In this document: positions 1 to 64,000 of the stretch, one piece after another
Layout: each line of letters opens with the position of its first letter
Position numbering within the stretch: position 1 is the stretch's first letter
Assembly (NCBI GenBank): GCA_030704615.1
Contig: CM060731.1
Coordinates: 52,576,001-52,640,000 of the forward strand
Direction: 5' to 3'
Source of the DNA: Takakia lepidozioides
Lineage: Eukaryota > Plantae > Bryophyta
Length of the DNA: 64,000 bases
Translations under genes and position numbers: made by a program
Notes under the pieces: model-generated
Database searches by the model: none
What the model saw: the letters and a program-made list of their open reading frames with translations, nothing else
What the model was told of the DNA's origin: nothing

Positions 1-1849
1 CACAAGCTTCCATCTTGAGGCTCAGAAGACCCTTGCAGGTTGATGCGATTGCTACCAAACTATCTGAGTGTTCTATCTATGAGGTCACGGCAGCAAGTGA
101 GATCCAAATTGTGCAGACCTGTGCAGCCCACCACAAAGACATGTGTTGCCAGTGTCTGATCTGCCACGACACTTGCTCACACTTTCTCTTTCAATGCGTT
201 ACAACCTTTGCCTATGAACTCAAGGCCAAGCCCAGAAATGTCATAGCCATCCAGCCTTATTCCTTGTAGCCACCTTAGGCGCTTCTGGAAACTTGTTTCC
301 TGACTATCTCCATGGCCTCCAAAGGCCAAACATACTACCCACACGACCTTCGTTGAGTTCTGGATCCACTGTTCAGACGTTTCCTTTGGATATTTTCGAA
401 TTGCTGCCTCAACCCCGAGGGCAAGTGATAAAAGAGGCCGGCGAGAGCAACAGTGTTGCAAGAAAAAAGACAATATATATAGTGAATCCTAAAGACAAAA
501 TGAGGAAGAACTTCTAAGAGAATCTGAAGAGAATGCCAATAACAGGGAAATGATAAAAATGAGAACTTTGAATGCGCACATTGGGAAGGCTACTTCATGG
601 TGTGCAGTAGAAAGAAAACACAAGGGGGACAACAGGAGCAAAGAGTTACGGTGGTGACAACCTGTGAAAGCACTTCGATGGAGGGAACGTCTGAGTTGTC
701 CTCTATAGTTTACAGACTGTGGGCGATGAAGATGACTGAGCAAGCGACATGAATACTGAAGCAAAACGTTTCGTATGCGAAGCGTCCCCTTCCGCTTGTT
801 TGTACGCACTGGCGAGAACACAATTTCGGAGACAGAGAATGAGGGGACGAAGATGTTGGGGCAGGTGGTCAATCACCTGGATAACAACAATCATCCTCTA
901 AATGACGTCCATTCCTTTTGGAGGTACATTGAATGTTGTTTCAAATTTCAAATTTGAATGTTCACAGTTTCTAATATGAGAGTATGAGGAGCCATGTTCA
1001 CACATACATGACTGTATGATGGCAAAGTCATGATGTGATGGATGTACTTCTTGCATTCATGGGGCATGCATGATGGATGCATGCATTACAATAATACTGA
1101 CTTCAATGAGTGGCAGTATTTTTGCGAGCAAGGGACGGGCGCGGGGGCGGCAGGTGGAGCGGGAGTCGGGGTGCCTGGCGTGGCAACTGCGGTCTGCGGC
1201 GCTGCCACGAGGGGGGGGGGGCGAGGCGGAGGGCGGGGGTGGGGCCACGCAGGCAGGCCCGCTGAGGCAACATTCAATTCCCGGGCCTCATTTATCACTT
1301 GCCGCGAGCCAGTTTTGGCGAGCTAGACCATGGATGGAGTGGGGCGCGGGCCTCACATGTATGGCTAGGGGTGGAGCCTCGGGAGGTGCGCAAGTGGGTA
1401 CCAAGGAGCCACAGTCATTACAACATGGCTACTGAAAATTCGCGGACCAATTTTATTAGATTTTCACTCCACCATTAGCATGTACGGATATGGTGTGTCT
1501 CCTTGATAGAAGAATGCCGGTATTGCTGATTTAATAATGAATTTCATTGACAAGTTCTAGGGGAAGAGGAATAGATATTAAATTCCATATACATATTTGA
1601 AAGAACCAATGACAGGAAGAATCAATATAATCTTTTCTCTATAATAAAGTAAATAAGTGCATCCAAATTAAAATCACAGTGATCTCTCTATTCTATTTGT
1701 TCAAGATTCAACGTCATCTCACCATTCTGTCTTTTCCTTTGTAATTGATACCATTTCCCTATCCCACTCCCTGCAATCCACTATCCCTCTAAACATCCCC
1801 CCCCCACTTCTCTAACCCCCATGCGAATCTGATGTTGGTCTTTACCAGG

Positions 1850-2947
1850 CAAACCCTTAGGACCCTTTAGGGTTTAGAAACCAGAACTTCTATCCCCTCT
1901 GGTTCAAATATGGCTGGCAAACAATACCTTCGTTTGGATTTGGGGCGTCCGCTAGCAGAGCTGGACATAGACCCGATGGAATGGTCTTGGAAATTTCCGA
2001 GGTCGCCTGAGCCCTTTTTTAGCTACACAATCAAAAAAGGTTATAGGGCACTCTCTAACTTTCAATGCATGAAGAAGAAATGGGATGCCAGATGGGAGCT
2101 CTATGGTTTCCAAAACAAAAACTGGTCAACCATATGGAGTTCGGTTTGGATTAAGCTCGCCCAGCAAAGATTGTTGCGTTTCTATAGCAGGTGGCCAATA
2201 GAGCGCTCAAAGTAGGTGAATGGCTGCAGTTCCAGGCAGGTATCCTTTGTAACTGTTGTGCAGCTGGTATTATGGAATCTATGGAGCATTGCCTCATTCT
2301 TTGTCAAGCCCGTGCCAGAGTATGGCCCAGAGTGAAAGTCAGATTCTATAGACATTGGAATACCAAAACCCTTTTAGCTCTGGATCTTCTTTTCAACTAT
2401 AACCAGCTTATAACCAAACAAAGATCCTTGAACTACCCAGTTTTCGAGACACTCCGCAGCTCTACTCTTTGGCACCTCTGGAGACCTCGCTGCTAAAAAA
2501 CCTTCTCTGGAGAGACCACCACCATTTTTGCCCTTCTATCTAATGCTTTCTATGATCTAGGGGTAGAGTCAAGAAATGCATGGTCTAAAATTTGTGCAGA
2601 TATCGAGCAAAATTTGAGGCACACGGTTGCACCATCCACGCTGCCTTCCGAGATACATGGGGTAAACATGGCTTTATCTACATCACCACTACGTTGGACA
2701 TCTGCGTTTGGACCGACCTCCCTTCCCTTTGCTGGCGGGATCACCGCGCTTTCGCACTGACACATAATTTGTTTTCTTATTCAGACTGCTCTATTATTTA
2801 ATATCGATCCATGCACAGGTGTCGCATCGGAAAGCCTTCACGGCGAGGTTACTGTGAAAGAGGTTATTTTCTCCTCTCACTATTAAAGGGCCTGATTTGT
2901 GAGGGTGTCGCTCCCAGGTGTTTCCCTTTTCCAAAAATAAAATAAAA
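1850..2947 (+). mobile_element. 5'-truncated, degenerate L1/Tx1-type LINE 3' fragment (zf-RVT-like region)
   Basis: Frameshifted ORFs 1910-2215 and 2191-2496 read WSTIWSSVW...ANRALKVGEWL...CNCC...ESMEHCLILC...VW, the zinc-binding region found after L1 RT. The segment ends in an A-rich tail at 2933-2947. Confidence 0.65.
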
Positions 2948-2995
2948 TGATTGATTGCACTTTTTACTGGGCCTGTGCTCCCAGTAGACTAAGTA

Positions 2996-3624
2996 CTACC
3001 GTCCCTAGACAACCGTTAAGGCAATAATTAATTCAAAATGAAAGTGCCTAACGCGTTTTGGGAATTTTTCAGATTTTGGCCTAATTGTTCGGAAACTATG
3101 GGACCAAAGTGCCTAGTGCCTAAAACTTCCAGCAAAAAACTTTCAAGCCTCTTTTCACATTGTTTGTACTAAGATGAAAATTTTAAAAACAAAATAATTG
3201 AACAAAAATCAATACAAATATATGCGTGCGAAAATAACTTCCTAACAAATCCCAATCTACTTGCAAGAGCTCCATGTAACTTCGAAAGGCCCTTGCATGG
3301 ATTCGACAATGTCATCATACTCAAGGTACGAAAACCTAATGGAGTATGGACTCATGAGGCGGGGCCGGCTAGGTGCAAGCTTGGAGGAGATTTGAGTTGG
3401 GCCTGTTGGCATGGGACAAGGGGCCATGGGCATTGGGTTTCTATTTTGTATTTTTATTCTTAAGAAAATAAATGTTTTCTCTTCTCATGTGCTTAAATTA
3501 AAAAACTTATAGCATGAAGATGCCTAATGTGAGAAATGGATTGAGAAACGTGCCTAAGCAGTCTGTTTGGTTTTTAATAATTATTAGGCGCAAAAATGCC
3601 TAAACCGTTGTCTAGGGACGGTAG
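2996..3624. mobile_element. Tc1/mariner (Stowaway-like) MITE, ~630 bp
   Basis: Left TIR CTACCGTCCCTAGACAACCGTTAAGGCA matches the reverse complement of the right end (CTACCGTCCCTAGACAACGGTTTAGGCA) at 26/28. TA flanks both sides and the interior is AT-rich and non-coding. Confidence 0.8.
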
Positions 3625-3649
3625 TAAGAAGGAGGTAGAGAACACTTAC

Positions 3650-3955
3650 TGGTACCTTCTTAGGTTTTGAATTTGGATCCCCTTCTGCAGCGTTCCTCTT
3701 CCCTATCACATCTGCTGGAATTTCTGTCTGCCCTAGGGTTTGCAGACCTTCTCCCGGTTCAGCGTTCCCCGGACTTCCACGTCCTTCAGTTTCCCTGCAA
3801 ATCAGCTCTGCTTCCACAGTCTGGTTTCCAACGCTCACTGTTCTTTCTGACTGTGTGACAGCTGCAACCTCATTCTCGGTCTGCTCTTGTGTTGCAGTCT
3901 CCGCGTTCACCTGCTGCCTTGGCCCTGTGTTCTCCATCAAACGACGCCTCGTCAT
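3650..3955 (-). pseudogene. Possible first exon of an unidentified, likely transposon-associated gene
   Basis: ATG-initiated hydrophilic, low-complexity ORF (MTRRRLMENTG...SKPKK) followed by donor-like GTACCAGTAAGT, just before the MITE. No recognisable domain. Confidence 0.25.
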
Positions 3956-5164
3956 TTGCTCTCTTGCTCTGAGTCTCTATCTAAGGGAAGTAAAATAAAG
4001 TGACTTCCTTCTCTTTCGTATCGTAGAAGGAACCCTCTCCAGCTTGACTACCTCTCTCCTTCTAAGTGCAGAAACTAAAAAGAAAAAGTGATTCTCGATT
4101 TCTTGCGGAGTTGCGTGCGTTGGCTAGAAGCATAGGATTCCCTCTCGCGTGTCCGTTACACAAATGTCGTTCCCTTATTAGTGCACCTGCTAGCCATTAG
4201 TGGACAACTGTTCGTATACAATGTAGTTATCGATGTCTGACGTGTGTCGCCCAAAATGAACGGCGTGCCGTTTATTTGAACGGTTTCAATAATTGAAAAT
4301 AACAGCGACAAATATTATAGATGAATGCCACATTGCATATAAACAATTAGCTAGTCTGACTACTCAGCCTCAGACAATACTAAATAGACATATGTAATTT
4401 TCTTTTGGTCGATTTTATGGCTTTTTCGGGGGTAGGATTATTTTCCATAATCCCCCCACCAGCCCCTCCTTTTAAGGTCAGTTCACACCTGCTGTTATCC
4501 TGATCAGTAAATCATCCTTTTACTATTGTTGCAGTTCTCTCCACCGTGAAAGAGAGCAAAGGGACTACATAGAGACAATGATTAGCCTAATTACTGCCAA
4601 ACTTGTCATATTTTGATGACACATTACCTTTCATATTTAGTATGAAAAGTAATTTGCAGCCAGTATAATGTGGTCTATTTGCCACGTGGAAATTATTGCC
4701 ACGTGGTCTATATACAACGGGCCACCACGTAGCCTAGGTACCATGTACCATGTGTATATGTCGTGTCGTTTTAACTAATGTGATTCCCAATGTTATTTCC
4801 ACCAATGTCGTTCCCAAAAATATCGCTCCGACCCAATGTTTGGAATGACACCATTGCAACGACATACTAAACGACAATTTTTTTTGACATTTTTCTGTCG
4901 TTTAGTATGTCACTCCAATGGTGATCAGTTTACACTAGTAGTCTATGTTATTGGCCCAAGTATCCACTGTCATCTAAGTCCAAGTGCAATCCCCTATGGA
5001 TCAAAGTGCGTCTCTTATTGTCGAGGCCCATGTGTGAAGAATTGTACTAAAATGAAGTTGGATGTTTGTTTAGTTACCTTGATTCATATATTAAAAAAAC
5101 CAATTGCATAAATTTTTGCATAAATTCATCCTATTTATCAAAAACATTTGCATTCTTTGCATAA

Positions 5165-5610
5165 ATTTTTTTGCATGAATTTATTGAGTAGAAATGTATC
5201 CAATCATTGTTCCATAAAACCCCACTTTGCTATTTTTCACGAATTTCCAACGACCAAAAGTACTTGAAATTCCATATCTCCCACACCGCAGGTCCAAAAA
5301 TTACGAGACCAAGTCAGTGCACCTCTCCCCATCGAGGGCTTTCCCACGGTACCAAGCATCAGGGCTGGGCCTCGCGGTTTGGGAGGTCTCAACGCTACAA
5401 AACAAAACAAACTACCTCGCTTCATAAATTAAAAAAATCAATCTATTTTTTTCCATGAATTTATTGAGAAGTAATATATCCAATCATTGTTCCAGGAAAG
5501 CCCACTTTGCTATTTTCACGAATTTCCAGTGATCAATTGTACTTGAAATTCCATATTCCCACACTATAGGTCCAAAAATTATGAGAACAAGTCGTGCAAC
5601 CCCCCCTCAA
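5165..5610. repeat. Two-copy tandem duplication (~280-bp period)
   Basis: CATGAATTTATTGAG...CAATCATTGTTCC...CCCACTTTGCTATTTT...GGTCCAAAAATTA occurs at ~5174 and again at ~5454. Confidence 0.75.
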
Positions 5611-5721
5611 AACATTATCTTCAAGGAGTCAAAAAAATTTCTCTAAAAGTGCCTATGGTGTAAAACTTGAATTTAAAATTAGAAAAACAAATATAAAATA
5701 GAAACAAATCTAAAATTGATA

Positions 5722-5955
5722 TTCATTTAAAACGCCATCCATGGACTCAGTTTTCAATTTTCATCCATGACAGCGGCTAAGTTTTCATTTAAAACGGCAT
5801 CCATGGACTCAGTTTTCATCCATGACGGCGGCTGAGTTTTCATTTAAAACATCATCCATGGACTCAGTTTTCAATTTTTATCCATGGCAACGGCTGAGTT
5901 TTCATTTTAAAACATCATTCATGGTCTCAGTTTTCAATCTTCATCCCCAGCAGCG
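5722..5955. repeat. Minisatellite, 4 copies of a ~55-62-bp unit
   Basis: The unit TTCATTTAAAAC..CATCCATGGACTCAGTTTTCAATTTTCATCCATGAC..CGGCTGAGTT is repeated four times. Confidence 0.85.
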
Positions 5956-6932
5956 TGGCTATATTTTTATATTTTTGATCACTATTTTTAGTTGCTTAAT
6001 TTGAAAAAATTACACATCCAAGATGCCTAATTTATTTTTTATTTTTCTTAAAAGTGCCTAACTGCCAAATGGCCCCAAAAATAAAGTGCTATCCCACTAT
6101 GGTACTTCACTCAGCGCGGTTCCAACAACTCAACTTAGATGGATCATCACACATACCAGTCGGACGCAAACTTAAATCTCTTTCACACTTTTATTTTATG
6201 TGGTTATGCTCACCAACGAAACAATCCAAAAAATTGCTGGCAGTGATGCTGTGGACAAGTTCCATGGACGCACACAAACAATATGTGAAGGAGGAGGGGA
6301 AAAACTTGGGTACTTAACTTAGCATTTCGTAGCTTTCTATAGACAACGGTCTCGTAGCACTAGAGAGGGCACAGTGAGGCTATGCCCATCTTGCATCGGG
6401 CTACTCTAGCTGGCATGGCTTGGTCTCATCTTTGTGCCCTTCCCGGTGTCACACCCATTTCTTTGTCTGATGTGATCCAGGCAGTTGGATGGGATGATCA
6501 TTTGGTTTGATTGGCTTGCTACGCTTTTTCATTTCCTTATGTCAACTCTTCCCTTGCTATGGGAACTTGCCATCCTTTGTACAGTTACCTCATGTCAGTT
6601 TGTAAATAAAGCTTTACAAGGTTTCATCACCTTATAGCATTCACAGTTTACAAGATTTTCTTTGTGGAGCTTCAAGGCCAAAGTCATGTATGTAAGTTAG
6701 GCACCTGTGCAATCCAGAGCCTGAGTAATCTCAGCAGTCAATTATTCAACTGCGGCTCGGTTGGGTCCTCTCTCAGCCCTTTTGTTGTGTGAGCCCAACG
6801 TACTCGCTGTGTGGGTTTGTCTGTTTGTCTGTCTGCCTGCCCCCTCCCTCCCAAATCGCTTCCACTCAGTCGCTTGAGCTTGTATGAGATGGGTGTGTGA
6901 GGGGCAGGAGGTCCGTAGAAAGGATTGTGGAC

Positions 6933-9900
6933 ATGGGGCGGTTTGTACCACTGCCGAGCACGGCATCTCTCATGTCGGCCTTCGCACTTGCGGACCACCC
7001 ACATGCCTGCCCTGCCAATAGCTCTCTCCTTTGCAGCCCCTCGGGGTCTCTGGCAGTGCCGTTTCCACCGCCATTATCGCCTCTCTTTGCTTCATCGGAA
7101 AGATGCAGAGGGCGACAGTGCTGCAGACGGGTGGGAGTTCGAGGAGTGCAACCGTCAGCGCAGATTGAGTGTGACGGGGCAGGTATCGCAGTCCCTTGTA
7201 CGAGGAGAGCGCATGTGTGGGGCCTTGATCGAAGCTGGGGCAATGGGAGCAAAGAGGACCGGTGTGTGCGCACCCGTGCAGAGAGTGATCAGGGGTCTCC
7301 AAGCAGTAGTGGTGAAAGGTCCACCGTGATTGAACAGAGCAAGCGTCTGCTGGCCATGCAGAAGGATCTGCTTCACCAGGTATTCTCTTTCTTCGCTTGT
7401 TTGGGTAGTTGACAATGCAATGCTCTAGCGCTTCGCTGGAAGCAGCGTGACGCAGGGGAGCTTCAATGCTGTCATGTCAACCACCGAGCTTCTCCATTCT
7501 TCCCTGGTTACGTCGGTCTCCAGGAAATTGTTCCGCATAGACTTGGAAGGGTTTGTATTGTCCACTAGCATCTTGGGAATTGCCACTGAGCACCAGCTCG
7601 ATGTTTGGCATTTCCGATGGACTGCAAGCATAGTGCACACCCTTAGCCTCAAAGGGGAGACTTTGCCCTTGCATCCACCCAACCCAAGAATAGGTTTCCA
7701 ACCAGTTCATTCGATGCCTCCCTTCACCCCCAGATATGAGAAAAATGGGCTAAACGACATCAAGGGAGAGAGAGAGAGGTATATTCGAGGAGCAATGGGT
7801 GGGTTTGCCCTTGAGCAAAAAGCATTTAGCGATCACAATGCATTTAATACGTTTTCACACAGAACAGTCAATTAATGTTGCAGATAGAGGAGCGCCAGAA
7901 GCTGTACTCCGCATTGACAACCAATAAGGATGGAACTCCCAGTCCTGGACCCTTGGACGCAAAGGGAGCAGGAGACAATGTTGGAGAGCCAATTGGAGAG
8001 ACACCCACTGATACCTCTCTTTCACAAAAATCCCAACAGCCCTCCAGCAGGCCACTGGCAACATCTTGGCCCTTTTCCCCCTCCCCCAAACCATCTACTC
8101 GGGCTCCAAATCCATCAGCTCGTTCCCCTGTACAATCATTTTCCCAGCTGTCCATATCCCCGTCTGTTGCTCCCTTGACAACTCCATCCACTCCACCATC
8201 CCCTACTCAAGCAGAAAGAAGGCGCCCCTTTCATGTGGACCATGGTCGTTCGTCTGATGTGGTGAGTACTGAAGAAGCCCCACCCCGCCCAGTGGACACT
8301 GGTGATGCAGCCACTAAGCAGGCTGAGGCGCCACCCCCGTTGGCGGGACCGAATGTGATGAACGTTGTCCTGGTGGCAGCTGAATGTGCTCCCTGGTCTA
8401 AAACTGGTAGGCATGCTGCTTGCACAGTATGATGCTTTTCGTCTAACTTTTCTGTGAAGTGTAGTTCTGCGTCAATTTCTCACTGCATAGTTTGCGTTAT
8501 TATTTCGACCTATTGGTATTAACTGTGTCTAGAGCTCAAGAGTGACAAGCAATCCATAAATATCGACAATCATCTTGACTTGCATGCTTTTGTGTTATAC
8601 TCACCAACTAATCTCTGGACATTTGTAGATATATCCTTATTTGAACTTGTAAGAGAGCTAATAGGTGTACCTACACCTTGTAAGTGAAGAGTATATGGGG
8701 CTAACTCTACAGCTGGTTTTTGAACTGAAGGGGGTCTGGGTGACGTGGTGGGAGCCTTACCTAAGGCATTAGCGCGGCGAGGGCACCGTGTCATGGTATC
8801 CGCCAAACTCAGCCATTTGTGTTGGTGGTTGAGTGTGGTGTTCTTGAAAGTTCCCAGGCCTTGTTGAACATAACAAGGATAACTGAATATTGGTTGATGG
8901 CAACAGAGACACAGAGACAGACTCTGAAGTCTTCAAAAGGCACATGAGCACAAGAACCTGTTGGAAAACGTGGTTAACCTGAGAACGTACTAAGCCAGTT
9001 GATGTGTTTTGCTGAGTGCAGGTTGTGGCTCCTCGCTACAGCAATTATGCAGAGGCTTGGGAAACAGGTGTCCGTAGGATCTACAATGTCTCTGGACAGG
9101 TAATTAAGCAATTCGCTGCTCTCTGCTGTGTCTGAGTCAGATGGGTATCAACTCACATTCAATGCATTTTACTTCCCTCAGATTCTCAGGAGATCTAGTT
9201 GCTTGACCCATGGCTTCTTTCAGTTAATTATTGCTGGGGCGTCTGCTTTAACTCAGTCTTGGAGCGAGAGTCACAGATACATTGATTTCCCTTGCATTGG
9301 ACCAACCCATGACCATAATTCAATCTGGGCTGGAATTACTACTGTGAAGCCCTAGCTCAACACTTCTTCCTTTGGCTGCCTACTGTGTGTTTACATGATG
9401 TGATTTTGTCTTTACCTCTTCAGCTTCCATGGGATCTTTACAGGGTTTTGGTTTTTGTAGCATGGGTTGGAATTGCTGGTAAACTGGCACATGTTTGGAT
9501 GCATGTGTCAGGACATGGAGGTGGGATACTTTCACAGCTTTATTGATGGAGTGGATTTTGTCTTCGTTGATTCTCCAATGTTCCACGCATTTGCTACGAA
9601 TATTTATGGGGGTTCACGGGAGGTAATCCTCCATTTCTTCTTCTGGCTTGCACATAGAGAGAGTCTGCAAGAGTACCATATTCAAATCAGGATGCGGCAA
9701 TTAATGTTCCACCAAATGTTTACAGGAGCAGCCAATCAACATAGAGATTGTCATTTAAGTATGTGTATTCTTGTGTAAGCCTGCTTTTTTATTTATTCTG
9801 TTGGATGACATCAGTATAGTGGATTTGGTGTGGATTGTATGGCATTTCTAAGGGCCATAATTGGTATGCATGCAGGATGTGCTGACACGTATGATTCTTC

Positions 9901-10101
9901 TATGCAAGGCTGCTGTAGAGGTGTGCCCGCATCTTTGCTGCTTCCATAGCTGTGGGTGAATATCTCCGTGAGAGCAACTTCCATAAGCTTTCTGGGGAAG
10001 AGAAAGGCTGTGTGCAAGTGTCTGCTGTTAAACCTATTGGTAGGTCTGTCTATAACAGCTCTTTGTACTAATGAGAAAGTCAAAGAAACTCCCCCTCAGC
10101 T

Positions 10102-10132
<31 letters not shown>

Positions 10133-11552
10133 TTTATTATCTCTTTTACTCTTACAGCTCTTTCCCCAGCTGCTACATAAGACACTCTGGAGATAGATTG
10201 CAGGGGCATTTCAGTGGTACATAAGAGTCCAAGATTCAGGTGAATTTGAGATGTTACCCGAAAGGCCATTCAACTGAAGTAGTCAATTTGGGGCTGAATG
10301 CGCTCGTGAGTGTAGGTGCCATGGCATGTACCATGTGGGGGTGTGTGCTATGGAGATGGCAATTTGGTGTTCATTGCCAACGATTGGCATACAGCACTGC
10401 TGCCAGTGTATTTGCAGGCATACTATCGCGACAATGGATTCATGGAATTTGCTCGTTCTGTCCTTGTCATCCACAATATGGCTCATCAGGTGCCTCTTCA
10501 GTGCTCTTCCCTTCCTACTTACCTTGCAGACTCTCATAGCAAGCCTTGTGAAGCACCTTGCATATCAGTAGCTTACTTTGTGCCTGTCTGTGCAGGGTCG
10601 TGGTCCGATGTCTGATTATGGAAGACTGGGTTTACCAAGTCATTATGTGGATAAGTTCCGACTGTTTGACCCTATTGGAGGGGAGCACATGAATATTTTC
10701 ATGGCAGGCCTTATCACTGCGCATCGCATTGTGACAGTGAGCCATGGCTACGCATGGGAGTGTCAGACACCAGATGGAGGGTGGGGTTTAGATGGTGTTA
10801 TCCGAGATCACAGCTGGAAACTGCGGGGTGTGGTCAATGGTATTGATGACATGGACTGGAATCCTGAGCTAGACTCCTATCTCAAGAGTGACGACTTCAG
10901 CAACTACTCTATAGAGACTTTGGAGAGTGGGAAGGCTGCATGCAAGGCTGCACTGCAGCGGGAGCTGGGATTTCCAGTGCGAAACAAGGTACCATTGATT
11001 GGGTTCATTGGGCGCCTTGATTACCAGAAGGGGGTCGATTTGATAGCTGAGGCCATGCCATGGATGATGGACCAAAGTGTGCAGCTTGTGATGCTTGGTA
11101 CTGGTCGCAAAGACCTGGAAGACCTGTTGCGTCACTTTGAAGGCTTGTACCATGACAAAGTGCGCGGATGGGTCGGGTTCTCTGTCAAAACTTCCCACCG
11201 TATCACCGCAGGTGCAGACATCCTACTGATGCCATCTCGATTTGAGCCATGTGGGCTCAATCAGCTGTATGCCATGCGGTATGGGACGGTTCCTGTGGTA
11301 CATTCTGTGGGTGGGCTGCGAGATACAGTGCAGCCATTTGATCCCTTCACAGAGTCTGGCCTCGGCTGGACATTTGAGCAGGCAGAGGTTTCAGGTTTGA
11401 TTCATGCTCTTGGGAATGCAATCTGGACATACCGCGACTTCAAGAGCAGCTGGGCAGGCATCCAACGGCGTGGAATGTCGCAGAACCTTAGCTGGGACAA
11501 TGCAGCTCAACAGTACGAGGAAGTGCTCGTGGCTGCTAAGTACACCTGGTAA
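6933..11552 (+). CDS. SS2: Soluble starch synthase II, plastid-targeted. Exons 6933-7379, 7884-8406, 8731-8795, 9022-9099, 9512-9622, 9876-9920, 10316-10489, 10596-11552
   Basis: Spliced product has a transit peptide, [21 protein letters not shown] (KTGGL motif), [29 protein letters not shown] and [16 protein letters not shown], and ends AKYTW. All introns are GT-AG with consistent phases, matching the 8-exon SSII layout. Confidence 0.95.
10108..10130. repeat. (CT)n microsatellite in a starch synthase intron
   Basis: Direct reading of the sequence. Confidence 0.9.
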
Positions 11553-11631
11553 TGGATTTTCCTCGCAGTTTTTCCTCAAAAACTGTGTATTTTTGCATCA
11601 TTCCTCATTGTTGCCAAAGGTTCCAAAAATT

Positions 11632-11702
11632 TACTCATGAGACGTTGTTTGCTGTAGCCTTGTGGCCATAGACCCCACGCCCAGTTTGGGCAGAATAAAA
11701 GC
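11632..11702 (-). mobile_element. LINE 3'-end fragment (same family as 59052-60240) in the SS2 3' region
   Basis: CTCATGAGACGTTGTTTGCTGTAGCCTTGTGGCCATAGACCCC matches 59055-59100. Confidence 0.8.
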
Positions 11703-14338
11703 CACAAAGAGTTCATCCAAGAGGACTGGAGCACCTTAGGGGTGTAAAATTTGGATTTGCCAGAAGGGAAGTGAAGTTAGTCTCACCATCACAGCTGAAG
11801 AACAGGCTGTAAAATTCTGTTGAAAACTTACTGACTGGACTGATTTGTGAGTAAATCATTGATCTACGTAGGCCTTCTTCTACTGCACAAGGATCTCTAT
11901 CTTTGGATTCAAGAATGTAGTACGTGAATTTAAACAATAGGACAGCTAACAGCCCTGTTGTCGACTTCTTACCTTAAAACGCAAACATGCAAGGAGGGAC
12001 CTTGTTGTCACTATCTGTTCATGCATCACTATCATACCCCACATACTGTCTAAGCAGAAGACTGGTGAAGGGTAAAAAATTGCACGCCTAGTGGGAGGTG
12101 CGATGTTCGGTGAAGACTGAAGACGGAATTGCACACAGAAAGTCAGTTATTACCTGTACTATAAAATTTAGGAATCATCTGTTCATGTTAATTCCTTGTG
12201 GGTGTAATGTCTGTGACCTCAGGCCTTCAAAAATCACGAGTCACTGAGCACACCTGTCTCCCCAAACAAGCTTTATTTTGATGAATGAACTAATGAGAAT
12301 GTCTGATTAATTGTCATCTTCTTCACTTTTCAGGATGTGAGGGACATATTTTCATGTCGACAAGTCTTGCAAGGGCATATCTATTGGTGGTAGGTGTTGG
12401 TTGAGTTTTGAGATGGAGGTTTCTTTAAGTAGGAGGAACAAAAGAGTTCAGGGTAAAACTCATTAACCACGAATATGTCTGAAGACTAGGAAGCTTTCAT
12501 TATTCTCACCCTCAGAGGCCTGCACAAGATTATGTATTGTAGTCTTGTATTGTAACAATTAACTGCTCATATATTCAGTTGTATGATTCCAGTACACATG
12601 ATTGAATGCAGAGATACCTTTAAGAAGTACCCCAGGTTGAAGAAATATCAAATTCAAGCAATGGAACATCCACACTTCTGCTGATCACTTTAAATTTGTA
12701 TCACCCATGGTGGCTGCATGGTGGCACTACAGGTACTTATGCCAGAAAATACAATACTTTTAGAAGTTCCACAAGCTGATTTGGTGGAGTCTGATGACTG
12801 AAGGTTCTAGAGTATGCATATGATAGATTAGGGGGATAGTCATGGGTCAGAATGTATGAGGCATCAAAGGTCAAACAATTTGTGATCGAGGCAAAATGAC
12901 GGAAGCCATAGCATTTTGTAATGAAACTAAAAATCTTCACATTCTTGTCGTGTTGCTTTCTTGCTCTAACACCTTCACTTGTGCTTGAAAACCTCTTATG
13001 ATTGTTTTCCAAATTATCATCACTATAGCTTCCTTTGCACATTCTTGTGCACAAAACCAGCTATGCAACCATATGAGGTTTTCTTTTGATAGTTCATACT
13101 ATTTCTGACAGATCCTGAAGTGAAGATAGAGGTGACGCAAACCCTAGTTAGGTGCAAGCCTCTTCCCCTCCTGGATACTACCCACTTTGGGGGTGGGCTC
13201 CTAAAGGGAATAATAAGATAGCTGTACAATATGATAGAAAAGTGGCAAAAGACCCCATGAGACCATTGAAAATATTCATGATTTCCAGCACTAGGAACCT
13301 TTTTCTTGGTGGATTCCGGAACGCTTGGGCATATTTATTCAACACATCACTGTGAACTTGTCTCAACACAATGCTAGTTAGTCATCCTTAACTATTTGCA
13401 CGAGCCACTGGCCTTGACCTTAATGGATCTTGGTTTGACTCCGACCCTGGTAAAATGAAAGATTATTTTTCTCTTTGGAGCAAACGCAGCTCTCACTGGC
13501 CTGTTTCTCAGAGATGACTCCAACCGAAGTTAGCATAAATAAGAACCTCTTCCCCTTGTGGGGTATGCCCCATTCGGGAGTGAGGTCTATACCTGTTCCT
13601 CACTAAGATGGGAAATCACTGAGAGTCACAAGATGTTGTCTGCAACCCAAATCCAACAGTACTCCGAGCCCAAGGAATTCCTACATGGATACGTGCATAT
13701 AATGGGCCAAAAGAACTTTTTCCACCTCACAATATACCAATGTGTAGGGCACAGTTGAAGCAAATAACTTATCATCTTCACAGTGAGAGTAGGGTTTGCA
13801 TACATTGTGAAATTGACAGGGAATTACCTGAGTTAGAGGGAGTCCCATGAGTGGAGGCCAGGGAGTCACCAGTCCCATAAACAGGTGTACCAGCAAACAT
13901 ATATATGCTCAATGGAATAGCCATGGCGCTACTTGCAGCGGACGCATGCTTGTTCGCAAATGCCTCCCTTCTTTCTTTGGAAAGGTGCCATTGTTCCATG
14001 GTACCCCCATGGTTGCTTATCCCAATTGACACGGCAGATTGGATGAAGGCTTCCAGACATAGATTGATGGAACTTGGTTGTTTAAGGTCAAAAATATAGC
14101 TAAAACAATGTCAGACTTCCTATTCTATTTGCACGCAAAGATTTAGAATTTGCCTTAGGCATCCAGGAAATAGTCAGTAGCTTATCATTGATGATAGTGG
14201 TGTGTATCACATCCACGATCATATCTAATTGCATATGTTACAGTTACCAACTTGCACCACTTGAATGCACTGTGCTACATGAGCTCTTTCTTTGTCTCCC
14301 ATTAGAGATTGTTCTAGTTGTGTAAGTCACTTGAATGC

Positions 14339-17300
14339 CTAGGAAAACGATGCGCGCAAGCTCTGCACATGTCCTGTAATTCGATTTTCCTCATGAAAAA
14401 GCAGGGCAGCAGTATGATGCACCTGGGCAGGAGACACTGCCTCAATGGCCACACTTTCATCGAGCAGATTAACCCAAGCACCGGTGGTAGCTTCATACCC
14501 ACAAAGAATCTTTGCCATCCCTTCATTGTTCCCCAGTGCTTCCTGTTGTGAGCCAGTCACGCCACGACTTAGATAATCACCAAACACTTCAAGACAGTTG
14601 AACAACTGTGTAGTGGCTCTGCTGTAAGGCTCCACATTCAGGAAAGGCTCCTCTACTCCAAACCAATGCCCAAATGAGGAGAGCTTGCTACCTACTGCTG
14701 CTACTTCAGGAATACTGAGGTTGAATCTGTGTTGGTTTAAACTTTCCAAAAATGTCTTACTTGGTTAACTTGAGAATACATACTGCAGGATGGCCCTCAA
14801 AATAAGCCCAGAGGGTGCTTGGGCTCCCAGGCATAGCCAGTGTGTGTTGGATCTATGACTGCAATACATTAAAGACCTTATTGACATATAATCATCCATC
14901 TTTCTTGGCAAATCACTTTGTGATGTGACTGTCTTCACTTGTAAGCTCTTTCAACCTTTCTTCTTCAGAGGTGTTCTTAAAGAAGCATCTTTGATAGCTC
15001 AAAGACAACAACGATTCTACCTGGGCCTCCATTCCTGTTTACTTAGCACCTTTTAGATATACAACAAGCCTTGCAGACTACACCAGCTATATTGCGCTTG
15101 AGTTGAGTTGTTCTAAGCAAAGATACACGAGGAGGGGCAGCTGTATACCAACAAGCTAGTGCGTGCTGCCTTCTTCACAGGAACCAGTTCATCCCAGCCC
15201 ACTGGTTTGGAAGCTAGATCCTCCAGCTCCTGATGTAGGACTCCGGCCACATAGTCAGTTGATAAGCCTGCAGTCCATGAGCCCTCCCCCCAAAATGAAT
15301 AGGACAGACAACGTGTTGAGAAGGGTCATACTTCAAATTACAGCTTACCTTCAATTGAGGGCTAGACGGCAAAGGAGCCCAAACAATAGACAGAAACTGC
15401 AAGTCGATAACTTGTGTGAAAACCACAGCAAACAGAAAAATGAGAAAAAATGGAACGAAAACCTGAAGGAGGATAAGCATAGATAAGAAAAAGACAGGGT
15501 TGCTTGTCTCCGGGGAAGCTTTCCACTGAATCCGCTGATAATGCCTTCCCAGGGACAATGATACGCTGCATATCACGTAAAAAGACAGTTCTCACATTTG
15601 TGGTAACAATCAAGGCAAAACTGGATCTTAGATTAAACAGTTTGGGCTCCAGCCTATGGATACTGTGTAGCACAGAATTCAAAATCAAAATGTGCATTGC
15701 AAACAAGGATACAGCATTTCAATCACCAAAACAGCCTGCCCTTGAGACATTTAAGGCATGTGCTACAACTTGTGATGGCTTCATCACAGCAGCCGGCAAT
15801 TTCAGACTACAGATGAGTTTAGCTCCTGATATAGGGCGAATGCCTGAATACAGTCATGGAAAGCTAATGATGAAAGAAATAATACTTTCCCAATTTTTGT
15901 CTAGTATTTTTTTTGTTTATTCATTTTTGAATTAATATTTCTTATATATTTGCTACAAAGGGTTTGGCCCTATGACCTTGCCTACCAGAATTTTCTTTCA
16001 AGGTTTGAGGGGTAACCTACGGTGATAGCATACCCAGTCTGCAAGTTCATCTCACTTACACCCACATACTTACAATGACATTTCTCAAGAGACCTCCGTC
16101 AGGTTTCAAACCTGCGTGATGGCTGTAGCAGAAGACGTGTAATGTCCAAATATGCCCTCATTAATACTGCAGTAAACTAGAGGAAACTGTTGCCTAGAAT
16201 TAAATTGCTGAGTTCCATCCACAATGAATATTGCCGGTCAAGTGGATTAAAGGGACATTGCCTTGTAAAACCGTGACAAACGGCCACTAGCAAGCAGCTC
16301 GTTGACAACAGAGATGGTGGGAGAATCAGTGGATGAAGCTGCCGGCCGATAGTAGCCTACAAGTATCCCACCATGACAGATAAGTAGCATTTGTGGAACT
16401 CAGACTATGTGACCATTCCTTGCAACACCTCACTCCATTATAACCGGAGGACCTACTTAATTCTAGTTGTGCCTCACTGACTCAATGAGGGTAATGTTTG
16501 CTCTTATGCCATGGCATGATGCCAATGTATTGAAAATGGTCAGCTCATGACTGTTGAAGAGAATCCAGAGGAAATTTGGCAGACTGGCTCTACTGTAAGA
16601 CACAAGAGATAATGGAGGGAGAGTCACACACCTTCTAGGTACAAGGGCTGGGCTGGCAAACTCATGCGTAGTGTGCGCTGGCTGTCTGCGCGAACAATGG
16701 TGTCCCAGCCATTACCTTGTCGCCATGTAAGCCCCTGCCCTGTAGATGCTGCTATAGTTTTTGGAGTGTTGTCCGGCACCCAATGTCCAAAATAATAGTT
16801 TGCTAGTCGCTCAACCTGCATTTAGCAAAATGTGATTTCCAGGCATGCACAAAACCACGGGCCAATAAAATTCTAATAACTATGCATTGACCCTCAGAAA
16901 ATTGTCGCGCAAACTGAAAAGATGTCAGTCTTGGACGACCGTTAGAAGTTTGATGCATTTGTCTATTCAGGCAGTAGGGAGGTAATAACCCAGACTCAGC
17001 AAGTTAAAGAGAGACCAACACATACCTCAAGAGGGTCAACATCCCCCACCTGCCAAAACCCAAGGCAATCCCCTTTATGATCAGGCTCTACTGCTTGCCA
17101 GTCTCTTTCCTTGCCTAGCTCAACCATTTCCCAAAGAACCACAGAACTAGTATAGAACTACGTAGGAAAGAAAGACATGAACTTAAAACATCCACAGAGA
17201 AGTCAAACAAAATGTGCGTTGAAGTGGTCTGTAAGTCAATTGGACATTGAGATGTTCTGGCCGCACATTTTTGTCAAACAACAAAGAAGGCATCGCAAAT

Positions 17301-20300
17301 CATAAACACTCACCTCCCTTAGATGAACACACCTTATGCAGGTTCTAGTAAACTTTTCCCACAGAGCATCGTGGCTTACTCTTGGTATTCTTAGCAGACG
17401 CCAAAAAGGTTGAGAGATGCAAGTAGGAAATAGAATGTACTCATAACACGTTGTTTGCCATAGCCAAGTAGGAAACAGAGAGAAACTGTGAAAGCAAAAA
17501 TCTCGATTCGTTTAGCCCTAACACAACCTCACTTCACTCAAAATCTAATCCAGGAGAGAAAGCAGTCACTTACAACTGCACAGGTCACTGCGTTTGGGGT
17601 ATAGTGTTCCCGGAAGAAACTTGTCACTTCTCTTCTTCCAATAAGCTCAAAATCGTTAGCTGGTAGAAAAGTCAAGGCCACCAGACAAAAGTATTGTGCA
17701 TGCACATCTGGTAGGAATGTAGGGACTGGTCTTCACAGAGAACACAAATGTAGGACTCAAAAGGACTGAAGCATCCACTCTTTTTTTCTTTCTAAACCCT
17801 CTCACCTCCCTCCCTCCCTCCATTCCTCTCATGCATGCAAATGACAGAAAGAGAAAAGAACAATCCTTCTTGTCTATTTGCTGGAGATACGATAACCAAT
17901 AACAGGTCGACCATAAGGGTGGTCAGGGAAGGCAGCTTGTGTGAATGCCTCTGTGAACCGCCCAAACGGTGTGTTATCCACTCTCAGACGCCGCTCCTCT
18001 TTCACAACCTGCAACCCAGTTGGCCCAACTTTTCTTCATTGAGAGCCAACTGGATCTGCTTGGCAAAGAGGAACCCTCAACTACCACTTGGTGCTCCTGA
18101 AAACATCAACTTGACACACAATAAGCTTATCTTTCCACATCAAACTTGGGGGGAAGTGTACCTTCCACTAACGGAAATGTGTTATCTTTTACAGCCATCC
18201 ACTGTTGCCTGGGAATGGTCGCAGAAAAGCAGCAGGAGTGTGCAAGAGATAGGATCTACCTCTTTTTCTGAATATAGTTCGCGGAAAACAGGAGCGATGA
18301 AGCGACTGCTCTCCAAAGCCATCCAGAGCTCCAGCTTATTTGCTGGAAGTGAAACATAGTATTCTGTGGTCATGCAAACAAAACATTTGTGTTTAATAAT
18401 GGTGGTGCCACATTCTGCTCCCCTCCAGTCCCCTTCCCCTTTCCTGCTCCACCAAATGATTTGACCACACGTGGAATCCGCATTGACCGATCAGTACCTC
18501 AGGACAATGTTCGACGTTCATGTAGAAGGTACATTTAGTGAAGAATCCAGTGTTGTGAGTATATATGTACACATACACTACATATTCTTTCTTCCTTGTT
18601 TGCTGGTTCTTCCACTAACCTACTAGAGATTCTGTTCATTTCTTTCCAGCTGCTTATATTTTCCAACCTGTCACATTCAAGAAGATGTTAATTGAGAGAG
18701 GGAGATGTACTTATTATACTTGCCGTATGTGGCTTTTGTGGCCCATAGATTCCCTGGCTTTAATAACCTGTAGCCCAAAGAAGCACAAACCTGTTTTGTC
18801 CTGCGAGGTTTGCGCATTGAGACCAACCCCACCCTGCCGGGAAATTAAGGCCCCATACTCATTGGGAACAGACAACTGTGCTGCCCTTGCCTGAATTTCC
18901 ACCTACAAACACCAGCAAAATCCCAATCATTGACCCCACTTTCCCGCACTTGCTTTTCCGTGCCAATCTTTCACTGATGTCCCTTATTAGCTCTTTCACC
19001 CCAAGTGGATGCATGTACCGCTCATAGAATCATTCAGGCTTGAGCAGCACTACCCAATCTACTTTGGCCAATGGTTGTTATCATCCTACGTCTAAACTCT
19101 TCAGATCTTGTCAGAGTGAAGGCAGTGCTATTCTTATTGTCAGGGAGAACCACTTTTGTCGATCATGGCACGAGGCAAGTGTCGCAGAACCCTGGTGACT
19201 GTAAAGACGAGTAGCTAGTGCCCTGCCCAAGACTTGTTTTTTGCAGGGAAGTGCTGAAAAATTTGGGGAACACTTACTACCTCTAGATTTATTAATGAAG
19301 TGGCAGAATCCTGGAAAACAGGTCTTGAGATGATTCACACAAGTGACAAACACATCCTTGATAAGGACTTGCCTTCCAAACTGCCCTTTTCTCTTTCTTC
19401 CACTGGTAATATTACCCAAATTCAAATATTGGACCACCAGGTCACGCTGAACCCCCACCAATATCTCTTGCTCTCAGCCCTTCTGTCCCCCAATGGATCA
19501 TTTTGGGTGTGCAGAGTTACCTACTACATGTGAATGTGTCACTTCTACAGAGAATACGAGGAACGTACAAACATTTTGGAGAGGTGCTCGATATCACTTA
19601 TCCGTCCTTCCTTCTTTGCATCTTGTAAGGCGTAGAAAACTGCAACAACAAATGATGGAGACTATATTCAGAAAGAATGTACTCATAAGACGTTGTTTGC
19701 CGTAGCCTTGTGGCCATTGACCCCGCACCAAGTTTGAGCGGAAACAAAAGGGACTATATTCAGAACGAGAAAGTGCATTGCATAGAATCGCAACATATGG
19801 GCCTCAATCCTGAAGAGAGAGACAAAGAATCTGCACAACAAAAGAACCAATTCCTTTGGTTATACTGTGGCTAGGTTACTCTGAACTCCTTAGGCGAAAC
19901 AGGAGCTGGATAAATTATTTCTTGGGCAGTGCATCACTGGCTTGCCTACATTGGACAGTAGCACCATAATGCAAGGGCTCACACTACATGGAAACGGCAG
20001 TGCCAACAAACATTCAGGTGAGTACAGGTGCTCTTGAGCTTCATGAGCTAGTCTTTAGTGCCGATTCTTTGGTATCAACCGAATGCCCAAGTCCTCACTC
20101 TTGGCTATCTTAACCAACATGGCGCGATCAGATACTGAATTCCAATTTTCCCACCTCATATTTGATGTGCAGAAGTACGCAATATTCATCACCATCGAAG
20201 TGCCAACTACTGCTGGACACATAGAAGGGGTCAACAGGTAAGGATCAGCAAGGGGGGCCAGTTGCACATACTGGCATCAAGCTGGTCAAGCAAATCTGCC

Positions 20301-21552
20301 TCAGTCGTTGCATCACGGGTCCCCACGTTCTTGGTGCCTTTGAAAGATAGATGTTCCTGTCAAATTTCCACTCCCGATTATCCGACACTCCCTATGTCAA
20401 ACCGCCAGTTGAAAGCAGATTGTAATAGTAAGAGACATAGGATTGCATGTGCTTTCTCGACACTGTAACTTATCAAAGACGTTGGAAGAGAAGATCGCAG
20501 TAATCTTATTTGCGAAATGATACCCTCTCGACAAATATCGGGATGTTGTCAATTGTAACTCATTGATTGATTATATGTCAGCAGAGTATTGCGTCGAAGA
20601 TATAATTTCTGTGATTTTCTCTTGTCAGCATGAAAAGATTTTGGATTTATGGGAATGCTTAAAGCTTACTAACACTAAAAGACACCTAAGTGCATACAGT
20701 AAAATGAACTGCAAGACCTGTAAATCTGAAAGGATTGGTGTCATGGATGTTATGCAACAGCCTTCAGAATGCCACAAATGAACGTCGGTTCCTATTCACA
20801 ATTTGCACTAGAAAAGACCACGAGGCAATGCAACTCTACAGAAAGATGAGGGCTACAGATTCATGAGGACTTCAACATAAGCTCCTCTACTCTAAAAAAG
20901 GAATGGGTAATCTCTGTAGATATGGCCATTTCCAACATAGTAGAAATCTTACCAATAGATGAGCGATACCCGTGACCCCAGAGACCTCATTGGCAGCACC
21001 CACATCAGCATATGTGTGGCATGCCACCACTGGCGCATTGTGGCGCTCCAGCACAATCCACCGCATCCCATTCTGCAGGGTAAAAGTCGACACCCGACTC
21101 TTCAAGCTCTCAGAAACGCCGCCAACCACCTGGGCCCCCTCTCTTTCCCGTCCTGTTTGGATGAGAGCTTGTGCGGGATGGGTGCGCCCAAACCAGGCCT
21201 GCGAGTCTGTGGCCAGCGCTAGAGGTAAGGATAGGCCCAACGTTAGAGCTTCTCGCCTCCCCAACTGGTTAATTGGATCATCCTCACACTGCTCTACCTT
21301 CTCTTCTGTTTTCTCTTCTGTGTGCCGTATTTCCTTGCTCTCTGTGTCCGCTTTGTTCATAGAACTCACAATGCCCTCTCTCTTTGTTCCTTTCGAAGAA
21401 CCTGCCTGACAAAAGCACGTCCATGTTCGCTTCTTTTGCGGACGTAATCTGTCAAAGCTTCTAATGTTGAACTGAGCATTTGCATTTGAAATTGTGGCCT
21501 TTACATTCTTGACAGTGAGAACTGGCGCTGGAGTACTGCAATGTGCAGCCAT
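14339..21552 (-). CDS. M16 (insulinase/pitrilysin-type) zinc peptidase, plastid/thylakoid-targeted. 13 exons: 21552-20953, 20356-20272, 19639-19569, 18902-18791, 18363-18260, 18008-17891, 17659-17574, 17049-17026, 16815-16632, 16356-16262, 15565-15463, 15267-15149, 14542-14339
   Basis: Spliced protein reads FTLQNGMRWIVLERHNAPVV...GIAHLL|EHLSFKGT (inverted HxxEH zinc motif), GGVGLNAQTSQD, EKEVVKEERRLR, DHPYGRPVIGY, YTPNAVTCAVVGDVD, LLASGRLSRFYK and IEAVSPAQV. Phases are consistent across all junctions, with one GC donor. Confidence 0.88.
19677..19754 (-). mobile_element. LINE 3'-end fragment in an M16 intron (shorter copy at 17433-17465)
   Basis: Near-identical to 59051-59127. Confidence 0.85.
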
Positions 21553-24031
21553 GAAAGTACTCCAACCAAGCTCCTCCACTACACGGCTGGATTCGCGATC
21601 CTAGACATAGAAGCTCAGCTCGAGTCTTAGACAGACAGGTGAAGTGGATTGGAGAGTGGGATGAGACGGATTGTAAGTATGAGAGAGATTGTTCAAATTT
21701 TCAAATTTAGGTTAAGACGTTTAGACCCCTCAGGGTTTTTTGAAATAGGTGATACTAGAATACTAGATAGATGAAACACGTTGGACGCCTGAGGACGTGG
21801 CACCTAGAAACTTAATCCAACTGCAAAAATGGGCCATCAATGTATGTACAATCCAGTGTCCTTTGGACAAACCCTAGAGAGCAGCGATTCTCAATGCGCC
21901 CTGATGTGTCTCCAGAATGGGGATGTGCTTATCTGATTTGCAGTGTATAGTGTGAGAATGCAAAGTGTTGTTGTATGATGTGTGCTGCGTCAAACTTAGG
22001 TTGGTAATGCCCTCCCAGGTGATTGGGATTCAAATCAACAGGTGCATGAGCTCTACATCTCTCTCTTTCAAGTGAAATGTTTTGTGTGGAGGCTCGGGTA
22101 TCAATTGATACCTGCTTTGTTTCAAGAAAGAATTGGTTTATGTGATTGATACCCGGCGTCTCCACCAAGAAACATTTCTTTTGAGAATTCATTACTTAGG
22201 TATCTGAAGATTCTAAGTGCTAGTTAGCTTGGGTATTGTTTGTTCCTAGCTTCGTGGTCATTCTAACCATGTTGTTGTCTACTTCTCAGAATTTGGTGTG
22301 TAGACACCGTTTCCAAGATCAAGGAAAGCTGTTTACGGTCTGATGATGTATAGTCCACATTAGTAGAGTGAACTGGAAAAGGTCCTTAAAGTATGTTTAC
22401 GGTATGATGATGTACACTCCAAAGTAGTAGTGTGAACTGGAATCTAGGCTAGCAAGTAGGCCGACTGCCATGAGTGCGACCTTCTTATTGGGTTTGTGAG
22501 TAGGGATTATCTTGGGCTCTCTAGCCATAGGCCATTCTTGACTACAACTGCCGGGTAACCTATCTTGGGGCCTTGAAAAATAATCATCAAATTGGCATTG
22601 ACAAAGCTTTGCCATAAACTCCTTGCTGTGTTAATAGTTCATATGCTGACTCGCGTCTGCTTCCAATAGGCATTCAACTTTTGTCTCCATTGCCCCACCG
22701 CTGACTAGGGTCCGAAAAGTGTTCATTCCAAAGCTTTTCTTCATCTCTGCCATTTGTTTTTGGATACTTTCCCGTTGCCACATCGGCAGTAACTTTCACT
22801 CCAAACCACCACAGATCCACCCGACGAGCTAACTTTCATAATTCAATATGCAAATTTAGGGCCGAGTATGATGAGAGGGAAAAACAGGCTGAAATAGGTC
22901 AAAGAAGAAGGTGCCCTCACCACATTGTCCTTGACCTTGTGTCATGACCCATGGAGGATTTGACCGACCATCAACCCCAAACACTAGAAGAAAAACGCGG
23001 AATAACCACTCTGTTAACCACTCATTTTGAGTGGTAAAAGACACTAAACCACTCTGGCCCCAGAGTGATGAAAAACCAGTGGATTAGGACAAGTGAGTGG
23101 TAAAAGACATTACGTGGCACCAGTGGTTAAGGACAGTGGTTCGAACCACTCACGTCCGGGTCCACTTGTTAGCTGACGTGTCACAGTGGTAAATTAACCA
23201 CTGTGACATGTCAATGACGTGTCACTGAGGTAAACCAACCACTTATGACGTGTCACAGTGGTAAACTGACGTGTCATAGTGGTAAAGTAACCACTTCCGT
23301 TTTGTAGTGGAGACGTGTAAGCCGGTGGTCTGTGGATGATATTGGAGATTATGTCGACAGTCTCAGCACGGACACGTGTCGTGTGTCAGTGCTACGAAAT
23401 GGATGGAGTGAAATTCAATGACTTCCGAAACCACTTGTTGAGTGACCACAAAATGACTCATAGAGTCATTCTATGAAAACGGAGAATATACAATATCACT
23501 CATAGAGTGGTTATGTGAGTGGATGACGTCTCTCAGCAGGTCATTGGAATGATTACCCACAGAGTGGTGTGTAAGCTATTTGAGTCATTCATGGTCTCTG
23601 AGTGGGAACTATGGATTGGAATGATTACTAACAGAGTGGTGTGTAAGTGATTAGGAATACCACTGGAGGAATTCATACCACTAGTACAGTAATATATATG
23701 TGACTACTTATACCACTATACGAGTGGTAATGTAGGCAATTGTGTGCATTTGGCTACTCCCACGGTTTTAAATTATACCACTATTACAGTGATGTGCAAG
23801 TGATTATGAACATGACTAGAGGAACACATACCACTAGTGTAGTGAAAGAAGTACCATTGGCAAGCTCCACAAAATAGACTAGAATCCCAGAGAGTTAAGT
23901 GTTGGAACCAGCCATGATAAAAGTCTGAGCCTAACTTCTACACGACGTCTCCACATGCATGCTAGGAACACTGAACTGCTTTCCTGCCTTCTTCTCACTG
24001 CCAGCAATGTCTATGCCCGGGCGAACGAAAT

Positions 24032-24307
24032 CTAAGCCCTCTTCATGTTCTTCTCTGGCCAAAGATAATTCAGACCGACGACATCCTCCAACATTGTTTG
24101 CGGTGGGACCTCTTCCTCGTTAGGGTGAGGCAAGACACAATTGGCAATATAGATATCATTCACCTCTATCCGCCACAATCCTTCAGGTATAACACGGCAG
24201 TGATATGTGTCTTTGCCAGGCACACCAGTGACAATTCCACTAGCAGCCATGTGTCGTGGTAAATGAAGATCAAACAGGCTGATTTTGTCCTTCAACTTAA
24301 ACTGCAC
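24032..24307 (-). pseudogene. CACTA TnpA/Tnp1-like C-terminal remnant
   Basis: AASGIV...YHCRVIPEGLWRIEVNDI...LPHP...TMLEDVVGLNYLWP resembles the C-terminal domain of CACTA accessory proteins. Confidence 0.55.
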
Positions 24308-25224
24308 ACAACACCCACCATAAAACCCACATTAATCAACCCATGAAGACTTACATGTACATTGAAAACTAGATAATGAGGACCGTCCAGTATAAGCAAT
24401 CACTCAAAGTGCAGAGTACTTTTGGTAGCATAAGAATATCTGCCACTGTGGCAGGGGGTTGATATTTGGGGGTTGCATTTGAAGGCGCCGTAGTTGGTGC
24501 ACTGTCGGTGGCAATATCAAGAGTGGCTTTCTCAGCCTGCAAACATCACGCCCAACACCCCTTAGCAGTTATATTTAACAATGCATCTACTAATAATTTG
24601 AAGTACCCAACATGTAAATGGCCACATTGTACAGAACTGATAGCCAACAGGTGCATGCATGCTCACCTCTAGTACAAAAACTGCTGCATGGAGAGGTGCC
24701 TCCAGTTGCAGCCTAACACAAGCCCCTCCACCCCACAAAGTTAGCAATTATGGAAAATAAGGTCAACCGGGCAACGAGCAAGGTCGGCAGTTCGTGAACG
24801 CATACAAATCTTGGTCCAACGTGCCAAAAAAAGTTTGGCATCCAATGGCGTGAATGCATGGAATGTCATGCTCTGGCGCCCTAGCAATGTCCCACATCCA
24901 TTCAGTATTAAAACCCTAACACATGTTCTAACCCTTTGAAATTTAATCCATGGGTCAAGCCATACATAGTTCAATTCGTAAGCCATTCATCTTTCTAACA
25001 AGGTTTCCAGGTCATTCACATTTAGGAAAGAACCTTGGTTTGATATATAACATTTACCACCATATATGCAGATTGTAAACTCATCACAAAAGCAGATTGC
25101 AGGTCTGGAGATAAATCTCCGGAACCAGGCTCAAAGCATATCAGGTTCGAAATGAAACAATCAACCACTCAAGCCTTAAGTTCATGAAGTTTTTACCTTG
25201 GTTGTCCCACCATATGTAGCGTGG

Positions 25225-28200
25225 CATTCTTTGCTTTGTTTTACCCGCCGAGATTGCTTGACAGCGGGTTGGCTGCTCAGTCGAAGCTTCTCGTCTCAGC
25301 TGTTACCTGTTTTTGGATACTTCCCTGTTGTCACATTGGCAGTACCATGTCAAAGTCGCTCAAAGGCTCACTCAACCAGCTAACTTGCAGAATTCAACAT
25401 GATAATTTAGGGTCGATTCTGATAAGAGGGAAAAACAGGGTGAAATGTGTTGAAGAAGGTGCCTTCATTACCAGTGCCCGAGTTTATCATTGTGCTGCTG
25501 CTGCTGCGGCTTCTAGTTGACCAGTCACTATCTACCCATGCAGGTTTCTTGTAGCTATTGATCCATCTGGTACATTTCCAGCTTTGGTGATGCAACCATG
25601 CACCTCCAATGCCCTTTTCCAGGGCTGCTAGGCTTGCACACGCACTGCAAACGCACACAAACATGATGTGGTCGAACTTCACCCCTTCCCCCATCATTTG
25701 CTTTCAGGTCTCCAAAGCCCCATACAGCGCCCCTGCTCTGCACAGTTGAGTTGGGTGCAATTGCACTCTCCCTTTCCTCTCTGCTTTTGTTTGCTATTCA
25801 AAGGTAGGATTCCTGCCCTTAGTTTAAATTTCAGTCTGGTGCCGAGAGTGGGTAGACCCTTGAGGTCATCCATGATGTCCTCCCCCATGTCACAGACTGG
25901 AAACAAGTCCAGGGAAGTTTTCTGCCTAACTTCATTTTCATCAGACAATTTTCTGGTAACGGACATGGCTTTGGACACTACAGCCTCTAAGTCAGTAGGG
26001 TTGGGCCATTTGCTGGAACAATTCTAAAAGGAGAATGTCTGTCAGATTACCAGATGTCATTCTGAACATTGCCCCTGCCCTGGTGGACATGTATGCCAAA
26101 TGTGGGTGCATCGAGGATGCCAAGGGAGTGTCCAACACTATGGCTGAACGAGATGTGGTGTCGTGGAGTGCGATGCTTGCGGGGTATGCACATCAGGGGT
26201 GCGGGATGGAGGCTCCAACCTATGAGCAAATGATGGGGGAAGGGGTGAAGCCCGTCGACATAAGGTTTGTGTGTGTTTGCAGTGTGTCTGGCAGCCCTGG
26301 AAAAGGGCAAAGAGATCCCTGGTGACATGATCAAATCTGCAATTGTTCCAGATGTCATCCTGAACACTGCTCCGGTGGCCATGTATGCCAAATATGGTAG
26401 CATTGAGGATGCCAAGGGAGTGTTCAACACTATGGCTGAATGAGATGTGGTGTTGTGGAATGTGATGTTTGCAGGGTGGTATCACACTAGTTCCTATGGT
26501 CAATTGCATCTGCTACACTCTGTAATCTGACAGGCATTCACCTTTTTGCCTCGGTTGTCCCACCAGTTACTGGGGTCAGAAAAGTATTCATCCCACAACT
26601 TCTTCTCATATCTGTTATCTGTTTTTGGATACTTAGGGACGACTCTGATAGCAGGGGAATTCATGGTGAAATATGTTGAAGAAGGTACCTTCATTAGCAG
26701 TGGGCCTTGTTCTATCAATTGCGCTGTTGCCATAGCTGTTTCCAGTTGACCATCTACCCACTCGTAGCCATTGCGCTATTGAAGAAGGTGCCCCCCCTTC
26801 CCCCATCATTTGCTCATAGCTCTCCAAAGCCTCCATCCCACGTCCCTGCCGTGCATACCATGCAAGCATCGCACTCCACAACACCACATCTCGTTCAGCC
26901 ATAGTGTCGAACACTCCCTTTGCATCCTAGATGCACCCACATTTTGCAAACATGTTCACCAGGGTTTTGTTCAGGATGACATCTGGTACAATTCCAACTC
27001 TGAAGATGTCGCCATGGACCTCTTTCCCCTAAGCTGCTAGGGCAGTGTTCAGATTGACATTTGGCACAATTCCAGCTTTGATGATATCCCTATGCACCTC
27101 TTGCCCTTCTCCAGGGTTGTCAGGCTTGCACGCAATTGCAAATGCACACAAACATGATGTGCTTCCCCCATCATCTGCTCATAGCTCTCCAAAGCCTCCA
27201 TCCCACGTCCCTACCGTGCATACCCTGCAAGCATCGCACTCCACGACACCACATGTCGTTCAACCATAGTGGCAAACACTCCCTTTGCATCCTAGATGCA
27301 CTCACATTTTGCAAACATGTTCACCAGGGTATTGTTCAGAATGACATCTGATACAATTCCAGCTCTGAAGATGACGCCATGGACCTCTTTCCCCTTTTCC
27401 AAAACTGCCAGGGCAGTGTTCAGATTGACATTTGGCACAATTCCAACTTTGATGATATCCCCATGCAACTCTTGCGCAGGGCTGGCTTGCACAAGCATTG
27501 CAAATGCACATAAACACGATGTGCTTCCCCCATCATTTGCTCATAGGTCTCCAAAGCCTCCATCCCACGTCCCTGCCGTGCATACCCTGGACCAAGCTGA
27601 CTCTCCCAAGAACCTTGTAAACATCAGAGAGGACTTAAGTGCGCAGCAACGATAAGGCTTAGTGGGGCTTAGTGCTTGAGGGAAAAATAAAAACATCGCA
27701 TTGGTCCATGAGAACCACCATTGTGCAGCTAAGCGAGCATAGATTGAAACACGACCTGCTAAGACCAAGCTGACTCTCCCAAGAACCTTGTAAACATCAA
27801 GAAGAATACCAAATCATGGTACTAACAGGAGCCAAAAGCCCACATTTGCAGGATGGACAAACTTCTTCACATCCTACATTATGAAAAAGCCACACCTTGC
27901 GATTGCGATTGTCCCACCATCATGAAGGATCGTAAAAAACTCATGCGAGCTTTGCTCCGTGCTGCAAATTCAGGGATGAGTCTGATGAGAGGGCAAAACA
28001 GGCTGAAATAGGTCGAAGAAGAAGGTGCCCTAACCACATTGTCGTCGACCTTGTGTCATGACCCATGGGGGATTTGACAGATCGTGAACCCAAACGGACC
28101 TCTTGTGTGTGCTGCTTGTGTCTGTAGTCAGATAATGTCGGATTGTCCATGAGAACCACCACGGTGCAGCTGAGCGAGCAGAGATTGAAACGCGGCCTGC

Positions 28201-28260
28201 TAAGACCAACCTGCACGAGGACTTAGTGTGCACAACAACGCGGGGCTTAGTGGGGCTTAG
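25225..28260. pseudogene. Scrambled patchwork of PPR (P/L/S) and PDF-motif fragments of the 35.3-39.8 kb gene in both orientations, plus a LINE piece (25755-25995)
   Basis: Plus-strand S-P-L-S-P fragments at 26045-26475. Minus-strand PPR units at 25600-25745 and 26790-27590. Minus-strand PDF exons at 25240-25570 and 26480-26765. 5' gene pieces at 27590-28260. Many indels and stops. Confidence 0.9.
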
Positions 28261-28280
28261 TGCATGAGGGGGGAAAAAAC

Positions 28281-28345
28281 AACGCGAGGAGTTCGAACCC
28301 GCGACCCCGCAATCAGGAAGAGCCATTACCAGTACGCTACATGCA
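28281..28345 (-). other. tRNA-like (Pol III A/B box) sequence, SINE-head or pseudo-tRNA; a second weaker one at ~28580-28642
   Basis: Reverse complement reads TAGCGTACTGGTAA...GGGTTCGAACTC. No complete cloverleaf seen. Confidence 0.45.
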
Positions 28346-28739
28346 CACATTTGAAATTTCCCCCCAAAAGTATGTATATATTGTACATACGTGATGGGCA
28401 ACTTTTTAAGTTTTTAAACCTTTTCACAAACCCTATAAGCAACTTTTTGTTTTAAATTAAAGGAAACCTCAGGTCCTTGAGGAGGGGAAAAAATTAACCC
28501 CCTTTCATTTATGGGCCATGAGACCTACAAGAGGATCAACGCCCAGACATACCGTCGTCACAAACAATCCCACACATGGAGTAATGCAGCGGGTTTGAAC
28601 CCTGAACCACCAGGGCGACACACTTTGCACTTACCAGCTGATGTGTTTTTTTTTAAATCTTTTGCACTTTGATTTAAAATAAAAAAAATCATTTTAGTGG
28701 TTACAAGTGAGCACATAGATGTATTCCATGGAGATAAAC

Positions 28740-29072
28740 AAAACTGTTCATCCGGTGTCTTCACGGTGGATGTATCCCATGGAGCGTTACATGAAAGATC
28801 TTAAGGGATACGTTAGGAATTACGCAAAGCCAGAAGGGAGTACGGCTGCAGGGTATGTTCTGGATGAGGCCATGAGGTTCATGACTGAGTATATGCAATC
28901 ATTTGATGCAACTCAACAGCGGACTTGGGATGCAAATGCGGAGGAAGGGGTTGAGGACGAGGTCTTCGAAGGTGTCGCCAAAAAGCGGGACATGACTGGA
29001 GCTGGGAGAGATGCAGCACAAATTTTGTATGTGCTGAACAATATCAATGTCATGGCTCTTTGGGTGCAGTGA
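28740..29072 (+). pseudogene. CACTA TnpD/Tnp2 transposase remnant (DUF4218-like region)
   Basis: PVSSRWMYPMERYMKDLKGYVRNYAKPEGSTAAGYVLDEAMRFMTEYM is the characteristic WMYP.ER...LK.YVRN...PEGS...GY motif. Confidence 0.85.
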
Positions 29073-30851
29073 GTACTTCTTTTCATTGCACCTTATTCAT
29101 ATCAAGTTCAATTTCAATTCTGACTGCCACCAGTGTAATCAAACCACCCACAAAGTCACAAATGTCAGTGATTCATCCTGACTATAACCAATGTTGTAGT
29201 AATGGAATGTCTGAGTGAGTGACTTGTTGGAAGAGCATGTTCATTTACAAGTCATTCTGCTCACTCCTCCAGTGGTTTGAAACAGTGGTTTTCAAAATAT
29301 CATTCATGCTAGGTATTTTTTGCTCAGTAATGCAATACTTCATTGCTAACATGTGTCATCCTTGTTGCCATTTTGTGACAAAAAGTATGCAACAAAGAAG
29401 GCACAGTTCACAGCAGACAGAGAAGCATGTGGTGATGAGTGACATGCCAATCGACGTCTACCTTATCATATCAGCCAATACCTAGGTCATTAGATGGTCC
29501 CACGGCTCTAAATAAAGAAGACCTGACTATGTTGGCTACCATTCAAGCGACATTTGTGCAACCAACCGCTATTCCAGTTGAGCAAAGTGATTCAGAGGGT
29601 GACGAATATGTTTCAGATTCAGAATAAAGTTTATTGTTGGAACCATTTGTTCAATAGCATCATCCCACAATGGTCTGGCCACTAGTCTATTTTTCAAAGT
29701 CTGTCACAGCTGCACAAACCACTTAAAGTTTTTCATGTATCACCCAAAAAGTGGTACCAATCACTATTGTGTAGGCAACCACTCATGAGCAACCACTAGC
29801 ATAGTGGTTCCAATTACTACAGTATCTTTCACCACCCACTCTCCACCACTGTCAAAGTGGTACAAATCAATGAGGTGTCCCACTCAAGATCAACGTGCAC
29901 TGTCCCCGTCCACGTGGAATATTATATTTATGAATTAAAATATATTTCTAAATAATAAATCACAAATAAATTTGAATTATTACACGTGGAGTAGCACGTG
30001 GTTTCAACCACTTCCCATCACTGAGGTGTCTATAACCACTCACAATGTACCACTGCACTCGTCCACGTGGAATATTATATTAATTAATTAAAATATATTA
30101 GCAAATAAATAATAATAAATAAAAACAAATTATTACACGTGGACTACTGAGTGGTTGAAACCACTTCCAACCACTGTCTGTGATGCCACCGTGGCATTTC
30201 ATTGGGATTAACCACTGGCAAGTGGTTACTAGTGGTTTATAGAGTGGAAAAAGACAGCAGTGGTTAAAAGGCCAGTGATTATTCCACGTTTTTCTTCTAG
30301 TGAAAGGACCTCTTGTGTGTGCTACTTGTGTCTCTAGTTAGGTAATGTCGGATTGGTCTGTGAGAACCACCACGGTGCAGTTGAGTAGGCAAAGATTGAA
30401 ACACAGTATGCTACGACCAAGTTGACTCTCCCAATAACCTTGTAAATATCAAGGAAGAATACCAAATCATGGACTAACCAGTGTTGGACCGGTATATAGG
30501 TCTTGGGCAGGTATCAACTAGGGTAAGGGTAATGGTATGAAGGATCATACCAGGTAGGTACCTACAAGGGCAAAACCCGGCAATACCCTAGACTTCTAAA
30601 ATCCTGGCGTAAAACATACCAGTCGAGTCTTCTTCCTCGCGCTACCACTCCAATACCATGCATGCGTCGGTTGAGGGACAGGATGTAGGGGTAGGGTCTA
30701 GGGTAGTTTGAGGTTAGGGATACTAACTACATATAGCGTTTTCAAGAGGGCACTTCAATGAGGATGAGTTACAGGATGCTAATATGTTTGAAGAGGAGTA
30801 GATGAAATGCAATTTGTTACCTTCTGCTCTTAAAGAGTGATAGAACAGAGT

Positions 30852-31857
30852 GGGGGATGCTATTCTGTGAGCAGATCCCGCGAGCAGAAAAATCCGTGAG
30901 CAGAAAAATGCTCACGCCCGCGGGCGCCTATTCAACTTAGAAGACCTATTACTGCGCATAGTGGCCAGTATTACATGCTCGGTTATGGATGCTGCTGGGA
31001 TGAATGGCGGATGAATGTTTGTATGATGAATGAGACATGGATGAATGAAAGAAATGTAATAATACAAAGTTGTTTTGTAGTAGTAGCTCCCAAATCCCCC
31101 GAGCTCCGAAATCTTTTAAACCATGCTAGTCTTGCTTGCAAATCAATTGTGAAAGTACAGTGTATATTGCCAACAATGAATCCACATTGCTTTGTGGATT
31201 GAGGAGGGGTTACTTGTCATTTTTACAGGTATCCAAGGTTGAGAAAAATGCTCACACCCAAATCTAAAGAAGGCAGAGAAGTGAACTCGTGCTTTATAAA
31301 TAAACATTTCAAAACACGTACTGGGAATTAAGATGTCGTTAACGACACCTTAATCCCCAACACCTGCACACACACCGCCTTACCACCAAGGCTTGTTCGC
31401 CATCGGATTTTTTTGGGTGAATTTTTTTAGGGTTTTTGATTTTTTCATGAAGTGTCATATGCCAACTCGTAGTGGGAATTAAGATGTCGTTGACGACACC
31501 TTAATCCCCAGCACCTGCACACACACCACCTTACCGCCAAGGCTTGTTCGCCATCAAATTTTTGTGGGTTGAAAATTTTTGGGGTAATTTTTTTGGGGTT
31601 TTTGGTTTTTCCATGAATTGTCATGTGCCAACTCGTACTGGGAATTAAGATGTTGTTGACGACACATTAATCCCCAGCACCTGCACACACACCGCCTTAC
31701 CGCCAAGGTTGTCCATCAGATTTTTTTGGGTTGAAATTTTTTGGGTGATTTTTTTTTGGGTTTTTGGTTTTTCCGTGAATTGACATGTGCCAACTCGTAC
31801 TGGGAATTAAGATGTCGTTGACGATACCTTAATCTGGCACATTTGGGGGGGTTGGGG

Positions 31858-31893
<36 letters not shown>

Positions 31894-32478
31894 AAAACTT
31901 GCTGGGAATTAAGATGTCGTTGACGACACCTTAATCCCCACCACCTGCACACACACCACCTTATCGCCAAGGCTACTTCGCCTTGAAAGTTTTTTGGGTT
32001 GAAATTGTTTTGGTTAATGTTTTTGGGAAAAAAAATTCGGGGATTTTGGTTTTTCCGTAAGCTGTCATGTGCCAACTCGTACTGGGAATTAAGATGTCGT
32101 TGACGACACCTTAATCCCGAGCACCTGCACACGCACCATAATTCATTCATGTCGTCCATTTTTCATCCAAAAGTCATCCAACATTCATCCATTCTTTTTT
32201 TCATTCATCTCAAAACCATTCATCTGGCAGCTTTTCATTGCCCATTCATACCATATGGTCGTCACCCAACAAGTATTCTTCCGTCGGATGGGGTGACAAT
32301 TGCGTCCGTGCAGTGTAGTTTTTGTCCACGGCAATAGGCCATCTTTTCCTTCGGTTATAGGCTCACATTCACTAATCTACTCACGCTTGCAATCTGATCA
32401 CGCTTAAGGGATTCTGCTCACGTTTACCACTTAAAGCGTGAGCGTGCTCACGTGAACTGCTCACATGGTAGCTACCCT
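30852..32478. mobile_element. Nested TIR element (possibly PIF/Harbinger-like) inside the hAT
   Basis: Imperfect inverted ends GGGATGCTATTCTGTGAGCAG and the reverse complement GGGTAGCTACCATGTGAGCAG. GTGAGCA/TGCTCAC motif clusters at both ends. No clear TSD. Confidence 0.5.
31315..32135. repeat. Tandem array of six ~100-180-bp units, each with a palindromic core; interrupted by (TA)n at 31861-31891
   Basis: The core GGGAATTAAGATGTCGTTGACGACACCTTAATCCC occurs at ~31323, 31474, 31640, 31802, 31904 and 32084. Confidence 0.9.
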
Positions 32479-32494
32479 CGAGAAAAATTATGGG

Positions 32495-32760
32495 CATTCT
32501 GGAGAGACTAAGTATAGCTCGTATGAGGGAGAGTGCTTAGCTGCAGTGTGGGCCATGACACACTTCAGGTACTATCTATATGACAATCTCTTTACCTTTG
32601 TCACAGATCACCAGCCACTCAAGTGGTTGATGAAGTCAGACAAGCTTACGGGGAAGCTTACACGATGGGCACTCATACTCCAAGAGTATGACTTTCAGGT
32701 GGTGCATCGACCAGGTTTGGTCAATCGGGATGCGGATGGATTGAGTCGCAATCCATGCAC
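32495..32760 (+). mobile_element. Ty3/Gypsy pol fragment (RNase H)
   Basis: ETKYSSYEGECLAAVWAMTHFRYYL...VTDHQPLKWL...RWALILQEYDFQVVHRPG...DADGLSR. Confidence 0.9.
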
Positions 32761-33324
32761 GAGCCAGAGGATGACACTGGAGCTCGATGATATAGTGAGA
32801 CGGACGAGGAGATGGTACTGAGATGGCACGTATCTGCGTTTTGTGTATTTTGGCATCGGGAGGTCAGGTTGGACCTACAACATGGATGACTGTAGAGTTG
32901 AAATGGGCCATTTGAACTATTCAAATGGCCATTACATTTGAACAGTTGAAATGACCATTTGAATAGTTGAAATCTTAATATGATTTAAAGGGCCTCCGTC
33001 CATTTTTCATTTTTATTTTTATTTTTAAGAGTTAGAAAGAATTGCACTAGTGTAGCTGGTACCAGACCCTCTTACATACCAGGCTGATATGACTTTTAAA
33101 AATTTGTTTAATACCATACCAGTCAGATTTTCACTTTGATACCATACCATACCGTACCAGGCTATTAAATTTACACGTCATTTGATATGAGTACCATACT
33201 GGTTTCAATAATTCAACTGTACCCCGATAAAGGTGGACGCGTTGCCGAAGCAAACGTAACTTATGGTGTCACTTGGCCCCATAGGGCTACTGCCTTCCGG
33301 TGGGAAGGTGGACACCGTAAATGA

Positions 33325-33397
33325 CTTCTAAGAGGTGGATTGAACCCACAACCACTCGTGAGAGGGTATGTGCCCTTACCACTGGGCTACATGTTGG
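33325..33397 (-). other. tRNA-like Pol III A/B-box sequence near the hAT right end
   Basis: Reverse complement reads TGTAGCCCAGTGGTAAGGGC...GGGTTCAATCC. Confidence 0.45.
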
Positions 33398-33772
33398 TTT
33401 CTGTACCCCAATACCTTTACCCTAGTGGTATCAAAAAACCATAATACCAATCCAACACTGGTACTAACATGAGCCAAAAGCCCACATTTGCAGGATGGAC
33501 AAACTTCTTCACATCGTACATTAAGAAAAAGCCACATCTTGCGATTGCGGTTGCGGTTGTGGCTGCGGTTGTCCCACCATCGTGAAGGATCTTTAAAAAA
33601 CTCATGCCCAACTTTGCTCCGTGCTCCAAGATAGAGGTTCGTGCTCGAAAATCCGACAGCATCAACATTTTGACAAGGTCCTTACTGAGTGGTGCTAGTG
33701 AGTTTTCAACAACATTCATGCAAGTTGTTTTAGGCTCCATTGGGCTCTACCCGACGAGGACCCGACGAACTT

Positions 33773-34985
33773 GTCCAGACTTACACAGATGCCCTGACCC
33801 ACCTGCAGTTAGGCACCCAGTAGTTAGTGTCATTTAGGCTAACTATTGGGTTTAGGTGCCCCCACTTACGGTTATACTAACTAGCACTCCCAATAGTTAG
33901 TACCTCTCACTATCTGAGATAGAGTAGTTTGGTGTAAAAGCTAATGGGCCTGAAACAGGTCCTTTAAGCTAACAGGTGCACACGTCTTTGCCACGTTGGC
34001 TTGCCATCTCCTTGAGCGTGGGGTATCGGGAATGGACTGTCATGGAGTGGAGGCTCTGCCTGGATCGAGTTTCATTGATGCGAAGTGCTTCATCGTCGCG
34101 GAAAGCACATCCTATTTTATTTTTCTTTACATACTCTAGTTTTAGGGCATATATGCAACCAAAAACCTACGTCCCCCAAAAAATTCTAAATATGCCATAC
34201 ATGGATTAGTTTTGGTTGAAATCAAGCTCGGAGCATTCAAGGTCTTATATGTCACTCGGCAGGGGCTGTTTCCATAGGACTCACATGGCTTGCGTGGAAA
34301 TATTGCTCTACGTGGCTGAGAATCGCCATACAAATAGGGCACTAATTGATATCCTGGTGGGACACCATTACATTTAAGTTCTCCAATTAGTGATTCTCTT
34401 ATTAGTGTTAACTGTGAATGGGGCACTAAATTCAGTTAAGACTAATTGGGTACCTGATAGTGAGACACTAACTATTGGGAGCAGCCCTTTTTTTTAGGCG
34501 AAAAGTGGCCAAAAAGCTACAAAAAATGTGGGCCGCAACACCCCTATTCAAAAACCGGGGCAAAAATAAAAAATATCGCCAAAACAGGGTGGGCCCTTGG
34601 CCAACTGGTGCCAGAAAGCACCAGGGGAACCACCCTTTTTGCATGGGATCTGGGAGCATGGCACCCTAAATCCAAGGGCTGGCGCCCCATCGCACCAAGA
34701 GTTAGCGCAATTTCGCCATCTGCACCTATCTCCACCGTCCGATCTCCAACCAGTAGCCATACTGCACATATATTTATATGTAGCCATATTACAGCCATAT
34801 ATAGTATTGCACAATACTTTGCATACCTGTAGCCAGGTAGGATCCAGGTGGACATTGTACATGTCGCCACCTCTGCACTTAACCCCAAAAAAAATTTCGC
34901 CACCTCCACGACTAGGCATAAATGAAAAAAAAAGGGATGATTGGGAGTACTAACTGCAGGTGGGGCTTATGTTTGCAGTCTGGAG
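33773..34985. mobile_element. Non-coding element with imperfect TIRs, filling most of the spacer of the inverted duplication
   Basis: TCCAGACT...CCCACCTGCAGTTAG at the left end and CTAACTGCAGGTGGG...AGTCTGGA at the right. Internal inverted motifs CTCCCAATAGTTAG / CTAACTATTGGGAG. Confidence 0.55.
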
Positions 34986-35469
34986 ACTGTAGAGTGAAAA
35001 CGACCGAGGGAGGGAGGGAGGCGCTGAGCAGCCACAGTGTTCTACCCTGGGTCTATTCCAAATTCCAATATGTACCCTGTGAGGCAAGGGTCCGGGGTCG
35101 TGGACATGAATACGGCTATTGCCTTGGGAAAGTGGCAATTGCATGTGGGGCCCATTTGGCGGCTGCAGGCAAGCGCTAACCGCTAGGAGCCATCAGAACG
35201 GCACGACCACGAACCGGTGGTCCATGTAGGGCCCCTGACCGCTGCCACCTTGAAGAGCACAGTAATATCCTTGTTGAAAGTTCGGTAAAACGATGAAAAG
35301 GTTTCTTGAGCAGAGTTTGGAGTTCGTTGTTCCTCATCGTGTAGAGCCCAATGGAGCCCAAAACAACTTGCATGAATGTTGTTGAAAGCTCACTAGCACC
35401 CCTCAGTAAAGGACCTTGTCACAATGTTGATGCTGTCGGATTTTCGATCACAAACCTCTACCTTGGAGC

Positions 35470-36689
35470 ACGGAGCAGAGCTGGCATGAGTTTTGTAAAG
35501 ATAGTTCACGATGGTGGGACAACCGCAATCGCAAGGTGTGGCTTTTTCTTAATGTACGATGTGAAGAAGTTTGTCCATGCTGCAAATGTGGGCTCTTGGC
35601 TCCTGTTAGTACCATGATTTGGTATTCTTCCTCATGTTTACAAGGTTCTTGGGAGAGTCAGCTTGGTCTTAGCAGGCCGTGTTTCAATCTCTGCCTGCTC
35701 AGCTGCACCGTGGTGGTTCTCACAGACCAATCCGAGATTACCTGACTACAGACACAAGCAGCACACACAAGAGGTCCTTTTGGGTTGATGGTCGGTCAAA
35801 TCCTCCATGGGTCACGACACAAGGTCAAGGACAATGTGGTGAGGGCACCTTCTTCTTCGACCTATTTCAGCCTGTTTTGCGCTCTCATCAGCCTCGGCCC
35901 TGAATTTGCATATTGAATATGGTGTCTGCATCCAAGTTGTAGCCTTTCATTTGCCATATGTTGCAGTGCATCTGTGGTGGTTTGGAATGACTTTGACAAG
36001 TTAGTGCCGATGTGGCAGCAGGAAAGTATTCAAAAACAGGTAACAGAGACGGGGAGAAGCGTTGGAATGAACACTTCTCCGACCCCAGTCAATGGTGGGA
36101 CAATGGAGACAAAAAGGTGAATGCCTGTTGGAAGCAGACGCAAGTCAGCATAGGAACTAGTGTGATAAGTATGGTTGGGGTGTTTGCTGGAAGAATTCTA
36201 GGCTGTCATTGTCTGTTGCTAGCAGCAAAGCAAGGATGTATGCATGATTTGTGCAGAGGCATGGATAGCTGAAGGAGCAGGGATGGCGTGTGGGTCCAGA
36301 TTCATCCAAGAGGGCCAGATTTCAAGCTCCAGATTACCTATGACTCCCTGTGGAAGGATAGCTACAAGAAACCTGCATGGGTAGATGGTCAATTGGAAGC
36401 CGCAGCAGCATCGGCACAATTGATAAAATCAGGCACTGCTCATGAAGGCACCTTCTTCAACACATTTCACCCTGTTTTTCCCTCTTATCAGAATCGGCCC
36501 TAAATTTTCATGTTGAATTCTGCAAGTTAGCTGGTTGAGTGAACCTTTGATAGTTTGGAGTGACTTTGACATGATACTGCCAATGTGACAACAGGAAAGT
36601 ATCCAGAAACAGGTAACAGAGACGAAGAGAAGCTGTGGAAAGAATACTTTTCTGACCCCAGTCAATGGTGGGACAAACGAGGCCAAAAG
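35470..36689 (+). other. Upstream exons of the PPR-DYW gene encoding OSB-type PDF motifs: PDF1 ~35470-35535 + 35726-35838 (frameshifted); PDF2 36022-36116 + 36300-~36432; first half of PDF3 36595-36689
   Basis: Translations: WHEFCKDSSRWWDNRNRK|TNPRLPDYRHK...WVDGRSNPPWV; EKRWNEHFSDPSQWWDNGDKK|IHPRGPDFK...KPAWV; EKLWKEYFSDPSQWWDKRGQK|. Each motif is split by a phase-0 intron at the same position. Confidence 0.75.
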
Positions 36690-36882
36690 GTGAATGCCTG
36701 TTAGATTACAGAGAGTAGCAGACGCAATTCAGCATAGGAACTAGTGTGATAAGCTGAGTTGGGTGTTTCCTAGAACAAAACTAGGTTGTCATTGTCAGCT
36801 GCTAGCAGCAAGGCAAGGATGAACGCATGATTTGTGCAGAGGCATGGATAGCTGAAGGAGCAGGGGTAGAGTGTGGGTACAG

Positions 36883-39807
36883 ATTCATCCAAGAGGGCCA
36901 GATTTCAAGCACAAGATTACCTATGATTCCATGTGGATCAATAGCTACAAGAAACCTGCATGGGTAGATGGTCAACTAAAGGCAGCAGCTGCAGCGGCAC
37001 AGTTGATAAAATCAGGCACCTCAACCTTGACCACAGCTTCTAGAAGAGGATCAAGAGAGGGAGTCCACAATGCCTCTTCTGGCACTTCTGGGCATGTGAA
37101 GATGCTTTGTGATGCAGGCAGACTGAAAGAGGCTCTACAGACTTTAAACCAAGGAGGCATTTCAGCAGATTCAGAAACGTATGTCTGTCTCTTGCATAAG
37201 TGCATCAAGGTGAAAGGCCTGGAAGCTGGAAAGCAGGTGCACACTCACATTATCCAAAGTGGATTCACGCCAAATGTTTTTCTCCTCAACACCCTTGTCA
37301 ACATGTATGTTAAGTGTGGGAGCATCATGGATGCTCACCAAGTGTTCAACAGAATGCCTCAACGATCCTTGATCACGTGGAATATAATGTTGGCAGGATT
37401 TACCAAGCATGGGTGTGGTAGGAATGCTTTGGAGACCTATGAGCAAATGATGGGGGAAGGGGTGAAGCCCAACCACATCACGTTTGTGTCCGTTTGCAAA
37501 GCGTGTGCAAGCCTGGCAGCCCTGGAAAAGGGCAAAGAGGTGCATGGTGACATTGTCAGAGCTGGAATTGTACCAGATGTGATCCTGAACACTGCCCTGG
37601 TGGACATGTATGCCAAATGTGGGAGCATCGAGGATGCAAAGGGAGTGTTCAACAATATGGCTGAACGAAATGTGGTGTCGTGGAGTGCGATGCTTGCAGG
37701 GTATGCACAGCAGGGGCGCGGGATGGAGGCTTTGGAGATGTATGAGCAAATGATGTGCGAAGGGGTGAAGCCTGACCACATCACATTTGTGTGCGTTTGC
37801 AATGCGTGTGCAAGTCTGGCAGCCCTGGAAAAGGGCAAAGAGGTGCATGGCGACATCGTCAGAGCTGGAATCGTACCAGATGTCATCCTGAACAATACCC
37901 TGGTGGACATGTATGCCAAATGTGGGAGCATCGAGCATGCAAAGGGAGTGTTCAACAATATGGCTGAACGAAATGTGGTGTCGTGGAATGCGATGCTCGC
38001 AGGATATGCACAGCAGGGGCGCGGGATGGAGGCTTTGGAGACGTATGAGCAAATGATGTGCGAAGGGGTGAAGCCCGACCACATCACGTTTGTGTGCGTT
38101 TGCAGTGCGTGTGCAAGCCTGGCAGCTCTGGAAAAGGGCAAAGAGGTGCATGGCGACATCATCAGAGCTGGAATCGTACCAGATGTGATCCTGAACAATA
38201 CCCTCGTGGACATGTATGCCAAATGTGGGAGCATCGAGGATGCAAAGGGAGTGTTCGACAATATGGCTGAACGAAATGTGGTGTCGTGGAGTGCGATGCT
38301 CGCAGGATATGCACAGCAGGGGCGCGGGATGGAGGCTTTGGAGACGTATGAGCAAATGATGTGCGAAGGGGTGAAGCCTGACCACATCATGTTTGTGTGC
38401 GTTTGCAGTGCGTGTGCAAGCCTGGCAGCCCTGGAAAAGGGCAAAGAGGTGCATGGCGACATTGTCAGAGCTGGAATTGTACCAAATGTCATCCTGAACA
38501 ATACCCTGGTGGACATGTATGCCAAATGTGGGTGCATCGAGGATGCAAAGGGAGTGTTCGACAATATGGCTGAACGAAATGTGGTGTCGTGGAATGCGAT
38601 GCTCGCAGGATATGCACAGCAGGGGCGCGGGATGGAGGCTTTGGAGACGTATGAGCAAATGATGTGCGAAGGGGTGAAGCCCGACCACATCACGTTTGTG
38701 TGCGTTTGCAATGCGTGTGCAAGTCTGGCAGCCCTGGAAAAGGGCAAAGAGGTTCGTGGTGACATCATCAGAGCTGGAATCGTACCAAATGTCATCCTGA
38801 ACACTGCCCTGGTGGACATGTATGCCAAATGTGGGTGCATCGAGGATGCAAAGGGAGTTTTCGACAATATGGCTGAACGAGATGTGGTGTCGTGGAGTGC
38901 AATGATCGCAGGATATGCACAGCATGGTTGTCATAGGGAGGTTGTGCAACTATTTGAAGGAATGCAAAAGAACGGCTTGAAGCCGAACAGTATCACCTTT
39001 ATATGTGTTCTCTCTGCATGCAGCCACGCTGGCCTACTGAATGAAGGAAGACGCTACTTTCATTCCATGAGTCAAGATCATGGTGTCACTCCGACAGTAA
39101 AGCACTTTGGCTGCATGGTGGACCTTCTTGGTCGTGCGGGACAACTGGATGAGGCAGTGGACCTGATTAATAAAATGCCCATAAATCCAGATGCTGTGGT
39201 GTGGAAGGCCTTGCTTGGTGCCTGCAGAATCCATGGCAATGTGGAGATGGCTGAACGTGCAGCAACATCTATCCTCACGTGGGATGAACAGGATACCGTT
39301 ACTTATGTGTTGCTCTCAAACATCTATGCTGCAGCTGGCAGGTGGGATGATACTGCAAAGGTGAGAAGAATGATGAAGGTCAAAGGGGTTAGAAAGGAGC
39401 CAGGTCGCTGCTGCATTGAGGTTGGCAACAGGGTGCACACCTTTGTTGTAGATGACAAGTTGCATCCCAGAATTAAGGAAATCCATGCTGAGCTGAGAAG
39501 ATTGTCTGGGCAGATGAAGGAGGCGGGGTATGTGCCTGACACGCGCTTTGTGTTGCATGATGTGGGGGAGGAGGAAAAGGAATTTTCTCTTTGCCACCAC
39601 AGTGAGAAGCTGGCCATTGGTTTTGGGCTGATCAGCACGACCCCTAGGACATCTCTCCGTCTCATCAAGAATCTTCGAGTGTGTGGTGACTGCCACACCT
39701 CCACCAAATTCATCTCAAAGATTGTTGGCCGAGCAATTGTTGTACGGGACGCTTACCGCTTTCACCACTTTGAAGATGGGATTTGTTCTTGTGGGGATTA
39801 CTGGTGA
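36883..39807 (+). CDS. PLS-class PPR-E1-E2-DYW (PG-type) organellar C-to-U RNA editing factor; large terminal exon starting with the second half of a PDF motif
   Basis: Open frame with ~20 L/S/P motifs including P2-L2-S2, then E1/E2, PG box (KEPGRCCIEV), HSEKLA and LRVCGDCH zinc/deaminase motifs, and terminal DYW. The start codon and 5' splicing are uncertain. Confidence 0.93.
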   Translation: MHPRGPDFKHKITYDSMWINSYKKPAWVDGQLKAAAAAAQLIKSGTSTLTTASRRGSREGVHNASSGTSGHVKMLCDAGRLKEALQTLNQGGISADSETYVCLLHKCIKVKGLEAGKQVHTHIIQSGFTPNVFLLNTLVNMYVKCGSIMDAHQVFNRMPQRSLITWNIMLAGFTKHGCGRNALETYEQMMGEGVKPNHITFVSVCKACASLAALEKGKEVHGDIVRAGIVPDVILNTALVDMYAKCGSIEDAKGVFNNMAERNVVSWSAMLAGYAQQGRGMEALEMYEQMMCEGVKPDHITFVCVCNACASLAALEKGKEVHGDIVRAGIVPDVILNNTLVDMYAKCGSIEHAKGVFNNMAERNVVSWNAMLAGYAQQGRGMEALETYEQMMCEGVKPDHITFVCVCSACASLAALEKGKEVHGDIIRAGIVPDVILNNTLVDMYAKCGSIEDAKGVFDNMAERNVVSWSAMLAGYAQQGRGMEALETYEQMMCEGVKPDHIMFVCVCSACASLAALEKGKEVHGDIVRAGIVPNVILNNTLVDMYAKCGCIEDAKGVFDNMAERNVVSWNAMLAGYAQQGRGMEALETYEQMMCEGVKPDHITFVCVCNACASLAALEKGKEVRGDIIRAGIVPNVILNTALVDMYAKCGCIEDAKGVFDNMAERDVVSWSAMIAGYAQHGCHREVVQLFEGMQKNGLKPNSITFICVLSACSHAGLLNEGRRYFHSMSQDHGVTPTVKHFGCMVDLLGRAGQLDEAVDLINKMPINPDAVVWKALLGACRIHGNVEMAERAATSILTWDEQDTVTYVLLSNIYAAAGRWDDTAKVRRMMKVKGVRKEPGRCCIEVGNRVHTFVVDDKLHPRIKEIHAELRRLSGQMKEAGYVPDTRFVLHDVGEEEKEFSLCHHSEKLAIGFGLISTTPRTSLRLIKNLRVCGDCHTSTKFISKIVGRAIVVRDAYRFHHFEDGICSCGDYW
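37430..38920 (+). repeat. ~5 near-identical 303-bp tandem units, each encoding one P-L-S triplet (101 aa)
   Basis: The GAGAxxTATGAGCAAATGATG anchor occurs at 37432, 37735, 38038, 38341 and 38644 (exact 303-bp period). Confidence 0.97.
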
Positions 39808-39909
39808 AAGGATGTTTTCTTGGAAAGATGCGAGTGTCTTGCTTCATTCAGTGATCTGTGTAGCTACTCAGATCATCCACCACCTGAGAGTACCATGATG
39901 TACTGTTGA

Positions 39910-40353
39910 GCCTAGAATTAAATTGCTGAGTTCCATCCACAATGAGTATCGCCGGTCAAATGGATTAAAGGGACATTGCCTTGTAAAACCGTGACAAACG
40001 GCCACTAAAAGCAGCTCGTTCACAACAGAGATGGTGGGGGCATCAGTGGATGAAGCTGCCGGCCGATAGTAGCCTACAAGTATCCCACCATGACAGATAA
40101 GTAGCATTTGTGGAACTCAGACCATTCCTTGCAACAACTCACTCCATTATAACTGGAGGATCTACTTATTTCTAGTTGAGCCTCACTGACTCAATGAGGG
40201 TAATGTTTGCTCTTATGCCATGGCATGATGACAATGTATTGAAAATGGTCAGTTCATGACTGTTGAAGGAAATTTGGCAGACTGGCTCTACTGTATTACA
40301 CAAGAGATAATGGAGGGAGAGTCACACACCTTCCATGTACAAGGGCTGGGCTG
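39910..40353 (-). pseudogene. Duplicated fragment of the M16 peptidase gene (exon 10, flanking intron sequence, end of exon 9) just 3' of the DYW stop
   Basis: Direct repeat of ~16192-16655 with small indels. A frameshift in the copied exon gives YYRPAASSTDAPTISVVNELL followed by a shifted frame. Confidence 0.9.
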
Positions 40354-41122
40354 GGCTGTGGCATATCCACAGGAAATGATAGTGGGGTCTACCCGGCATA
40401 GGTGGGAAGTCAGCCCATATTTGCACTTGACTGAAGGGGTGATATTGGACTGACTTTGGTGACAGTGGATGGAAATCAGAGTGCTGTCCTAATTCTGGGT
40501 TTGGGTGGTGGAGCTTCTCCAAAGCTTGAAGATGGAAGTGAATACGAATTTTGATGAGCTTGATTAGAGGGGCAGCCCTGTGCACAAGTTTGTTCAGCAT
40601 CTTAAATTTGCACATGTTTGTTTGTTTCTTGTGGTGTGGCTTTGGATGGAGCCCTTGACGAACTTGCATGAATATTGTCAAAAGCTATCCTTAACCCACC
40701 AAGATCCAATCCCATGGTGGCTGCTTGAAAGTTCATATAGGGATTGTAAGGGTATTTGGGTATGTTGTTATTGATTGATGCCGCTGGACTCCCTCACACT
40801 ATAACATCGGTTTGTGCATGTTGGAGTTCAAGGTTGGGGCACAGAGGCCACCCACTTCAGAACACAATTGCTACAGTTGGAGACCAGATTTGGGAGCATG
40901 TATGAAACAACTATGCATAGTTTCATGCAACAAAAAGCGATACTGCCAGTGTCCACCGACGCAGGTCTCTATCGCTGGTGTGACTCCCAGTGTTCTCAGT
41001 AACTACTTGAGCTGCCAATCTCAAACAAGCCAAAAAACTCTCCCCTCCAAGAAAAGTGAGGTCTTTTTCTCTTGCTTCCAGTAACCGTCCAACATCCAAA
41101 AAACGAAGCTTTTGGTCCGGCA

Positions 41123-42260
41123 TGTGGGTTTAATTAATATCAATTAAGTTACACCCAACTAAGGGATAATTCATGTGAATAATGAGAGGAAGATATACTT
41201 AATGTACCTTCTTTGGCTATGAGGGCACAGCCATCAAAAGGGGATTTGTAGCGAGCTGTGGTGCGATGCTCAATTGTTCCGCAAAAGGTTGGGATTTTCG
41301 TTTCCTCGCATGTAAGTTTTGGTATAAAGTAAGCATATAGGAATAATGCCTCTCAAGTTTGCGGGGTCCCTATCCATTAGAGGATGGTCCAGGAATTAAA
41401 AAGGGGGATATATGTATCCCAGCCGCATGAAAAATAAAATCGACTCAAAACGGAGTTGACATTTGCTAGTTTGTATGGAACTTTTGAAGCTGGTGGTAAG
41501 TGGCATGGCCCCACATGGCCCCAGGTGGCTTTTGGATGTGGGGCAGAACGTTGTAGAATAGAGAATGATCTAGAGGGAGCCAGGAAAGTTTTTCTATAGT
41601 CGAGCCAGGACTCTACCAGCGTCAGAGGAGCGTAGTGGAGTGTACTAGAGGCTCCAGAGGGGGGGGGGGGGGTGGTATCCTGTTAGCACAGTGTGAGCAT
41701 GAGCATGGCGTGAGCACAACCCACGGTCATGGGGATTGTATGTTTTTAAAACCGCGGTCATAGGAATTGCATGTTTCGAGCATTTATAGGGAGCACTTGC
41801 ACCAAAACTATAAACTATATGATCTATCTTTCAATTTCGCATTGAAAAATTAAAATTGAGTAGTAATTTCGGGAGTGAGAGTTTTAATTTCGCATTGAGA
41901 AATTAAAGTTAAGTAGTAGTTTCGGGAGTGAGAGTTTCGTCTCGATAAATTATCCATGGGACATGACAATCTTTAAGGTCTCTTGGAGTCTTAGCGCCAT
42001 TTTCTCAAGTCTATCATGGAAAGGGCCTAGTATCGGGTGAGGATAGCGTGAGGAAATCCCATTGTAGGGTAACATGTTTATCATGTATAGGGGTTACTTG
42101 TTTCTTAAGTGTTGCTGTGAGGGCCTATGTAAGCATTAAAAATAATTTCACAATTTTCTTAGTTTCTCAATTTTGGTTTCGCTGAAGAATATTCGGAAGG
42201 CATCGTAGGAATATACGGTATATTCGCTTGTGCTCATCTGAGCATGCTCACTCGCTACCC
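41123..42260. mobile_element. Probable LTR-like or other repeat remnant
   Basis: TG...CA bounded (41123-42152), TATA-like CATTTATAGGG, internal ~54-bp tandem duplication (41833-41937) and TGAGCA motif clusters. No TSD verified. Confidence 0.35.
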
Positions 42261-42349
42261 AACTGAGGAGGGGCCAGCATGGAGGCAATGAAAAGCACCC
42301 GCGTGGCAGTGGAAGTATGTGAGAAGAGAGGGAGGGGTCTCTTGGAATG

Positions 42350-42700
42350 CCATGATCATAGGATATGCTCAGCGTGGCAAGTTTTCAACAAGATGGCTAA
42401 TTGAGATGTGGTGTTATGGAGCAAATTACCAGAGGATATACTCAACATGGTTGTTCTATGGAGGATCATGAAATGTATGAGCAAATGCGACAGAAGGGGG
42501 TGACTCCTGACAGGGTACATCACTTGCATTCTCCATGCATGTAGCAACTAAGGAGGCCTGGAAAAGGGCAAAGAGGTCTGTGCTCACATTGTCAAATCTG
42601 GAATCGTGCAAGATATCATACTCCAGACATCCCTTGTTGACATGTATGCCAAATGCAGGAGCATGAAATATGCACGACTAGTGTTCAACAATATGGGCAA
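42350..42700 (+). pseudogene. Older degenerate PPR (P-L-S) fragment of the same family
   Basis: GAGATGTGGTGTTATGG, TATGAGCAAATG, CCTGGAAAAGGGCAAAGAGG and GACATGTATGCCAAATG match the array unit, with frameshifts. Confidence 0.8.
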
Positions 42701-43696
42701 ATCACCTTGCCTGGTCTCGATATGAAAAGACTGTCGCTTGTGAGAAAATGCTTCTTGGATGTCATGCAAGGTGAGATCACCACAACAGCTTATGTGTCTC
42801 TAGGTGATGCGAACCTCCATCTAAGCCAACCTCGCTCAAATGCATCGCTTCATCTTTATTGCACACCATTACAACTTTTTCCTTAGTTCAGAAAGAATTG
42901 AATCATTTGTACAGAATGATTGAGAAAGCTCAGTTCCTAACTTCCTTAAGTTCGGTAACCGGTAACTCATGGCAAGCCAAGTACAACTTCTATAAAGATA
43001 AGTGCTAGTTTTTTATGTGTATACAACAGAAAACAGATCACATCAGAAAAGTATTTATGAACAACGTTCAGTGAAAAAGAACAAGGCCCAAGGAGTCATT
43101 TACCAAAGAAGATAATGGACTGTTACAAGGGCAGGAGGGACGAAACCACAAATGAAAATCTGTTGCAGAAATCTTGCCCCTATAATAACATTCCAAACCT
43201 TGGGGGAAATAAAAAGAGGAACAAGCAGATGAGTTAAGACCCAAGTGCTGCTATTCACGTGTGCTACTGATAATTTGCCCTGCCTCAACCAAATGAAGCA
43301 AGAAAAGAAGACTCTCCTGAGCTACACAATTAGAATGCATTATGGAGCTTCTTATCGTTCTCCGCTGGCACCTCTCAGAGGGAGAAGGGCAGGATGGCTT
43401 GCTTGACACCTTGCCTACTCGGGGCCAAAGCCCTTTGCCATCAAATTCAATCATAATGATCCACCAAGTCCCAGATATACCAATTAAGAAAACCTGAAAG
43501 CCCCGAGAAGGGCGACCTTGAGAGCTCAAGCTATGGAACTCGCCCCCTCTCTGGCATGCTGCTGTTGGAACCCTCCCAACCTTGATGCAAAGAAGTCTTA
43601 TAAACAATGATCTGTTGCCTTCTCTCCGAAAATCCCCAATGACAGCAATGTCAAGAGAACGTATGCATGGTAGACAGACAGAGATGGTATCGGTTG

Positions 43697-46600
43697 CTAA
43701 TGATGATGGAACCGGACAACAACACAAGTGATATTGTCAGCACTCCCTTTGCTATAGGCTTCCTCTGTCAGCCTCTTGGCAGCCTCCTCAGCATCTGGGA
43801 TTGACTGCACCATAGTGACTGCATCCTGCACATGCCCCACCACCATAACTGTCTCCATTAGCAATGCAAGTACATCAAGAGCATCACAACTCATAACACT
43901 TACCACGATTATACTTTAGTACTACTCATCTGTCCAGATGAACAGATTACTGCTACAGTTATTGGAGGGATGAGCTAGAGAAAAGCTCTACTTAGCAGAT
44001 GACAATGGCTGCAACAGAGGCAATGCCACTGTAACTTGTCACCCACTGAAGTTGGTCGCAAGTGACTGTGGATCCACAGACTACATGGCGTGCTCTGAAA
44101 GGAGGTGGACCCCTGTTGCCCTAAATACCTTTCTCATTACAGAAAGGAAGGAGAGTTGTCTGTTCCCAGGGACCAAATCAGACCTATACAATGTGAGATG
44201 CCGAATCTGCATCACAATTGTCTGGTAAAATCATCTGTCTGCTATAACAGACACGAGAAGAGTTGACTACTATCGATTACATGTACACAACCATGCCCAA
44301 AAATTTTTAAAAAAAGGTGAAGGCCATAAGTCACTACACAGTCTAAGGAGCACAACAAGTCCCAAAAGACCCTCGGAAGTTACTACCCTAGCCAACAGCA
44401 CACATAGCACAAAATCAGAAGACATTGGTACTCATAGCAGCTTTTAGGTCAACCTGGTTTGACACCACATCCCACAGGCCATCACTGGCAAGCACCAGAA
44501 ACTCCACATCATCTTTGATAGTCTCCTCCTGTAAATGCCACAAAAAATACAGGATAACACTGGATCAAAACTGCAAAAACTTGCAGGCCAATTGCAGCCA
44601 GTTCATTTCGCCACTCATCTGAGACCATCATTTGTTCACAAGAGTATCCTTGTTTTCACAATTGACCATTTCAAATGCAGGAAAATATTTAATCAATTTG
44701 TGCCTTGCGACCATTTATAACACCCACAGTTTGGGCAGCAAGAACTAAAAAATAAAGTTTGTCGACTCTCATGATCTGTGCAGAGAGGGGTTAAATCTTA
44801 CAAAGCGAATTTACAAATATCCATTCTGTCTAAATAATTTTGCCACATCGCATATTCCAGTCGGACGGGAGTAATAATCGTATTACTGGTAAAAGAAACA
44901 ACAACAAGTATAAACAACAAACCTGAATGGGTACGTACATTCAATCGACCAATGAAATTGGCCAGCCCATAAGCACATTAGGGAGGATCTCCATATTTCT
45001 AACAGGTGGGCACAACTACCTGAATCTCAGGCTCAGCCGCAAGATACCGTTTCAACAGTCGATCGCCAAATGCACGGGATACGGGAGTAACGGACGGGAG
45101 TAATAATTGTATTACTGGTAAAAGAAACAGCAACAAGTATTGACAACAAACCTGAATGGGTACGTACATTCAATCGACCAATGAAATTGTCCAGCCCATA
45201 AGCACATTAGGGAGGATCTCCATATTTCTAACAGGTGGGCACAACTACCTGAATCTCAGGCTCGGCCACAACATATCGCTTCAACAGTCGATCGCCAAAT
45301 GCACGGGATACTGCAAGAACACCTCCTACTCGCCAAGTCCCTGCAACAAGTGATAAGAAAAATCCCAACAAGGTCAATGTGGTTGTTTCCAGCGCTTGGC
45401 ACTTCACTGCTGATACATTCCTCATTCAAGACAGCATGCAGTTAGAAGCTTCAAGGACTAATGCTGATCACATTAGTTTACTTCCATCCAACTGGATGCA
45501 CTCATATTACTCAACATTGCGAAACCATGCCTAGGCATGTGGCAGAATCAACATTGTGCAATATGCATGATCTTCTACCAGCCCTGACATCAAGACTCAC
45601 TGAACTACACCAGAATTTCTCTTGGTTGTACTGGAGCACTAGGGCAGTTTCAGGCTAACTTTCCATAGCTAGATAGAAACTTCACAACCAGCGAGGGAGG
45701 ATTGCTATCTCAAGATTCACAGGGAACTCTCCATGCGTACACTTCTCTCTCTCAGTCTTTTGTGTTAGTATAATGACAGAACATCATAAAGAAATCTCAC
45801 CTGCCCACATAACAACCCCTCCAGCATCCTCAATTCTTTGCCGCTCATCTGTTCGATTAGGCTTATGGTCCGTCGAGAGAGCAACAGCTGTTATAACCCC
45901 CGGCACAACAAACAAAAAAACTGAACAAAATCAGAAGACCCAACTACAGCTTTCCAGTTCATATGCATCTGACATCAGCACCTGTACTTCAATCTTAATC
46001 CCAGAATGAAATACGGCTTTACCAGGAGAAAGCCATTCCATGCCTTGGAAATTTTGCAGGCACACCTGGGAGGCAGCTATGCCCCACTATGGAATTAACC
46101 TCAATGGCCGATTCCAAGTAGAACTACATGCTCAGAAGGTCCTATATCCTTACCAAGCAAAAGTAGTATACACTATTATCAAGTGTGCCAGCAGAAACCA
46201 GCAGGAGTCTCATAAGGGTCCGACTGCTGTGGTGGTTACCCATCGTTCAATGGGCTACTAGTTATATATTACTTTTCCTTCTCAATGACGAGTATTACGA
46301 AAACGTGTACAGCTCTAAGTGCTTGGTCATGTAGAGCTAACAAAGAGAGACACACAGCTTGCGTAGGTCACCTTTCCCAGCTCTGCAAATCACAGCCCTA
46401 GAGTCACCGACATTGGCGACAAGTAAGCGTTCCCCAACCAAGACAGCCGTGGAAGCTGTTGATCCTGCATCCCTGTGCTGATTATTCTCTGCTCTCAGAT
46501 ACTCCTGATCAGTCTGTTTGTAGGTCTCAGCTGAGAATTCCAACACAGTCCAGAGACAAATAAGAGAAGTCAGCATCCCTGTCTTTCAGCCACACCCATG

Positions 46601-49088
46601 ACTGTGAAAGACAAGCTAGTATTAACAGTCCAATCACAACGCCTAATTTTATGACAAACACCAAGTTTGAATCGCAGTCTTTACACAACCTTCATGCTAA
46701 AGGACAAACTAGTGGCCATCCACAGATCCATACCTATGGCTAACTTTGTGTCGGAAACAAATTTGGGGTGCTTTAACAAGTTTTCAAAAAGGTTTTGCTT
46801 CACATATTCTGCTGCCCGTGAGCCACCGTGTCCTGCACAAATGCAGTGGCATAACATGTTTAGACCCTAAATGGTTGCTGCTGATAAGAAGGCAGTTCTC
46901 ACATATTGCTGAAAATCAAGCATAAGAGCCATGTCAAGCCTTGGGCCATAACTAGCAAAGACCCCATGGCAGAGCAGCCAGGGGCTCACCATTGGCAGAA
47001 ACCAACCACTAGCCACGAGATCACTTTCTCCATGAAAGAGCGATGTCATGGTTCACGTGGTTGCGATATAGGGAAAGCCTACTGGATGAGAGACCAACCA
47101 TCAAAAACTCCAAATAGGCCGACCATCTGACCATCAACTTTTGAGATTTTGGTCTCATGGAAATCCTCCATAGAGGCCCGCTTTCCACGCAAACTTGAAA
47201 ACCCGTAGCTGAATCTTCCATCTTCACTGTAACAACAAACAGATGAACTTCCAGAATGAATGAAAACTGGACCAACTTGGTAAAACATGAGACAAATACA
47301 AAAAGAGAATAACATAACAAAATGACAGAAAACAAAACACCACAAAATAGCGACAGCTGTTGTCTAAGAAAATGAGCTTGTAAGGGCACAGAAGACGAGA
47401 AAGGACTAATCAACCAATAGAGACCAACCTTCTCTACCAGAAACTGAGCAAGATTCAGTCACTCTCATCTTTTCAAGTAAAAAGCCTTCAACATTAAGAG
47501 CTTTAAAGTCATTTCTTCTCCGGAAAAGTCAATCGCGAATCCCAGCACCTTTTCTGGGAACGTCCACCAACAATGTTGCAATGCACTTCTACTGGATACA
47601 ATTCTCTCCCAAAACATACCTTACTTCAAATAATGGGTTCGTTTTTACGAGTTCAGATTAGTCTGATGGGGATGGATTCTGAAAGTCGGACTTCTAAGAC
47701 CTTGCAAATCATCTACATCATATCTGTCAGCACAGATGCAACCAAGAAAGAGCATCCAATGGTCAGTATAAAGTAGGGTGTGGATCATGGTTAGCATACA
47801 ACACAACCCAGATGTTTACCTTTCTTGCTGTAACCTCACCTACGCAACTGTAGATGACCCATGTCGAAAGCTATTACTTTCTCTAGACTTCCACTCTGAA
47901 TGTTGTTGAATTCAATAGTGAGCTACTCTAGCTACAACATTATCCCGGTAGACCCCTTGTTCATGCTTTAGGCATGAAGCTGGTGGGGAGTTTGATATCT
48001 AATGCTGCATTCATGCCATTAATACAACTCAGAATGAATAGGGTGTTCAGATACGATTTTACTAAACGAAATAGCTCACAACACATCATCAAGTGCTACA
48101 CTATACACCACTACACCACCAAAGAATGGGCCTGCAAGGTATAACAGACACATGATAGCAAGCCAGAGTCCCAATCACTAACTACATCTATTCATTAGAA
48201 ACCCTCTTTCTTGAAAGAGATTTTCCAAATGGCAAGAGACTGCAACACTTACAAAAAGAATAGGCTCATCCTTGGTGCAGCAGGAAAACCTTCAGCTAGA
48301 CTGGGGATAAGACTAACAGACTAGGCAAGAGAAGCTGAAATCCTTAGCTGCTTCAAGGGGCTCTGAAAGAATCAAATGCACTCAACTTAAAGACATGGTC
48401 GCAGTGCACTAAGGTATTAGGAGATGAATCCGCATCGAGAAACATTCGTTTCTGCCTTCTTCCCACCAATGTAAGAGTGGAAAGATAAAGAGTGCATTTG
48501 GAGAGCTAAAAAATCAAGTTCAGAAAACTGGAGAAGATGAGTAGAGAATAGGGGGAACTGACAAAGGATCAAAGCAGGGAACTATTCTACTGACACAGGT
48601 GGAGCTCCGTGCGGCCCCCGCACCCGTCCTATTACCAAGCGAAAAACGTTTCAGAAGAATACGCGATGAAGTATGACAGTCAGTCACGGGCACCCGCACG
48701 GAGTTACGTTCCTCAAGTAATCTACCGATAACCACTAAGAGATGAGTAACGTGCATGATATGGCCATAAGACCAACCTCGACCAGATTACAGGCAAACAG
48801 AGCTTGTCGACATCAAACAGCAAGGATCCACACCATGCTATCCTCAGATCGCAATATAGGCCATGAAAGAAAGTAAGAAAGAATATGATTACAACACATA
48901 GCCTTAGGACCACGTTAAATGGAAGGGAAGAACATTCCACATTACGACCACATCTTCAATCATAAAAAAAAACAAGTACGACACAAGAGCAAGGTCCTGG
49001 GATATGCACACCTCAAGCCGCTGCCGCTCACAGGCACACTGCCACCAGTGGTGCCTTTGGGAGAGAATACGGTATTGACACAATTCAT
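43697..49088 (-). CDS. Protein phosphatase 2C (clade F, PP2C59/WIN2-like). Exons ~49088-49012, 47226-47099, 46832-46734, 46530-46372, 45888-45801, 45341-45250, 44529-44455, 43825-43697
   Basis: Motifs [60 protein letters not shown] and [11 protein letters not shown]. Introns are GT-AG. Confidence 0.92.
44862..45310. repeat. ~229-bp tandem duplication including the 3' part of PP2C exon 6 and its donor
   Basis: 44862-45081 is near-identical to 45091-45310. Confidence 0.9.
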
Positions 49089-51763
49089 TGTCCTACCGAG
49101 CAATCTGGCCCTATTCCAAAGTTCTCACTATCATACTCCCGCTTCTCCCTCCGTCAATTCCCCGTCCCGATCCGCTCATGCTCCAAAACACGCCCCCTTG
49201 TCGCTCCTCGATCGCACCGCGCGCTCCCTCTCCCGACCTGCCCGACAGCAAACAAGAGCGACAACGTTGCGAGAGCTTTAGGGCTTGGCATGAGGGCAGC
49301 CTATGGCCCCGCCGGCCATCCATCCATCCGCCCAACATTCATCCCTCCACGCACACAGTTTGGACGAAACCCCCGATTTCGACGAATGCTGTGGGGCAGC
49401 CCGCAGCTATTTCCGAGGTTGCTTTGTCTTTATTAGGGTTTGGTCCGAGAATAAGGAGAGCTATGGTGGCAGAGAGCCCGCACATGGCCCTCAGAGCTCC
49501 ATGCAGAGATGCTCTGCATATCTGCAAAGCAGAACAGAGCTTTGCACAAGATCAGAGGATCCCTGCAACGCAAAGCCTGCGCTGCTTGTGCTGTGCTGGA
49601 GTTGTTTCGTGTCTCGTGTACTTACTGGCAAGGGAAGGAAAGGGAAAGTCTGCTTTCCTTTGGGGTAAGTTACTTAGCTGCAGTGGTTGGGGTGCTTGTG
49701 TGCTGCTATGTACGTTAGCGTAACGTCAATGCAACGTAAGGCTCTTACGGAGGTACAAGTGGGCAGTCAACGCAGCACCGTGGAGTCTTATGTCTGCTAC
49801 CTACCGATCTCTTTTTGGTTTCTTTTCGTGTCAGTGGGTTGGACTGTACTAGGCAGAGGAGGGAGGATTCTTCCGAGTAAGTAACTTGCAGACAGCTTGG
49901 GTGAAGTCTGAGTTTGTATCCTTGTATAAGTACCTAGCTGCCATCATCCACGCAGGAGGTTGGATTGGTCACTGAATGAGCACACGGGTGTAAGAAGGAA
50001 GTAGGGGAGGGATTGTTGTAATCCTTGCGCGCAATGCGGATGGAACAGGACGAGGGAGAGAAGATGCGCAAAGAAGAGGTGAGGGCTACAGTATTGCCAT
50101 TCCTGAAAGCTTTCTCGAGTACTGGCCTTCTGCACATCCTCGGCTTTTCACCATCGGACTAATAAGCCGTGCTGGGCTCCATGTCCGGCGTGAAACAAGG
50201 ACTCATTCAAGAAGAACCATCTCCTGATGTACGGAATGGGATAAAAAAGCATCTGACAGCAGTCCGGAATGGCCTGATCACAATTCCTGCGCTCGGGCTC
50301 TTCTTCTTCAAACATGACCTCGATGTTAGGCGCCGCAAAACTAGTTCACATCCGGTTCAAGCTTATGGCAGTTACCACTCTCGTTTTTCTTCGTGAAAGC
50401 TCGGCCTGCTTCTCTACCTGGTGATCTCGAACTACTGTGGGCCCTTGTATTCGCTTCGCATTCTGGCTTATGAAGACGTGGTGTCGGGGACTCATAGAAG
50501 AAGTTAGTAAACCCACAGGAAGCAGGTTAGGTGACCGCAATGAGAATTCAACTCGGTATTTGCCACAGGAAGACGCGGACCCAAGTAGAAATCACAATGT
50601 GCAATCTCGAATTCTGGCAGGAAATGAACGAGCATCCCGAAGTGATTAGGATTGAAAACTGAATACCACAATTGGCAGGATATGCTTGTGCATTTAGTTC
50701 CATCACCCCACCGCTACCAATTCAAGTTTCTAAAGGTTTACCACTGCATGATGCTCGCAGTTGCAGATCCAGGTGGAGTGCTCCTGGACTCCACTTGGGC
50801 ATCCTGCTTCCATAAACCATGGACTCATGCAGACGAGTGTTCGGAAGCAAGTAATAATACCCTCCCGGGGTGGGTCCATAAAGTACAAATATAGAGCTCT
50901 CCAACTTCAGCTTCTTGTTCAGCTGTTTGAGCCTCCCCTACCCGATCTCAGATTCTTGTTCCTGTGCATTTCACTTTGCTCATCTAGTCTTGCTCAGTGG
51001 AGTTGGTGTCGACCTGCTTCCTGCTGATCACCAAAGATTCCTTTCTCCCTCCTCCCACCTTTCCCTGCCTCCTCTAAAAACTACTTCCGAACCTTGACAC
51101 ACACCTCTCTCAATTCCATTCCCCCCCATGTGTACAGATATGTCTTCATGCCCACGAACAAAACTCTTCTGAAACGCACGGTGGAGTGCAAACGAGTGCA
51201 AACGAGTCGTGATCGTGCACGGTCTTTCAGGCTTTGCTTTGAGGTCTTGTTCGATATCGCAAAATTCCTGTGTTCTTTCTGAATCAAGATCTGCAAACGT
51301 TTTCAGTTGGGGATCTTTCAAAAATCAGAAATGACATCTGCTTACATAAACCACTGCTTGTAAGTGAAGAGATTGCAGATGAAACAATCGCTGACAAGTG
51401 GGAAAAAACATAGAGAAATGGTCAAAGAAAGCCTAAAGTGATCGCCAAGTGTGGTGGGTCCAATTCCTCATCTTTCAGTTCTCTTCTTCACTTCCTTCCT
51501 GCATGTGGGTTCTGGCGGCGTGAGAGTGGGAGACGATGGAGGGAGATGGTGGCGTTGTGGGTGCTCGTGGGCCCCGCAGAGACGATTGAGAAGAGGAAAC
51601 GAGAGGCTGTCTTGAATCCACGCAATTGCTGTGGTGGCCTGCATGCCTATTAAAGTCCTTCATTGCTGCTCCCTCGCAGTCCCCAGAGCCAGAATTGCCC
51701 AGAATGTGGATAGAGGCATAAGTTCTGTCATAACAGAAGTAGATTCATAGGCCTCTTTTGTAG

Positions 51764-52402
51764 ATGACTAAGGCACAGACAGTTCTGATGGAGTTGCAGA
51801 GCAAGGCAATGGCAGGGCCTGGTTCCCCTCTCCGATCCGCTGTAAGCAGCGCTTTCAAAGGCGACGGCTTCCTTCCCGTCAGTACTCCGTCTTCAGGCAC
51901 CAGCGAGAGCCACTCATCGAAGGAGGGATTGCATATCCGGGCCATGGCACCCAAGAAGAAAGTCAATGCCTACGATGACAAATGGAGCAAACAATGGTTC
52001 GGAGCTGGAATTTTTGTAGAGAACACAGAGACGGAGAATGTTAACATTGTGAAGAAACTGGAGAAGAAGAAGCTGTTGAGCCAATTGGAGAAGGCAGGCC
52101 TGCTGTCCAAGGCAGAAAGAGCAGGCTTGTCTCTCTCAGCAATTGAAAAGTTAGGATTGTTGTCCAAGGCTGAAAACCTAGGGCTGTTGAGCCTGGCCGA
52201 GAAATTTGCAACAGCTTCTCCTCCAGTTCTTGCATCTCTTTCCCTCCCTCTTTTTGTAGCATCCATAGCCACGGTGGTCCTAGTACCTGACGACTCATCA
52301 GTGCTGGTGTTGGCACAGAATATAGTTGCTGCCTTGCTGCTAGCTGCAGCTGGAGGCCTTTTCATAGGATCAATTCTTCTCAGTGGATTACAAGAAGATT
52401 AA
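51764..52402 (+). CDS. RIQ2: DUF1118 thylakoid protein (RIQ2/At1g74730-like), intronless; true start may be ATG 51788 or 51809
   Basis: Transit peptide followed by MAPKKKVNAYDDKWSKQWFGAGIF, repeated LLSKAE.LG motifs and two C-terminal hydrophobic helices. Confidence 0.85.
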   Translation: MTKAQTVLMELQSKAMAGPGSPLRSAVSSAFKGDGFLPVSTPSSGTSESHSSKEGLHIRAMAPKKKVNAYDDKWSKQWFGAGIFVENTETENVNIVKKLEKKKLLSQLEKAGLLSKAERAGLSLSAIEKLGLLSKAENLGLLSLAEKFATASPPVLASLSLPLFVASIATVVLVPDDSSVLVLAQNIVAALLLAAAGGLFIGSILLSGLQED

Positions 52403-53254
52403 AAGTTCTGGTGTTTGTGTTTCCGCTCTGCAAATTCTCACTTGATTTCCAGTCCCTTTGTTGTTCCGCTGATGCCTTTCACGAGGTTGGATTGGCTCCC
52501 TGGGAAAGGCAGGGGAGGTCCGTTATCTTTGAATCTGCAACAATCTTCCTTTGATCAGTGTCACCGACTGAACATCATTGATAGCTGATGGTGTGACCAG
52601 AAGTCCAGACTCTATCTCGATCCTGTTGTAATTCCACCCCTTCCTTTTGGATTGATGGTGTTGTTGTATATTGCCATAGCAGAATTGAGAAGGCCATCTG
52701 GGTACAACAGAAACTGTGTAGCTCCAAATATTTTTGTTTGATCCATCTGGAGTCTCCCCTTCAATTAGAGGGTGACAGATCCTTTTGGAGTTCAGCTCCT
52801 GGTGAGACTAGTTCACATGTTGCCTAGTTTACATATTCCTAGCTAAATAAATCGATCTTGACAACCACTGCTCCGAACCACCCTGATAAATGCAGAATTG
52901 AACCCTAATGGTAAGATTCTCAGAATGGATAGTGGATTGCTACTGGCCTCAACTGCACTTCACGGTTTTACAAAGCCCCCGGTCCAAATCTCATTCCCCT
53001 GAGCTTCCATCATGTGCTTTATGTCCAGCATATCAGGTACAGTCAATTTTGCACAATGGAAGTGAGGTGCACATTGAGCAATGTTACTATGAAGATGACC
53101 AAGAAGGAATGATACCATGTCTAGATAGGCAGGAATAATGAGGCTCTGATATACAGAGTCGGCTGTCACTGAAGAGATTGTACTCAAGTCCTGCATCTGA
53201 AATACTTAAGTATCTTGTAGAGAGGAAAAGTAAGAAAATGGAACAGTCGGCAAA

Positions 53255-56200
53255 TCAACTAGTTGTTGATGAGAGCAAAATCCTATATATTCTGCTACCC
53301 CTTTCGACAGCATGGCTCTCCCAGTCTGTCGGTACACCTAGAGGATTGCAACTTAACCAGCCATCCTCATCACAGTTTCGGGCATCCAAGTGCTCATTGC
53401 TAAGGGAAATGTGGTCGCCACCATAATGGTCAAATTCATTTCTCATGTTGGTTGCAACAATCTTCACATCTGACTGCAAAAACACCTGTCCCATCACATA
53501 CAACCGATCTCAGCAGCCGCCCCCTCTTAATGCACATGAGGCTCCATGAATGGGTATGGCAAAGTCTGTTACTCAAACTGGCTCTGGCCCTCACCTAAGC
53601 CTGTAAGTCTGAATGATTAGACTTGCACACCAATGTCCTTCACTAATAATGTCATTCTTATGTGAAGAAAGCGAGTTTGTTTACGAGTGCAACGCCAAAT
53701 TTGCTTGCGATAGTATTGTGCAACCAGTACAGCTCATCAATCTGGTTCTGTACTCAACAGACTGAATAACCTCTCGCAGGGGAAGGGGACAAGGATCCTG
53801 GCACAGGACAAGCAAAGGACAGGAAGGGAACACCCACCTTGCCATTTGGGTCAAGAACATTGATGATGTCCTCAACCAGCCCTCTTTGCACCATTCTCCA
53901 TCGGTTAGTGGGATTGTTGAACTCTGGGTCTGGGCACTATTCCAACCACAGCTATGTAGTCAGTGGAAAGTCTATTTAACAGTGAAGGAAAGTTAAGTTG
54001 TCTTGAAGGTGCCTGACAAGCAAACATACACCTAACAAGAGTGAAATGCAAGTCTACTTAGATGGACTCATTGGACTTCACATCCCGTAGCATTGATGCC
54101 ATACACTTGCCTGGTGATAGATGGCAGGAAGTGTCAGAAAGCCCCCTTCCAATAAAAGAAGGCTTGTTCCAAGCATTATAACCATGCTCATGACCAGAGA
54201 GTAGCCTTCTCGAACAATTTCACATCTCACCTGAATTGCCACTAACTCGCAACGACCAGGATAAGTAGCAACAATGGTGTGAAATGCAGAGGTTGCGTTT
54301 GCTTTCACAAAATGACTGCACAGCCACACACATACCCAACAGGAACCCTCATACATAATTGATGTAATGCTTCAGTAGAGAAAACACTCTTCCATTCATG
54401 CAAGTCAATGCATACTTTTTGCATATTCCACCGAAGGGTTGGTGGACATTTACAAAACCTGATGCCTGTGATGTAATTTCCACACCACCCAAGAGTCAAT
54501 TCCTTCCGCACACATTGTGAATTGGATATACAAAATATATTCATCACAATCGAAAAAATCTTTGGGCGGGTTTCTATGATTATGGAAGAGGTACATCAGT
54601 TAACCTGAGACTAAATTGGAAAGCAAGGAGGCAGTCAACTTACACATTAGACAATTGAAGGCTGGAAACTTCCATTGAGCATTGCTTCACAAGCTGGCAT
54701 TGGAAGCACCCACCACCACAACTAATACCTATCAGTACTTGTTCGAACTTGCCATTCAGTTGGTGCTGAAATGCAATCAAGCAAAGGCGAACAAACTAAT
54801 TATGAAGTCTCTGTCTGTGTCTCTCTCCTCCCAAACTGGGTGCGGGGTCTATGGCCACAGGGCTACAGCAAACAACGTCTCATGAGTACATTCTCTCTCT
54901 CTGCACAAATTGCCAGCATGCCATGTGACCAACATACATTAGGAACCAGCTTCTGTCATGAGATAGGAATATGTCTTTGTATGTCTGTCTTAATTGAGAT
55001 ACCAAAAGCAATCAATGCTCAACAAGAGCTCAAGGTACCATCCTTCATTTGATACTGTCATGACCAGAAGAACTCTGGAGTCTCTGATCTTGCCTCGTTT
55101 TTGTGCCAGCACTTGTCATCTACAACGAAGGTGTGCACCCTGTTGCCAACCTCAATGCAGCAGATTGAGAAGAGAAATGTGCAGAGACGCAATTGATGTG
55201 TTTGAGAGGGGCAGCAGCAAAACCTTGGAGTTGATTTCCAGACCGAGGAAATTTCGAGAATCAGGAAATTTTCTTGCCATCCCCAACATGCAGACACCAC
55301 TTCCTGCCACATCAGAGCATAAGGCCACAATCAGTTGACTGTTACATTTTAAGAGCATGGGCAAGTTGGTCAAGACATCCAGGTGAAGACTTACCGCTGC
55401 CAATGTCGATTGTAAGTGGGAGAGAGGGGTCCTTGAAAACTGATACCCAGTCCGGAGGTGTTGGAGACATCTGATATACAGCACGCAAAAATAAGGTAAT
55501 AACTTTTTCCTCTGCATACAGGGCAGAGGCACTGAAACAGTAAAAAATACTTTACTTATTTATTTATTTATCTCATGATTAAACAGGCCCCTGTGAGGAT
55601 AACAACTCAGCAATGAGGCAAAATAGAGTGTGCACACAAAAAACACAGACAGACACACACAGAGAGATGTGCCCATCCACATACAAGATCCAAAGCAGCA
55701 ACTCCTGGTAGTGAGTTGCCCTTCAAAGCTTCCCAAAGGGCAGAACTGCCCTGAAACAAATGGCTCATATGACCAGACATCCCTGTTGCTGTTGCAGCGT
55801 CCATTGCATCTATGCCTCCCACCATGGTGATACAACCCTTCTTACTTATGTAGCCCAGTAACCTCGCCACAGCCCTTGCACCACTTTGAGTAGCTGCTGA
55901 CTCACCCATTCCCACAGGCCCAATCCAGAGAACCATCTGCACAATGAAGATATGTAAGAGAGGTCAGAGAAGAATTGCATAGCCTGGTCAGCAGAGAGAG
56001 GATAGGACTAGTCAGTAATGAGGAATCTCCAACAGTTGAAGTCCCTGTCGCTGAAGGGGCAGTTTAGCCATGGCAGAATGCACGAATATCTTGCCTGCTT
56101 TCCTCTTATTGATTGCAACTTGAATAGCAGTGTCCAAAGGGCAAGGGTAAAGCCATTTATCAAGGATGGTAAGAGTTGAGAGAGGAAAGCATTCTAGGGT

Positions 56201-59200
56201 AGAAGCTCCGACATTGTTACACATTTCTCAGATTCCTTGTCGATGGAATAGAGACACTGATGAAAAAAATGTACTCGTAGTTGGCTCACTTAGAGTAATT
56301 GTCAAAGTGACAATAAGAAGGAACGTGGCAGGCATATTAGCGTGGATACTAAAGTTGACTTTGCCTTGTGGACTATTTAGAAGGTTGTGAAAAACTAACT
56401 TGGAATGAGGTTAGTTATTAAGGGGTCCCCTATTTGAGCCACCATATTTGTTCTATCAAATGGACCTGATTTTTCTGCTAATAATTATAAGATACAATAA
56501 TGCACCACCACTCATTTGATAATTACACAAGGCAAAGGGCATGACCTTCAATACTATGTAGTCACCTTTCAACAGGTCAGATAAAGAAAACCAATTCGTC
56601 CCTGGACTAGAACTTCTAAGTGCTTTCTTTACTCTTCTGATGCAGGTAAAAGACTGGTGCACCTTGCTGTTACTCAGACAGGTAGCCAGCTGAGTTACGG
56701 ATGCCACCCCAATGTCAACTGCTCTCCAGCCTGAATATCAAGAAACTATGGATAGTAAATGCAGGTGAGAGCATACGGGCAATCTCTTTCATCAAAATAG
56801 AGTGACAACATTTGCAACTTACAGCTCTAGATCAGTGTCTGCAGAGGAATGGAACAATGATACTGTGGGTCAGCACCATTACAGCCTATCATGACATCAC
56901 AGAATCCAAACGTGAAAGACATTGAAAAGTCACAGATGGTCTTAGCATTTGGCCACACTCTCTCTTTCGAAAGAGAGTGGACATCCTAGCTTTCAGTCAA
57001 CAGACATCTATGGGATACCATGACAGAATGTACTCAAGCTGTTCCCTGCGAACATTGGCTTGCCATAGCCTTACGGCCATTGACCCCGCAGGAAACTAAC
57101 CCTCCCGGAGGCTTTTGTGGGGTTCGTACCCACCAGGGTTTAATACTGCGACAAAGACATAACAAAAGAAACATAAAAATATGCTTACCATCAGGGATGG
57201 AAGAAACATTGAACGTCTGAGGTGGGTGCACCAATGAAGGCTCTCTCACACACCAGAAGTCTGAAGGAAGTAGCAGTTCGACTTGGTGGGCTTGCGCTAG
57301 CCTGACTAGGTCCATGGCCTCTTTTGTCTCCTCTTCTGAATTCTTAAAGGTCAAAGGCACAGTGACTCCCATAGTGTTTAGGAGCGTCAGAGCCATTGCC
57401 CCTGTGACATAAATCTTGTCACACTTGCTCATGAGTGATTGAAGCACAGCTATTTTTTCTGTCAGCCTTCCACCTCCAATCTGCAAAATGACGGAGAATA
57501 ACAAGATGATGAGAATTTGTTCCAGCATGTGTGGGAAGGGAGTCATCTTTCTTTTTAACAGCAAGACCAGGCAACCTGCCTGTTTGCACAACCCGTAAGT
57601 GCCCATCATTGATGCCCTATCCTCATGACAGGGAGATATGCCGTGCAAATCCTTATTTTATCCCCCTTCCCTCAACCTCAAAAATCCCTCCCTCTCTCTC
57701 TCTATGCTCCCAACAGTATACCAAGGTAAGTCCCACTACTGGAGTGAGCCCCCTTTTCCCTCTTATTCCGCCCAAACTGAGCACGGGGTCTATGGCCAGA
57801 AGCGTTTGGCAAACAGCATCTCATGAGCACCTTCTATGCTCCAAATAGTGGCATCACAGCTATGTTTACAGGGAAATTAAGGGGTAAATGTGTCTGTGGT
57901 TCTACATCCACCCTGTTGGCCTTCATCCTACTACATTTGGGCAATATTGCAGGGAGCGTTCCCGGAGTCCTTTCCGCTTTGCCTGGAAGGGGTGCAAAAC
58001 CCAGAACACCTATGTAAATGCAATTGAGAACCAATGCATTTATTTATGTTTCGTGTTCAGGCAGCATCTACATGTATACCCATCTGTGTACTCCCTTTCC
58101 TCTCTCTCCATCCTTAACCTCTGGTGGAGCCTCCTGAGAGTCCCAAGTATCTGTCTGCACAAGCCTGCCAATGCATGTGTGCATACATGACTTTGAAGGT
58201 GTGAGGAACATGCAAGAGCTAGGAAAGGGTGCCTGGGTCCTTGCACAGCCTTCGTGAGGAATGAAAGCTCCTTCTCAAGCTGTAGGCCTGCAAGCCTTGC
58301 GACTGTGAAACAAGCTGCCCCAACTGTTGAAGCCAAAACTCTGTGCGATAGTGAGAATGCATCGTTCACTAGACAGTCAACTTTTGCAGTGAGTTTCTTA
58401 GCAAACTCAGGGTCATTAGCAGACTCCTCCTTGCGTTGCCGCAAGCTCTCTAGAAGAAGAATGCCTCCATTGGGCAGCGCCTCAATCTGTTTCTCCACCT
58501 CCTCTCCAATCACTCCTTTTGCCAATTGAATGGGTTGTTGCAACAAATGTGCAAGGGTCTCTGCATCAAGCACCTCATGATTTATAAGGGCATTCTGATC
58601 ATGGGATGAACTTCTGTGTATGTGTGTGTGTGAGAGACAGAGAGAGCAAGAGAATGTACTCATAAGACGTTGTTTGCCATAGCCTAGAGAGAGCAACAGA
58701 GAGAGGGCCAAAGGATCTAGTGATTAGACGTTCTTGCTGCAGGCTGGTTGCCATATACATTGCCTGTTGGGACACAGCAGAAGAGGGTGGCGAGGGGGAG
58801 GAATGGAGCTCACTGCCATCATGGCCCGTAGTCAGACTTACATGTAAAAGTGAGATTGATGTCAGCCTTCCAGAATTTTCTCAAGAACAATCTAATCTAC
58901 TGTATTGGATACATCTACCTGATTTTCTTCCTTAAGTCTCGAGCACTACTCTAGAAAACAGACAAGGAGGGACAGGGATATAATGGACTCATAAGACGTT
59001 TGCCGAAGCCTTCTGGACATAGTCCCCAAGCCCAGCTTGGGCAGAGAGATTGTACTCATAAGACGTTGTTTGCCGTAGCCTTGTGGCCATTGACCCCGCG
59101 CCCAGTTTGAGCGGGAACAAAAGGGACAGAACCTACCTCTGTCAGGGGCTGACGTTGGTAGTAAGACTTACCTCCATATAAAGAATTAATCCGGGTTTTC

Positions 59201-61566
59201 CAGATATCCTCTAGAAATCCCTTCACACAAGCATCAATCTGCTGTGTGTGATTTGCCCAAAAACTAGGCCTCAGGAGGGCCTGGGCTTTTGGCTCAGCCT
59301 CGAGACTTTCAAAGTTGGTAAACAGGGGTACAGGCACAATTCCCTTAATAGATTTGAAGAGAGCGTCTCTTTGGTGAGAGAACCCCGGACAGTGTATCAG
59401 AAAATGAATACTGTCTTCAGATTGCCCACACAACGGGCAATTGCACTCTCCCTTTCCTCTCTGCTTCTGTTTGCTGTTCAAAGGTAGGCTTCCTGCCCTG
59501 AGTTTAAATTTCAGTCTAGTGCCGAGAGTGGGTAGACCCTTGAGGTCATCCAAGATGTCCTCCCCCATGTCACAGACTGGAAACAAGTTCAGGGAAGTTT
59601 CTGCCTAACTTCATTTTCATCAGACAATCTCATGGCAACAGACATGGCTGAGGACACTACAGCCTCTAAGTCAGATTTATCCAGCAGGGTCAAGACTTGC
59701 GGATCCAGGTCCAGGTCCTTGAGGATCTCTTCTACTCTCTTCTGCCAGGACTTAGCCTGTTTGACAGGGCGGTCCTGTTTCCAAGATATAGAGTCGATTA
59801 ATTTAGGATATCTGGTGTTGGGCATATGTTGCAGCTGACCCCACCATCTGACCTTGAATTCATCTCGTCGGGAGCTTAAGGACGGAATGCCAAACTCACC
59901 CCGAACAGCCACATTGGCTGTTTTGGAGCATGCTGACATACACTCCTTAAGCACCCCCACTTGAATGGATTCTAGAGACTTAGCCTGGTTGGAGTTATCA
60001 ACCCATATAGCAGATCCGTACTCCAAGGCAGGTCTAATAACGCAACAAAGCATGGTTTTCTTAACCTCAGAGTTGACCCCTCTGCAGTGGAAAAATTTAG
60101 TGAGCCCCAGAGCTTTGCCCTTGCCAGTTTGAACAACTTTCCGGATATGTGCATCCCAATTACAATTGGAGGAGAACTCAACGCCCAGGTAAGTGTAGGA
60201 AGGGAGGACCGGAAGTGAGACTGTAGGGAAGGAAGAACAGAGAAACATGTGCGGAACCTAACTGACCTGCTATCAGTTTCATCCCACTTCCAGGCAAAGC
60301 CTTACGGGAACCCCAGTGCCCAGCTAGCACTAGCCTCGCACCACAGCCTTGCAAATGTTGTATGGTTGGAAGTGTACACAAGAGCAAGCTTTCATCCACA
60401 ATTTGCCCATCCTGAATTCTCACATTAAGCTCGCATAGTACCATCACAACCCTCCCTGTCAATTTCTTAGGTGGGTACATCCTCAATGCCTCACGAGCCA
60501 GTGGAGATAATTCCCCCTCTAGCTGCACCATGTCTGCCTGTAAAAATCCAGTGAGGCCATAAAAAACAGAATTGGTGAGATCAACCATTTCCAAACTAAG
60601 GGCTTAGCAATTCCTACTTCAGCCACAATGATGACAAACACTAGCTGAAAGAGTACTTAAGAGTACTTATTGATGAGTTTCTACTATTTTCTGAAGAGCC
60701 AAAAACAGTGATCAAGACTAAAGCAAAATCTTACGGTCATCAGGTGCCAGAGCACATAAGTACTGGATGTGCTCCCGTTCAAGAGGCATTAACGGAAACC
60801 CAGAAGCTGTGAGTACACTATTATGGCTCCAATTTCAAAAAAGTGGGCAAACATTTCCTGGAACAACTTCAAAAAAAATGATGGAGAGAGGTAAATGTTT
60901 TTTCCTTCCCCAACCTCTTATGAAACTGTTCTAGAGACAATGCGAAATTGCCCGAGTTTGAAAGTTCTGGTCTAATTGCAGCTACCAAATCAGAGAAGTT
61001 GCAAATATTCACCTGCAATTCTGGGCCCGTAGTTGCCTGGCTTGTGAATGCGAAATGCTGCGATTGCTCTAGCCCTGTTTGAGGCATCAGCATTGTCATA
61101 TTTTGTGGAATTCTCGGTACAAGAAAAGAACGACAATCACTGACGGTCCATCTCCACCCTTCCCCAGCAAGGTAACATTTCAACTTGTGGAATGTTAAGA
61201 CAATTTGCAAGGAAAGCCATGGGGACCACTACGTAAATCTAACCCCGCCCACCCCCACCCCTCCCTCTGTCTCTCTCTCTCAAACACACATACACATACA
61301 ACCCTCTAAAATGTGTACGGCGCGTGTGTGAGAGAAAGAGTACCGGAGCTACAACGAGAGAATTGAAGAAGCGTCAATGCTCTTGGGCGTTTCTGCAGAG
61401 CTGAGCCAGACGCCAGTTTCCTCGGGTACCCTTTCCTGTTCCACACCAAGCAATCTATTGCGCAGCACTGATAGTTCGGCGTGGACATGCGCACCCTCTG
61501 CTGCTCGACTCTCACCATATCTGTTTGCCAACGTGGAGACGTTGGCAACGAAACTAGCACCACCAT
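53255..61566 (-). CDS. Plastid-targeted fusion of a degenerate phosphoglycerate-kinase-like domain and a C-terminal TrmB-like tRNA (guanine-N7) methyltransferase. Approximate exons: 61566-61344, 61170-61013, 60537-60267, 58560-58214, 57480-57189, 56730-56663, 55936-55685, 55470-55395, 55303-55224, 54693-54644, 54315-54231, 53936-53838, 53485-53255
   Basis: PGK-like motifs LLLESLR, VNDAFSLSHR, LLLPSDF, VDIG, WIGPVG and LPGVAALD continue in frame into TrmB motifs PLTIDIGSGSG, NFLGLEI, VKANA, IQCPDP, GKVFLQSDV and NPLGVPTDWE. Confidence 0.85.
55111..55163 (-). pseudogene. 53-bp piece of the DYW domain inserted in a PGK-TrmB intron
   Basis: Reverse complement equals 39408-39460 with one mismatch (CCIEVGNRVHTFVVDDK). 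Confidence 0.85.
59052..60240 (-). mobile_element. 5'-truncated non-LTR retrotransposon (RT C-terminal region plus CCHC), in a PGK-TrmB intron. Further short 3' tails at 54830-54902(+), 57050-57090(-), 57765-57830(+), 58652-58685(-), 58982-59044(-), 63774-63808(-)
   Basis: SYTYLGVEFS...WDAHI...IRPALEYGSAIW...LESIQ...AVRGEFG (post-RT region), then after a frameshift CPLCGQSEDSIHFLIHC. Confidence 0.9.
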
Positions 61567-63171
61567 CTCGTGCGCTGCACCACAGTAGTCACGGAAAGGC
61601 AGATGGAAAAAAGCTTTCAGGTCCCTCTCAAACTGCAAGCATTGCTGGGAACCAAGCTGGACGACGAGCCTAGGTTTCTAGTTTCTGGATTGGGGCCCAA
61701 ATCTTTGGTCCTTCAAACCATGGCTCGTCTCTTCCGAAGAGGGGAAGCTCGGGTACCTCTGATTCAATGCAAGCTCCAACCGAGAAGACGATGACTGTAG
61801 TCACATTACTCTGGTTACTGTGTGCATCATTCTTAGAATTGAGGATTTGTGCGTTGTGCGAATGCATAGCTCGTTCTTCACATCTGCCACACTCACATGT
61901 TGTTGCAAGCACTGCAAAGAATACTGGCATTTGTCACTACATCTGATGCTCAATGCACCTCAAGACACTTACTTAACTCTTCGTGAATGCCATGGCTTGC
62001 TCGAGTGGAGTTTGCAGAGGATGGTAACAGTGCAGTCAAATGCGTTGCTGCCAGGACAAGATCAAATTATGACACCAAGCTCAAAACAGAGGTAAGCTTT
62101 AGATCCAGTTCTCAGGGGATGCAAAGTGCAGGAGAACATCAGGCACCTAAAGAGAGACAGACCAGAATCTAGGCCCACAAGCACAACATTGGTCCTTGTT
62201 GTCACATTTTTGCCATCTTGATCATGATTCTGGTGTTCCTTAGTTTTTGGACTAAGGCTTGGCAAGTCTCAGAAGTATCAGCTGGGCAGTTCGACTGAAC
62301 TTTGTGGACCACCCACTGCAGTGAGACATAGCAAATGGCTTGATGCATTAGAAAACAAGAGAAGAAATGAGAATTTGAAAGAGCCATTGAACGAGAGAAC
62401 AGCCCCTTAGGGATAAAGAGAATGGGCAAAAGGGACAGATCTGACATGTAAGAGCTTCCAATCTGTGCCTGTCCACCCATCGGAGCCCTCTGTGGGCTTC
62501 CAGTGGATATTATGAAGTTCCTTACTTTCTCTTTCACTCTGTCTCTGCTTGCCTTAATTCCTCAACAGCGTGACTGGCATTACAACCCCAGCTATGTAAT
62601 GTCATATCAAGGAGCAGTGTTGGAATCCACCTCAAGCTTTCCTGTATGATGTCAGTACCAGCTCACACCAATCAGCTTTCAATTCCTGCAGCCTGGGGTG
62701 TACCAGTTTTGGACACTGCTCCATGTACCCTGGGTAACTGAAAACCCACATTTGGATCTCAAGAAAGTTTGTATCCCCAGGTATGGTAAACCAGTATGCA
62801 CAGGGAAATGTGAACAAGGACGTTGTGTCTATCTCTACCCTATTTCATTCAATGGATACATACGCTCATAGAAAACACCACTGAGCAACTCTCTCCCTCT
62901 TGAGACCGGGCAAGTCCCAGTGGATAATCTATTCACAACTAGCTAGAAAGGTTACTATTAACTAATGACTAAAGTTACAAGTCTTGGGTAAATAATGGTC
63001 CTCGCCGATGCTTACTCGGTAATTTCTGGCCACAGACCTAAGCCAATCTCTTGAACAAGATTTTGTGCCACATACAGAACGTTTACATAGCCACAAAACA
63101 AATGCCAGCAAAACATTTCTACAGTTCCAAAAGGTTCTGAAACAAAACGTGTGGACAAACATGTACAGACA

Positions 63172-64000
63172 TCAACCACAAGGTGTTAGCTTCTTGTTTC
63201 CAGCCCCCCTGGGATGCTCATCCTTCCAGTCATCCCATGCCCGGGCCTTATCCTCAGCAGCTTCATCATCGCTATCATCACTCTTTTTAGAATCTCCCAC
63301 CCACGACGAGTTGGCAGCCTCATCAGCAGTCTTCTGGTTCTTTTCATTCCAAGTGCGCATCATCTCCATCTCTGCCAGACCAGCGTCCTCGATACTCATG
63401 CCAGGTAACCTGCAAGTTGACAATATGAATACTCACATCCAAATTGTTCCAGCAATAGTAGCACACATACATAAAGGCATTTCCCAGAGACACACATAAC
63501 CTGTAAAACTGCATGAGTGAGTGCATGCCAGTTTGCACAATACTCATACGGGTCGTCTCAACTTTTATACTAATGATTACACGCATAACACCTGCAAAGC
63601 CAATTATGTGAGAGAGCACTATACTGCATCAGCTACTGATTTAACTTGCACGCCCATGCGTTGTGGCCATAAGACCATGAACCTGGTGTGGACAGAGTAG
63701 CATAAAGGGGGATGGGAGAGGAGCAGAGCAGAACAGGGTCTACTATATAGAAGGCTCACTTGACAGAACCAAGAGAATGTACTCATGAGACATTGTGTGC
63801 ATAGCCTTGCCTGTGGCTGGGTTGAAACACTTCAGCTACAATGCGTTCACGTTCTGTCGAAAGGCTACCACTGACAACACTGGCAGGCCCAAAAAGGAAG
63901 GGGGCTTCGTGGGTGTGCTGGTGACCTTGCTGTATGCTGGCCCGCCCCTCTATGACGTCCTGTGCATATGTCGCACAGGTGATTGGAAGTGCTGGCCTTG
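63172..64000 (-). CDS. TAP46: TAP46 / alpha4 PP2A-associated regulatory subunit, last two exons (>64000-63811, 63409-63172)
   Basis: PITCATYAQDVIEGRA...FGPASVVSGSLSTERERIVAEVFQPSHR|LPGMSIEDAG...KARAWDDWKDEHPRGAGNKKLTPCG*. Confidence 0.92.

Follow-up and report, generated by a model that had tools for sequence, protein, structure and literature searches.

Within the window, a stretch of 64,000 nucleotides of Takakia lepidozioides, lies the long last exon of a PPR editing-factor gene (Table 1). According to the ORF list and the translation, its reading frame is intact over 978 codons and closes with DYW and a stop codon. Pfam finds PPR_2 (5e-109), E_motif (9e-20), Eplus (1e-5) and DYW_deaminase (PF14432, 1.3e-42) in the product, the last covering model positions 1-93 of 93, and a PG box (PGRCCIEV), a zinc motif (HSE...CGDCH) and the terminal DYW are all visible in the translation. 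The architecture described for the PLS class is (P1-L1-S1)n-P2-L2-S2-E1-E2-DYW (PMC9478123). Each of its parts is recognisable here: tandem P1(35)-L1(35)-S1(31) triplets, evident from the 101-residue period, the register and the Pfam PPR families; P2-L2-S2 with E1 and E2 after the last P1-L1-S1 triplet (Pfam, translation); and a C-terminal DYW deaminase with PG box, HxE and CxxC zinc ligands and the terminal DYW. PLS-class PPR-DYW factors are organelle-targeted, and the C-to-U edited site lies four nucleotides downstream of the bound sequence.

Upstream of the array, and as context outside it, a pair of exons encoding an OSB-type PDF motif is duplicated in tandem, the 3' copy continuing into the long ORF. 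A GT..AG joint at 36114/36298 in this region is seen in contigs of runs X5 and X6. The protein analyses below cover the long exon alone, the PDF-motif exons being left out. Expression of this copy is hinted at by one exact contig of 340 nt that lies in the unique 3' flank (39909-40400), from a run guessed to be RNA. Elsewhere, the same 64-kb window carries broken PPR fragments with stop codons.

Table 1. Features of the PPR editing-factor locus (positions in the window). Code, residue at position 5/last residue of the motif.
Feature	Position	Strand	Details	Basis
Tandem duplication of exon pair encoding OSB-type PDF motif, upstream	35965..37019	+	spacing 573-583 bp, 84-88% identity	
Long, open last exon of PLS-E1-E2-DYW (DYW:PG type) PPR editing-factor gene	36871..39807	+		ORF list, translation, Pfam
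Older L-S motif pair 5' of array	37171..37368	+	S motif code N/S; about 50% DNA identity to array units	
Tandem array	37426..38924	+	303 bp x 4.9 copies; starts inside P motif (codon 20), ends at codon 13-14 of P2 motif	TRF
Triplet 0 (edge unit)	37369..37671	+	first 57 nt of P motif outside repeat; code P N/N, L V/D, S T/N; 92-94% identity to other units	
Triplet 1	37672..37974	+	code P S/D, L V/D, S N/N	
Triplet 2	37975..38277	+	code P N/D, L V/D, S N/N	
Triplet 3	38278..38580	+	code P S/D, L V/N, S N/N	
Triplet 4 (edge unit)	38581..38883	+	code P N/D, L V/N, S T/D	
P2-L2-S2 triplet	38884..39192	+	repeat covers first ~41 nt only; P2 code S/N	
E1 and E2 motifs	39193..39396	+		Pfam E_motif, translation
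DYW cytidine-deaminase domain	39397..39804	+		Pfam PF14432, 1.3e-42

The five near-identical 303-bp units described in the sequence-only reading were recovered by TRF as one array of that period, with 94% matches and 0% indels, in frame within the ORF, so that each unit is one P-L-S triplet. Pairs of units share 92-96% of their DNA sequence and are separated by 11-22 differing sites, compared with an identity of 46-50% between the units and the flanking triplets of the same protein. The units stand head to tail in register, and the inner ones resemble one another more (96%) than the edge units resemble the rest (92-94%), as expected under unequal exchange. A 606-bp higher-order repeat was considered as the cause of the alternating residues at position 5 of the P motifs; it was rejected, since only 2 of 14 informative sites alternate in this way and the pairwise identities lend it no support.

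Where do the units differ? Position 5 and the last residue of a PPR motif choose the RNA base. In the register of 35 + 35 + 31 = 101 residues, these two positions in each motif make up six code columns, and five of them vary among the units: P5 (S/N), P35 (D/N), L35 (D/N), S5 (T/N) and S31 (N/D), L5 being an invariant V. In total 17 of the 101 columns vary (about 15 in the earlier count, which thus holds in kind) and a further 12 show synonymous change only. The proposed enrichment at recognition residues bears a statistical test (hypergeometric P = 4.2e-4 for at least five of six code columns variable), with all four P and S code columns among the variable ones. P35 varies in the first, edge unit only and S31 in the last unit only; the four complete inner units taken alone still place four of six code columns among 13 variable columns (P = 0.002). 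Alignment in the P-L-S register also reproduces the allele orders reported before, S,N,S,N,S at P5 and T,N,N,N,T at S5, together with the linked S5 haplotypes, ACT GCC and AAT ACC.

Scaffold codons are under purifying selection: by Nei-Gojobori counts, pS among the units is 0.109 and pN 0.023, a ratio of 0.21, which shows that selection has acted since the duplications. The four P and S code codons, in contrast, change at about the synonymous rate, their pN of 0.159 being 1.46 times the scaffold pS; with five units this is not significantly above 1, and relaxed constraint at these codons is therefore possible. The corresponding ratio in other arrays is 0.85 (Ceratodon P0057), 1.21 (P0089) and 1.42 (P0054), the latter two from one further assembly. 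The P and S code codons hold canonical code residues only, N, S or T at position 5 and D or N at the last. A single base change accounts for each of the five code toggles (four transitions, one transversion), for which point mutation and selection are enough. Decay of CpG sites can be discarded as the source of the code changes, since P35 alone is a CpG transition.

How unusual is such an array? The protein itself was not found in public protein searches, in which the best identity was at most 60% over the whole protein and at most 71% over the C-terminal region; an exact look-up of the ORF product in public proteins was likewise empty, and a single 101-residue unit used as query against them returned four matches only, all distant. 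That motifs within one PPR protein normally diverge strongly, as the sequence-only reading had it, is true of classical factors, where the best adjacent-triplet identity of Funaria PPR77 is 0.46, but not of the relatives of this protein: among the 120 nearest by C-terminal region, 25 contain two neighbouring triplets that are at least 85% identical. Public proteins with at least three triplets at 85% identity or more number 37 and fall into five groups (clubmoss, moss, conifer and two from one further assembly), the conifer group being a single protein and weaker support. In the three multi-protein groups the share of proteins with variation is 55-100% at P5, P35, S5 and S31 but averages 12-27% over the other 95 columns, and the residues found at these four code columns are almost all N, T or S at position 5 and D or N at the last; among 24 proteins compared, variation at code columns is about double that at the most variable of the remaining columns.

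The relatives also bear on how units are gained and why they are so alike. Between young paralogues of other lineages whose flanks are 83-95% identical, gaps in the array measure exactly 101 or 303 residues, that is, one or three triplets. More generally, flanks between paralogues in these lineages are 85-95% identical and whole genes are young duplicates; in Diphasiastrum and the further assembly, the non-array parts are as similar as the array units or more so. Homogenisation specific to the array was thus rejected for the paralogues of other lineages, and the likeness of the units appears to reflect mostly the youth of the family, because the duplicates there are young with their flanks included. 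At the locus itself, more than 100,000 short contigs match 35400-39900 at 90-99% likeness, while depth just downstream is that of a single copy. Contig joints over the same interval skip 479-1102 bases, which are not multiples of 303, and these short contigs give no sign of unit-number variants.

As the explanation that we consider reasonably probable, we propose in-register amplification of triplets by unequal exchange, on a conserved scaffold whose code residues are switched by substitution and selection. One P1-L1-S1 triplet would have been amplified inside an intact PLS-E1-E2-DYW gene for an organellar C-to-U editing factor, with unequal exchange between adjacent P motifs adding whole 303-bp triplets. 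We infer this step because the array's breakpoints lie inside P motifs, edge and interior units differ in divergence, the variable sites form a mosaic, and young paralogues elsewhere differ by whole triplets. Afterwards the helical scaffold would be kept by purifying selection, and the base-choosing residues (position 5 and the last, in P and S motifs) would toggle among canonical code residues at a roughly neutral rate or faster. Through such switching each triplet would read a different trinucleotide, which makes the predicted target defined and non-periodic: by the PPR code, the S and P motifs should read, from N to C, C, C/U, A, G, C/U, U, C/U, G, C/U, U, G, A. The gene would belong to a young, lineage-specific family of very many members, built from one master triplet. 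The same mode of evolution is seen, independently, in the clubmoss and moss groups and in both groups of the further assembly, the single conifer protein being weaker support. Recombination would alter the number of units and add to the mosaic; the code differences themselves most likely arise from base substitution filtered by selection.

Recombination could have a larger part. Gene conversion and unequal crossover, if they go on both inside the array and between it and paralogues, might homogenise the scaffold and re-deal existing code alleles, and so be the main source of new specificity in a TALE-like concerted evolution. Consistent with this, 60 of the 91 pairs formed by the 14 informative sites are incompatible under the four-gamete test (Rm at least 7), and a tree-only history was rejected in simulation (P = 0.001-0.002 with the CpG rate raised 1- to 10-fold, 0.028 at 30-fold). 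The edge effect among units, the whole-triplet indels between young paralogues and the similar pS among units (0.11-0.14) of four independent arrays point the same way, as do the two-base S5-S6 haplotypes (T-A, N-T), which reappear in units 0 and 4 as well as among PPR pseudogene fragments at 26.0-27.4 kb and are thus old family alleles and not new mutations. Recent conversion from the fragments at 25.5-27.6 kb found no support, as their identity to the units (74-90%) is below that among the units. Against re-dealing, PHI-like and GENECONV-like tests, which the sequence-only reading had named as checks on shuffling, were not significant: the former gave p = 0.69 across the units (0.20 without CpG sites), and the latter was nominal in one of ten unit pairs (p = 0.013, uncorrected). 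CpG transitions, which recur easily, make up 13 of the 34 variable sites, the code toggles are single base changes, and the homogeneity is, in Diphasiastrum and the further assembly, not specific to the array. Of the shuffling proposed earlier, in-register unequal exchange is supported, on the edge effect, the mosaic and the whole-triplet indels elsewhere, but shuffling as the source of specificity, or a reprogrammable editor, is no more than a possibility. As the two tests are null and nearly all code changes are single-base, unequal exchange is supported as the probable explanation of unit gain, and this falls short of recombinational reprogramming; we regard re-dealing as the main source of specificity as doubtful.

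A broader version of the idea, which we likewise hold to be unlikely, would make the PLS-DYW factors of seed-free plants designer proteins of natural origin: each lineage copies its own master triplet inside a gene and from gene to gene, unequal exchange and ectopic conversion continue to hold the scaffold uniform and to shuffle the units, and in every triplet four code residues are either retained or changed by selection. If true, plants of one species would differ in how many units they have and in what order, and novel editing specificities would appear on population time scales.

Alternatively, the pattern may be a neutral by-product, the gene being a recent redundant or non-functional copy in which code residues are merely the least constrained surface positions and vary without adaptive meaning. 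The broken PPR fragments nearby, a code-codon ratio near 1 and not clearly above it, and the single 340-nt contig as the basis for expression would all fit such a history. However, the frame is intact over its 978 codons with a complete DYW domain, scaffold codons are constrained among the units (pN/pS 0.21), and the code columns, about twice as variable as any others in the 24 proteins, hold N, S or T and D or N only, where free drift would give other single-step replacements too. We consider this explanation quite improbable. That the array or its mosaic is an assembly chimera of reads from several near-identical paralogues is very improbable: the 23,784 contigs of run X1 that match a 5-kb stretch at 99% likeness or more do present assemblers with a copy-switching situation, but the 1.5 kb of array contains no indel or frame break, similar arrays occur in several independent public assemblies, and the differences between any two units allow reads of a few hundred bases to be placed uniquely.

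In-register amplification with code switching by substitution and selection would place this protein among, and apart from, several known systems. With classical PPR-DYW factors (Physcomitrium PPR56 and PPR65, Funaria PPR77) it shares the architecture, the PG box, the HxE...CxxC zinc site and the terminal DYW, but their triplets are diverged whereas the five here are near-identical. One of these factors, the moss PPR56, has been expressed together with a target in E. coli (PMC10482289). The model of Rivals et al. (2006), as cited in PMC2848758, has PLS (PCMP) arrays form by internal duplication of motif blocks. As far as that citation conveys the model, growth by block duplication fits this locus, which looks like an early stage of the process; the model was drawn from old, diverged arrays, and near-identical units and the places where they differ lie outside its scope. 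In the RFL genes of flowering plants, positions 5 and 35 are hypervariable within conserved motifs, and homologous recombination and unequal crossover add or remove whole motifs, shifting the predicted RNA target (PMC5075784); in the radish Rfo genes a block of five motifs is duplicated internally in tandem (PMC2848758). The present array resembles them in the proposed gain of whole motifs and in its excess of replacement change at the corresponding positions (1.46 x pS against 0.21 in the scaffold; P = 4e-4). Yet RFL proteins are P-class, lack a deaminase, are encoded by clustered genes and target mitochondrial CMS transcripts, whereas here Pfam finds PLS triplets with E1, E2 and DYW, what is repeated is a PLS triplet of an editing factor, and the likeness among units is much higher.

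Closest in build are synthetic designer PLS-DYW editors, in which a consensus P1-L1-S1 scaffold is repeated and the RNA-recognition residues alone are altered (PMC9478123). The synthetic PPR-DYW P0195 has an adjacent-triplet identity of 0.86 and matches this protein at 71% identity in the C-terminal part. Unlike the engineered editors, this protein is natural and has 12 variable scaffold columns as well. Xanthomonas TAL effectors consist of near-identical tandem repeats that vary at the specificity residues, and recombination alters the number and order of the repeats. The TALE likeness drawn in the sequence-only reading is a fair description of a constant scaffold with variation enriched at recognition residues, but it is an analogy only: TAL effectors are bacterial DNA-binding proteins of unrelated fold and origin with single repeats of 34 residues, and Pfam finds in this protein PPR/TPR-type families and the DYW domain only.

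Full-text literature searches gave no account of editing factors with near-identical PLS triplets; Gutmann et al. (2020), which lay outside the search, might mention them. Arrays of this kind being common in seed-free plants, the locus illustrates the gain of new targets clearly but not uniquely and, as one of many, is of modest individual importance. How the hundreds to thousands of site-specific RNA editing factors of land plants originated is an open question. Together with the 37 comparable proteins, this locus shows one route at an early stage, in which triplets appear to be added and lost in register, the scaffold is kept, and change falls on four base-choosing residues per triplet. Such young arrays may serve as natural experiments, giving an independent, evolutionary read-out of the positions that set specificity (P5, P35, S5 and S31, then L5 and, in one lineage, L2) and also revealing which scaffold residues must stay, a point of relevance to designing synthetic PLS editors.

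What kind of gene holds this array? A 978-codon ORF contains it in frame, and in the product Pfam recognises PPR families, the E and E+ motifs and the DYW deaminase domain over its full length (1.3e-42); a PG box, zinc ligands (HSE, CGDCH) and the terminal DYW are visible in the translation. Together, these features define a predicted intact PLS-E1-E2-DYW (DYW:PG type) editing factor; all protein analyses refer to this long exon alone, apart from the upstream PDF-motif exons. Tandem Repeats Finder returned a single tandem array (period 303, 4.9 copies, 94% matches, no indels), and one P(35)-L(35)-S(31) triplet makes exactly one 303-bp unit. Since the units are 92–96% identical to each other at the DNA level, the five near-identical repeats proposed in a sequence-only reading are confirmed in the assembled sequence, with the same protein's flanking triplets only 46–50% identical to the units. 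Because the repeat runs from codon 20 of a P motif to codon 13–14 of P2, the breakpoints of the duplication fall within P motifs. An exact 340-nt contig (n = 1), which comes from a run only guessed to be RNA and matches the unique 3′ flank, is a candidate transcript of this gene copy.

Features of the PPR locus and its surroundings (positions within the window)
Feature	Position	Strand	Remark
PPR ORF	36871-39807	+	
Tandem array	37426-38924		
Triplet starts, P register	37369, 37672, 37975, 38278, 38581	+	motif register
P2 start	38884	+	motif register
OSB-type PDF-motif module	35965-37019	+	two exons, tandemly duplicated
GT..AG joint in the module	36114/36298		
Third module copy	near 35500-35800		apparently frame-shifted
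PPR fragments	25560-27611	both	
PPR fragments	42380-42701		
Lone 53-nt match	55111-55163	-	98% identical to 39408-39460 (DYW domain start)
Tandem repeat	41829-41938		53 bp, 2.1 copies, 89% match
Starch-synthase-like glycosyltransferase exon	10578-11549	+	neighbouring ordinary plant gene
DUF1118 protein gene	51764-52399	+	neighbouring ordinary plant gene
Phosphoglycerate-kinase exons	57037-58711	-	neighbouring ordinary plant gene

Comparison of the units yielded 17 variable residue columns and another 12 with synonymous change only. Of the six code columns, five are variable (P5 S/N, P35 D/N, L35 D/N, S5 T/N, S31 N/D), with L5 a fixed V in all units, and this enrichment (hypergeometric P = 4.2e-4) bears out the earlier suggestion that variation gathers at the recognition residues. 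The out-of-order alleles (S,N,S,N,S at P5; T,N,N,N,T at S5) and the linked ACT GCC and AAT ACC haplotypes were likewise verified. Nei–Gojobori counts over the four complete units put pS at 0.109 and pN at 0.023 (ratio 0.21) for scaffold codons, whereas pN at the four P/S code codons is 0.159, or 1.46 times pS. Consequently, the scaffold has been under selection ever since it was duplicated, whereas substitution at the code residues keeps pace with the neutral rate or exceeds it; among the five code changes, only that at P35 is a CpG transition. All P and S motifs hold canonical code pairs that vary from triplet to triplet, which, by the established PPR code, would give the protein a defined, non-periodic target.

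The edge units are 92–94% identical to the others, the inner units 96% to each other. The 34 variable sites include 14 informative ones, of whose 91 pairs 60 are incompatible by the four-gamete test, implying at least seven recombination events (at least four without CpG sites). Simulated tree-only histories, matched to the observed number of variable sites, rarely reached 60 incompatible pairs (P = 0.001–0.002 at a CpG rate of ×1–10, 0.028 at ×30); CpG transitions make up 13 of the 34 sites. Neither of the recombination tests proposed alongside the crossover model was significant: incompatibilities showed no distance dependence (PHI-like p = 0.69; 0.20 without CpG sites), and a GENECONV-like test returned one nominal pair among ten (p = 0.013, uncorrected). 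The S5-S6 haplotypes, each of two bases, are both shared with PPR pseudogene fragments at 26.0–27.4 kb and are hence old family alleles, favouring some exchange or mixed ancestry; the fragments themselves are only 74–90% identical to the units. The PPR fragments on either side of the gene, 70–90% identical to the units and some with in-frame stop codons, carry both S-motif haplotypes, of the N-T-A and N-N-T types. Unequal exchange probably built the array, accompanied by some reticulation. As to the proposal that crossover or conversion shuffles a small allele set into new RNA specificities, the four-gamete failures and the rejection of tree-only histories speak for its recombination, but nothing singles out shuffling as the source of the code differences, single-base change under selection being the likelier one.

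The region 35400–39900 is covered by short public contigs of 90–99% likeness, over 100,000 in all, a figure that is no copy number, and its summed depth is some three to four orders of magnitude above that of the flank at 39909–40242, single-copy depth being found 3′ of the gene. The upstream PDF-motif exons are multicopy to the same degree. The gene is thus one of a very large family of near-identical members, these exons included. The duplicated module (WWD...PDFKHK; spacing 573–583 bp, 84–88% identity) lies directly upstream of the PPR ORF and extends into it, and its splice joint was found in contigs of the public sequencing runs X5 and X6. GC skew is strongly positive (0.16–0.22) over the gene (36001–42000) and near zero or negative elsewhere in the window.

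Is such an array rare? The top whole-protein matches, 56–60% identical, came from Diphasiastrum, Cryptomeria, Ginkgo, Ceratodon and further assemblies, and 24 of the best 120 hold at least three triplets at ≥85% identity. A second search with the C-terminal region only, hence without bias towards repeated arrays, found two adjacent triplets with ≥85% identity in 25 of 120 matches. Pooled (120 matches each), the searches gave 37 proteins that carry arrays of three or more such triplets and that unit consensus divides into five groups: Diphasiastrum (19), two from the ENA assembly ERZ25073694 (11 and 5), Ceratodon (1) and Cryptomeria (1). The premise that near-identical motifs are unusual thus holds against the classical editing factor Funaria PPR77 (adjacent-triplet identity 0.46; a synthetic consensus PPR-DYW reaches 0.86), but not against these 37 database proteins. 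In ERZ25073694, two separate PPR-DYW families each have their own master triplet, ~65% identical between families, and some adjacent triplets of its proteins P0129 and P0143 are 100% identical.

In the three multi-protein groups, P5, P35, S5 and S31 vary in 55–100% of proteins (mean of the other 95 columns, 12–27%), with position 5 almost always N, T or S and the last position almost always D or N; for Ceratodon and Cryptomeria, with one protein each, the variable code columns are P5 and S31 alone. Variability over the first 24 proteins is highest in S31, P5, S5 and P35, with L5 coming next. At the DNA level, three other arrays gave code-codon pN over scaffold pS of 0.85, 1.21 and 1.42, with scaffold pN/pS of 0.15–0.38. 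Proteins and DNA of other groups share the pattern; variation focused on code columns thus holds generally among young PLS arrays. Paralogues in other lineages match as closely in the N- and C-terminal parts (85–95%) as across the array units (83–92%), arguing for young gene families; old genes with separately homogenised arrays are ruled out there, the flanks being as similar as the units. Paralogues differ by single gaps of 303 residues (P0089 versus P0119, flanks 92–95% identical) or 101 residues (P0070 or P0102 versus P0108; P0029 versus P0087), direct comparative evidence from young families elsewhere that triplets are gained or lost in register, as whole units.

Internal duplication of motif blocks has been proposed for PLS proteins (Rivals et al., as cited in PMC2848758) and demonstrated for radish Rfo genes (PMC2848758). 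In P-class RFL proteins, positions 5 and 35 are hypervariable and motifs are gained or lost via unequal crossover (PMC5075784). Hornworts, Takakia and lycophytes have PPR families of 1,583–3,256 genes, expanded mostly by dispersed duplication (PMC13386178), and synthetic editors are built from repeats of consensus triplets in which nothing but the recognition residues changes (PMC9478123). In the literature apart from Gutmann et al. 2020, we found no description of near-identical PLS triplets with code-focused variation in editing factors. Judged from sequence, the Takakia gene is a predicted PLS-DYW editor with a designer-like array of near-identical triplets, and its locus is no unique device, but a clear example of a widespread, apparently undescribed pattern.
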